64,000 nt of DNA from Octopus vulgaris (taxonomy: Eukaryota), in contig OX597840.1 of assembly GCA_951406725.2 (NCBI GenBank), positions 19,592,001-19,656,000 of the forward strand. The letters are read 5' to 3'. A model generated the notes under the pieces. The model was not told the origin of the DNA and searched no databases. It saw nothing but the letters and a program-made list of their open reading frames with translations. Made by a program: the position numbers and the translations under genes. Numbering within the stretch: the first letter of the stretch is position 1; each line of letters begins with the position of its first letter. Below, one piece after another: positions 1-64,000 of the stretch.

Positions 1-104
1 CAGACAGACACCATTAAATATCAAAGTTGTTTTTATCGTAAACCAACATCGTTGATATTGATACCATATTTCACTACATAACCTACGACCTGGTAAACTG
101 ATAT

Positions 105-1548
<1,444 letters not shown>

Positions 1549-1900
1549 GATTTGTCGCTTTAATAAATTTTAACTACAACGGCACGACTAATAACGGTAA
1601 TAAAAAAAAGAAATTAAGTGAATATAAAAAACAATAAAATATAATAAGAAAAGAATAAAATAACAAAAAATAACAAAAATAATAATAATAACAGGATAAA
1701 AATGGCTGAAGCGGGGACACGATAACCTGCAACTCAAAACACACAGCTGCAGAGAGGAATAATGTGTGTGTGTGTGTGTGTGTGTGTCTGTGTGTCTGAA
1801 TGAGTGTGTGTGTTTATATATATAAATGCACGCGCTTTAAAAGTTATAAATGTATGTAATATGGAGCGTGAGAATAAAGCTGGAATTCCCAATGACAGTA

Positions 1901-1932
<32 letters not shown>

Positions 1933-1951
1933 CATATGTATATATATATAT

Positions 1952-2040
<89 letters not shown>

Positions 2041-2084
2041 TGTAAATATATATATATATAAACAAATTTTTTCAGGCATATCAG

Positions 2085-2115
<31 letters not shown>

Positions 2116-2256
2116 GTGTGTGTGCGCGTGCGTACGTCATTAGTGAAAAAGAAAAACATTGCTGGGGAAGGAGTATTGAAGAGGGAGGAAAAGGGGGGAT
2201 GTGACAAGACGAATGAAATTGAAAACACACGCACATGCTCTCTCTCCCTCTCTGTC

Positions 2257-2297
<41 letters not shown>

Positions 2298-2397
2298 TTC
2301 TATCACACACACACACACACACACATACAGACACACACATACATTAATTTCCCTAGCAAAAGTTTCTCAGTGACTTCGAAGTTACGCAAGATACAGT

Positions 2398-2600
2398 TAT
2401 GTATGTATGTATGTATGTATGTATGTATGTATGTATGTATGTATGTATGTATGTATGTATGTATGTATGTATGTATGTATGTATGTATGTATGTATGTAT
2501 GTATGTATGTATGTATGTATGTATGTATGTATGTATGTATGTATGTATGTATGTATGTATGTATGTATGTATGTATGTATGTATGTGTGTGTATATGTAT
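2398..2600. repeat. (TATG)n microsatellite
   Basis: Near-perfect tetranucleotide tract; similar tracts at 2699-2777, 3005-3133, 8425-8651, 16315-16548, 30810-30892 and 47050-47350. Confidence 0.95.
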
Positions 2601-2747
2601 GTCATTATTCAGTTTATTTCAAGATTTCTTACCAATAGAGAAAGAACCGGTTTCGAACCTAGATCCAAGGATCCTTCATTGAAATTTCAACACCAACGGT
2701 ATGTATGTATGTATGTATGTATGTATGTATGTATGTATGTATGTATG

Positions 2748-2778
<31 letters not shown>

Positions 2779-3000
2779 GTTTTGTTTTATGTATGTGTTC
2801 TCATGCTTGTTGTTGCATATATAAATATCTTCATATATATTTAAATGATCAACTTCTGGGAAGTTTTACAGATTTTTACAGTTCCATTGATGGATTGGAT
2901 CTGTAGTCTTCGAATCAGCTTTCTTCTTTCTGGTTTTGAGAAACCTAATTTCTCAAGACTGGTATTTAGGCAGTGTGTTACATATACCAGTACCCCATGT
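2601..3000 (-). mobile_element. 5'-truncated 3' end of an R4/Dong-like (RLE) non-LTR retrotransposon in (CATA)n
   Basis: Minus strand reads ...YVTHCLNTSLEKLGFSKPERRKLIRRLQIQSINGTVKICKTSQKLII* then a 3'UTR ending aataaactgaataatgac-(atac)n; the same sequence occurs at 46850-47592. Confidence 0.65.
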
Positions 3001-3724
3001 GTTCGTATGTATGTATGTAAGTATGTATGTATGTATGTATGTATGTATGTATGTATGTATGTATGTATGTATGTATGTATGTATGTATGTATGTATGTAT
3101 GTATGTATGTATGTATGTATGTATGTATGTATGCGACAACAGTTCAATAACCCAACGACTGCATCTAGCAAACAAACGCATTTAAATACCAATGAAAGAG
3201 AAGTAAACCTCACTGAAAAGTACGAAATTGTGGTAGTAGAAATGATTATGATATAGCTAACTTGATAACAACGTCAGGAAATGAAGTCAGAATTGCCTTG
3301 TATACAAATAAATATAATAAATGCTAGTACAGAGTAAAATCAAAATGCCTTTTGATGAACCTCTGCATGACTACAAATCTTGTATAAAAATGTACTGTGC
3401 ATACAAGGGAGGATGTGTCGAAATCAAAACTGGTAAGAGACCTGCTCTACAGAAATGTCCTATTCTTTTAGTCTTTTATTTGTTTCAGTCATTAAGCTAG
3501 CATTAGTCATTAGTCATTAGGCTTGCAAACATGCAAGGGGTTGGTTTGTTTAGTCGAACAAATCGTTCCAAGTAATTATTTTTAAGCCTGGTACTTTTTC
3601 TACTGGCCCGTTTTAGCCGAGACACTCACTAAGTTGCGTGGACGTAAACAAACCAAAATCGGTTTTCAAGAGGCAGTGGATGACAAATACAAACGCAAAA
3701 CAAAAAACACAAAGAATGCAGCTT

Positions 3725-3886
3725 GGCACCAGTGAAGTCACAACTCATTTCTACAGCTGAGTGAACTGGAGCAACGTGAAATAAAGTGTCTTGCTCAAGA
3801 GCACAACTCGCAGCCCGATCCGGGAATCGAACTCACAACCTCACGATCGTAAGCACGACGCTCTAACCACTGAGCCATGCGCCTTC
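3725..3886 (-). mobile_element. tRNA-derived SINE, family 3 (5' part)
   Basis: Minus strand ggcgcatggctcagtggttagagcg (A box) ... gagttcgattcc (B box), then tgtgctcttgagcaagacact; homologous to 28563-28889 and 46472-46790. Confidence 0.8.
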
Positions 3887-3996
3887 AGCCAACAGCTGTG
3901 GGATTCAGAAGTTCATTTTGCAACCATGTAGTTTCGGGTTCAATTTCACTGTGCGGTGTCTTTGTGAAAGTGTCTTTTATTATTACCCTGGGTCAA

Positions 3997-4592
3997 GGCG
4001 GCGAGCTGGCAGAATCGTTAGCACGACGGGCGAAATGCTTAGCGGTATTTCATCTGCCGTTACGTTCTGAGTTCAAATTCCGCCGAGGTCGACTTTGCCT
4101 TTCATCGTTTCAGGGTCGATAAAATAAAATTAGTACCAGTTACGCACTGGGGTCGATATAATCGACTTAATCCGTTTGTCTGTCTTTGTTTGCCCTCTCT
4201 GTGTTTAGCCCCTTGTGGGTAGTAAAGAAATAGGTATTTCGTCTGCCGCTACGTTCTGAGTTCAAATTCCGCCGAGGTCGACTTTGCCTTTCATCCTTTC
4301 GGGGTCGATAAATTAAGTACCAGTTACACACTGGGGTTGATGTAATCGACATAATCCGTTTGTCTGTCCTTGTTTGTCTCCTCTGTGTTTAGCCCCTTGT
4401 GGGTAGTAAAAAAATAGGTATTTCGTCTGCTGTTACGTTCTGAGTTCAAATTCCGCCAAAGTCGACTTTGCCTTTCATCCTTTCGGAGTCAATAAAATAA
4501 AAATTAGTACCAGTTACGCACTGGGGTTGATGTAATCGACTTAATCCCTTCCCCCTAATTTGAGGCCTTGTGCTTCCAGTAGAAAGGATTAT
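3997..4592 (+). mobile_element. tRNA-derived SINE, family 2, with internal ~185 bp tandem modules
   Basis: ggcggcgagctggcagaatcgttagc head and gagttcaaattcc B box; body repeats starting at 4044, 4233 and 4417; core gcctttcatcctttcggggtcgataaattaagtaccag resembles the Meta-SINE domain. Confidence 0.8.
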
Positions 4593-5210
4593 TGCCCTGA
4601 GTCGATTAATGCCTTGTGAGTGAATTTGGTCGATGGAAACTGTGAGAAAGCCCAGATGTATATATTAATAGCACGGGGCCGTTAATTTCAAAGAGAAGCA
4701 GTTTGTTGATTGCATGGATCGCAGTATATGACTGGTACATATTCTCTCGGCCCTGAAAGGGTGAAAGCCAGAGTTAATCTAGTCAAATATAAACTGAGAA
4801 CGTTATGAATGGAAAAAAACACCACTAGGGATTTTGTTCGACGCACTAAACATTCTTCCAGTTCGCTGCCTCGCTAATTGCTAATTTTAAAAACATGTAA
4901 CTATGTATATTTTTTTTATTTACATTTATAATTACTTGTTTAAAGTAATTATAATTACAGATATTTATTATAAATTTATGAGGAAATATTTAAAGAATTA
5001 AAAAAAAGTTGGGAAAATGAATAATTAAAATAAATGCGTGGCTGGGTGGTAAGAAGCTTGCTTCTCAACCACATGGTTCTGGGTTCAGTCCCACAGCGTG
5101 GCACCTTGGGCAAGTGTCTTCTACTATATCCTCGGGCCGACCGAAGACTTGAGAGTGGATTTGTTGGACGGAAACTGAAAGAAGCCCTGCTTATATATAT
5201 ATATATATAT

Positions 5211-5840
5211 ATAATAGTTATCGCCATACTAATATGGCATTCTTATAAAAATAAGAATAAAGCTGTCCGCTTATTAGCTCCATGAGGCCATTGCCTTAAG
5301 TTAGCTATTTGATACACAAACTGTATCCATATAACCTTCGAACAAGGGAGGTCAGTCGCTCCACACTACTTGACCGGCAGCTACAGACGCGTTTCGGGGT
5401 ATTACCCCTTTTCAATGTAGCGTAGCCAGACCAGTAGGTGTCGCTTCTGACAATCTCTGTTCGAAGGTTTTATTTACCTAGCTTCGGTGGAATACATCCA
5501 CTTGTTTTCAATAATAGAAATATTAAAATTACTAAGTCTCTCTAAAAGAGAACAACGGCAGCATTTCCGGAAAATAATAGTTATCGCCATACTAATATGG
5601 CATTCTTATAAAAATAAGAATAAAGCTGTCCGCTTATTAGCTCCTTGTTCGAAGGTTATATGGATACAGTTTGTGTATCAAATAGCTAAATTAAGGCAAT
5701 GGCCTCATGGAGCTAATAAGCGGACAGCTTTATTCTTATTTTTATAAGAATGCCATATTAGTATGGCGATAACTATTATTTTCCGGAAACGCTGCCGCTG
5801 TTCTCTTTTAGAGAGACTTAGTAATTTTAATATTTCTATT
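5211..5840 (-). mobile_element. Hammerhead-bearing non-autonomous element (retrozyme/Penelope pLTR-like): 363 bp unit plus partial direct and inverted copies
   Basis: ataatagttatcgcc at 5211 and 5574 (period 363); inverted copy at 5645-5840 spans the unit junction; (TA)n on both sides. Confidence 0.8.
5380..5421 (-). ncRNA. Minimal type I hammerhead ribozyme, U3-A8 variant core
   Basis: gctaca TTGAAAA gggg-taata-cccc GAAA cgcg TC tgtagc: 6 bp stem I, 4+ bp stem II, palindromic helix III (ACGCGT), GUC cleavage triplet. Confidence 0.8.
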
Positions 5841-6384
5841 ATATATATATATATATGTATGTATGTATGTATGTGTGTATACACACGTATATATAAATAT
5901 ATATATATATGTGTGTGTGTGTATGTGTGTATGTCTGTGTGTTTTCCTCCACCACCACTTGTCAACCGGTGTCGGTGTGTTTACAACCCCGTAACCTAAC
6001 AGTTCAGCAAAAGAAACCCACACACTAAGTATCAAGCTTTAAGAAGAAAACAAGTCCTGCGGTCGATTCATTCGACAAAAAAATTCTTCAAGGCGGTGCT
6101 CCAGCATGGCTGCAGTCAAGTAAAAGATAAATGGTAAATGACAAACGATTTGGTTCAGAACCACAAAAAAACCTTTCGGGATTACGGCCCCGTCAGATGA
6201 CCGTGAACTTTAGAGGTGGCTTCCAACACTGAAACAGGGTTCCCTTTTTAACGAACGTCCCTTGGGGGTCTTAGAATCATTAAAAACGCATAAGCCCTTT
6301 AATTATTTTAATGGATTGTGAAGCCCTAAGATGCAGCTTATTTATATCTGATTCCGGTAACTGTTTTGCGCACACAATCAGCCG

Positions 6385-6640
6385 TTACCTCAGTGCTTCC
6401 ATACATTCCACCCCCCTCACACACACACACACACAATTGTTCTTACGTTAGTGCTTCCATATATTATTTCGCATAAACTTGTCCCCTCAACGCTTCCGTA
6501 CATTACCTCACTCAAACCAGCCGTTGTTGCATCAGTGCTTCCATATATCATCTCACGGAAACTTGTTGCTTCGATGCCTCCATACATCGACTCACGCGCA
6601 ATTAGCTGTTCTTACTTCAGTGCTTCCATACATTACATCA
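6385..6640 (+). repeat. Degenerate minisatellite, six copies of a gcttccatacat core
   Basis: Cores at about 6395, 6453, 6492, 6537, 6576 and 6622; spacing alternates 39 and 45-46 nt. Confidence 0.7.
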
Positions 6641-6699
6641 CACTTACCCGCAGGAGTTGCCCATTTCCATGGCTACAGCCGTGAACCAATGGTAGCCGT

Positions 6700-7130
6700 C
6701 GCCGCCGCCGCCATCACCGCCACTAAAGCAACAACGACAATATCGGCAGTAGCAGCAGCACCACCACCACTATCACCAACACCATAACCTCAACGGACCA
6801 CTACCGCCACCACTACCACCACCGCCACCACCACCACTACCGCCACCACTACCACCACTACAACTACCGCCACCACTACCACCACCACTATCACCAACAC
6901 CATAACCTCAACCAACCACTACCGCCACCGCCACCACTACCACCATCACCACCACCACCACTATCACCAACACCATAACCTCAACGAACCACTACCGCCA
7001 CCGCCACCTCTACCACCACCACCACCACCACCACCACCACCACACCACCACCACTACATTACCATCTCTACATCCGCCACCAGCACCACCAGAACGACGA
7101 CCACCACCACCGCCACCAACAACACCCTCG
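6700..7130. repeat. (ACC)n-rich low-complexity tract with a ~28 nt repeat (ctatcaccaacaccataacctcaac) in three copies
   Basis: Direct inspection. Confidence 0.85.
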
Positions 7131-7616
7131 TCACGACACCCGTCCACCAGCACCACACACACACACACACACACACACACATGCGCGTACACACACGCAC
7201 CCCCCCCTTTCTCACCCACATGCACTCCTTCCATCCAACCAGCCAACCAACCAACCCACCCACCTCACTTTGTGTCAACCCCATGTGACCACACCCTGGG
7301 ATGATGACGACGAGGGCGACGAGTGGGGGGGAGACAACAATCTCACCCACACACCCCGACACCCCCGACACCTCCGACACCCCCCTCTCCGTTCCTATTC
7401 GAGAAACTTCTTACTTGTTGACAAAAGTGTGCTGTCCCCCACTGAAAGCCGCTCCACGCAGTCGCTGTGTGCCGTGTCACGTGTGCCAGTCACATGTGCC
7501 AGTCACGTGGGCAGGACTTTCCTCACTGTATAAGTGTTTTTGTTGTTGTTTTTTATGGGGATCCGCCATCCATTTTGTTTCTTCCCTGGTCTTCTCACCG
7601 TCTCCATTTTCCCCCC

Positions 7617-7617
<1 letters not shown>

Positions 7618-7650
<33 letters not shown>

Positions 7651-7850
7651 CACCATCACCATCATCATCATTATCATTATTATTATCACCATCACCATCA
7701 TCATCATTATCATCATCATGATCATCATCATAATCATCGTCATCATCACCATCATCAGCATCATCATCATCGTCGTCGTCTTCATCACCATCATTATCAT
7801 CATCATCATCAGCATCATCATCATCCTCCTCCTCCTCATCATCATCATCA

Positions 7851-7920
<70 letters not shown>

Positions 7921-7982
7921 CATCATCATCATCATCATCATCATCCTCATCATCATCATCATCATCATCATCATCGTCGTCG

Positions 7983-8028
<46 letters not shown>

Positions 8029-8078
8029 CATCATCATCCTCCTCCTCCTCCTCCTCCTCCTCCTCATCATCATCATCA

Positions 8079-8113
<35 letters not shown>

Positions 8114-8165
8114 TTATTATTATTATTATTATTATCATCAGCATCCTTATCATCGTCATCATTAT
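7618..8165. repeat. Compound (ATT)n/(ATC)n/(CTC)n trinucleotide array
   Basis: Direct inspection; source of the poly-I/H/M pseudo-ORFs. Confidence 0.95.
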
Positions 8166-8779
8166 TCCTTCTCTTTCCTTTTGTTTTTTCTTTTATATAC
8201 TCCCCTCCGCCTTCTTATTGCATCTCCTGGTCCCCCTCATCTCCATGTTCCTCCTCCTTCACCTCCTCTTCCTCCTCCCCTTAGTCCTCCCCCCTCTGTC
8301 TTTGTCTCTGTCACATTCTCATCTGTTGACAATTAACTCAGACCAACATCTGTATATACATATACACCAGCGGGTATACCACATCAACACACTCGTACTC
8401 GTGTATATATATATATATGTATATGTATGTATGTATGTATGTATGAATGTATGTATGTGTATGTATGTATGTATGTATGTATGTATGTATGTATGTATGT
8501 ATGTATGTATGTATGTATGTATGTATGTATGTATGTATGTATGTATGTATGTATGTATGTATGTATGTATGTATGTATGTATGTATGTATGTATGTATGT
8601 ATGTATGTATGTATGTATGTATGTATGTATGTATGTATGTATGTATGTATGCACACATACAATCACGCATACACAGATATACACGCATACTTATACTCAT
8701 ATATACATATATACATGAACATACACACACATGCACTTTCATTACATGAAAGCTAATTTGAATTTGTGTGTGTGTGTGT

Positions 8780-8810
<31 letters not shown>

Positions 8811-9003
8811 AGACCCTTACATTCCTCTTATCTGAAGGAATCGATTTCCAGCTCAGGAACGAGACTCCCTCGTTGGAATTTGGTTTGCGACAACAATAAT
8901 GGAAAGAGTCAAACTTCAGGAAAGTCTTGTATGTCTTCACTGTTCCGCTTACAGATTGCCTGCAATGTGTGTGACGGGAGAAGGAAAGGATAAAGGAAAG
9001 CGC

Positions 9004-9279
9004 GAAGAAGAAGAAGAAGAAGAAGAAGAAGAAGAAGAAGAAGAAGAAGAAGAAGAAGAAGAAGAAGAAGAAGAAGAAGAAGAAGAAGAAGAAGAAGAAG
9101 AAGAAGAAGAAGAAGAAGAAGAAGAAGAAGAGAAGAAGAAGAAGAAGAAGAAGAAGAAGAAGAAGAAGAAGAAGAAGAAAGAAGAAGAAGAAGAAGAAGA
9201 AGAAGAAGAAGAAGAAGAAGAAGAAGAAGAAGAAGAAGAAGAAGAAGAAGAAGAAGAAGAAGAAGAAGAAGAAGAAGAA
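9004..9279. repeat. (GAA)n microsatellite
   Basis: About 275 bp of GAA with two phase shifts. Confidence 0.97.
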
Positions 9280-9394
9280 AATATCTTATCTGAATCCTAC
9301 AATACATATTTTGACGCTTATAAAAAAATGTTTGTTTATATGTATATATGTATGTATATATGTATGTGTATATATATATGTATATATATATATG

Positions 9395-9453
<59 letters not shown>

Positions 9454-9846
9454 AAAGTGTAATTGCCATGCAATGAAAAAACACTTGTGTATTAATAATT
9501 GATTATTCTACCAGCAGTGTATTGGAAAGATATTATCCCTTAGTTGGTTGGATTCACAACCTCTAACTTTCATAGAATTATATATATATATATATATATA
9601 CACACACTTGGATCTTTACGTGGACTTAGGCGTTCTCTGTTTGCGCTTCGCTTCACATTCGTTGCGTTGATACGCCTAAATCTGAAAATTATGGTGATTT
9701 AAGTAGAATTCGCATGGGTTGCAACGCTCTACATATACTGATTATATCTAACTCTTTTTCCGTTGAGTTGCTCAGCCTAAATGGACATTTAATGTTAAGC
9801 AGAATTTACATGGGTTGCGGCTCTCTGTATTTGTTTATTCTAACCA

Positions 9847-9990
9847 GTTGTAACTTAGCGGTTCGGTAAAAGAGACCGATAGAATAAGTACCAGGCTTAC
9901 AAAGAATAAGTCCTGGGGTCGATTTGCTCGACTAAAGGCGGCGCTCCAGCATGGCCGCAGTCAAATGACTGAAACAAGTAAAAGAGAGAA
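9847..9990 (+). mobile_element. SINE family 1, 3' tail fragment
   Basis: gtaacttagcggttcgg...aaggcggcgctccagcatggccgcagtcaaatgactgaaacaagtaaaagag. Confidence 0.8.
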
Positions 9991-10230
9991 AAACTGGCCA
10001 GATCAGGCCTCTCTCACCTACCCTACAATAAGTTCACTTTTCGTAGCCTCGATCCGCTTACATTTGAGACTGATAGCAATTTAATGTTATGTGGTTCTCA
10101 CATCCTTTATGCTACCACCCAACGATGCCACCCAGAACAGGCTGCAAGTTGCACGCTTATAATTGGTTGTACCGGCATTAGGCGGAGACTGCAATATATT
10201 TTTCGAACAGGCCGCTCTACCTAAGATATC

Positions 10231-10349
10231 CTTTGTAAGCCCAGTACTTATTCTATCGGTCTCTTTTGCCGAACCGCTAAGTGTCGGGGACGTAAACACA
10301 CCAGCATCGGTTGTCAAGCAATGCTAGGGAGATAAACACAGTCACACAA

Positions 10350-10405
<56 letters not shown>

Positions 10406-10486
10406 GACAGGCTTCTTTCAGTTTCCGTCTACCAAATCCACTCACAAGGCATTGGTCGGCCCGGGGCTATAGCAGAAGACACTTGC
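10231..10486 (-). mobile_element. SINE family 1, internal fragment
   Basis: Matches the central part of the full copies at 12126-12520 and 27110-27542. Confidence 0.8.
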
Positions 10487-10594
10487 ACGACGGACGATAC
10501 GGCCTGGCTGCTCTTTTGAATCCCTTTCATATTGCAGTTTTGGTTGTCTTATTCGTCTCAGGCACCGAGCTAGTATTTATATTTGATCTCCCAG

Positions 10595-10797
10595 GGGACC
10601 CACCTAAGGGTAGATCAGGAACGAGATGGTTAGATAATACCCATCGTCTCAGTTGGTCAGTTTTGAGAATGTTGCAGGAAAGCGTAATGGCGACTACTTC
10701 TGATTGGACCCCATGGAGGAGGTGCTTAAAGACTCTATCCCCACATGTCCATGGCCTTCCCAGAAATAATAGGATAAGATGGGTTGATGAATGTTAG
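10595..10797 (+). pseudogene. 3' end of an RTE-clade (Rex3/Expander-like) LINE
   Basis: PPKGRSGTRWLDNTHRLSWSVL...DWTPWRRCLKTL resembles the RTE C-terminal GRP-RW-D...W motif; gatgg/gatga-type tail. Confidence 0.5.
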
Positions 10798-11338
10798 TTA
10801 GTTAGTTAGTTAGTCAATTTGGCTCAAAAGCAAATATGAAATCGTCGCAGGTAGAGCTTTTTGGAATGACCCCGCAGCCGACGCTCTGGAGCAGGAGTGA
10901 AGAACAGCTCTTTCGAGAGGTTACACTTTCCGCTTATGAATGATTAGAGAGCAATTACATAGGTCGGGGTTTTCTGTTTTTGCTGATGATACCTAGTTCA
11001 CATTTTGTTGCGTTGATCCATTTATATTGAATGACTTATGGTCATTTAAGGTTAAGTAGAATTTACATTTATTGAAGCGCTCCATCCAATCGCCTCCGTT
11101 TGAAATCTGTTGCTAAGCAGTTCATTATGTCGCATTGTAGTTTATTTATCTTTTACTTGTTTCATTCATTACACAGCAGCCATAATGAGGCGCCGCCTTG
11201 TGGAATTTTAGTCGAACGAAGCGAACCCCAGGACTTATTTTCTTTTATTTTAATTTATTTAATGAAATTTTATTTTTATTTTAATGAGGGACGGCCTTCT
11301 AGCTTCCGTCAACCGAATCCACTTAGAAGGTTTTAGTC

Positions 11339-11732
11339 GGCGCAGGAGTGGCTGTGTGGTAAGTAGCTTGCTAACCAACCACATGGTTCCGGGTTCAGTC
11401 CCACTGCGTGGCACCTTGGGCAAGTGTCTTCTGCTATAGCCTCGGGCCGACCAAAGCCTTGTGAGTGGATTTGGTAGACGGAAACTGAAAGTAGCCCGTC
11501 GTATATATGTATATATAAATATACGCGTGTGTGTGTGTTTGTGTGTCTGTGTTTGTCCCCCCAGCATTGCTTGACAACCAATGTTGGTGTGTTTATGTCC
11601 CCGTTACTTAGCGGTTCGGCAAAAAGAGACCGATAGAATAAGTACTGGGCTTACAAAAAGAATAAGTCCCGATTAAAGGCGGTGCTCCAGCATGACCGCA
11701 GTCAAATGACTGAAACACGTAAAAGAATAAAA
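11339..11732 (+). mobile_element. SINE family 1, full length
   Basis: ggcgcaggagtggctgtgtggtaag (A box), gggttcagtccc (B box), CORE-like ggcaccttgggcaagtg, internal microsatellite, taaaaga-repeat tail. Confidence 0.9.
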
Positions 11733-12125
11733 GGTGTCATGCAGTAGAACTGAACCCGGAACCATGTGAGTGGCAAGCAAACTTCTTACCACGCCTCCGC
11801 ACACATGTGTTTCGGTTTTTCTTCTCCGCTTCCGTTACATCATCACCTAAGAAAGCTTTACGTCTGTTTCCGTCTGCCTCATAAAATTTGTTTCAGTTTT
11901 ATCGGTTTACACTTTCACTCTTTCTTTCTTTTATCGTTTCAGTCATCGGACTGCGGCAATGCTGGGGCACAGCCTCGAAAGGTTTAGCCGAACAAGTCGA
12001 TCTCACTACTTAATTTTTTACACACACACACACACACAAAACGCACGCACTCACACACACACACACACAAAACGCACGCACTCACACACACACACACACA
12101 CACAAATAAGGAGTAAATATTATAT

Positions 12126-12520
12126 ACTCTTTTACTTGTTTCAGTCATTTGACTGTGGCCATGCTGGAGCACCGCCTTTAGTCGAGCGACTCGACCCCGG
12201 GACTTATTCTTTGTAAGCCCAGTACTTATTCTATCGGTCTCTTTTGCCGAACCGCTAAGTTACGGGGACGCAAACACACCACCGTCGGTTGTCAAGCGAT
12301 GTTGGGGGGACAAACACAGACACATAAATACACACACATACATATACATATATACATATATACGACGGGCTTCTTTCAGTTTCCGTCTACCAAATCCACT
12401 CACAAGGCTTTGGTCGGCCCGAGGCTATAGTGGAAGACACTTGCCCAAGGTGCCATGCAGTGGGACTGAACCCGGAACCATGTGATTGGTTAGCAAGCTA
12501 CTTACCACACAGTCACTCCT
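12126..12520 (-). mobile_element. SINE family 1, near full length
   Basis: Reverse complement of 11339-11732. Confidence 0.9.
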
Positions 12521-12579
12521 AGATATTATTATTGTTATTATTATCTGCGGTAAATATAAATAATTGATAACTCCACTTT

Positions 12580-13200
12580 TTAGGGAGTAGGCGCCTCATG
12601 TGCCCTTTTGGTATATGGACCTTTAGTTTCCTGCCACCTCGGTGATTTCCTTTTTGGCAACAAGATTTGTCCTTGCTGTAGCAAGCCAAAAAGAAGCCAA
12701 TACGGTATATCAGTCTGACCTTCCACAGTCCCTTTAAACATACACATCAATTGGTTCCTATAAAATGTCAGCTTCTTGTACCAATACCCAACTATTAGGT
12801 CCCTTCCAGGTGCCTTCCCATTCTGCTGTTTGCCTACTACTATAGCGAAGGTTTCTGCATCAGTTTTGTATGTCTTACAGTATTCTCTCTCAGTCGTATT
12901 TAACCATGTTGCATTCAGGTTGAAATCACTCTTTTCGTTCCAGAATTTGTACCAGAATGTTTGTAGATCTTCTTGAGAAGGGAGCTTTCTTAATGCTGAT
13001 ATTTTTCCTTCCTCATCTCTCTGTATGATGCTTGTGAGTTGGAAGCAAACTTGTGATTGATACTGACTCGCTCGAACATTTTCTTCCCCGTTGATCTTTA
13101 GCTTTATGTTGATATCCGCTGGGCAGCAGATTTCCACAACTATATACAGTTTCTCTTCTTTATCCCAAATCACGATGTCGGGTCTATTATGTTCACATTT
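12580..13200 (-). pseudogene. R4/Dong-like LINE fragments (RLE endonuclease piece plus pre-RT region)
   Basis: KCEHNRPDIVIWDKEEKLYIVVEICCPADIN (RLE PD..D/E motif) and FWYKFW...NGKAPGRDLIVGYWYKKL...IPYWL (RT N-terminal region). Confidence 0.7.
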
Positions 13201-13907
13201 TATTGAGTATTTTCACTGGGACATTGCACCAGTTCTCCTTTTTTTTATTATGAGCGGCTATGGCTTCTAATGACTGTCTGTCTGTATGTATGCGTGCATT
13301 TGTGTGCATTTGTGTGCATATGTGTGTATGTGTGTGTAAGTGTGTGTGAGTGTGTATATGCGCGCAAACGCACTCGTCTGTATATTTTTCTTTATACTTA
13401 TATTTCATTCTATTAACCCCTCGTTCTTCCGTTGCCCTATTTCTAACCTGTTGTTGTAGTTATGGTTGTTGTTGTTGTTGTTGCTGCAATTTTTATTTGT
13501 TGTTGTTGTTGTTGTTAGTTGCACTAAAAAGTAAAAAAAATATGCCGCTTTAGTTTTTTTTCGTGTTTTTTTTTATATTTACTTTTCAAATGTTTTTTTT
13601 ATTGTTAAAGACACTCCTTTCTTGTGAGCAAACAACAGGATGTAAAAAAATGTCTCATTTATATGTGTATACACACACACACACATGTCTATATTATGTA
13701 CGTGCATGTACATACAAAGACAGACACGCACGCACACATATACATACATATATATGTATACCCACTCACACACACATATATATATGTTCATACATACGCA
13801 TATATACATATGTAATTTTATATACATGCACACATATACAGATATATGTTTGTATGCATATATATGTATATATATGTATATATATGTATATATATGTATA
13901 TATATAT

Positions 13908-13938
<31 letters not shown>

Positions 13939-13951
13939 GTATGTAAATATA

Positions 13952-14110
<159 letters not shown>

Positions 14111-14780
14111 GTATATATATATATGAGGAAAGGGGAAAAGGAAGAAGAGAGAAAGCAGCATGATCATAAATGTATATATGTGTATATATCTTCTTCGGTA
14201 TGTGTGTGTACGCGCGTGCGTATCTGTCTGTCTGTGTGTTGATGTTAAAATGCGTTTCCTAAGTCGTTTAAATTATTTTCCATGTTTTTTAACGACCCTT
14301 CTTACAACACACACAATAAGAACATTCTGTTGCCGACGAAGACGGAAATGGGAATTCGGGGCGTTCATGGCTCTCTTGTGGCCATTAAAAAATCGGTTGG
14401 CTTTGAATGTCGGCGTTCAAATCCTGGCCCGCCGGGGGAGGGTTTTATCTACGACAGACTGGAGACTTCTCTCCTGGGCTCGCAGATTCGGTCGGTTCCC
14501 GTCTGTCTAACTGGAGGACATGTTTTTGATAAGAAAGAATAATAGAAAATACACACACATACGCACACACTTATGCACACACACACACACACACATACAC
14601 ACACACACACGCTCACTCGCTCACATATATGTATTGTGCATAATGAATATACATATACGTGTGTGTATGTGTGTGCATGTGAATGTGAGTATATGTATGT
14701 ATGTATGTGTGTATGTATGTGTGTATGTATGTATGTACGTATCTATCTATCTATCTATCTATCTATCCAACTATCTATCT

Positions 14781-14848
<68 letters not shown>

Positions 14849-14870
14849 CATATCTACCCATCTATCTATC

Positions 14871-14918
<48 letters not shown>

Positions 14919-15363
14919 TTATATACGCACACATATATATAAATATATTATATATACACACATATATAAATATATATATACACACACACATACACACATA
15001 CACACACACGCACACACACGCATATACACACATACACACACATGCACGTTCGTTTCTTTTATCTCTTATCTTGTCTCTTTCATGTCGTACCTGTTTCCGT
15101 CGTTAGACTACGGCCATGCTGGGGCAGTGCCCTCAGGAATTTTAGTCTAACGAATCGAGTCAAGTTATGTTTCGTTATGTTTTTGTTTGTTTGCTTTTAT
15201 TACAACTCTGGCCCTTATTGTATCGGTCCCTGCTTCTATTTCCTATTTGACCCTATTCCTACCTAACCATTTCCCCCGGATTACCGGCACATAGTTTTTA
15301 CATCGTACGTATATTAGTCGCCGACTAGCGATACAATTCACCTCCGATTTGCTTCGGGTACGT

Positions 15364-15402
15364 GATACTGATAAGCCGCAACAATGCCGAAACGTCGGTG
15401 TC
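15364..15402 (+). ncRNA. Decayed minimal hammerhead-like motif
   Basis: gata CTGATAA gccgcaacaatgcc GAAA cg TC ggtgtc; G8 altered and stems imperfect. Confidence 0.35.
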
Positions 15403-15541
15403 CATCACTCCTGAATGCGATTTGAGGTAAGCTATCTCATTTGTCCATCATTTTCAGGTGTTATAAAACCCGGCATTATTCGCAGCCTACCAGCAAACAC
15501 ACACGCCGTAAACATTAAGTATGTGTGGTCGATAACATATA

Positions 15542-15607
<66 letters not shown>

Positions 15608-16101
15608 GCACGCAGAAATAAGGATCTGAGCTAAAACCGGACATCGGGTAAACCAGACGACGCACAGACTGACAGTTTAAGCGTTCGCCATGTTTGGTTA
15701 ATTAGCCGTGCTTGGTGAGATCTCCTACACCTCCTGGACATTGTGAACGATTGGAGGCGGAAGTAGTGGCTGAGGGGTAAGTTTACATCGCAGCCACATG
15801 GATCCGGGTTCAGTCCTGCTACTTGTTTCTTTGGGCAAGTGTTTTCCCACTATAGTCCCCAGACTGACAGATGCCTTGCCAGTGGATTTGGCAAACGGAA
15901 ACTGAAAGACGCTCGTCGTAATATGCATCCAGCATCTCGACGGAGGGTTTTATGCTTCGAGATCCCCAGTTCCCACGAAAGAATCATCTAGCCGTCTTTC
16001 AAAGTAAATAAATTCTTATGACGTCTACATGCATATATATATATATATATATATACTCACACACACATACACACATACACACATACATATATATGTATAC
16101 T

Positions 16102-16195
<94 letters not shown>

Positions 16196-16331
16196 CATGT
16201 ACATACTTACACACATGCATACAAGTCACAAATGACAGAGTTTAATGAAATTTTATTTAACAACAAATTGTTTCGTAACTTAAAAACGGGTAAATAATGT
16301 GTATTATTATTGGGGTATGTATGTATGCATG

Positions 16332-16365
<34 letters not shown>

Positions 16366-16391
16366 TGTATGTATGTATGTATGTATGTATG

Positions 16392-16425
<34 letters not shown>

Positions 16426-16673
16426 TGTATGTATGTATGTATGTATGTATGTATGTATGTATGTATGTATGTATGTATGTATGTATGTATGTATGTATGT
16501 ATGTATGTATGAATGTATGTATGTATGTATGTATGTATGCATGTATGTAGTGTAAATATATACACTCTCAAAAAGAAAATGAGGATAATAGTTTCGATAA
16601 TTATTATATTAAAGTAATTATGTTTTGCTCTGAAAATTGTTTGAGGGTAAAACAAACAACAATAAAAACTGTA

Positions 16674-16675
16674 CA

Positions 16676-16731
<56 letters not shown>

Positions 16732-16750
16732 GCAACAACAACAACAACAA
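16674..16750. repeat. (CAA)n microsatellite
   Basis: Direct inspection; source of the poly-Q/C/V pseudo-ORFs. Confidence 0.95.
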
Positions 16751-17004
16751 AAGCAGACCAATTTAACAAGCATCAGATACGTTACTGGATCGCTTAATGC
16801 TGTCTCATTCACATGTTCTCATTTCGGCTTTTAGCGCCCTCTATATTCACAGCAAGGTTTCCCTACACGTAAGCATATCATATGATATGAAGCTGGGTCG
16901 CCATATTGCGCTACAAACACATCGTCGATCACACTGCCTTCTCAGAATTACACGCCAGTTTAATTTCTGTTTTAAAATTTTAATTTTCTAAATTTTTTGT
17001 GTGA

Positions 17005-17668
17005 TATACAGGCTGGTGCAAATGCAGGTACACGGTTATGGGAAAAAACACGTGCAGGAATGGCTCGGAATTAACGGGACTGATAGTTTTCGTAGAGCAA
17101 CTGTTGTCATCGATGGGAAGAGTACAGCTATCAGCTGAATCTATCATCGAGATTGTGCCGCCTCCTTCCCTTATCAGGGTAAGGAAGGCTTGCTTTTTCT
17201 GCGTTGTAGCCATACTGAAAGAAACAGTATGGAAGACACGTGTGAGAGGCATAGTGTCGGGTACCTTTGTATCCGACCAGGGGTTGGTTAACTTTTTCAG
17301 TTACCACCTCAGTAATAAGATCAGGCTGGAGAAAAGGTACCTGTCACGAGACAGATTCATGAGAAGATGGAAGCCTGTGGCGAGGAAGCTGGGAGTGTTT
17401 GGCACCAGGTAAGTGGAAGCCAAAAACAGGAAAGAAAAAGCAAGGGGTCTACCCTGGTGGTCGGATGCCTATCCTTCAGAGAAGCCATTGCAAATTTCAT
17501 TTGTAATGAGCAACGCTTAAGTCAAAAGCTATAAACATATTTATTAAATTATTGTATATTTTAAATTGTAAATATTTAATCGCTACAGCTACTTCACCCA
17601 TTTATGTTTGTCTGTTCTCGTTCGTCCCCTCTTTGTAATGCCTTCATGGCAAATATTTATGAAATAAA
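17005..17668 (+). pseudogene. Diverged 3' fragment of a Tx1/L1-group LINE (relative of ORF2 at 53115-56570)
   Basis: EQLLSSMGRVQLSAESIIEIVPPPSL...QGLVNFFSYHL...LSRDRFMRRW aligns by eye with ERLLSRVGRFRLSAESIVRIAPPPSL...QSLINFFKYHL...LSRERFKKRW; tail gtcccctct...aataaa. Confidence 0.85.
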
Positions 17669-17724
17669 GTAGCTTGCTAACCAACCACATGGTTCCGGGT
17701 TCAGTTCTACTGCGTGGAACCTGG

Positions 17725-18722
17725 CACTGAGGTTGTGACCATGCTGGGTGATTACACTGACGGTGTACAAGGTGATCACCTTTTAATTGGCTAATTCTAT
17801 GTTATTGGCTTTTGATGAAGGGGGAGTTCGACATGCTGCCCTCTTTTGGGTTTCCTGCCTGGATATTGGCCCATCTGGGATCTTGGTTAACAGGAGGTCA
17901 AGTTGTTTTTTGAAAACATCTAACCCCCATTCCTGCTCTGTGGAGATCCCTCAGATATTTTGGCAAGGCGTTAAATAGCTGTGGGCCCTTGAACCCCAAG
18001 CTATTGCAGTGCATGGTTCTCACCTCAGATGGGACAGCTTGGGACAGTGCAGCGACGTCCATTTCGAGGTCTGGTATAGCTCTCAATCCCAAAGATTGGT
18101 GTCAGCCCCTCCAGTGTCTTCCACACATATATCTCTGCATACTTCTCCCGTCTTCGCTTCAGGGAGTAGAGTCATAGCTCTTTCGGTCTCTCCCAGTAGC
18201 TCAGCTGTTCCATTGATGCAATCTTCCTTGTGTAGCATCACTGAACCGCCTCATGTTTCGCTATTAACCTGACACTATAACATGACCACAGTTGAGAGCA
18301 GTAGTCCAGAGGGCTGAGGACAAATGTCCTGCAAAGGACCAACATAGTTTCCTGATCCGTTGTTCAGAAGGCTCTCAGAATCCATCCGGCCATTCGCCTG
18401 CACACTGTCACAATCTTGGTGAGATGCATGTGAAACGAGGCATCTTTGCTCATATCAATCCCAAGATCCCACACCATATGTGATTCTGGGATTTCCGCTC
18501 CTTTCAGTCCAAAATATCGTTGTTGCGACTTCTGAGCACCAATTATCTGGTAGCGAAGGGCTTGGAATTTGCCTGCATCAAATTGCATGTTGTTGTCCTC
18601 AGCCCGTTTATATATGGTATCAAGGTCTTTCTGTAGAAGATTGGCATCAGAAGGTTCCTTGACAGCTTGTACTACTTTTGAGTCGTCGGCATAGCTAGAG
18701 ACGGGTGGCTGTTTGTGTAACT
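17725..18722 (-). pseudogene. CR1/L2-group LINE 3' remnant (RT C-terminal half), frameshifted
   Basis: SYADDSKV...LQKDLDTIYKRAEDNNMQFDAGKFQALRY...DLGIDMSKDASF...MAGWILRAF, then NSLGFKGPQLFNALPKYLRD. Confidence 0.85.
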
Positions 18723-18723
18723 G

Positions 18724-18791
<68 letters not shown>

Positions 18792-18830
18792 AAAGGGTAA
18801 AATTTTACCCTTTTATTATTGTACAATATC

Positions 18831-19002
18831 ACTGCATACTTCTCCCGTCTTCGTTTCAGGGAGTAGAGTCATAGCTCTTTCGGTCTCTCCCAGAAGTTCA
18901 GCTGTTCCATTGATGCAATCTTCGTTATGTAGCATCACTGAACCGCCTCATGTTTCGCTATTAACCCGACACACTGTAAGATGACCACAGCTCAGAGCAG
19001 TA
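18831..19002 (-). repeat. Local ~170 bp duplicate of CR1-like segment 18135-18305
   Basis: ctgcatacttctcccgtcttcg...atgaccacag at both positions with a few substitutions. Confidence 0.85.
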
Positions 19003-19269
19003 CTGAGAGCAGTCCAATTACCTGTTTATACTTTATCTAACTGTATCAATACATGACTATAATTCTCTCTCCCTGATAATAAACTACAGATCCCTCTGTA
19101 GGGACTTGTTGCTCTATAACTCACGTGGGTGGACGAGGAAGGATACAAAGCCTCATTCGTACTTTTTGAATTCGTTAGTACTGGCGGTCGAAGATGGTTT
19201 GTCTGGGATTACTCATATCAGACGGGTATACTCGATTTTTAGTGCTCTCAGATTTAAACCTAAAGAAAT

Positions 19270-19333
19270 CTTGGGCTGATGACGGAAATGTTGATCTCTG
19301 TATCCAACTAATCCAGAAACGGCCGTTCTCAAG
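19270..19333 (+). ncRNA. Minimal type I hammerhead ribozyme
   Basis: cttggg CTGATGA cgga...tcca GAAA cggccg TT ctcaag: 6 bp stem I (one G-U), palindromic ACGGCCGT helix III. Confidence 0.72.
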
Positions 19334-19680
19334 TAATCGATGTACGTGTGATCTTTCGTTATTTTTCCCTCTTTACCTGCGTGAATTATTTTTGAGTATA
19401 CATTGTCTGGAAGACTTTTCTTATAGTAGAGGAAATAGCTAAAATTTTTTGGCTGCTCTTTCTAAAAGTTCGGTGTGTGGTAAAGTAAATTATTTTACTG
19501 AACCCTAATTATATAACGTAATGTTATATATATATATATGAGTCACCGTAAGTCGTACCTTGTGACAGACCGAAACGAAATGACCAGTAAGCACGTGGAA
19601 TCGGGATTTTTACATATATGCATATATGCATACATGTATACATACATAAATACATACATATATATGTATGTATATATGCT

Positions 19681-19728
<48 letters not shown>

Positions 19729-19808
19729 TATATATACATATATATACATACATATATATATATATACACACATACATATATATACATATATATATAAATG
19801 CGGTGGGA

Positions 19809-19845
<37 letters not shown>

Positions 19846-20267
19846 GGAGAGCCATTCAGAAATGCATACGTACACACACACAGAAAACAAATAAACGCAT
19901 ACATATACTCAAATCACATGCGCAGGTAAATATATACATACATACATTCATACTTACATGCATACACATACACACACCTACTTACATTCATACATGAATA
20001 TATATATATATACATGCAACAAATTGCAGAGACAAAACTACACACACACACACAGAGACTCGTACACGCATACATACACAAGTGCAGAAACACATACACA
20101 CTCAACAAAACACAAACACACACACACATATACAATAGATACACAGATATACGCAGCAATATAAATTAAGATGTCTGACGATCGCATTTTTGACGGGAAA
20201 CTGCCACCGTATAGCTGAGACTAAATAATGATCTACGATCCATTTCATTGCAGGTGTGTGTGTGTGC

Positions 20268-20332
<65 letters not shown>

Positions 20333-20355
20333 TGTGTGTGAGTGTGTGTTTGTGC

Positions 20356-20386
<31 letters not shown>

Positions 20387-20428
20387 TGTGTGTGTGTGTT
20401 TATGTGTGTGTGTTTGTGTGTGTGTTTG

Positions 20429-20459
<31 letters not shown>

Positions 20460-20470
20460 ATGTGTGTGTA

Positions 20471-20503
<33 letters not shown>

Positions 20504-20760
20504 ACGCGTGGGCGTATCATTAATTGGTTAGTCTGTGTGTCGTTTGTCATAAATAAATCAGCGTCTATGGGCGCAGGCATGGCAGTGTGGTGAAGAAACA
20601 CGTTTTGCTGTCAGGTGGTTTCGGGTTCGGTCCCGCTTTGTCACACCTTGGGCAAGTGTTTTCTACAATGGCGCCGGGCCCACAAATTCCTTGTGAGGGA
20701 ATTTGGTTGACGGAAACTCTGTGGAAACACGTTGCATGTGTATGTATATGTGTATGTATG

Positions 20761-20872
<112 letters not shown>

Positions 20873-21652
20873 CTGCTCGCTTAGACAGCGGGGTGGCGTC
20901 ATTTGAAGGCTAAAACAATGCGAAGCGCATTGTGACCAGCGATGTGTAGCAACATCTGATAGCCTGGTCAGTCACGGTGATCACGGTGACATATATTTAT
21001 ATATATATGTGTGTGTGTGTTGATAGGTAGGTCTGCATGTATATGTTTCTTTGTATACATGTGTGTTTGTGTGTATGTGTGTGTGTGTGTGCGGGAGTAT
21101 ATGCAAATTAGTAGCTCCTGTTTTCTGTAGCCACTGTAATTGTAGAGCATATAAACAAGATTGAATGCTTGTTTCGCTGCGATTAGTCAAATTGATCTTG
21201 ACGCCACTGATGAGAGTCCAATAAGATACGAAAATGGATTTAAGTTGTCCATCATTTCTTCAATCTACAGAGAAACAGCAAAATTAACCGTTTATAGAGG
21301 TACTATGGAGGTTTTATATATATACATATATATATATACATATATGTGTGTGTATGTATATATGTATGTATATATATATGTATGTATATGTGTATATATA
21401 TGTATGTATGTATATATGTAAACGACAAGGCTTCTTTCAGTTTCCGGCTACCGCATCCATTCTGAAGGCTTTGGTCGCCATGCAGTGGGGCCGAACCTGA
21501 AATCATATGGTTGGCTAGTTATATCGACTATATAAATGCGAGTGTATATGGTTATGTATTTAACCCAGATATACATACACACATATATACATACATACAC
21601 ACATACACACATACATACATACATACATACATACATACATACATACATACAT

Positions 21653-21723
<71 letters not shown>

Positions 21724-22024
21724 CATATATATAGATACATATATACACACATATATATATATATGTGTGTGTATGTGTCCCTTATAGTTTCTTTATATTA
21801 GTCTAATTATCTATTTATACTTTATCTAACTGTATCAATAGATGACTATTTGTCTATCTCTCCCTCTCTCTCTCTCTCTCTCTCCCTCTTTCTCTCTCTC
21901 TTTCAGCCAATCTATTGGTCTGTTTGTCTGTCTGCCTGTCTCTTTGTTTATCTATATACCTATCATATCAACATAGCACACACAGAAGCACACACACACA
22001 CATATATATATATACATATGTATT

Positions 22025-22380
<356 letters not shown>

Positions 22381-22698
22381 ATATACACGCACACACACGC
22401 GCGAACTTATGTGAATATATTATTTGTAAAGTTTTCAACTTTGGACGATTTAAACTTGTGGAATGTATGTTTGAAAATCGAGATATTATTATACACTCAG
22501 ATATTATATAAACAACGATACAACACACACACACACACAGGCCATATACATACATACATACATGCATACATACATACATACATACATACATACATACATA
22601 CATACATGCAGAAATACATATATATGTATATACACACATAGCCCGGTGCTTACTCTCGCCTTATAGCCATGACAGTAGTACACCTCTCTCCCTCTCCC

Positions 22699-22734
<36 letters not shown>

Positions 22735-22871
22735 CCTCTCTCTCTGTCTTTCTCTGTCTTCCTCAACGCAGTATGAAACCCCCTAAATTTGACACCCGTG
22801 AGAAAATGTCATCTAACGGTGGTAGAGTCCATTCTGAAAAACTTAAAAAGGGGTGTCAGGTTTATATAAAT

Positions 22872-22943
22872 GCGTGTGCGTGTGTGCATGTGTGTGTGTG
22901 TGTGTGTGTGTGTGCATGTGTGTGTGTGTATGTGTATGTGTGT

Positions 22944-23028
<85 letters not shown>

Positions 23029-23278
23029 TGTATGTGTGTGTGTGCATGTGTGTGTGTGTATGTGTGTGTGTGTACGTGTGTGTGTGTGCATGTGTGTGCA
23101 TGTGTGTGCATGTGTGTGTGTGCGCATGTGTGTGTGTATGTGTGTGTGTGTATGTGTGTGTGTGTATGTGTGTGTGTACGTGTGTGTGTGTGTGTGTGCA
23201 TGTGTGTGTGTGTGTGCATGTGTGTGCATGTGTGTGCATGTGTGTGTATGTGTGTGTGTGTGCGCGCGCGTATACCTA

Positions 23279-23323
<45 letters not shown>
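22872..23323. repeat. (TG)n tract followed by (CA)n tract
   Basis: Direct inspection. Confidence 0.95.
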
Positions 23324-23326
<3 letters not shown>

Positions 23327-23722
23327 TGTCCCTGTCATAACACCACGTAATTAACGCTTCGCTGCTCTCTTTCAACTTTCTTTCCCATTCTTTCTTCCTT
23401 TCTCATTTTCCTTCTCTTTGCCTCTTTTCTTCGTTTCTTTCATTTTTCCTTCATTCCTTTTTCTTTCCCTTCCCTTCTTCCTTTCTTTCTTTCCCTTTTC
23501 TTTCCCTACCCTTCTTTCTTTCTTCCTTTTTCTTTCTTTTCTTTCTTTCATACTTAATTACTTCTTTTCTTTCTTCTTTTTTCTTTTCTCTCTTTCTTTC
23601 TCTCTGTCTTTCTTTTTTCTCTCTTTCTTCTTTCCTTTCTTCCTTTTCCTTTCCTTTTTCTTCCTTTCTTACATTCTTCTTATTCTTTCTTTCTTCCTTT
23701 TTTCTCTTTTCTCTTCCTTTTT

Positions 23723-23764
<42 letters not shown>

Positions 23765-24344
23765 TTCCTTTCTTTTCGTAAACTTTCCCTATATATATAT
23801 ATATATATAATTGAAAGAAGCCAGTCGAGTGTGTGTGTGTTTTGTCCCCCAGTATCGCTCGAAACCAGTGTCGGGGTGTTTACGTCCCTGTAACTTAGCA
23901 GTTTCGCAAAATAGACCTATAGAATAAATACCAGACTTAAAACAACAACAACAACAAAAACAACAACAACAATAATAATAGAAAACAAAAAAAAAGAACC
24001 GGGGTCAATTTATTCGATTAAACCCTTCAAAGCGGTGCCCAGCATGGCCGCGGTCCAAAAACTGAAACAAGTAAAAATAATTTTTAAAAAGTAAGAAAAA
24101 CAAAAACAATAAAGAATGCTGCATGTAATTGATATACAATTGTAAGCAGCCTGTTTCTGGATATAACGATATCGTTATTGTATAAACATCAATTCCTGGT
24201 TGGGATTTCATATTTCACACTGCCTTCCTTAACAGAAAAAGAGAGGTCAGCTTGCCTTGGAATTTCTGGGCTGCTAAGAAGATCGTTTTGCAGCCACGTG
24301 GTTCTGGTTCGGCCCCACTCCACGGCACCAATCGTGTGTATGCA

Positions 24345-24416
<72 letters not shown>

Positions 24417-24421
24417 ATCTG

Positions 24422-24514
<93 letters not shown>

Positions 24515-24520
24515 CATACA

Positions 24521-24552
<32 letters not shown>

Positions 24553-24738
24553 CATATATATATACATACATATACATATATACATATGTATATGTACATA
24601 TCTATCTATATATATTTATGTATCTCTCTCCCTCTCTCTCTATATATATACATATATACATACACACACACACACACATATATATATATATTTACATAAT
24701 ATATATATACATGTATATATATTATATATATATATACA

Positions 24739-24780
<42 letters not shown>

Positions 24781-24785
<5 letters not shown>

Positions 24786-25185
24786 TATTTACATTTGGCG
24801 GATATTTGTCCTCATCTTGTTTGTTGTTAACACAACGTTTCGGTTGATATACCCTCCAGCCTTCATCAGGTGTCTTGGGAGAAATTTCGAACCTGGGTTC
24901 TCATTCCTAAGGTATTTTACGATCTTCTTCTTCTTCTTCTTCTTCTTCTTCTTCTTCTTCTTCTTCTTCTTCTTCTTCTTCTTCTTCTTCTTCTTCTTCT
25001 TCTTCTTCTTCTTCTTCTTCTTCTTCTTCTTCTTCTTCTTCATCATCATCATCATCATCATCATCATTATTATTATGATTATTATTATTATTATTATTCA
25101 GGTCACTGCCTGGTATCGAACTCGGAATCTCGGAGCTAGTAGCCCGCGCTCTTAACCACTATGCCCACGAGCATATGGCGTAGTG
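24781..25185 (-). mobile_element. tRNA-headed SINE-like element with a hammerhead ribozyme in its 3' part
   Basis: Minus strand: ggcatagtggttaagagcg (A box) ... gagttcgatacc (B box), (AAT)n(GAT)n(GAA)n linker, HHR, then tail ending at (TA)n. Confidence 0.7.
24829..24874 (-). ncRNA. Minimal type I hammerhead ribozyme
   Basis: gacac CTGATGA a ggctg-gagggtatat-caacc GAAA cg TT gtgtt; ACGT palindromic helix III. Confidence 0.75.
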
Positions 25186-25210
25186 AGAAAGATGTGTATA
25201 TATGTGTATA

Positions 25211-25373
<163 letters not shown>

Positions 25374-25880
25374 CAAGAGAGAGCGATGTGTGTGTCTGTA
25401 CATATGTATCATATATATATATATTTTTCCATAGTATGTTTAACGTAACGTGTAACATCGGATAACTTTTAGATCCTTCTTTTCTTTTCTTTGATCTCTT
25501 CTTCCACCCCACTCTCCCTTCCCTTTCCCCTCACTCTCTCACCCATCCTCTCTCTCTCCCTCTCCCGCTCTCTCCCTCTCCCGCTCTCTCTCTCTCTCTC
25601 GCAGCATCGCTCAAATTTATCTCTCCTTTTCACGGCAGGCTGAATCGGAAAAAAGGCAAATTTCGAAATGTCTTGGGAAATCTAGGGTGAGTTGCCTGAC
25701 TGACTGTCAACAGGTTTTGTTGTTGTTGTTGTTGTTGTTGTTGCGGCGGCGGTGGCGGTTATTGCTTCTGTTGTTCTTGTTCTTTAACCCCCGAGATAAA
25801 TAAATGTAGATCGATGAAGTTGATAACTTTACCGAATGAAATCTTGGGTGGAGACGAATAACGAAAACCCTTGAAATCAT

Positions 25881-26052
25881 AGGCGCAGGAGTGGCTGTGT
25901 GGTAAGTAGCTTGCTTACCAACCACATGGTTCCGGGCTCAGTCCCACTGCGTGGCACCTTGGGCGAGTGTCTTCAAGTATAGCCTCGGGCCGACCAAAGC
26001 CTTGTGAGTGGATTTCGTAAACGGAAACTGAAAGAAGCCCGTCGTATATATG

Positions 26053-26120
<68 letters not shown>

Positions 26121-26322
26121 TGTGTTGTGTTTGTCCCCCCCCCAACATCGCTTCACAACCGATGCTGGTGTGTTTACGTCCCCGAAACTTAGCGGTTCGG
26201 CAAAAGAGACCGATAGAATAAGTACTAGGCTTACAAAGAATAAGTCTTGGGGTCGATTTCCTCGACTAAAGGCGGTGCTCCAGCATGACAACAGTCAGAT
26301 GACTGAAACAAGTAAAAGAGTA
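25881..26322 (+). mobile_element. SINE family 1, full length
   Basis: Same head, internal (TA)(TG) microsatellite and tail as 11339-11732. Confidence 0.9.
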
Positions 26323-26419
26323 AATCTGTACAAGTCATCGCCCAGTTATCGAAAACGGTAAGAAAGTACACACACACACACAGACACACACAAGTATTCC
26401 TTAAGAACCAAGCCACAAC

Positions 26420-26840
26420 GGATCTTTTCGGTTTGAACGGCAGTTTTTAACATAATTTCTAGGTAACTAAACACTTTTAAACTTCGTATACTGGTAGAAT
26501 GTGTTTATAAAACATCTTTTTCTCTTGGCTTTTTTGAGAAAATTCTATGGTTTGTAAGATATTTGTTGTTGTTTTTCTTCAATTTCTGCTATTTCAACCA
26601 ATCAGTGACGTCTATTGAGGTAAAAAAAAAACATTCTGTGCCGTATGAATATGTCCCTCGTTTAAGAAACAGATTGGGTTTATTTACATTTGTGAAGAAA
26701 AAAAGATACCCTTCCCCCCACCCCTAACCCTAACCCTAAAACAGATTGAAATGCAATAGATCGATACTGGGGTCATAATTATGGGTGACAATTTCATATG
26801 ACACCGCTAGAAATAACTGCCGTTCAAACCGAAATGATCC
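26420..26840. mobile_element. MITE / non-autonomous DNA transposon, Merlin-like
   Basis: ~26 bp TIRs ggatcttttcggtttgaacggcagtt / aactgccgttcaaaccgaaatgatcc; GG termini; 8 bp TSD gccacaac / gccacagc (7 of 8 match). Confidence 0.8.
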
Positions 26841-27109
26841 GCCACAGCATGAAAGACGCCAGAAAATGGCTAGGTACAAACGCACAGAGCTCACAGTGAA
26901 AAAAACAACGTTGTAGACTTCAAGTGTTGGCACGATACTGTAGATATACATGTACCAAATCCAATTTGAAACCATCGATATGGGTCCTTAGTATGGCCCA
27001 ACTGTAAAATAGTAAACACGAATGCTGACTAAAATTCCCGACAGCTGTTTCGATAGAATTTATTTCATGTGTAACATAACCAGTTTATAGAACGTACATA
27101 TACTGTTTT

Positions 27110-27322
27110 ACTCTTTTACTTGTTTCAGTCATTTTGACTGCGGCCATGCTGGAGCACCGCCTTTAATCGAGCAACTCGACCCCGGGACTTATTCTTTTTG
27201 TAAGCCCAGTACTTATTCTATCGGTCTCTTTTGCCGAATCGCTAAGTAACGGGAACATAAACACACCAGCATCGGTTGTCAAGCAATGCTAGGGGACAAA
27301 CACACACACACAAACACACACA

Positions 27323-27379
<57 letters not shown>

Positions 27380-27542
27380 GACGGGCTTCTTTCAGTTTCC
27401 GTCTACCAAATCCACTCACAAGGTTTTGGTCGGCCCGAGACTATAGCAGAAGACACTTGCCCAAGGTGCCACGCAGTGGGACTGAACCCGGAACCATGTG
27501 GTTGGTTAGCAAGCTACTTACCACACAGCCACTTCTGCGCCT
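27110..27542 (-). mobile_element. SINE family 1, full length
   Basis: Reverse complement of the family 1 sequence. Confidence 0.9.
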
Positions 27543-27879
27543 ATTTTAATATAACATGAAAATCGAAGGTATATTTTACATAAGATGAAAAAGAACGCAT
27601 TTATGGGAAAATATGAGTTACTCATGCAGGAAATGAGATTCGTGAATAGTTTTTCATGGTCTCTAAATTTATATCGTCACAAAAGATCGTGAAGTTACGG
27701 TGTAAATAAGCCATAATTAATCCCTAATTGTCGACTAAATTTCTTCTTGGCAATCAACCACCGCCCTTTAAAAGGCTGTCTATGGATGTTGTCATCGTTT
27801 GGAGCAACAAAATCAAGGGAGTAGATCACAAGTTAATGAGTAAAGAAGTTTCCGAGACCCTCGTAGATATTATTAGATG

Positions 27880-28281
27880 CTAGCAGTATCGCCCGGTGTT
27901 GCTCGGGTTTGTAAGGGAAATAACTATACAGCATTTTTAGAGAGTTATAGCCAAAAAATAGCAAAAAAATGCATTAAAAATGGAAAAAATATGATGGTAA
28001 ATTTTATTAAAAATCGTTGACTCATCGTAGACATTTTTAGAGAGTTACTTCCCTTTAAAAAAATATGCATGAAAATGGAAAAAAATGATGGTAAATTATT
28101 TTTAAAATCGTAGACTCATCGTAGACGCGCGCTAATACCCAGAAGGGCTCGATATGAATCACGACTATAAGATACCCGGTTTTGGTTAAACTGCACCGCA
28201 AAATGTGGGAGTAGTTAGGAATCTAAATCGAAGGGGACAGACACTCACACAACTACAGTTTTATATATATATATATATAGA
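27880..28281 (-). mobile_element. Non-autonomous Helitron
   Basis: Minus strand starts TCTATATATA and ends cccgagcaacaccggg (hairpin)-cgatactg-CTAG; no TSD; the empty paralogous site shows an A|T insertion point. Confidence 0.85.
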
Positions 28282-28562
28282 TTAAACGGGTTTTAAAAAT
28301 TTGGGTTTATTACTGACGTCACTTCCATTTTCTGTCGTAGCCTTACTTAAATTCTTTTAGGACAATTCATATTCACTCATTTTTTTTTTTTTACGACATT
28401 AAACTGCATGTTATTCCCCAAACCCTATCTAGTTTCCCGAAATTTATTCAGCATTCTTTGCTGACACAGGCCATTATGGATGTTGTCATCGTTTGGAGCA
28501 ACAAAATCAAGGGAGTAGTTCACAAGTTAATGAATAAAGAAGTTTCCGAGACCCTCATAGAT

Positions 28563-28889
28563 TAAAAGACTCCGCCGGTTACGACGACGAGGGTCCCAGC
28601 TGATACGATCAACGGAACAGCTTGCTCGTGAAATTAACGTGCAAATGGCTGAGCATTCCACAGACACGTGTACCCTTAACGTAGTTCTCGGGGATAATCA
28701 GCGTGACACAGAGAGTGACAAGGCTGACCCTTTGAAATACAAGTACAACTCATTTTTGCCAGCTGAGTGGACTGGAGCAACGTGAAATAAAGTGTCTTGC
28801 TCAAGGACACAACGCGTCGCCGGGAATCGAACTCACAACCATACGATCATGAGCCGAATGCCCTAACCACTAAGCCACGCGCCCTCACT
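28563..28889 (-). mobile_element. tRNA-derived SINE, family 3, full length with TSD
   Basis: A box gtggcttagtggttaggg, B box gagttcgattcc; 11 bp TSD ccctcatagat at 28552-28562 and 28890-28900. Confidence 0.9.
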
Positions 28890-29372
28890 CCCTCATAGAT
28901 ATTATTAGATATTAAACGGGTTTTAAAAATTTGGGTTTATTACTGACGTCACTTCCGTTTTCTATCGTAGCCTTACTTAAATTCTTTTACGACAATTCAC
29001 ATTCACTCATTTTTTTTTTTTTTACGACATTAAACTGCATGTTATTCCCCAAACCCTATCTAGTTTCCGAAATTTATTCAGCATTCTTTGCTGACACAGG
29101 CCATTATTAGTCTCTGCTGTGTCTTGTGTGGCTTTTTTTCTTTGCCAAACAAAATTCTTTGCCAGGTTTAGTTACATCCGTTTAAGTTCTGCGTTCCGTC
29201 TCACATTATGAGTCAACTTTGGCTGACTTTCGTCCTCCCAGCGCTGAAATATAAACAACATTTATTTTATTTCGTTTGACAATTGGGTGAAAAAGTATGG
29301 AACGAAGTCGAAGACATAATTGAGAATAGAAGCTACATCCGTATTATTTAATAATACTGTTTGTAACCTTCA

Positions 29373-30060
29373 TAGCGGCGAGCTGGTAGAATCGGGGCGA
29401 AATGCTTAGCGGTATTTCGTCTTTTATGTTCTGAGTTCAAATTCCGCTGAGGTCGACTTTGACTTTCATCCTTTCGAGGTCGATAAATTAAATACCAGTT
29501 ACGCATTGGGGCCGATATAATCGACTTAATCCGTTTGTCTGTCCTTGTTTGTCCCCTCTGTGTGTAGCCTCTTGTGGGTAATAAAGAAATAGGCATTTTG
29601 TCTGCCGTTTGTTCTGAGTTCATATTCCGCAGAGGTCGACTTTGCCTTTCATCCTTTCGGGGTCGATAAATTAAATACCAGTTACGCACTGGGGTCGATG
29701 TAATCGACTGGCCCCTTCCCTCAAAGTTTCGGGCTTTGTGCCGAGAGTAGAAAAGAATACTTTTTGTACGCTTCAAAGCGGTTAGCTAGTAGAATCGTTG
29801 GCGCGTCGAACAAAATGCTTGGCGGCATTTCGTCCGTTTTTATGTTCTGAGTTCAAATTCTGCCAAGGTAGACTTTGCCTTTCATCTTTCGAGGCGGATA
29901 AAATAAGTACCATTTGAGTCCTGGGGGTCAATATAATCAACTTACCCCCCCTCACTCCCAAATTCCCGGCCTTCTGCCAAGATTTGAAATCAACATCATT
30001 TCTAAGGTGTAAGGTGTGGCGTTTCGCCCATCTTGACGTTCTGAGTTTAAATTCCGCCGT
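29373..30060 (+). mobile_element. Cluster of SINE family 2 copies
   Basis: Same head and body as 3997-4592; modular copy at 29373-29760 followed by diverged copies. Confidence 0.8.
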
Positions 30061-30384
30061 ATGTACTAAGTAGACTGGACAGCCACGGCTGGAGTGAGTA
30101 CCTTAATTTCTTTTATCATCTGTCAGATCCATCTACAGAAACCCCACACCGCTACCACCAGCGCCACCACCACCAGTATCACCACCACAACCACCACAGC
30201 CGTCGCCACCGCCGCCGCCGCCACCAGACGGACCTGGTTTCAATTTAATGTAAACCATCTCAGTTTTATCAATTTGAAATTTCACACCAACAATATTTAT
30301 GTTCAAATCTCCCCCAAAAAATAATAATTATGTAATATTTACACCTTTCCCCTTCCCCCATCTCTCCTAGATATATTCGAGTGT

Positions 30385-30634
<250 letters not shown>

Positions 30635-30758
30635 GCATATATATACATATATATTCTTATATATATATACTTATATGTACATAAATAAATGGATATATAT
30701 ACATATATATACATATATATATATATACATTTATAAATATATATATGTGTGTGTGTAC

Positions 30759-30795
<37 letters not shown>

Positions 30796-31404
30796 CATAC
30801 ATATCTACATATACATACATACATACATACATACATACATACATACATACATACATACATACATACATACATACATACATACATACATACATAGAAAACA
30901 TTAGCTTTATTCGTTTATTCAATCCTGTTATCCTTCCACCTATGTCTCCTTTAGACACACAGTATACATATCAACATGCACCTCACACACACAAATACAC
31001 TTACATAAACACATAATGTATATATATATATATACATATATACTGTTAAAGGCGCGAAATCGTAATGACTTTTGGACGAAGAGCATGTCGACGTTTGAGT
31101 GCGATTTTTATCGGTCTTCTATGAATTTCTTAAATTTTATATATACACATATATTATAGTAGATAATATATATCATGAATATATACGGACTATATATAAA
31201 TATTTATATAGATATAAATATAAACTATGTATATCTGCGTGTTTATAGATTTCTGGATAAGTTTGAAATAAAGTTACATTTGAATATTTGTTAAACAAGC
31301 ATTACACTTTGTGTAATATAGTGTAATATGCATGTAAGCATGCACGCCGATATGCGTACATGCATATCATACATATACATCTTTGCAGCCTTCTGTCTGA
31401 CTAT

Positions 31405-31436
<32 letters not shown>

Positions 31437-31496
31437 TCATACATACATGCACAAAATCACTAACACATATATACATGCATATATACAAACCTATAA

Positions 31497-31565
<69 letters not shown>

Positions 31566-31574
31566 CATATATGT

Positions 31575-31620
<46 letters not shown>

Positions 31621-32032
31621 ATATATATATGATTGATATATATATATGATATATATATATATATATATACATATATACATATATATGTATGTGTGTGTAT
31701 ATATAAGTATATATACATATATACATATATACATATATGTGTGTATGTGTGTGCGTAGGTGCAGGTGTGGCTGATGTTGGTGTGTTTTCGTCCCTGTAAT
31801 TAGCAGTTCTGCAAAAGATACCGATAAAATATGTACTAGGCTTACAAAGAATAAGTCCTGGGGTCGATTTCATTGACTAAAAAGGCGATGCTACAGCATG
31901 GTCGCAGTCATATTGACTGAAACAAGAAAATGAAAAGGAACAGAAAGAAGAATATATACATACATATATATATATATATATGTATGTATGTATATGTATA
32001 TGTATGTATGTATACCGATGCTTTCACCTATC

Positions 32033-32064
<32 letters not shown>

Positions 32065-32326
32065 ACTGTCACATGTCACTTGATAAGTGTCGACGTGAAG
32101 CGGAGAATTAACAAGCAATCAGGCTTTAATTAACAACCTACAATTAGTCGGAATATCCATCCTGTTCCATGACATACATCTATGGGGGCACAACCACACA
32201 CACACATACTTACACATACACACACACATCTATATATAAAAGAATGTACATATATGTGTATTTTCCCATCTATGCTAGTGTGTGTGCGTACATATGCATA
32301 TACAATTATTTCAATTTATACATATA

Positions 32327-32432
<106 letters not shown>

Positions 32433-32505
32433 ACGCCATGATAGATCGTTAGCTCCTGCACGCATTTTTTCTCTCCTTTCTTTCCTTGTTTTTTTTTCTG
32501 TGTCC

Positions 32506-32541
32506 CTTTCTGTAGAAGAGCGTAGGCTCGAAACGTAAAAG
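32506..32541 (+). ncRNA. Minimal hammerhead-like motif with non-canonical core (CUGUAGA)
   Basis: cttt CTGTAGA a gagc-gtag-gctc GAAA cg TA aaag; stems I and II perfect; lies in a ~200 bp element (32430-32632) flanked by (TA)n. Confidence 0.6.
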
Positions 32542-32631
32542 ACTTTTTCTACTCCTGAACGTTATACTAATACATCTGTTTGTTTTGTACACCACCTGTC
32601 TTCATCTTTTGTTTATTTCGTAAACTTTCCC

Positions 32632-32727
<96 letters not shown>

Positions 32728-32858
32728 TGTATGTATATTGTCGTATTTAGGAATGGTCATTTTGCCAGTTTAGCCAATAAAACACACGCACTATATATTT
32801 TGGTGTTACTTTGCTTTAGCGTTATTTATTTTTTACATTAATCTTAATCTTATTTCGG

Positions 32859-32898
32859 CCAGAGTTCTTTCGTCACACTCCTGTGACCTCATCAGTGA
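32859..32898 (-). ncRNA. Minimal hammerhead motif, stem I short or truncated
   Basis: tca CTGATGA g gtcaca-ggag-tgtgac GAAA gaac TC tgg. Confidence 0.62.
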
Positions 32899-33494
32899 AT
32901 GTGTATATCTGTATGCGCTTCTGTTCATGTGTGTCTGTTCATAATAATGCGTCTCTGTATAGCTTTCCACATATTTGTGTGTGTGTGTGACTCTGTGTGT
33001 TTGTGTGTGTAACTCTGTGTGTGAGTGTGACTCTGTGTGTGTGTGCGTGACTATGTGTGTGCGTGACTATGTGTGTGCGTGAATCTGTGTGAGTGTGTGA
33101 CTGTGTGTGTGACTCTGTGTGTGTGTGTGTATGTGCGTGACTCTGTGAGTGTGTGACTGTGTGTGTGTATGACGACTGTGTGTATGTGACTCTGTGCGTG
33201 TGTGTATGTAACTCTGTGTGTGTGTGTACTCTGTGTGTGTGTGACTCTGTGGATGTGTGTGTGTGTGTGTGTGTGTCTATGGATGAGAGTCTATTTACAT
33301 CCTCATGTCACACGAATCACTGAGTTTCCGTATGCGAACGCTTACAAATATTTTGATTTTAGATGTGCGTGTGTGTATTTAGGTGTGTGTATCTGTGCTT
33401 ATGTGTATACGTGCGAATATATCTACGTATATATATGCATATATATGTATGTTTATGTGTGTGTATGTGTATTTATGTATATGTATGTCTATAC

Positions 33495-33610
<116 letters not shown>

Positions 33611-33676
33611 GTATGTATGTATTTGACTGTGCGTGTGTGCATTCAGAGAAAGGATTAAGGAAATGAAAACGAATGC

Positions 33677-33745
<69 letters not shown>

Positions 33746-34792
33746 ATATTTACACTCGCACACACACACACTTATATATAGAAACACACAAGCATGCACA
33801 CACATACACAAACACATACACATAGAAATGCATATACGCACGCACACCTGCACACTCGCGGACACACACACACTCATAGAAACACACACACACATCCACA
33901 TAAAGCACACACACACACACACACACATCCACATAAAGCACATACACACACACATCCACACACACACACACACACACTCATGCACACACACGCACACACA
34001 TCCACATAAGACACACACACACACACACACACATCCACACACACACACACACGCACACACAAACACGCATATATAGAAACACGTAGGAACAAACACGCAC
34101 GTACACACACACACACACACACGTAGAGAAACACACACATGCTCACGCGTACGCACACACATGTATAGAAACACATACGCATAAACACACACACACACAC
34201 ACACACACACCACGCGCACCGAACAAATTCCCGTGCACGTGTACTTTGGCGCCCTCATTCCAAAAGCCTCGACCACAGAGCAAAGAATGTTTTTCCGTCA
34301 GAGAGAAAAAAACACAGGAAAAAAAAATGAAAAAATAAAAAACAAAAACAAAAGGTCAGACGGTGACGTAATTCTAGAGTTACGTCCCTTACTCCGTCTG
34401 GCTGAAAAAGCCTTCTTCCTCGCCAACCTCGATTCCTACTTAAAAAACGAGAGGTTTTTGTAGTGTTAGTGGCAGTGGTGGTGGTGGTGTTTGTGGGTCC
34501 TGTGACGCAACTATTTGGTCCCGAATGTTCTGTGATTTAAGGTCAAGCCCCTGGATACATAGGAGTCTATTTTTTTCTTTTTAATATTTTATGATTGTGT
34601 GATAATAGTTGTAGCCATTTTTGGGGGGATTGTTTGTGTAAATCGCTTTTTTTCGGTCTATCATCGCTCTATTAAAAATATCTCTGGGGTTTTTTTACCT
34701 GTTTTTGTTGAGATGTTTGTGTCTGTTTGGCTGCTTGCGAGGAGCTTGTGTTTGTTTTGTGTGTGTGTGTGAATGTATGTATTTATACATAC

Positions 34793-34850
<58 letters not shown>

Positions 34851-35106
34851 AATAAAAAATATAAATAAAAATAAAAATAAATAGTTAAATAAAATAATAA
34901 TAAAAATATATATATATTTATAATTTATAAGTTTAAATTATTTATTTAAATAATTTTTTTAAATTTTAAATTTAATTTAAATATTTTAATTGGATTTTTA
35001 TATTTTATATTTTATATTTTTTATATATTTTTTAATAATTTTATTTCTATGTATTGGCTTAAGATTTTCACTGTTTGATTTGCCTAATAGTGGTTTTATC
35101 GCTAAT

Positions 35107-35159
<53 letters not shown>

Positions 35160-35414
35160 CAGACGTTTCATACATGTATGTATCTCTCTTTCTATCTGTT
35201 TATCTATTTATCTATCATTTTCTCTCTCCCTCTCTATCTATCTATCTATTTATGTGTGTAAAGAGAGAAGGAGAGAGAGAGAGTGGACGGAGAAAGAGAG
35301 AGAAAAAAGACAGCTAAATATACCTAAATATTCCTATATATATGTATATATGTGTGTATATATATATGTGTGTGTGTGTGTATATATATGTGTGTATATA
35401 TATGTATGTATATA

Positions 35415-35478
<64 letters not shown>

Positions 35479-35733
35479 TATGTATATATATATATATATA
35501 ATATATATGTATATATATATATACATATATATAGAAAGAGAGAGTGGGAGAAAGACAAACAGACAGACATAGATAAATATTTGAGAACTCTTATGTACAT
35601 GCTAAATATATTTGCCTGTGTATGTATGCATGCATACATATATGTATGTATATATATATATATATATATTTGTCTGTGTTCCGTGTTCGTCCCTTCCTGT
35701 GTTTCACGTTCATTATATATAAAAACATTCATT

Positions 35734-35860
<127 letters not shown>

Positions 35861-35865
35861 GTATG

Positions 35866-36018
<153 letters not shown>

Positions 36019-36083
36019 TGTTTGTATTTGGTTTGCAAGATTCTTTGTGTGAATTCGTGTGTTGAATCATATTTTATTATGTC

Positions 36084-36198
36084 TGGGGAGAGTCATTCTC
36101 CTTTTGTGCCTTATTATTTAATACACTCACCGGTTCGATTTCCGCTGAGCCAGTGAGTGTGTTAAATAATAAGGCTCTAAAAGCGAATGACTCTCCCC
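36084..36198. repeat. Imperfect inverted repeat (~50 bp arms)
   Basis: ggggagagtcattc...ccttattatttaatacactcac / gtgagtgtgttaaataataagg...gaatgactctcccc. Confidence 0.85.
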
Positions 36199-36681
36199 TG
36201 GCACAACAATATACATGCGCGCGCGTGCGTGTGTGTGTACACACCCAAAACCATGCTGATAGCTCAGGAGTGAAATTTAGGATCTCGGTTTTCTGTGAAT
36301 CGATTTTGATAAAACTCTTCCCAGCTGGTTTGCACCCCATGGCAACACTATTGTTATGTTTTCGTTATTCTGTGTAACGGCCTTTCTTTTTTATATCAAA
36401 TTCTTCAGTTTTTGGACGAACCACACTAATAGCTTTTGAATGAAAATAGCCCATCTAGACAATGTTTTTCAGAAAACGAAGGGCAATGATACATATTAAG
36501 CAAGGCGTCGATGCTTCCTAGGGCTAAACAGTGGTGGTGTAATTCCCTTTACGGGACTGTCACGTTAAGTTGACAGTATACAACCACTCTATCGCTCAAC
36601 CACCGTACATATCTCTATGAGATATTTAGAAATCTAATATTTCTGACATAATAATATTATAACATTTATTGACTTTATGAA

Positions 36682-37520
36682 TTATTTAGCTACATGAGTA
36701 CCATTTCGACGGATAACTTCAAAAATTCTATTAGTCATGGAATCTGTCAATTCCTTAATAGCAGCGGGTTGGACTGCCTCTGCTGCAGCTTTGATGGTCG
36801 GCCATAAAACATCTTTTGGCGTAAATTGGCGTCTATCGGCATAAACATCTTGTTTAATGATGGATCAAAGATTCTTGATAGGGTTGAGATCCGGAGATGC
36901 TAGCGGCCACACCGTCAACCCTTCACCTTGTATGTCGTAAGACCCTAGGAATGTTTGGGTGGTCCTGGCAGAGTGGGAGGGAGCGTTGTCATGCATGAAT
37001 ACGAGATTCCTTAGAAGTGACAGTAGTATGTCATCTCGGCAGGGATCCAAGACCTCCTTCAGGAGATTGCAGTAGGCGGCCGCGGTCACTTTAACCCCTT
37101 CAGGCTCACCCTGACTAGACCAACAAGTCCTGTCCTTAATGATACCAGCCCAAAACTTGAATCCTCCACCATATCGTTTACGTTGTAAACGTTGGTGACA
37201 CTCATCTTCAAAATAGACCCGAACATTTGCCCAACCGTCATGTCCGTCAAGGGTGGCCCTGGTTTCGTCAGTGAACAGAACACAACTCATGTCAAACGTC
37301 ATGTACTTTTTTGGGCCCATTGAAGCCTCAAACTCCTATAACGAGGCGTTAAAGGAGGCAATCTCAGGGGTTCTTGTACGGAAGCCATGGTGCCGAGGAT
37401 GCGATTTCTGGTGTTTTCGGTACATGAAGAAGTCCGGAGGCGGTGAAAATAGCTTTGCTTATTTACCCAGATTTCCCACGTAACTTACGGCCAATATTCC
37501 TTAAATTCCTAGCTGTCACA
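36682..37520 (-). pseudogene. Tc1/mariner transposase remnant with DD37E (TRT-like) spacing
   Basis: VLFTDE...WAGI...FMHDNAPSH...WPLASPDLNPIKNL*; 37 residues lie between the second D and the E position (now K); the reading continues past the stop as SIIKQDVY...RNGTHVAK*. Confidence 0.85.
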
Positions 37521-37809
37521 GTCTTGGAGGTCCCACAATCGGAATTTATTTTCATATCCTCCTGGACATAATGAGTCACAACAAATATCATTCACGAGGA
37601 ACATTTTCTCCCATCAGCGTCAAGCCTATATCTCTCCGATGACTACATACCTGATTTATAGACTCATTGCATAGGATATCCCAGAAACTTTACACGTTTC
37701 TACTATTTTTACCATTCGTTACGGAGCTAAGTTTTTAGAGTGAATTCAATGAAATCAAATGCCCTTGTCCTGCCTTGACTAACTGTCTGACTTTCCTGAC
37801 CATTTTAAC

Positions 37810-37900
<91 letters not shown>

Positions 37901-38017
37901 CCTGTGTGTCTGTTTATCTATCTATTTATCTATATTTATCTCCCTAGCCATTCATCTGTATATCTATCTGTCTATCTAATTATCTATATATCTATCTATC
38001 TAGACAGACAGACAGAC

Positions 38018-38232
<215 letters not shown>

Positions 38233-38235
38233 TAT

Positions 38236-38308
<73 letters not shown>

Positions 38309-38621
38309 CACTGACAGACAGGCAGCGACAGAAAGACAGAGAGAGAGAGAGACAGAGAGAGTGAGAGAGAGAGACCGATGGTGACATATAATCTCAGTTA
38401 ATTGAGAATTTTTCTAAGTACGCCATTAAGCACATCGACCTCAGCCACCACCACTGCCGCCACAACTCATTTATACAAACAAGACAAATAAGTTTGTGTG
38501 AATGCATTTGATGAACGGAACATTAAATAAGTTTAACTGGAAAAAAAGAAGGAGCTAAACCATGTGGAAATGAGTAAATTAACAAATGACTAATGTTCTT
38601 CTCTTATAAGACAGACACGTA

Positions 38622-38658
<37 letters not shown>

Positions 38659-38866
38659 ACTTTTAGAATATTTTTTGTTGTTTTTCAGTTTTAAATTACA
38701 TTTTCCTCTTAAGTGTTTAGAAATTCGGTCTTCTTGGTATTCGATGTTTGGAGATTTCGATATTCGTGTTTGTCGGTCAATTGGAAATTCGATTTTCTCG
38801 TCTCTGTCCTACTTGCTTATGGTCTTGTAATCAGCACCTTATATAAATATATATATATATATATAC

Positions 38867-39340
<474 letters not shown>

Positions 39341-39449
39341 TATAAGTTGTTTATGATTCTAACCTTTAAAGGTATTTTAATATGTTGCCACTTTTTCTTG
39401 ATGAAATTTTTTTTCTGTAAAAAACTTCATCCTATATTAGTAGTAGTGC

Positions 39450-39599
<150 letters not shown>

Positions 39600-39650
39600 G
39601 TTTAGGAAGAAATGGAGCTGAACGAAGATTTAACAAAATTCCTTTTTATT

Positions 39651-39736
39651 ATTTTCTACATATGTTTCAAAGGCTGCAAAGTCCCTAATTCGGATTGAAT
39701 AAGGAGTCCATTTTGCAGCCTTCTCTTCAGGAAAAT
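39651..39736 (-). ncRNA. Type I hammerhead ribozyme (inverted copy)
   Basis: Reverse complement of 39817-39902. Confidence 0.8.
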
Positions 39737-39816
39737 CCAGGATTTATCCCATGGGCTCCTCGTGAGCGTTTGTCGAAAAGCTTGCTGTGCATTTTGTTGG
39801 AGAATTAAGTTCCTGG

Positions 39817-39902
39817 ATTTTCCTGAAGAGAAGGCTGCAAAATGGACTCCTTATTCAATCCGAATTAGGGACTTTGCAGCCTTTGAAACATATGTAGAAA
39901 AT
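39817..39902 (+). ncRNA. Type I hammerhead ribozyme
   Basis: attttc CTGAAGA gaaggctgcaaa...tttgcagccttt GAAA catatg TA gaaaat: 6 bp stem I, 12 bp stem II, ACATATGT palindrome, GUA triplet. Confidence 0.85.
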
Positions 39903-40507
39903 AATAAAAAGGAATTTTGTTAAATCTTCGTTCAGCTCCATTTCTTCCTAAACTAAATATATAAAACTTCAAATTTCCGCACCAAGGCACGGGTTTGAGA
40001 CCCCATGGTCGTAACCTCAACCGTGATTTTTCTGTTGTGATTTTTGCTACCCAGGTATCGGTTATCATTTGAATAATCCGTAATAAGATAATTCATTTAT
40101 CTACTTCAATATATATATATATTATCGCCTTACCTGTTGAAAAATAGATGCTTCAATGAAACATATGTAGTTCACCTTGATACGAAAAAAGCTGTAAGCG
40201 GGCGAGACGAATAGAATTTTTTTTTTTTAAATACTCTGAGTTAATAGTGGACAATAGTTTCGGGCTAAACTTACAAATTAAATAAATATATTTTTAAAAA
40301 ACTAATTTAATTCAAATTTGTCAAGTACGACTCTCTTCAGCATCATCGCTCCATATTTACGATAAATATGAATAACTTTTAAAATATTCACTTTTTTCAA
40401 CATGTAAATAGCTTATTGTTTCTATCTTCCTCTCTTCCCCTCTTTTTCTGTAATTTTCTTTGCCGCCAGGCAGAAGCATTTTGAAACTTGATAAGGAAGT
40501 TAGCTTT

Positions 40508-40562
<55 letters not shown>

Positions 40563-40565
<3 letters not shown>

Positions 40566-41035
40566 TAATAGTTATCGCCATACTAATATGGCAGTCTAAA
40601 TATAAGACTAAAGCTGTCGCTGATTAGCTCCAAGAGGCCATCGCCTCTAGCTAGCTATATGACACACGAACCTGCGTCCATTACAACCTTCGAACAGGGG
40701 AGGTCAGCCGCTTCACCTTGCTAGTCAGACATCTGCAGACATGTTTCAGGGTTGCTGCTCTTTATCAATGCAGCGTAGTCAGACTCAGCAGGTGTCGCTA
40801 CTGACCGTCTGTTCGAAGATTTTATTTACCTAGTTACAGTGGAATACATCCACTTGTTTTCAATAATAGAAATATTAAAATTACTAAGTCTCTCTAAAGG
40901 AGATTATGGCAGCGTTACTGGATATTAATAGTTATCGCCATACTAAAATGGCAGTCTTATAAATATAAGACTAAAGCTGTCGCTGATTAGCTCCAAGAGG
41001 CCATCGCCTCTAGCTAGCTATATGACACACGAACC

Positions 41036-41036
<1 letters not shown>
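40563..41036 (-). mobile_element. Second subfamily of the ~360 bp hammerhead element (1.3 tandem units)
   Basis: gttatcgccatacta at 40571 and 40931 (period 360); homologous along its length to 5211-5643; flanked by (TA)n and (TTA)n. Confidence 0.8.
40733..40773 (-). ncRNA. Minimal type I hammerhead ribozyme, U3-A8 variant core
   Basis: ctgca TTGATAA agagcagcaaccct GAAA catg TC tgcag; ACATGT palindrome; one mismatch in stem II. Confidence 0.7.
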
Positions 41037-41086
<50 letters not shown>

Positions 41087-41089
41087 GAA

Positions 41090-41120
<31 letters not shown>

Positions 41121-41165
41121 TTATTATTATTATTATTAAACTACTACTACTAATACTACTACTAC

Positions 41166-41222
<57 letters not shown>

Positions 41223-41562
41223 CATCATCATTATTATAAGGAGAAATACGCAGTTTCATTAAATTCCAATCCGACACGTGTTTCTGTTGGTCAAGTGTCC
41301 CTTGACAATGGGAATGTCTACTTTAGGTGGACATGTCCTGCAGCTAAACCAACAAAAACGCCCAAGCACTGCTAACATCGAATGGCAGCGGAAACAGGTG
41401 TCGGACTGGAATTCAATGAGAATAAAACTGTAATAAACAAACTTGTAGAATTCTTCATCCTCTTTTAGTGCGTCTTTGGTTCCGTACTGTGTATGTTGTA
41501 TGGAATCCGAGGAAGCGAATGAAGGGTTTACAGATTGAGTGAAGTTCCTTGTAGTTGTTTAT

Positions 41563-41766
41563 ACTCTTTAACTCTTTTACTTGTTTCAGTCATTTGACTG
41601 CGGCCATGCTGGAGCACCGCCTTTAATCGAGCAACTCGACCCCGGGATTTATTCTTTTGTAAGCCCAGTACTTATTCTATCGGTCTCTTTTGCACCAGCA
41701 CCGGTTGTCAAGCAATGCTAGGGGGACAAACACAGACACACAAACACAGACACACAAACACACACA

Positions 41767-41844
<78 letters not shown>

Positions 41845-42247
41845 CAGGCTTCTTTCAGTTTCCGTTTACCAAATCCACTCACAAGGCTTTGGTCGGCCCG
41901 AGGTTATAGTAGAAGACACTTGCCCAAGGTGCCATGCAGTGGGACTGAACCCGGAACCATGTGGTTGGTAAGCAAGCTACTTACCACACAGCCACTCCTG
42001 CGCCTATTATGTTTAACGATTCTGTATGTTTCCCTGTTATTCGATGTGGTTAGCCAGATCTGGATTATATACATATATATATACGACGGGCTTCTTTCGG
42101 TTTCCGTCTACCAAATCCTCTCATAAGGCTTTGGTCGGCCCAAGGCTATAGCAGAAGACACTTGCCCAAGATGCCACGCAGTGGGACTGAACCCGGAACC
42201 ATGTGGTTGGGAAGAAAACCTCTTACCACACGGCCACGCATGCGCCT
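41563..42247 (-). mobile_element. Two SINE family 1 copies (41563-42005 with an internal deletion; 42081-42247 head only)
   Basis: Family 1 sequence. Confidence 0.85.
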
Positions 42248-42641
42248 ATCCATATATGTATGATGTAATTGTTGTTGATGTTGGTGTGGTTGTTGTCATA
42301 GTTTTTGTTTCAATTATTTTTTTAATATTGTTGTTGTTGTTGTTGATGGTGTTGGTGGTGGTGATGATGGTGGTGGTGGTGGTGGTGGTGGTGGTGGTGG
42401 TGGTAATGGTGGTGGTTGTTGTTGTTGTTGTTGTTGTTGTTGTTGATGGTGTTGGTGTTGGTGGTGGTGGTGGTGGTGGTGGTGGTAATGGTGGTGGTGG
42501 TTGTTGTTGTTGTTGTTTACGTTCTCCTGTCCTCTTTCGTCATCAGAAACGAATAGATCTCAACTCGTCCTTCAGTACCAGGAATTTCCTGTGGAACACT
42601 CCTCACATCCTCCATTCTGACACCAAATGGCAGACACAGAG

Positions 42642-42677
<36 letters not shown>

Positions 42678-42795
42678 GTGTATAAACACACACATAGAAA
42701 CACATGTCTGCCAGCGTATGTATGTATGCAGTCAGGTATGCTGTGTATTATGCATTTGCATATATGTATGTATGAATATATTTGTATATATTTAC

Positions 42796-42857
<62 letters not shown>

Positions 42858-42992
42858 ATGTATATGTATATGTATATATATATAACACATATATGTATAT
42901 GTCTATATAAATATGTGTGTGTGTGTGTATGCGTAAGTGTTTGTATTAGTTATATTTTGAAGTATCTCTTAATATTGTACTATCAATACACG

Positions 42993-43049
<57 letters not shown>

Positions 43050-43065
<16 letters not shown>

Positions 43066-43874
43066 GGCAACTTCTCTCTTTCTGTCTCTTGCTGTCTATA
43101 CCAGCGAACCAATCTTCACGAAACTTTGTATACCTGTCAAACTAACGTCCAGTTCAATTATGGGCTAATTGGATTTGAATAAAAATCGATAATGGGCCCC
43201 CTACGGGTGTTGGGCTATTTTATATGAAAAAATGAGTAGGGTGCAAAGAGTGTTAGGTTGAGGGAAATGTGGTGGCATAATGAGGGTGGCTGGTATCAGG
43301 GAAGGGGAGGAGACAGGAAGAGACAGAGAGACAGAATGGGAAACAAGGATAGAGCGGGAGAAACAAGGATAGAGTGTTTAATGAAGGGAACAGCGAATTT
43401 TAATACTTTGTTCTTTAATTTTTACCTATCACTTAACGCATGCGCTTTAGTGAATTAACTATCGTTTGCTCAGTCAAAACTTTTACAATATGTCCAACAA
43501 CAAATGTAAAACTAACAAGTGAAAGCTAAAGAGTTTTTATATTTGTTTTCAAATCAGCGTATTAAGATTTATTAAAACTTTACCAACGTAGTGAAACAAT
43601 TAAACTATAGATAATGCCTTTTATTTGGTTCCATAGCTAAAACTGTTTCATTCTTTAACATAACTTTTGTACTCTTTTACTTGTTTCAGTCATTTGACTG
43701 CGGCCATGCTGGAGCACCACTTTTTGTCGAACAAATCGACCCCAGGCTTTATTCTTTGTAAGCCCAGTACTTATTCTATCGGTCTCTTTTGCCAAACCGC
43801 TAAGTTACGGGGACGTAAACACACCAGCATCGGTTGTCAAGCGATGCTAGAGGGACAAACACAGACACACAAAC

Positions 43875-43953
<79 letters not shown>

Positions 43954-44827
43954 CATATATAAGACGGGCTTCTTTCAGTTTCTGTCTACCAACTCCACTC
44001 ACAAGGCTTTGCTCGCCCCGAGGCTATAGTAGAAGACACTTGCCCAAGGTGCCAGGCAGTGTGACTGAACCCGGAACCATGTGGTTGGTAAGCAAGCTAC
44101 TTACCACACAGCCAATCCTGCGCCTATACAATTGAAAAATAATAAACACCTCAAACCAGAAAACGTAGGGATATAAAATAAATTCAGAGGAGTTCGTTTC
44201 TTTAAACCTTCAATATTACTTCTGAGGAATTTTTCATCATCTCAAGATTCTAATGGTTCAGAAAAGTATTCAGTTCCATCTTCCAGTTTTCAACGCTTGG
44301 AACTGTCTCCCTATTTTTGTAAGGTTTTCCCTGTTGCTGTCATACAATGAAATTTTAAAATTACGTCAATTTTTTTCAAATTTGGTTTATTGAAATAATC
44401 TTTCACGTTAAATACGATTTTGTTATTTATTCGTTGCAGAAAAAATTGCAGTAAAATGCACGAGGTTTAAAGTTTAATTAATTTTGCCTAATCAGAAAAC
44501 AAGCTGGCATTTTCTGCATGATAGCTATCACGAAATGAAAGTAAAATCATTACCAGGAGGGGTTTTTTTTAATTAATCAAACGAAAGCAAAGCATTACGA
44601 TGACCAAAGTTGTAAGAACTTCTGAAGCCTTAATGAGTTTTAATGAATGAAGTCACGGCAAACGGTCGAACAAACATTTAAATAATAAAAAAAGGTAAAA
44701 GATTGTCGACGAAGTTTTTTTGCGCAAAATTGCACAAATCTGTCCTGATCAAGAGGCCTATCTGTCGGGGAAGGCATGATCTGATATGGAATAAACAAAA
44801 ATTTATATAAGACGGACTATTCAGCTA

Positions 44828-44828
<1 letters not shown>
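43050..44828 (+). mobile_element. Possible decayed non-autonomous Helitron
   Basis: Starts (TA)n-aaatggc...tctgtct...ccaatcttcacgaaactt and ends tattcagCTAG|t; subterminal hairpin not evident. Confidence 0.3.
43670..44125 (-). mobile_element. SINE family 1, full length
   Basis: Family 1 sequence. Confidence 0.9.
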
Positions 44829-44920
<92 letters not shown>

Positions 44921-44977
44921 AATTTTATTCATAAACAACAATAACAATATTTAACAAAAGCATCATTAAATGACAAT

Positions 44978-45110
44978 CTGATCATCTTCCAAGCAAATGG
45001 GAAGTAGTAATTGAAGTAGATGGTGAATATGCTCCGGAATAATCATTTAAACATGTTTTTGTTACATGTTGTTATAGTTTTTGTTGAAGGCCCAATAATT
45101 ATGCACCAGC

Positions 45111-45114
<4 letters not shown>
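44978..45114 (+). mobile_element. 3' end of a mariner transposon (C-terminus plus right TIR)
   Basis: DHLPSKWEVVIEVDGEYAPE* resembles the mariner C-terminus; end (reverse complement) ta-ttgggctggtgcataattatt resembles mariner TIRs; TA target. Confidence 0.7.
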
Positions 45115-45160
<46 letters not shown>

Positions 45161-45343
45161 ATAAGGTTCGCTTTTTTAAGAACATGGATTCTATTGAATG
45201 TATGTAACAATTATGAACTGTTCCATGATACTGTTTATTATAAATTTTTTTGATAAGGTTCGTTATTTCAAGAACCGAAACATGCAAAATTAAAATTTAT
45301 CTAATATAGTGGTATTTTCAAACTTCTATTTTACAAATATATA

Positions 45344-45424
<81 letters not shown>

Positions 45425-45476
45425 AACGCGTGTATCTTTATACATATATACATAAATATGTATATACTTACATATT

Positions 45477-45520
<44 letters not shown>

Positions 45521-45880
45521 TGTGTGTGTGTGTGTGTGTGTATACTTATATGTACTTACATACATGTAAGTATGTATAGATCCGATATGAGGCAAAATGA
45601 TAATTAGATAGGAAATCGTTTTCCATGCGCAAACGGATTTAACCTCGGCGTTAGCGCTGATAGTGAATAACCTCAAGTGTACAACAACATAATTACAACA
45701 GAAACGGATGGCAACAACAACGAAGTTCTATTGATACAACACTCGACGAGAGGAAGAAACGTTTGGCGTCGTGACCATATTGGTCCTTCACCTTCGTGGA
45801 AGAGGAGTAAAAGAGAGAGAGAGATGTTCACGAAAAGTGAAGAAAGAACGAGTATATTCTTCAATATATGGGTTTCGGAA

Positions 45881-46410
45881 GGCGGCGAGCTGGCAGAAAC
45901 GTTAGCACGCCGGGCGAAATGCTTAGCGGTATTTCGTCTGTCGTTACGTTCTGAGTTCGAATTCCGCCGAGGTCAACTTTGCCTTTCATCCTTTCGGGGT
46001 CGATTAAATAAGTACCAGTTACGCACTGGAGTCGATGTAATCAACTTAATCCATGTGTCTGTCCTTGTTTGTCCTCTCTGTGTTTAGCCCCTTGTGGGTA
46101 GTAAAGAAATAGGTATTTCGTCTGCCGTTACGTTCTGAGTTCAAATTCCGCCGAGGTCGACTTTGCCTTTCATCCTTTCGGGGTCGATAAATTAAGTACC
46201 AGTTACGCACTGGGGTCGATGTAATCGACTTAATCCGTCTGTCTGTCCTTGTTTGTTATCTCTGTGTTTAGCCCCATGTGGGTAGTAAAGAAATAGGTAT
46301 TTCGTCTGCCGCTACGTTCTGAGTTCAAATTCTACCGAGGTCGAATTTGCTTTTCATCCTTTTAAGGTCGATTAAATAAGTACCAGTTACGCAATAGGGT
46401 CGAATGAATT
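45881..46410 (+). mobile_element. SINE family 2 with internal tandem modules
   Basis: Same head/body/tail-module architecture as 3997-4592. Confidence 0.85.
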
Positions 46411-46471
46411 GACATGCATAAACATGCATGTCTACATAAGTATATACATACACACACAAATACATTTCTCA

Positions 46472-46790
46472 CGCCGTCGGGTACGACGGACGAAGGTTCC
46501 TATTGATCCGATCAACGGAACACCTTGCTCGTGAAATTAACGTACAAGTGGCTGACTACTCCACAGACACGTGTGCCCTTAACGCAGTTCTCAGGGAGAT
46601 TTTGCGTGACATAGACTGTGACAAGGCTGACCCCTTTGAATTATAGGTAATATTGATATTTGTCAGCTGAGTGGACTGGGGCAATGTGAAATAAAATGTT
46701 TGGCTCAAAGTCACATCACGCGGCTGGGAATCGAACTCACGGTGTTACAAGCGTGAGCGGAAAACACTAACCACCGAGCCACGCACCTTC
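46472..46790 (-). mobile_element. SINE family 3, diverged full-length copy
   Basis: Homologous to 28563-28889. Confidence 0.8.
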
Positions 46791-46849
46791 ATACATACAT
46801 ACATACATACATACATACATACATACATACATACATACATGCATGCATA

Positions 46850-47055
46850 CTCAATCCTGAGAAATTAGGCTTCTCAAAACCAGAAGGAAGAAAGCTTATT
46901 CGAAGACTACGGATCCACGCCATCACTGGCACAGTAAAAATCTGTAAAACTTTCCAGAAGTTTAGCAGTTCAATATATATGAACATGTCTGGACATGCAA
47001 GTATATGCATGAGAAAACATACATTGAGCAAAATATACAAATCTGCACATATACA

Positions 47056-47089
<34 letters not shown>

Positions 47090-47112
47090 CATACTTTTAT
47101 TATATACATATA

Positions 47113-47143
<31 letters not shown>

Positions 47144-47592
47144 CATACATACATACATACATACATACATACATACATACATACATACATACATACATAC
47201 ATACATACATACATACATACAAACATACATACATACATACATACATACATACATACACATACATACATACATACATACATACATACATACACATACATAC
47301 ATACATACATACATACATACATACATACATACATACATACACACACATACATGCATAATAAAACTTTCCAGAAGTTTACCATTTAAATATATACATCTGA
47401 GCATGTCTAGACATGCAACTATACGCATGAGGAGACATACATAACGCAAAACCTACAAATCTTCACATACATACAAACAAAAATACTCTGTTGTTGATAT
47501 TAAAATTCCAATAAAGAAGCCCTGGGTCTAGGTTTGAAACCGGTTCTTTTTGTATTGACAAGAGATCTCGAAATAAAACTGGACAATGACAT
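46850..47592 (+). mobile_element. Two tandem truncated R4/Dong-like LINE 3' ends in (CATA)n
   Basis: LNPEKLGFSKPEGRKLIRRLRIHAITGTVKICKTFQKF at 46850; second copy KTFQKFTI* plus 3'UTR at 47358-47592. Confidence 0.65.
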
Positions 47593-47603
47593 ACAAAAAT
47601 ACC

Positions 47604-47820
47604 CTCTCTTTTCTCTTTTCCTTGTTTCAGTCATTTTGACTGCGGCCATGCTGGAGCACCGCCTTTAGTCGAGCAACTCGACCCCGGGACTTATTCTTTT
47701 TGTAAGCCCAGTACTTATTCTATCGGTCTCTTTTGCCGAACCGCTAAGTGACGGGGACGTAAACACACCAGCATCGGTTGTCAAACAATGCTAGAGGGAC
47801 AAACACAGACACACAAACAT

Positions 47821-47889
<69 letters not shown>

Positions 47890-49768
47890 TTCTAATGCTC
47901 GTTGCTTGGTTTTTCTTGGAGGGCTGGCCGTGATCTAGTAATCTCAAGATTAATCAGCCGAAATTACTACGATGATCCGGTTCTTGACTGAAGACTGAGG
48001 GTTTCGAATGTCCTGTCCGTGTTTATTGTGTCGTCTTCTAAGAGTTATACGTTCTTGTCCATGTTGTATTTTTCTACATACCTTAACATATATTCCAGGC
48101 GCCCCGTACCCCCCTTAACATTTATGTGAGCACATATTCTTAATAATTGGTACGACTCTCTGTTTGTCTCTCTCTCTCTCATTTTTACTTGATCTGTCCC
48201 CCTCTCTCTCTTTTCTCTCTACTCATCCTCTTTTTCTCTTCTCTTTCCTCTGATTCTTTGGTCTAGTCTTCCACTACCCTCCTATTTCTTTGTCTCGCTC
48301 TGCACTCACAGGTCATTCTTCGACACCCATCCCTTCTCCTCTCTGATTCCTTCTTTCTCTCTCTTCTCTCTCTTTGTTGCGTTTGTCCCTCCTCTCTCTC
48401 TCTCTTCCTTTGCTTCTCTTTCTTTTCTTTTCCCTCTTCTCTGTCACGTGACTGTTGGCCGAAATCTGCCTTTCAGCCTCTGACCCTCGTTCTGTTAACA
48501 TCGCTGTTTTCGTCCGCCACTATAAAGGCTTTTTCCATTGCGCCAGAGAAAAAATTTGTTTGCTTGTTATCAGTCGTAAGACACTGTTGTTTTCACCGTT
48601 AATGCTTCTGTATTTCATGTTTCTGTATTCCATTATTGTTTTTTGTTTTTTTATATCTGTCCCTTTTGCTGTCCTGGTGTTCGTATGCATTCGATCCTTC
48701 TTCCAGGAAATCTACGCTTCCAGCTTAGTTTTTCTAATGCTCGTTGCTTGGTTTTTCTTGGAGGGCTGGCCGTGATCTAGTAATCTCAAGATTAATCAGC
48801 CGAAATTACTACGATGATCCGGTTCTTGACTGAAGACTGAGGGTTTCGAATGTCCTGTCCGTGTTTATTGTGTCGTCTTCTAAGAGTTATACGTTCTTGT
48901 CCATGTTGTATTTTTCTACATACCTTAACATATATTCCAGGCGCCCCGTACCCCCCTTAACATTTATGTGAGCACATATTCTTAATAATTGGTACGACTC
49001 TCTGTTTGTCTCTCTCTCTCTCTCATTTTTACTTGATCTGTCCCCCTCTCTCTCTTTTCTCTCTACTCATCCTCTTTTTCTCTTCTCTTTCCTCTGATTC
49101 TTTGGTCTAGTCTTCCACTACCCTCCTATTTCTTTGTCTCGCTCTGCACTCACAGGTCATTCTTCGACACCCATCCCTTCTCCTCTCTGATTCCTTCTTT
49201 CTCTCTCTTCTCTCTCTTTGTTGCGTTTGTCCCTCCTCTCTCTCTCTCTTCCTTTGCTTCTCTTTCTTTTCTTTTCCCTCTTCTCTGTCACGTGACTGTT
49301 GGCCGAAATCTGCCTTTCAGCCTCTGACCCTCGTTCTGTTAACATCGCTGTTTTCGTCCGCCACTATAAAGGCTTTTTCCATTGCGCCAGAGAAAAAATT
49401 TGTTTGCTTGTTATCAGTCGTAAGACACTGTTGTTTTCACCGTTAATGCTTCTGTATTTCATGTTTCTGTATTCCATTATTGTTTTTTGTTTTTTTATAT
49501 CTGTCCCTTTTGCTGTCCTGGTGTTCGTATGCATTCGATCCTTCTTCCAGGAAATCTACGCTTCCAGCTTAGTTTTTCTAATGCTCGTTGCTTGGTTTTT
49601 CTTGGAGGGCTGGCCGTGATCTAGTAATCTCAAGATTAATCAGCCGAAATTACTACGATGATCCGGTTCTTGACTGAAGACTGAGGGTTTCGAATGTCCT
49701 GTCCGTGTTTATTGTGTCGTCTTCTAAGAGTTATACGTTCTTGTCCATGTTGTATTTTTCTACATACC

Positions 49769-49810
<42 letters not shown>

Positions 49811-49974
49811 CGATGGGCTTCTTTCAGTTTCCGTCTACCAAATCCACTCACAAGGCTTTGGTCGGCCCGAGGCTATAGCAGAAGACACTTGCCCAAGGTG
49901 CCACGCAGTGAGACTGAACCTGGAACCACGTGGTTGGTAAGCAAGCTACTTACCACACAGCAACTCCTGCGCCT
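47604..49974 (-). mobile_element. SINE family 1 split by a 1.9 kb insertion in its internal (TA)n
   Basis: Tail half at 47604-47885, head half at 49772-49974. Confidence 0.88.
47886..49771. repeat. Head-to-tail 842/844 bp repeat, ~2.2 copies, non-coding
   Basis: tctaatgctcgttgc at 47891, 48733 and 49577; copies differ visibly only by one TC unit. Confidence 0.95.
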
Positions 49975-49975
49975 A

Positions 49976-50076
49976 TTGATGTTGTCGAAATTCCAATGAA
50001 GAAACCTTGGGTCTAGGTTAGAAACCGGCTCTTTCTCTATTGACAAGAGATCTCGAAATAAAACTGAATAATGACA
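49976..50076 (+). mobile_element. R4/Dong-like LINE terminal 100 bp
   Basis: Matches 47490-47592 and the reverse complement of 2601-2698. Confidence 0.6.
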
Positions 50077-50257
50077 CCCATAACAAGCTCAGACACACTT
50101 GGGTGCGAACCAATATAAATATGGCGACATTCACACATATTTCCGCTTCAGTGAATATTGCGTTTTTTGTTGGTTTTTTTATTATTTTTTTTTGTAGCAA
50201 ATGTTAACATACACACTTCAGAATTGAAAACATTTCTCTAAACACCTCTTTCCATGC

Positions 50258-52045
<1,788 letters not shown>

Positions 52046-52189
52046 TGTTTTCTTTGCATTCGTCACATATTTTGTATCGATTTATTTATCTATCGGTTTA
52101 CCTATTCGTCTGTCCCGGTCTGTCCGTACCCCACTTTATATATATATGTAGGTATATGTCTGTAAATACACATGTGTGTGTATTATCTA

Positions 52190-52300
<111 letters not shown>

Positions 52301-52327
52301 AATGAGCAAGAAGGATATCCAGAGGTA

Positions 52328-52416
52328 ATGTAGTACAATCGTTTCATGCGACTCCATTTAATTGAACAATGCAAATATTACATCAATTTAAAATGTAGAG
52401 CAATCTTCAGCTGCAT
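52328..52416 (-). ncRNA. Slightly decayed type I hammerhead ribozyme
   Basis: atgcag CTGAAGA ttgc...gcat GAAA cgattg TA ctacat; stem I 5 of 6 pairs, near-palindromic helix III; element abuts (TA)n. Confidence 0.6.
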
Positions 52417-52511
52417 AAAAATATAGAATTTAATTAAGATTAAAATTCGAAAGACTCATTAGTATAATTTTATCCAAAATCTCCAAGAGGATAAGGAGAT
52501 AGACAAAGAAC

Positions 52512-52780
<269 letters not shown>

Positions 52781-53114
52781 TGTTTCTTTATTAGCATAGA
52801 CAGATAACTTTCTTTTATTAGCCATACAGGGCTGAATACAGAGGGGACAAATACAAATGCAGAGCTTTTCTTTTCGAGGGTGGAAAAAAAAGAAAATAAA
52901 TGTAAGATTGCGATCAAAAGGGATCGAGAGGAGGAAAAAAAAGGAAAAAAAAAAGGAAATCGTGTATCACAGAAATAATGATATAAACATTGATATAACA
53001 AAGTTGGGTTCATCCGTGGGAAGAAAAGCCTACAGAAAAGACCACGGGAAACCCCAGTCAGGGAGGAAATAACCACATGAGATCAAAATGCTCTCTTTCT
53101 TTCTTTTTTACGAT

Positions 53115-56100
53115 CTACAGGATCATGCTCAAAATGGTTTCGTTACTAGCACGCACTATCTTTGCAACATTCACCCATCTTTTTTTGAATCTTTCGCGAG
53201 ACAAAACTTCCCTCTCCATTCTCACCTTCCTTTTCAAGTGGTACTTGAAAAAGTTGATGAGCGATTGGCCAGAGAGGTAAGTGTTTGTCTCTAATCCTTT
53301 CGCTCGAGTCCACCACACACATTCTTTCACCATGGCCACCAGTACGATGAAAACTGCCTTGCCTTCCCGGTTGAGGGAAGGGGGCGGAGCAATTCTCACG
53401 ATAGACTCGGCCGATAGGCGGAATCGTCCCACACGTGACAGCAGCCGTTCGGCATAAGCCCACAGGTCGGAAATGGTTGGACATTGCACGAGTGCGTGCA
53501 GAACGGTTTCGTCGCTCTGACCGCATCTCGGGCAAGTCGGTCCAGTGTGTCTGGAACCGTGTCTGTAGAGCTTATTCCGAACAGGTAATGCTTCTCGATA
53601 GCACTGCCAGGCCAGGGATCTTTGGTGATTGTTCATAGGTCCCGGCCCGAAAGTTGTCCTGAACAGGCGGGTCAGGTGTTCCTCGTCGACGCCCAGACTC
53701 TGCCCGAGTTCGTCGTCGCACCTCCCCTCCACTAATCCTCTACAGAATGCCTTTGTTGTGATGGAGTCGCACAAGTTCGATCCCGGACGGCAGAGTTGCT
53801 TGAGAGCAAAGCGACACTCGCGGTGCCATTCGCCTAGCCTCGGTCTCTGCTTGATCCATGACTGTAGTTCGTCCAAGGAGACGAGCTGCGGGAAAGCGCG
53901 CCGCACAAAAGGCGACCACACCTGTTCACCGTTGGTTATGAAGCGCCGGAGATGTCGCAGTCTCAGCGCATCTCTGCGCATCATCAACCACGGCATGCCC
54001 AGCCCTCCATTTAGCGGGTGTTGGCAGCAAATGGATCGCCTAACCATCGGAACGTTTCCCTTCCACAAGAAGCGGAAGAGTATACGTTCCAGTTTGGTGA
54101 TGGTAGGGTCGGGACAAGGCACGACGGTCAGACGATACTCGATGACGGATGCGATGTACGCGTTCGCCACCTCCGCCCGACCTTTTAGGGGTAGCTTTCT
54201 CTCAGCCCATTTCTGGGTGAGAGTAGCCACCCTAGTCGTTATCTCGCCCCAGTTCTTCTCCATTTGGAGGTCCGGACCGAACCAGACCCCGAGCAATTTA
54301 ACCGGTCCGTCCGTCCAGCGTCCCACGATGGAGACACTGTTGGACGGCATGGGCTTGCTTCTCCAGGTGCCGAGCCGCAAGCCCACTGACTTTTCCCGGT
54401 TAATTTTTGCTCCCGTTACCGCTTCGTATTCTTTTAGTGTCTCGCCGACCAGCTCGATGTGCTGGTAGCTCGACACTATGACGGTGACGTCATCCGCGTA
54501 TGCAGACACGCTCCTCCCGCATCCCAGCTCTCGTGGGATGCCCCTCAGCGTCGCCAGTTTCCGCAGTAGTGGCTCAAGAGTCAGTACATACAGCAGCGAT
54601 GAGAGGGGGCATCCCTGACGAACCGAACGCATGATATTAAAAGGTCTGGATAGATGACCATTAACGCGAACTACTGAGCGGATGCCGCTGTATAAGGCAG
54701 CGATCCAACCGCGGAAAACTGGACCGAAACCAGCCGCTTTAAGGACAGCCTCCAAGTAGTGATGGTCTACCCTATCGAAGGCTTTTGATTGATCCAAATT
54801 GATCAGCACCCCACCCATGCCAGGATTTTTAACTACCCTGTCTATGATGTAGCGCATCAGATGGAGGTTGTCATGAATACTTCTACCCGGCACGGCGCAT
54901 GTTTGCGCCTTGTCGATTAGTTTCTTGATGACAAGCGCCAACCTCTCGGCTAACACCTTGGCCAAAATTTTCAAATCTGCATTGAGCAGAGTGATGGGCC
55001 TGAAATTATCTATGACGTCCCCCTTGTTTGGGTCTTTCTTGATCAGTGCCACTGCTCCTCGCTTTACAAAAGCAGGAATACTCCCGTTCTGCTGCCAGTT
55101 GCAGTAGACAGCTGCCAAGACGCCTCCAAACAAGTCTGGCATATGAAAATAAAGTTCGTAGGGCAGACCATCCAAGCCTGGTGACTTGTCTCTCGCGCAG
55201 GCTACCATCGCATCCTGTACATCCGCAGCTGTGATAGGCTTTTCACAAGACTCCACCTCTCTTGCTGAGAGTCGTGGCAAGGCATGCAGGTAGGCACTAA
55301 AGTCCACTCTGCGTTCTGACTCACCACTTGTCCCAAACAGTTGGGTGAAGTGTTGTTGAAAAGCCCCACACATGCTTTTAGGCTCGAGCAATTCGCGCCC
55401 CTGTTCATCTATAAGAGACTTGATGGTGGCTCTGTTGCCTCGTTGCGTCTCCACCACTCGGGCCTCTTGGGCGGCTCCAACTCCTTCGTTCCTCAGAGCA
55501 CGCATCCTAGCTCTGACAACGCATCCTTCGTGTTTGGCGTTGAGGTGTTGGTCGAGGGCCAATCTCGCCGCCAGCACGTTGGACGCGATGCCAGTTCTAA
55601 GTGCCTCTTCTAAAACCTTAACTAATTCTCCCTCTATTTTATTTCGGTCTAATGCTAGGGCTCTACTGTATCTGACTGATTCTGCTTTAATTGCTTTTTT
55701 TAGGGCATACCACCATCTGTTGTTGATGATGGTACCCGTCAAAGTTCTCTTAACTAATGTGCTGATCCGGTCCCTGTAAACCTGTCGTGCTGTAAAAGAC
55801 GCGTTCAGTTTCCAGTAACCAGGACCCTGCCTATGTGTCTTATCTAAGTCAAGTGTACAAGTCACAAACTTGTGATCTGTGTAACTGACTATATGAAATT
55901 GTGGACAACCTACACTATTTTTATCTATTGTCCTACAGAATACTCTATCTAAGTATGATCTGGACGACCCGATGCGGTTACTCCATGTCCACATTGGCAC
56001 ATTCGGGTGGTCCAGTCGGTACCTGTCAGACAGTTGGAAACGTCTGAGCAGGTCTTTGAGGCATTTGCATCCCCTTCTATTGCTATCTCTGCCCACGTAG

Positions 56101-56570
56101 TCTAGATGCGTGTCCAGGGTGGCATTCCAATCCCCCACTAAAAGTAAAGGACGAGACGTTCCCATGAAAGACTCTAGACGTCGAAAGAAATCTGGTCGGC
56201 CTGTTAAGGACGAAGCATAAACTGCTATCAGTCGAAAAGCACACTCATTGCTGCCATCGACATCCAAAACGACCAACCTACCCTCCGGGTCTAGGAAATT
56301 TGCTCTTACTTTGAGATCCAGACTCTTCTGGATAAGCACCGCGATACCACCTCCGCCCATTCTCGGTAGACACGGAGAAAAATAAATGTTGAAATATGTA
56401 CCGAAAATGTGCTGGAGTGCCCGCAAGCTGTGGAGTCTGGTCTCACTGATGGCTATGATATTCAGATTTAGTGACTTGATGTCATTTAACAGGTAGCCTT
56501 GTTTCCAAGGCGACCCCAAGCCACGTACATTTATACTACCTATTCTGAGCATGTTCCGATAAAAGTGCAA
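53115..56570 (-). CDS. LINE ORF2: APE endonuclease + reverse transcriptase + CCHC finger (1151 aa)
   Basis: SINVRGL, ISETRL, VGDWNA, YLDRVF, YTDHK (APE); KSPGLDGL, FRPITLLN, DQSKAFDRV, RQGCPLS, YADD (RT); CPRC-x8-H-x4-C. Confidence 0.96.
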   Translation of the reverse strand: MHFYRNMLRIGSINVRGLGSPWKQGYLLNDIKSLNLNIIAISETRLHSLRALQHIFGTYFNIYFSPCLPRMGGGGIAVLIQKSLDLKVRANFLDPEGRLVVLDVDGSNECAFRLIAVYASSLTGRPDFFRRLESFMGTSRPLLLVGDWNATLDTHLDYVGRDSNRRGCKCLKDLLRRFQLSDRYRLDHPNVPMWTWSNRIGSSRSYLDRVFCRTIDKNSVGCPQFHIVSYTDHKFVTCTLDLDKTHRQGPGYWKLNASFTARQVYRDRISTLVKRTLTGTIINNRWWYALKKAIKAESVRYSRALALDRNKIEGELVKVLEEALRTGIASNVLAARLALDQHLNAKHEGCVVRARMRALRNEGVGAAQEARVVETQRGNRATIKSLIDEQGRELLEPKSMCGAFQQHFTQLFGTSGESERRVDFSAYLHALPRLSAREVESCEKPITAADVQDAMVACARDKSPGLDGLPYELYFHMPDLFGGVLAAVYCNWQQNGSIPAFVKRGAVALIKKDPNKGDVIDNFRPITLLNADLKILAKVLAERLALVIKKLIDKAQTCAVPGRSIHDNLHLMRYIIDRVVKNPGMGGVLINLDQSKAFDRVDHHYLEAVLKAAGFGPVFRGWIAALYSGIRSVVRVNGHLSRPFNIMRSVRQGCPLSSLLYVLTLEPLLRKLATLRGIPRELGCGRSVSAYADDVTVIVSSYQHIELVGETLKEYEAVTGAKINREKSVGLRLGTWRSKPMPSNSVSIVGRWTDGPVKLLGVWFGPDLQMEKNWGEITTRVATLTQKWAERKLPLKGRAEVANAYIASVIEYRLTVVPCPDPTITKLERILFRFLWKGNVPMVRRSICCQHPLNGGLGMPWLMMRRDALRLRHLRRFITNGEQVWSPFVRRAFPQLVSLDELQSWIKQRPRLGEWHRECRFALKQLCRPGSNLCDSITTKAFCRGLVEGRCDDELGQSLGVDEEHLTRLFRTTFGPGPMNNHQRSLAWQCYREALPVRNKLYRHGSRHTGPTCPRCGQSDETVLHALVQCPTISDLWAYAERLLSRVGRFRLSAESIVRIAPPPSLNREGKAVFIVLVAMVKECVWWTRAKGLETNTYLSGQSLINFFKYHLKRKVRMEREVLSRERFKKRWVNVAKIVRASNETILSMIL

Positions 56571-56592
56571 AAAAGGAAAGAGAGAGAAAAGG

Positions 56593-58615
56593 TTACTTGT
56601 TTTTCGAAAGTTCTTTGTCTTTCACCTCACGGTCTTCTTCTATGAGGCTTTTGTACAGTTTTTTCGATGAGTACTTTTGAAATCTCCCTACTGCATCAGG
56701 GTAAAGAGATTTCAGGGTGCTGTATGTGTTCTGTGTCACGTGTATTATTTTAATGTGTTGTGGTGGTGTTGTGTGTGGGTGGTTACTTGTTTTTATGTCG
56801 TTTTCAGTAATGTTAGTGTTTGACCTAATGTGTTCCATTAGGTCGTGGTTGTTTGTGTTTATGGCTGTCAACATTGTTGGGGGGTTTGATGATGGTGTGT
56901 TTGTGTTGATGCGTGTGTTTTCTGTAGATGTTTTTGTTTCGGGAGTGGTGTATCTTCCCGTTTTGTTTGTTATTTTTTCTTTTCTTTTTTTCCCCTTTTT
57001 CTTCTCCCCCCTGTGGCTATTTGCCAATCTTCCGTGTCTTCTTCGTCTAATGACAAATCAGACGAATCGGAGCCTGGAAGAGGGAAAATATTGGGGTCTA
57101 TTGTCGACTGTGTTGATTTTGTTGTTGGTGTTGGTTGGTGAGCGTTTGGTTGTGGTGTATGCGGTTTTGGAGGCGGGGTTTGGGTATTTTGTGTTTGAGT
57201 GATTGTAGGTATTGTTGTGTTGTTTGGGGGCTCAAATTTGTGGGGATTTGGAGTTGTAATTGTTTCTTCATTTTTGCTGGGTGTCTTTTTGGCAGATGTC
57301 CTTGATTTGGGAGTTGGTATATTCTTGGTTGTTGTTGTTGGTGATGCTGCTTCTGTTCTTGGTCCTGCAGTTGGTGTGGTTGTTTGTTTGGTGAGGTTTG
57401 TTCCTGCAAAAAGTGGTGTGGGTAGTAAACCTTGTTTATTTGTTTTTGTTTCCGGCTGCTGTTGTTGTTGCTGTTGTTTTCTTGCGGCAGATTTGCAGTC
57501 TTTTTTAGGTGTTGCTCACTGCCGCATATGTAGCAACGTGGTCTTCTGCCATCGATGACCACATATAACTTGTGGTCGTCTGATACACATATCTGGGTGG
57601 GTATTTTTTTTATATCTTCATAGTAAAAATAGTAAAATTCGTCATTTTTACGCATAAGGCCTTTACAAGCCATAGATTATTGGCTATTTTGGGGACATTG
57701 TTTAAAGTGATCTTAGTCACTTTCAGTCCCCGATAGCTTGGTGTAAGTTGGAGTTCATCTGAGTGAAGAGTTAGCGTTGAGAAACGTCTAGCTAACTCTT
57801 CGGTGTAGAAAACAACTTGTATGTGGGCAAATTTGTTCCACCAGGTTACATATTCTTTGTGATTCCAGATGGGTTTCAAGCACTTCTCTATTTTGCTTGT
57901 GTTAGCCTTCTCTGGGTTTTTTGTTTTTTTGTTAACTATTTTATAAATGATTGTTCGTCTTTTTTCATCTTCCAAAATCTCTTCTGGTATGTTTATCTTC
58001 ACTATACCATCTGATTCTGTTATTTTAATGTTCGTGTCCTGTATTTGTTGAGCCGTAAAATATATTGTTGTTTTTTTTTTCTTTAATCGCCTCAGCGAAA
58101 TTTGTTGTTGTTTTGTTATTGTTGTTGCTTGTGGCGATGTTGTTGTTGGCTGCAGTTTGTAAAATTGGTGTGTTTGGTCTGATTGTGCAAGTAGGAAGGG
58201 GTGGAAAATTATTTTCGTAATTTATTCCTGTACTCAAGCAGCTTTTGTCAATTTGTTTGGTAGCTACAGATTTTTGTTTATTCACTTCAGTTCTTGTTGT
58301 TGGAGTGAAACAGGTCTGAACGGAATTGTAGTTGTTGTTATTGTTGTTTTTGTTGTTGGTGGTGGTGTCAGTGGCAGAAGAGGTAGCCGAGGCAGCAGAT
58401 GTCGAAATGGTGGCGCAATTTTTATTTTTGCTGTCATTGTTATTGTTGTTGCTGTTGGTAGTTGAGGTAGTGGATGAGGTGGCGGCGGTGGTGGTGGTGG
58501 TGGTGAAGGCGGTGATGGCAACAGTAGATGTGTCTATGTTGTTCTTGCTAGTGGCGGTGTTGGTGACAATGCTGTTACTACACGTAGTAGTAGCGTTCAA
58601 TGCACATTCATTCAT
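56593..58615 (-). pseudogene. LINE ORF1 (gag-like, zinc knuckle), split by several frameshifts
   Basis: Collinear fragments 58615-58025, 58002-57610, 57673-57098 and 57027-56593; CYICGSEQHLKK(DC) knuckle is restored by +1 A in an A6 run. Confidence 0.75.
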
Positions 58616-58927
58616 AATTTTACGTCGCGCGCAAAATTCTTTTTTTCTCCTAGCGTTTCCAGTCTAGGAGAAATCTGGTCGATAGAGGAACGCGACCATT
58701 GTTCCACGATAAAATTTCTAGACATTTTCTAATGTCGAGAATAAAATTACAGAAATGAAATGGGGTCGAAACTGCCCCTAGGGGCGAATTCCTCCCTTGG
58801 AAAAGCACTCAAATGAAAGTTGGGTGCCTTACACAACTTATTCACAAAAATGTACAGAAAAATTGGGCTATAAATAGTCAAAATAAAGAATTACCTTCGG
58901 AGTCGATGAGACAACACATCCATAGAC

Positions 58928-59002
<75 letters not shown>

Positions 59003-59003
<1 letters not shown>

Positions 59004-59283
59004 AGTGGCGTAGGTTTTCGATCAAAAGGAATCGTAAAAGGGAAAAAAGAAAAAAAAAAGGGAAAAAAGGGGAAGAGGAAAAAAAACGATCAATAGGGAT
59101 CGTGTATCACATTGTCATGATGTACAGTGTAAAGGGGAAAGCAGATAAGGTTTATCTGTGGGAAGAAAAGCCTACGAAAAAGACCACGGTAACCTCGGTC
59201 AATATTGTTATATGTTACAACATTTGTTTGCAAGTGGGTAACCCTCTGTTTTCAATTTCTGGGTTCATAGGATTATGCTCAGA
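59003..59283 (-). mobile_element. Truncated 3' fragment of a sister Tx1-like element, also in (GATA)n
   Basis: Shares cgatcaaaagg, atcgtgtatcaca, gtgggaagaaaagcctac..aaagaccacgg and aggat.atgctca with 52911-53131. Confidence 0.8.
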
Positions 59284-59284
59284 T

Positions 59285-59346
<62 letters not shown>

Positions 59347-59347
59347 C

Positions 59348-59410
<63 letters not shown>

Positions 59411-59419
59411 CAGATAGAC

Positions 59420-59500
<81 letters not shown>

Positions 59501-59942
59501 TGGCTGCGTACACCGCACGTGACAGTGATGACAGTTATATAGATGTGTGTGTGTGTGTTTATATTTTGTGTCTTCTCTGTTACTGCGTCTGTCTGTTCTA
59601 TGCTAGTATTAGTTTGAATTTTAGTGAATGTGTGTGTGTGTGTGAATATGTTTATAACATGTATGTTTGTGTATGATGAAGCATATTTCTCCAACAGTTC
59701 ATATCTCAGTACAAACACACACACACACACACACACACACATGTGCCTGTGAGGTGAACCGCATCCATGTTCCTATTGCTAAACAATGGCGGAAAACGTG
59801 TTGAGCGTTTTGGGAAAGCTGAGAGTGAAGTGACTAACGTCTCTGCAATGCACACGTGACCATGTGTGTGTGCGTTTGTGTGTGTGTGTACGTGTGTGTC
59901 TGTGTGCGTGTGTGAATGTGTGTGTGTGTATGTGTGTGTGTG

Positions 59943-59974
<32 letters not shown>

Positions 59975-60125
59975 TGTGTGTGTGTGCGCGCGTGTATGTG
60001 TGTGTATACGTGTGTGTGTATGTGTGTACGTGTATGTGTGCGTGTGTGTGTGAGCATGTACGTGTGTGTATGTGTGTTTGCGTGTGTATTTTGTACTTGC
60101 GTGTGTGAGAGAGAGCGAGAGCGTT

Positions 60126-60156
<31 letters not shown>

Positions 60157-60167
60157 GTGTACGTGTG

Positions 60168-60340
60168 GGATCTTTTCAGTTTGAAGGCCAGATTTTCTTA
60201 GTTAACTAAACAATTTGAAACTTCGTATACTGGTAGAATGTGTCAAAAGAAAACATAATTGTAACCCAAAATGAAAACGGAATTGTAATTTCTAAGTTTA
60301 ACGTTGTTTAATAATTCGAATTTTAACCAATGATATTCTT
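60168..60340. mobile_element. Left end of a MITE related to 26420-26840
   Basis: ggatcttttcagtttgaa...taactaaaca...aaacttcgtatactggtagaatgtgt shared; right TIR not found. Confidence 0.6.
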
Positions 60341-60789
60341 TCTTTCGACCTCATATTATTTACTGCCTCTCAAAATATTGTTACTGTGACGTAAACAGCT
60401 ATTTTGTGACGTAGTTAACGTAAACATGTAAACAGACCTACAGATTCGTTTGTAACGTAAACATCCGCTCATCGTAAATAGCTAAATTCGCTTGGCATCG
60501 TACACAGCTTTTTCAGTTCCCTAGAATTATATTTCAAAGAAAATAAAAAGAAAAAGATTCATACGCATAAATATCCATCCTTAGACATCAGAAAATGAGT
60601 GTTTAAATTATTTTCCATTGTTTGCATTGCTTACACGCACACACATACATACATACACACATACTAAAATTACATCGTTGGAGCAGTAATTTATTTATGT
60701 ATTTTTTGTTATACAATTTATTTTAAAGCTGAATCCCTATCCTGCCATTAACCCCTTTCTTATAAAATAGTTGAAGAATCTGGGGTGTA

Positions 60790-62817
60790 GGTATTGGGCC
60801 AGTATTGGAGTAGAGTGCTAAGTACACATGCCTGGTAAATCTTCATTTTTGTGGTCTTGGTCAGCTTATTGTTGTCCCATGCGCGTTTGGTGAGTTGGGC
60901 CATCACAGCAGCTGCCTTGCCAATGCGTATATTGAGCTCAGCATCAAGGGATAGGTTGTAGGTGACGGTAGAGCCAAGATAGGTAAACTTCTCCACCTCC
61001 TATACACTGTGGTCTCCAATATGTATGTTTGGGATGTCCGATGTAGCCTGACCCATGATGTTGGTCTTCTTGAGGCTGATAACTAAGCCAAAGTTGCCAA
61101 ATGCTTGCTCAAAACAGTTGCTGTGCCTTCGTAGGGCTTCTTCTGTGTGTGATACCAGAGCGGCATCATCAGCAAATAGCATCTCCTTGATCAGGATGCT
61201 TCTGAAATTTTGGTCTTGGCACGCAGACGCGAGAGATTGAACAGTTCCCCATCACTTCTACTGTGCAGAAACACTCCACCATCTGATGTCTCAAAGGCAT
61301 GTGACAGCAGCAGCGAGAAGAAGATGCCAAATAATGTAGGAGCAAGGACACAACCTTGCTCTATCCCATTTTTTATTTGGAAGGCGGCTGATGTTGAACC
61401 ATTGTGCTGTATGGTGCCTTGCATATTAGCATGGAATGATTTGATGATCCTCAGCAGCTTTGGTGGACATCCGATTTTTTGGAGCAGGATGAAGAGGCCT
61501 TTTCTACTTACCAAGTCAAAGCCCTTTGTCAGATCAATGAAGGCCATATATAATGGCATGTTCTGCTCTCTGGACTTCTGAAGTTGGCGTATGGAGAATA
61601 TCATGTCAATAGTTGATCTGCTTCTAAAGCCACACTGCGATTCTGGATAAATTCTAGAAGCAATTAGTTGCAGCCTGGACAGGATAATGCAAGCAGAGGC
61701 CTTTCCAACTGTGCTTAGAAGAGATATTCCACGGTAATTGTTACAATCATCACGGTCACTTTTATTTTTGTAAAGCGTAATGATGTTAGCATCCCGCATA
61801 TTCTGAGGGACTGTACCCTCTTACCTGCACTGACACAGAAGCTCATGAATGTGCCGAAGCAGGATGGTGTTTTTGCCGGTTTTGATGATCTCTTAAGGGG
61901 ATGCCGTCTTTTCCCGGAGCCTTGTTACTTGCTAGGGAGTCAATAGATTTGGTGAGCTCTGCTATAGATGGCAGACTGTCAAGTTCACACATGACTGGCA
62001 AGATCTTGACACCCTCGATTGCAGCCTCAGCTACCGTGGTCTCTCGTGAGTAGAGATCCTGGTAGTACTCCATCCATCTATCCATTTGCTTGCTTTGGTC
62101 CCTGATGAGATCTCCAGTAGTTGATTTCAGAGGGGCTGAGGTATTTGCGGATGGACCGAGGGCCTTCTTCAAACCGGCATACATCCCACGGGTGTCGCCA
62201 CTGTCAGCAGCTGACTGGATACTCTGACAGATTTCCTTTCAATACCCATTTGCATAGCGTCTGGCAGTCAGTTGGGTTTTATTTCTTGCCTTTCTGAGTT
62301 CTTCGTGTGACTTTGTAGAAGAACCACTCTTGTATTGCATCAGAGCTGTACGCTTTGCTTCGATAACTGGTTCCAGCTCTGAGAGCCCAGCACTGAACAA
62401 AATCTGGGTTTTACCTTTCTCTCATTCCGAAAGTAGCTATTGATGTGGTATACAAAGCTTCCCTGATATAATTCCACCTACTTTCAGCAGAGGAGGTTGG
62501 GCAGCTACTGAGGGCAACCTTGATAAAAACAGCAAAACATTGTCGCAGTGTAGGGTTCGAGGTTCTGGCAGTGTTAATGCGTGGTTGGCTAATTTTCTTG
62601 GAGTGATGGACTTTTTAGGCAGAATCCTCACCCTTCTTATTAGTGAATGATCTGTCTCACAATCCGCGCTACGGGTCAGTTGAACAGAATTCAGAAAGGA
62701 TCTTCGTGTAATGATGAGATCCAACTGATGCCAGTGGTGAGATCTTGGATGTCTCCAAGATGCCTTGTGGGATGTCTTGTTGGGAAAGAATGTGTTGGTG
62801 ATGCACAGGTTATGCAC
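60790..62817 (-). pseudogene. RTE-clade (BovB-like) LINE remnant with multiple frameshifts
   Basis: WRHPRSHHWHQLDLII, KAPGKDGIP, NYRGISLLS, PESQCGFR, AFIDLTKGFD, QGCVLAPTLF, LFADDAAL, FTYLGS. Confidence 0.92.
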
Positions 62818-62875
62818 TTACATACATACATACATATATATACGATTGATTTGTTTCAGTTCCTGTCCACGAAAT

Positions 62876-62920
<45 letters not shown>

Positions 62921-62925
<5 letters not shown>

Positions 62926-63270
62926 TGATCAAAATAAAAACATGATGCCAAGGATTCAGCGGTACATATGTTTCGGGCCTTTATTAGACAGATTTATAAC
63001 AATGCATAATGTATGTCTGTGGCCTTCTTCAGCCGCGCACAACAACTTCCACAAGGACATGTGTTACATCAAAAATTCTTGGTTGGGGATGCAAATCCTC
63101 TCATTCGCGTACGACATAATGTTATAAATCTGTCTAATAAAGGCCCGAAACATATGTACCGCTGAATCCTTGGCATCATGTTTTTATTTTGATCAATTTA
63201 CTCCTCCACCTACACCACCAAACGGTATATACAGGTGCTTACAATTATCAAGTGCTCACCCCGAATTTCT
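62921..63270. mobile_element. Penelope-like pLTR remnant with 80 bp inverted arms in (TA)n
   Basis: Arms at 62922-63001 and 63120-63199; the right arm continues ~70 bp to (TA)n. Confidence 0.72.
62959..63036 (-). ncRNA. Type I hammerhead ribozyme
   Basis: gcgg CTGAAGA aggcc...ggccc GAAA catatg TA ccgc; ACATATGT palindrome. Confidence 0.75.
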
Positions 63271-63404
63271 ATATATATATATATATATATACATACATAT
63301 ATATATGTATGTACACACACACACACACACAAAGATAAATTGATAGATACAACTGAGTGGACAAATAAAAATGTGAGACACTGCGTAGAGCTTTTTTAAA
63401 TTTT

Positions 63405-63670
63405 GATAAGCCTGGTACTTATTCTATCAGTTTCTTCTTGTGAAACCAGTATGTTATGGGGATGTAAATAAACGAAGACCAGTTGTGAAGCAGTGATGAG
63501 GGAGAAACACAAAGACACATACACAGACTTACATACATACATATATATACGATTGATTTCTTTCAGTTTCTGTCTACAAAATCCACTGACAAGGCTTTGG
63601 TTGGTCTCAGGCTATAGTAGAAGACACATGCCAAATTACCACACAGTGGGACTGAACTGAGAACCATGCG
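63405..63670 (-). mobile_element. Diverged SINE family 1 copy
   Basis: Family 1 motifs (aagcctggtacttattctatc, caaggctttgg, gtgggactgaac); other diverged pieces at ~3470-3700, 15765-15920, 20569-20725, 21421-21515, 23811-24075 and 31756-31930. Confidence 0.75.
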
Positions 63671-64000
63671 TTTTGGAACCATAAGAATACTTATGCATAA
63701 ATCTAAAATCTTAAATAATTTCTTTGTTATTGTAGTATATATCAGTAAAAAATGGAATATTCCCAAAATTGCATGATTAACTAAACGATTTTCATTTCTT
63801 ATTTAAACGTGGCAATCCTCTTGAAAAACTTGAGAAAAAAATCGATACTCAAAAACGAAACGTGAGTTTTTTTTCTGAAATATTGTTGTTGAATTGAAAG
63901 TTAGTAGTTTATTGTTGCTGTGTTAATATTGTTATTTTGTGTCTTTTCAATAAGACGGTTAGTGGCCTTCGCGCGAAGGTTGTGTACGTAGTTCCCCCCC

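Follow-up and report, generated by a model that had tools for sequence, protein, structure and literature searches.

A young, high-copy family of hammerhead-bearing tandem units in Octopus vulgaris, likely a retrozyme trans-mobilised by a Penelope-like element of the Neptune type

Introduction

Within a window of 64,000 nucleotides of the Octopus vulgaris genome, we analysed a repeat located near the left end and the family to which it belongs. The family is young, high-copy and non-coding, with thousands of copies. It is built of 363-nt tandem units with a conserved hammerhead fold of the U3-A8 type, and is likely a non-LTR retrozyme that is trans-mobilised by a Neptune-type Penelope-like element (PLE). 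Comparisons with published systems draw on the accessible parts of the papers cited.

Results

The window copy consists of two inverted arms in a (TA)n tract

Unit positions (p) were counted along the hammerhead-sense strand, so that the window coordinate equals 5574 - p. The insertion spans 5211-5842 and comprises two arms joined head-to-head, with both 3' ends pointing outward into (TA)n:

5031-6135, plus strand: host, a dispersed SINE-like repeat with the insertion in its internal microsatellite
5192-5210: left target tract, (TA)n
5211-5573, minus strand: 363-nt unit, non-coding, GC 40%, strongly self-paired
5211-5647, minus strand: arm A, 437 nt, unit 290-363 followed by a full 363-nt unit (1-363); its 3' end (fixed end 1, unit position 363, CTATTAT) adjoins (TA)n
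5643-5647: head-to-head junction of the arms, 2-5 nt of microhomology, at the junction hot spot of the family (palindrome, unit 227-239)
5643-5842, plus strand: arm B, an inverted 200-nt copy, unit 227-363 followed by 1-63, without the hammerhead; its 3' end (fixed end 2, unit position 63, CTATTAT) adjoins (TA)n
5780-5842, plus strand: 63-nt 'tail', which separates one fixed 3' end from the other
5843-5935: right target tract, (TA)n / (TG)n

A non-coding 363-bp unit with a partial direct repeat and an inverted copy reading across the unit junction had been predicted here, and this layout was confirmed; the right end lies at 5842, not at 5840 as originally given. The direct repeat (5211-5284 and 5574-5647) is 74 nt long, with 99% identity at a spacing of 363, and the inverted pairs (5211-5347 with 5643-5779, and 5511-5647 with 5706-5842) measure 137 nt each, with 98-99% identity. 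The longest ATG-started ORF on the circularised unit has 38 aa. The two arms disagree at unit position 19, which is polymorphic and not a CpG. By analogy with an Anolis PLE, in which two start sites of reverse transcription (RT) define the tail (Frangieh et al. 2024, PMC11167929), the 63-nt tail is likely bounded by two such sites. The microsatellite of the host repeat measures 49-103 nt in six other window copies, as opposed to 746 nt at the insertion; a (TA)n target hides target-site duplications.

A second family member, 82% identical and of subfamily D, lies in the same window:

40566-41036, minus strand: single arm ending in (TA)n

This copy has the U3-A8 core and a CAUG palindrome, and its stem II is damaged. 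It is flanked by (TA)n and (ATT)n tracts.

The unit carries a type I hammerhead with a U3-A8 core

5380-5421, minus strand: type I hammerhead with canonical helix sizes, core UUGAAAA at 5415-5409, stem II at 5408-5396
5391-5388: CGCG palindrome of the hammerhead, replacing a stable stem III; predicted cut at 5386/5385
5370-5432, minus strand: stem I extended distally by an internal loop (UAC / U) and a further helix, with a two-sided change in helix 1

The minus-strand hammerhead with a UUGAAAA core was found where it had been proposed, and U3-A8 holds throughout the family. The motif shows a three-way junction, a 3-UGANx-A9 core, an NUH cut site and a Watson-Crick pair between positions 3 and 8 (UUGAAAA / GAAA / GUC), as expected of type I. 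Stem I of the window hammerhead has 6 bp and stem II 4 bp, followed by GAAA and by UC before the predicted cut. The minimal form originally suggested does not apply, as the helices are canonical in size and the motif departs from the minimal PLE hammerhead (long helix II, short helix I, a loop 1 that is ill-defined, and one additional base before helix II). The internal loop of distal stem I is likely the loop-1 partner of loop 2, in a putative tertiary contact. Loop 2 of the window copy has a private C>U change at 5404, and the exact 42-mer occurs once in the genome.

U3 and A8 were present in all 42 hammerheads from loci chosen by similarity, and in 23 of 23 when the units were taken to span the subfamilies. 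Position 7, the free position, varies between A, C, U and G across the family. An A6G change, which likely inactivates the hammerhead, was seen in 4 of the 42. Rfam gave no hammerhead match at E ≤ 10 for the window copy or for a subfamily C copy, presumably owing to the variant core; the view that the motif escapes standard searches is correct for Rfam. Its novelty, in turn, had been overstated. U3-A8 is a published natural covariation of positions 3 and 8 (Perreault et al. 2011, PMC3088659; Cervera & de la Pena 2014, PMC4209133), for which these papers state activity in vitro, and about 1,300 U3-A8 hammerheads are reported in Cercyon PLEs of Schistosoma mansoni (PMC4209133). The Schistosoma motifs are minimal and mostly single PLE motifs, whereas those described here have helices I and II of canonical size, and lie in a tandem non-coding unit, U3-A8 being found in the resident Neptune as well. 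U3-A8 in canonical-sized motifs may already have been covered by Lunse et al. 2016 or in supplements.

The predicted fold is stable and shows compensatory changes

The minimum-energy fold of the minus strand has -128.3 kcal/mol (z -8.4), and none of 100 shuffles was as stable. It contains the long-range pairings and local hairpins named in the original prediction. In a circular fold, pair probabilities are 0.94-1.0 for stems I and II and 0 for stem III as a monomer. The monomer is thus predicted to be stably self-paired with the hammerhead free to form, as in retrozymes.

For covariation we used 23 natural units picked to span subfamilies 11-16% apart. Two-sided changes occurred in 5 of 17 hammerhead pairs, and these are spread over stem I and its distal extension, stem II and the palindrome. 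Of the cells in this set 96.9% were paired; slid controls reached 52% at most. The palindrome of stem III changes from CGCG to CAUG between subfamilies, and G-U intermediates are present among the RNA-type covariation. Over the whole unit, 13 of 88 pairs had two-sided changes, well above slid controls; these counts are of sequences that reflect few subfamily splits, not of independent events. The covariation foreseen among copies was therefore observed for stems I and II and for the stem III palindrome, across few independent events.

The family is present in thousands of dispersed copies

The genome searched comprises 2.8 Gb in 227 contigs. A DNA search returned 1,588 candidates, with best identities of 98-99% among the 40 that were scored, and a subfamily D query returned 2,877. 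The motif TTGANAA-N11-24-GAAACGCGTC had at least 1,748 matches in the genome, compared with 9 for a reversed control. The same motif with C3-G8 had 14 matches, against 8 for its control, and C3-G8 relatives with the same 3' half were accordingly dismissed as being at chance level. A version with the CATG palindrome gave 2,828 matches (control, 203), which combine subfamily D units with Neptune hammerheads and chance hits.

Except for one deletion copy, units are 359-365 bp long, and subfamilies A, B, C and D differ by 9-16%. Like retrozymes, the family has tandem non-coding units within 150-450 bp, GC below 50% and one type I hammerhead per unit; it is dispersed and multicopy, lacks LTR structure and does not form the end of a coding element. 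Family sequence is present in runs of six organisms, and none of these runs is recorded as RNA. The unit is covered, and its junction bridged, by contigs of four runs for which an RNA origin is no more than a guess; these contigs cannot reveal strand, ends or level, and we do not take them as evidence, since repeats ride in other transcripts.

Insertions have two fixed 3' ends that are paired by a near-invariant rule

The anatomy of insertions was determined in a set of 115 loci, from which 18 were removed as overlapping duplicates and 13 as C3-G8 controls. Matches at 83 of the 84 loci kept gave 84 insertions, one of which was cut by the locus edge. The 83 insertions classified were two-arm head-to-head (56), single-arm (23) or complex (4), and none was tail-to-tail. 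In 46 of the 56 two-arm insertions, an end at about unit position 63 was paired with an end at about 363; the other 10 had one non-canonical end. In a second set of 28 loci, which had been selected on their junction patterns (7 duplicates left out), 22 of 23 two-arm insertions paired end 63 with end 363. Together, all 68 classifiable two-arm insertions (of 79) paired unlike ends and none paired like ends; the 11 with one non-canonical end could hide more like-end exceptions. Among 26 subfamily D loci read by eye there were 11 unlike pairs, 3 unclear cases and 1 like pair, at L218, where both arms end at the tail end.

Both fixed ends read CTATTAT, both lie in predicted loops and they are 63 nt apart; 126 of 129 canonical 3' ends adjoin TA-rich sequence. 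Arms are truncated at variable points on the 5' side, and their 3' ends are fixed. Circularly permuted ends had been put forward as a check; copy ends are not freely permuted, and these two fixed 3' ends are used instead. The combination of a partial tandem, an inverted 5'-truncated copy, a tail at one end and a microsatellite target is the insertion signature of PLEs; the layout of tandem, inversion, tail and (TA)n is known for these elements (Craig et al. 2021, PMC8557442).

Arms extend to about 5.5 units, head-to-tail and without spacer. At least two hammerheads are present in 30 of 149 arms, and one in the window insertion. The predicted cut site is read through by 113 of the 149. No arm ran into shared upstream coding sequence at the 83 loci, the 28 loci or the 26 subfamily D loci. 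Copies that are the ends of longer elements, which would have spoken against the original prediction, were found neither among the 83 nor among the 26 subfamily D loci.

Most arm junctions overlap by 2-5 nt. In 28 of the 68 unlike-end pairs neither arm fits inside the other, and because of this fold-back copying cannot explain these pairs; fold-back self-priming as a general origin of the second arm was rejected for them. Arms start in unit 221-240 in 25 of 149 cases, compared with 5 of 149 in unit 181-200, the region of the predicted cut. Junctions exactly at the predicted cut numbered 5 genome-wide; a control site at unit 203 had 12 matches, many of which resemble substitutions, and no rate was derived from them. 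No footprint of a cut linear RNA was seen among the 149 arm starts or the genome-wide junctions. A search for junctions at site 227 returned 69 matches, and the 30 fetched were 13 true junctions and 17 one-base deletion variants. Several insertions join both arms exactly at the unit 227-239 hairpin. The palindrome together with microhomology accounts for the hot spot at 227 more simply than a transcription start there.

The hot spot at unit 227-239 (window 5347-5335) has the form of a CCTT-N5-AAGG hairpin, in whose centre lies the palindrome TTCGAA. Two insertions have unusual surroundings: at L077 a flank of at least 30 bp is duplicated on both sides, and at L192 long inverted flanks lie outside the element.

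Units of the same insertion share haplotypes

Templates were compared in 66 subfamily A insertions. Units diverged by 0.9% within an arm, by 1.2% between arms and by 2.6% between insertions, and concordance at 20 polymorphic sites was 97.6, 95.6 and 70.7%, respectively. Among 184 alleles private to one insertion, 13 were in all covering units, 3 in some and 168 in a single unit; the latter are later mutations. Opposite arms had five private alleles in common, of which the window copy holds one, and at L034 and L077 private alleles were fixed across 4-5 units. This sharing fits a template that was copied repeatedly, be it one monomer or a homogeneous array. Together with read-through arms and arms of about 5.5 units, the shared haplotypes support the original proposal of a retrozyme-type family whose template was circular or multimeric.

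A Neptune-type PLE is the candidate driver

A GIY-YIG search of the genome returned 6,136 candidates, of which 150 were scored. It revealed a young PLE family with a 781-codon open frame that encodes an RT and, at the C terminus, a GIY-YIG domain; the frame was intact in 16 of 16 loci picked for frame length. An intact autonomous PLE is thus present in the genome. Its linker reads CxxxxCxxC, a motif that we take to mark the Neptune clade. Along with the domain order (PMC8557442), this linker marks the family as a putative Neptune-type PLE. Its loci (L146-L161, on several contigs) include many intact copies with a long 3' UTR that has internal repeats.

Near its 3' end the Neptune-type PLE carries a minimal hammerhead with a UUGAUAA core, also U3-A8, and a CAUG palindrome as in subfamily D. 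Copies end in (TA)n at a short end or at an end 35 nt longer, and all four inverted pairs combine a long with a short end, the latter slightly mutated in two of them. The tails differ in length (63 nt in the retrozyme, 35 nt in Neptune). CTATTAT is common to the long ends of both, which could be chance in AT-rich DNA. We detected no homology of the unit to the Neptune pseudo-LTR or 5' region (p 0.13-0.99; BLAST also none), a result that does not support a derivation of the unit from the pseudo-LTR of the resident Neptune. The unit was a terminal repeat at none of 30 plus 20 GIY-YIG loci, the sole match being a separate insertion beside one of them. Moreover, (TA)n ends are shared by at least five further GIY-YIG PLE lineages. 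Since homology was not detected and other lineages share the target, the link to the driver is one of shared traits and not of demonstrated descent. The case for Neptune as the named driver is circumstantial and consists of the core variant, the target and the end pattern seen in both sequences.

In other GIY-YIG PLE lineages (L131, L137, L136, L119, L143 and L165), reading by eye revealed motifs resembling hammerheads close to the (TA)n ends; some of the cores are odd, and one has GCAA for GAAA.

Other features of the window

An uninterrupted LINE ORF2 of 1,168 codons with AP-endonuclease, RT and zf-RVT domains lies at 53115-56621 on the minus strand, and an ORF1-like region may lie upstream of it, at about 56700-58700. 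A 184-bp SINE-like segment is present in 2.7 tandem copies at 4044-4547, and an 84-bp tandem repeat with a recurring CAGTGCTTCCATA motif in 2-3 copies at 6385-6652. Judged by eye, the ORF list shows broken pieces of RT/LINE sequence and part of a Tc1-like transposase at 61191-62817, 12580-13212, 18364-18804 and 36865-37335, all on the minus strand.

Discussion

The octopus family agrees with non-LTR retrozymes in every sequence-level feature that we tested. Such retrozymes have non-coding tandem units of 170-400 nt (about 350-390 bp in mussel), GC under 50%, no LTR, co-existing PLEs, a strongly self-paired unit and a type I hammerhead with a 6-bp helix I and a 4-bp helix II (Cervera & de la Pena 2020, PMC7229834). 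Their core is C3-G8 and their arrays are long, whereas the octopus family has U3-A8 and is inserted in (TA)n chiefly as short, inverted pairs of arms. Retrozymes have been proposed to be non-autonomous derivatives of PLEs (Li, Clavereau & Pollet 2026, bioRxiv 10.64898/2026.07.22.740005). There, as here, tandem hammerhead units co-occur with Neptune/Poseidon PLEs and trans-mobilisation is suggested; the vertebrate link, however, is homology to the pseudo-LTR, whereas we detected none to our candidate, and the classes listed in the accessible part of that preprint include no mollusc. With endonuclease-containing PLEs, the Neptune clade among them, the octopus insertions share partial tandems, an inverted 5'-truncated copy, a tail at one end, a bias towards (TA)n, palindromes where the inverted copies meet and, probably, two RT start sites that bound the tail (PMC8557442; PMC11167929; Arkhipova et al. 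2013, PMC3846280). Unlike these PLEs, they have no ORF and a tail of 63 nt, not 30-40. The strict use of one site per arm (68 of 68) also contrasts with the Anolis PLE in vitro, for which no difference in start site between target strands is described (PMC11167929). Outside supplements, our search found no publication that describes the octopus family, a U3-A8 retrozyme or the strict pairing of ends. What is added beyond prior work is a Neptune with the same U3-A8 core and TA target, the strict pairing of ends and the sharing of haplotypes within insertions.

We infer transcription, dimer cleavage, circularisation, trans-mobilisation and two-site priming by a protein dimer, as follows. Tandem copies would be transcribed, adjacent hammerheads would pair via the stem III palindrome and cut after GUC, and the monomer would likely be ligated into a circle. 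A Penelope RT/GIY-YIG protein, probably a dimer, would then bind the RNA near the two CUAUUAU sites and cut both (TA)n strands. For the Anolis PLE, a protein dimer is predicted, both target strands are cut and the hammerhead is protein-assisted (PMC11167929). Each target end would prime RT from a different site of the same RNA, possibly for more than one round, and microhomology would join the two cDNA ends. The window copy is probably a dead-end product because its single hammerhead does not allow release of a monomer by two cuts in cis. Possibly, the circular retrozyme RNA tracks the ribozyme chemistry of its driver, with which it has the rare U3-A8 core in common, and one Neptune dimer primes both target ends from the two tail sites of one circle, around which both would run; we offer this more specific model tentatively, as conceivable but rather unlikely. 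The hammerheads of subfamily D and of Neptune, both U3-A8 with CAUG, could cut as a mixed dimer.

Whether a circle is copied at all bears on an alternative that we regard as unlikely, in which a non-autonomous PLE derivative is copied from uncut linear multimers of homogeneous arrays, the hammerhead being slow or otherwise used. The cut site shows no excess of junctions and is read through by 113 of 149 arms, as this alternative would have it. In the Anolis system, moreover, the main template in vitro is uncut RNA and hammerhead mutants leave insertion unaffected, so that the protein-assisted ribozyme is dispensable there (PMC11167929), and only 1 of 9 retrozyme dimers was cleaved, 8 of 9 Xenopus dimers showing no cleavage (bioRxiv 10.64898/2026.07.22.740005). 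A homogeneous source array would also yield shared haplotypes, although private alleles that span 4-5 units (L034, L077) are most simply explained by repeated copying of one monomer. Uncut templates also leave aside that stems and palindrome are kept by compensatory change, and related retrozymes of coral, mussel and axolotl give circles (PMC7229834).

The identity of insertion layout with that of autonomous PLEs would equally suit solo pseudo-LTRs, or 5'-truncated ends, of an undiscovered autonomous PLE, and about 140 of the thousands of loci were inspected. We nevertheless judge this very improbable: units follow one another with nothing between them, up to 5.5 units, no arm at the 83, 28 and 26 loci extends into shared upstream coding sequence, and the unit is nowhere a terminal repeat at the 30 plus 20 GIY-YIG loci. 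Still less credible, to the point of being hardly tenable, is a DNA-level repeat (a MITE-like foldback or satellite) that spread by DNA transposition or recombination and resembles a hammerhead by chance. The inverted arms do look like terminal inverted repeats and local conversion could homogenise arrays, but 5' truncation is variable while 3' ends are fixed, the sites of the two ends differ, single arms account for 23 of 83 insertions, and the covariation is of the RNA type with G-U intermediates.

A non-LTR retrozyme moved in trans by a Neptune-type PLE is thus the reading that we favour. Which enzyme moves animal retrozymes, and whether circles serve as template, are posed as open questions in PMC7229834 and in bioRxiv 10.64898/2026.07.22.740005, as far as the accessible text goes. 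If the model of one dimer on one circle were true, the mobiliser of an animal retrozyme would be identified and the inverted-plus-tail layout of all PLE insertions explained. In an animal genome, C3-G8 patterns and Rfam overlook thousands of hammerheads. The value of the family lies less in its core variant than in the young retrozyme-PLE pair that this genome offers, in which the near-invariant use of one start site for each arm and one haplotype for each insertion can be tested in vitro.

Follow-up and report, generated by a model that had tools for sequence, protein, structure and literature searches.

Metazoan non-LTR retrozymes are noncoding elements with units of 150–450 bp, 350–390 bp in mussel (PMC7229834; bioRxiv 10.64898/2026.07.22.740005). 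Their link to Penelope-like elements (PLEs) is also known: Xenopus retrozymes match PLE termini (pLTRs), and eight of the nine Xenopus dimers described in the same preprint showed no cleavage (bioRxiv 10.64898/2026.07.22.740005). PLEs carry hammerheads of their own. In Schistosoma mansoni, the Cercyon PLEs contain minimal hammerheads with a U3-A8 pair, with about 1300 matches in the genome, and low activity is described for PLE minimal hammerheads (PMC4209133). Natural U3-A8 variants have been reported elsewhere too (PMC3088659), in a paper that cites Przybilski and Hammann (2007) for the activity of U3-A8 in vitro. Insertions of PLEs with a C-terminal GIY-YIG domain (Neptune/Nematis type) show partial tandems and inverted arms, and just one of their ends has a tail (PMC8557442). 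In the anole PLE this pattern marks two internal start sites of the reverse transcriptase (RT), and insertion in vitro was not impaired when the hammerhead was mutated (PMC11167929).

Here we describe a repeat from Octopus vulgaris that occurs twice in a stretch of 64,000 nucleotides (the window; contig OX597840.1, positions 19,592,001 to 19,656,000). We consider it quite probable that this is a non-LTR retrozyme, that is, a noncoding dispersed and short-tandem repeat whose units each carry one U3-A8 type I hammerhead, whose multimeric RNA would cleave itself through hammerhead dimers, and which is probably copied into (TA)n in trans by a Penelope-like RT-endonuclease. It resembles the described metazoan retrozymes in unit size, in its single type I hammerhead per unit, in the short palindromic helix III, in its range from monomers to multimers, in its highly paired fold and in its co-occurrence with PLEs (PMC7229834; bioRxiv 10.64898/2026.07.22.740005). 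It differs from them, as far as these accounts go, in that U3-A8 is fixed across a young clade with C3-G8 and U3·G8 relatives, and in that PLE-type ends can be mapped at two sites and the candidate helper's terminal repeat shares no detectable homology with the unit. The compensated U3-A8 pair is common to the octopus family and Cercyon (PMC4209133). Unlike Cercyon, the octopus element is non-autonomous and tandem; its stem II has 4 bp, its stem I is long and extended, and older families in the octopus genome record how its core changed.

The earlier note implied that U3-A8 was new, which it is not, the pair having been reported in PMC4209133 and PMC3088659. With the retrozyme class (PMC7229834), the PLE link (bioRxiv 10.64898/2026.07.22.740005) and natural U3-A8 pairs all known, the surprise is modest. 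What our analysis adds is the direction in which the core was swapped, a U3·G8 subfamily and counts of covariation based on a tree. Our search of the literature on U3-A8 and U3·G8 and on cephalopod retrozymes found no paper on the octopus family, although the supplements of PMC4209133 and PMC7229834 may list related motifs; a search on U3·G8 subfamilies and a history of one or two origins found none either. The main text of a 2026 repeat annotation of an octopus uses neither "hammerhead" nor "ribozyme".

The repeat unit and its hammerhead

The copy at 40563–41036 had been described as 1.3 copies of a homologous 360 bp unit, and it does consist of one full unit and a partial second one that is 96.5% identical to the first (Table 1). 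Its homolog at 5212–5644 is 83.5% identical over 437 columns.

Table 1. Features of the two retrozyme insertions and of a PLE remnant, in window positions
Feature	Position	Strand	Remarks
Full 360-bp retrozyme unit, subfamily B1	40563..40922	-	RNA sense = minus; fold z = -6.85
Partial second unit, 114 bp	40923..41036	-	Variable 5'-truncated end adjoins (ATT)n; no hammerhead
(TA)n target	40510..40562	.	Adjoins the fixed 3' end
Tail, ~63 bp, delimited by the family's two fixed 3' ends (unit ~360 and ~300)	40860..40925	-	
Type I hammerhead	40733..40773	-	Predicted cut between 40738 and 40737
Stem I, CUGCA/UGCAG	40773-40769 with 40737-40733	-	
Core UUGAUAA	40768-40762	-	U3 = 40768, A8 = 40763
Stem II	40761-40758 with 40751-40748	-	Private A·C mismatch at 40759
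GAAA	40747-40744	-	
Helix III palindrome ACATGT	40739..40744	.	Predicted partner: the palindrome of another copy (dimeric hammerhead)
Hairpin agtcttat/ataagact	40953..40972	.	Intact in the second unit; first-unit copy (40593-40609) with a 3-bp deletion
Subfamily-A homolog, 1.2 units	5212..5644	-	3' end at unit ~363 beside (TA)n
Subfamily-A hammerhead	5381-5420	-	Core UUGAAAA; U3 = 5415, A8 = 5410
Subfamily-A stem I, CUACA/UGUAG	5420-5416 / 5385-5381	-	Palindrome ACGCGU
Subfamily-A hairpin attcttat/ataagaat	5239-5258		
Inverted second arm of the subfamily-A insertion	5643..5842	+	Ends at the other fixed site (unit ~300) beside (TA)n
5'-truncated terminal-repeat remnant of the candidate helper PLE (781-aa family)	45158..45340	+	U3-A8 hammerhead core 45250-45256, U16.1 decayed; (TA)n flanks

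All parts of a type I hammerhead are present, namely U4, G5, A6, A9, G12, A13 and A14, the A15.1-U16.1 pair, H17 and three stems with stem I open. The earlier note had listed structure-preserving differences between the two copies, and both forms of stem I (ctaca/tgtag and ctgca/tgcag) and both helix III palindromes (ACGCGT and ACATGT) could be located, with the hammerhead on the minus strand; the cores do differ at position 7. Pair 10.1-11.1 covaries as well, being G-C in one copy and A-U in the other. The hairpin was described correctly as to sequence, yet at 40563–41036 it is intact only in the second, partial unit. Three changes between two related copies are, however, weak evidence for selection on RNA, because the step between ACGCGT and ACATGT amounts to two CpG-type transitions and because perfect hairpins can be co-corrected at the level of the DNA. 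The copy itself is likely inert: it carries a single hammerhead where other copies of the family have two to four, and its stem II has A·C at a site that is G-C in most copies of the subfamily.

The Rfam hammerhead models gave no match up to E 10 at either window copy in local scans, and among the 150 of 300 matches listed from a scan of the whole window all were driven by microsatellites. A match to Rfam is not a defining biological feature of a hammerhead.

The genome (2.8 Gb in 227 contigs) contains thousands of copies. As queries, the two window copies drew 2861 and 1587 candidates, of which 40 of each were scored. A motif pattern that left positions 3, 7 and 8 and the helix III loop free matched 2225 times, and its reversed control not once, so a chance origin of the motif is excluded. 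The core is U3-A8 in 2178 of these matches (97.9%, by subtraction), C3-A8 in 20, U3-G8 in 14 and C3-G8 in 13. Since C3 occurs in 33 matches and G8 in 27, only 0.4 C3-G8 cores would be expected under independence; the 13 observed therefore point to separate families. Old copies are under-counted, because the pattern needs an intact stem II. Among the 100 matches listed, the helix III loop is palindromic in 98, and all four palindromes occur (GC, AT, TA and CG). With a noncoding unit, one type I hammerhead, and dispersed as well as tandem copies, the repeat falls in the 150–450 bp class.

Covariation and the history of the 3-8 pair

A larger alignment with a computation of covariation had been proposed as the check on the two-copy comparison. 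Ours holds 180 units, including relatives of four diverged copies; 169 of them were grouped by hand from the tree into 12 subfamilies, and 11 rows were omitted (eight misaligned or truncated arms, three unassigned). Across 13 hammerhead pairs and 12 consensuses, 7 of 156 cells are unpaired, compared with 56–68 in neutral simulations on the same tree, and under none of three rate models did any of 20,000 runs reach 7 broken cells or fewer. Some of these consensuses rest on two to six copies and break stem pairs (E2, E3 and T1). Extra Watson-Crick pair types number 8 against 1.6–3.3 in the neutral runs (P 0.0003–0.01), and 10 of 10 core columns are invariant compared with 89 of 249 overall. Positions 3 and 8 form a Watson-Crick pair in every consensus (U-A in 11 of the 12, C-G in the remaining one).

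Individual copies give a similar result. In 18 real copies, picked for an intact motif, positions 3 and 8 are always paired, 94.8% of cells are paired and both sides have changed at 9 of 16 pairs, against 1–2 in slid controls; further pair types were not above shuffles in these copies (79/500). Over the whole unit, RNAalifold finds 82 pairs, 26 of them with at least two Watson-Crick types. At the level of the family, selection for RNA structure is what these alignments establish, as the earlier note had claimed. Such selection acts on source elements and not on the truncated copy at 40563–41036 from which the claim was made. Selection may act on cleavage rate as well.

The objection that ACGCGT and ACATGT differ only by CpG changes fails at this level, because AT precedes GC in the tree at the palindrome of helix III. 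At stem I, the variable site is a G·U wobble rather than A-U in most subfamily-A copies, and it is through this wobble that the change runs. As a self-duplex the palindrome is predicted to have between −6.0 and −9.7 kcal/mol, compared with −3.9 and +0.2 for two non-palindromic controls.

The unit as a whole folds into a long rod with the hammerhead at its tip, and the z score against shuffled sequences that Table 1 gives for the full unit is −8.47 in the subfamily-A copy. Folded as a circle, the monomer is highly self-paired (64%; z −5.5 and −6.2). The antisense strand folds about equally well against shuffles (−6.5 and −4.8 vs −6.2 and −5.5); hence the polarity of the element rests on the motif and on the insertion ends.

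The tree has the shape of a ladder (C, E, T, B, G, A). Copies diverge from their consensus by 8% (C), 11% (E1), 8% (T), 2% (B1) and 1.4% (A), values that are biased low because best matches were sampled. Family C has C3-G8 in 31 of 36 copies, and so does the more distant family D in 20 of 26; decay to U3-A8 was found in none of the 62 aligned copies of the two. U3-A8 is the state of all 11 younger subfamily consensuses. With D as outgroup, the alignment makes U3-A8 a derived and fixed trait of the young clade. That it is a family trait and not a product of decay agrees with the earlier note and with its prevalence among the genome-wide matches. The canonical C3-G8 consensus that would have spoken against a family trait belongs to the older sister families and not to this one, and it was likely the standard pair of these older branches that U3-A8 replaced.

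Family I, a third old family, whose stem I takes another form (CUGUG/CACAG), complicates this history. Among 28 independent insertions, 14 have U3·G8 and 10 have U3-A8, and these two groups are set apart by 14 linked sites of 210 at p < 0.005 in a tree from which positions 3 and 8 were omitted. In our first sample of the family the query favoured U3·G8 (17 of 33 rows); by an unbiased pattern (n = 25) there are 17 copies with U3-A8, 5 with U3·G8 and 3 with other cores. The U3-A8 subfamily of family I carries A·A at 10.1-11.1. By an approximately unbiased (AU) test, a clade uniting IA with the young subfamilies is rejected (p 0.001), and one uniting all of family I with them is not (p 0.15). On this evidence there were either two origins of U3-A8 by way of a wobble, or a single origin after which one group slipped to U3·G8, and we dropped a firm claim of two origins. 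Under either history, at least 14 dispersed copies descend from a U3·G8 source. In subfamily T we also considered the C3·A8 copies (7) and the U3·G8 copies (4) as subfamilies of their own; ordinary decay fits them.

Family D (L207–L236) is the oldest relative we found. Its helix III is longer (ACCAG-n-CUGGU), and the helix would therefore have been shortened to the 6-nt palindrome in later families. At one locus (L093) a D copy lies directly upstream of a C copy. Two further loci (L296 and L298) are about 82% like family C, both with C3·A8 and with paired stem I variants (CCAUG/CAUGG and CCACG/UGUGG), and perhaps represent another old subfamily.

One could also argue that element and helper are as we propose, and that the hammerhead is a weak or non-cutting module whose fold is kept by PLE binding or RNA protection, with tandems arising from linear read-through and not from circles. 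Such a module would explain how a U3·G8 subfamily could amplify, and it would be in line with the dispensability of cleavage for anole PLE insertion in vitro (PMC11167929) and with the low activity of PLE minimal hammerheads (PMC4209133). It is the main rival reading, which we nevertheless hold to be rather unlikely: the ten catalytic columns have stayed invariant over about 40% divergence, no consensus has lost the 3-8 pair, and the palindrome has been kept through four sequences, which fits the need for an active dimer.

Insertion ends and a candidate helper

In 86 unique insertions we could place 140 RNA-sense 3' ends, of which 129 fall at two sites about 63 nt apart (69 and 60), while the 5' ends are scattered. 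The flank is TA-rich at 107 of the 140. Both ends could be classed in 44 of 54 two-armed insertions, and in 42 of these the insertion uses one of each site. In subfamily A both ends finish in CTATTAT. The earlier note had both window insertions begin at the same unit position next to (TA)n; their ends are indeed homologous, yet the position is one of two fixed sites. Two fixed 3' ends (the tail), 5' truncation, inverted arms and a microsatellite target make up a footprint of the PLE type. As in the GIY-YIG PLEs, copies are 5'-truncated, tandems are partial, the 5' arm is inverted, just one end has a tail, and there are two internal RT start sites and (TA)n or AT-rich targets (PMC8557442; PMC11167929). 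Unlike these PLEs as described, the octopus repeat is noncoding and its tail is about 63 bp instead of 30–40. Moreover, the start site in the anole assay is the same for both strands, whereas octopus two-armed insertions nearly always have one of each.

A search of the genome for GIY-YIG domains gave 148 matches, many of them in frames of 781 aa; other PLE families are present too. One locus (L139, 245–5455) holds a complete element, made up of terminal repeats, a 479-aa frame and, downstream of it, an RT and GIY-YIG frame with a Cx4Cx2C linker (Neptune/Nematis type as defined in PMC8557442). The 479-aa frame overlaps the 781-aa RT-GIY-YIG frame in another phase, an arrangement possibly read by frameshift. 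The long 3' region of this element contains repeated TGATGACGTC motifs. Among seven copies the 781-aa frames are 96.5–99.7% identical. The hammerhead of this young PLE has 1212 motif matches, most with U3-A8 and ACAUGU, and of 40 displayed 39 are U3-A8. The element ends at (TA)n at two sites 40 bp apart, the outer of which finishes in CTATTAT, and inverted pairs have one of each end in 6 of 6 informative cases among 7 fetched.

The unit and the 781-aa PLE family have no significant homology (best E 0.08), and only the 7-nt end motif is common to them; other matches between them, including a resemblance of the two tails in reversed orientation, are at chance level. This sets the octopus unit apart from the Xenopus retrozymes as reported (bioRxiv 10.64898/2026.07.22.740005), and it means that what ties retrozyme to PLE is the footprint, from which we infer the helper role. 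When the listed hammerheads on the first 122 Mb of contig C1 were compared by eye, those of the PLE nowhere came within 10 kb of those of the retrozyme. In the sole chimera that we saw (L137, 2280–4970), an arm of the retrozyme faces one of the PLE head to head across a spacer of about 160 bp, possibly one chimeric integration; the spacer resembles sequence beside three other retrozyme loci (L060, L099 and L013). A second candidate (L133) is no chimera and consists of two insertions tail to tail in one (TA)n.

Several smaller observations concern PLE hammerheads. The remnant in the window has a second core fragment at its 5' edge. Just downstream of one PLE copy (L145, 5850–6200) there are three canonical C3-G8 hammerhead-like motifs in other sequence. 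Older variants of the PLE hammerhead on C1 have another loop II and another cleavage triplet (GUU or GUA) and retain A8 in 99 of 100 listed.

Could the unit be a detached terminal repeat (solo pLTR) of an autonomous PLE that our search did not find? The PLE-like anatomy of the insertions and the pLTR matches of Xenopus retrozymes (bioRxiv 10.64898/2026.07.22.740005) would fit such an origin, and the GIY-YIG matches that we looked at were 32 of the 148. Ten of the 86 insertions span at least two units, however, and their head-to-tail runs reach five units with no coding DNA between. Nor does any flank of a fetched copy run into the 781-aa PLE except at L137, and the sole pair spaced as a parent PLE might be (L207/L208, at a distance of 5.2 kb) turned out to be a local duplication that contains no RT frame. 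We therefore consider this origin very unlikely.

That the repeat is satellite-like DNA spread by recombination, its paired changes produced by CpG decay, AT bias and DNA-level repair of palindromes, is scarcely credible and largely refuted by tree-based covariation and insertion ends: it could accommodate the two CpG-type transitions, the AT direction of C3-G8 to U3-A8 and the good folding of both strands, but not CpGs that were gained (AT before GC), swaps by transversion (between G-C and C-G in stem I, between UA and AU in helix III), the absence of decay to U3-A8 from all 62 old copies of C and D, or dispersed copies with fixed 3' and variable 5' ends.

A proposed cycle and its wider bearing

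If the repeat is a retrozyme mobilised in trans, source loci with at least two units would be transcribed from the minus strand. Two hammerheads would then pair via the 6-nt palindrome, releasing 360-nt monomers that are probably circularised. The PLE protein would nick (TA)n and prime both strands at two internal sites, giving partial tandems and inverted arms. Covariation would build up because only sources with a working fold leave descendants. High hammerhead activity may not be required, given that the U3·G8 subfamily amplified and that its U3-A8 sister has A·A at 10.1-11.1. Among the runs that contain the repeat, none is on record as RNA. Contigs from three runs that we guessed to be RNA cover the unit in all 30 bins, compared with 4, 4 and 8 of 29 bins of the unique flank; no contig matched the flank at 95% or above and a repeat sums many loci, so that we do not count this coverage as evidence of expression.

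A more far-reaching scenario is speculative, and we would not expect it to hold as a whole. The genome would then hold a fossil record of how a ribozyme active site evolved, U3-A8 having arisen repeatedly from C3-G8 families by way of a mobile U3·G8 wobble, with the PLE converging on U3-A8 and ACAUGU because its RT favours a slower or protein-gated hammerhead, and the two target strands would be primed from two sites of a circular RNA in one concerted step.

Natural C3-G8, U3·G8 and U3-A8 cores in one homologous scaffold allow a direct test of a catalytic base-pair swap. Because a retrozyme as young as this one (about 1.4% divergence) has end signals in common with a near-intact PLE, the proposed trans-mobilisation of retrozymes by PLEs could be reconstituted. 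Descriptors that demand C3-G8 would miss the family, as Rfam missed both window copies, and hence counts of animal retrozymes are likely underestimates.

The window contains other repeats too. Those flanking the two retrozyme insertions (41590–41760 and 5040–5190) we take to be SINE-like, and a 184-bp unit is present in 2.7 tandem copies at 4044–4547.
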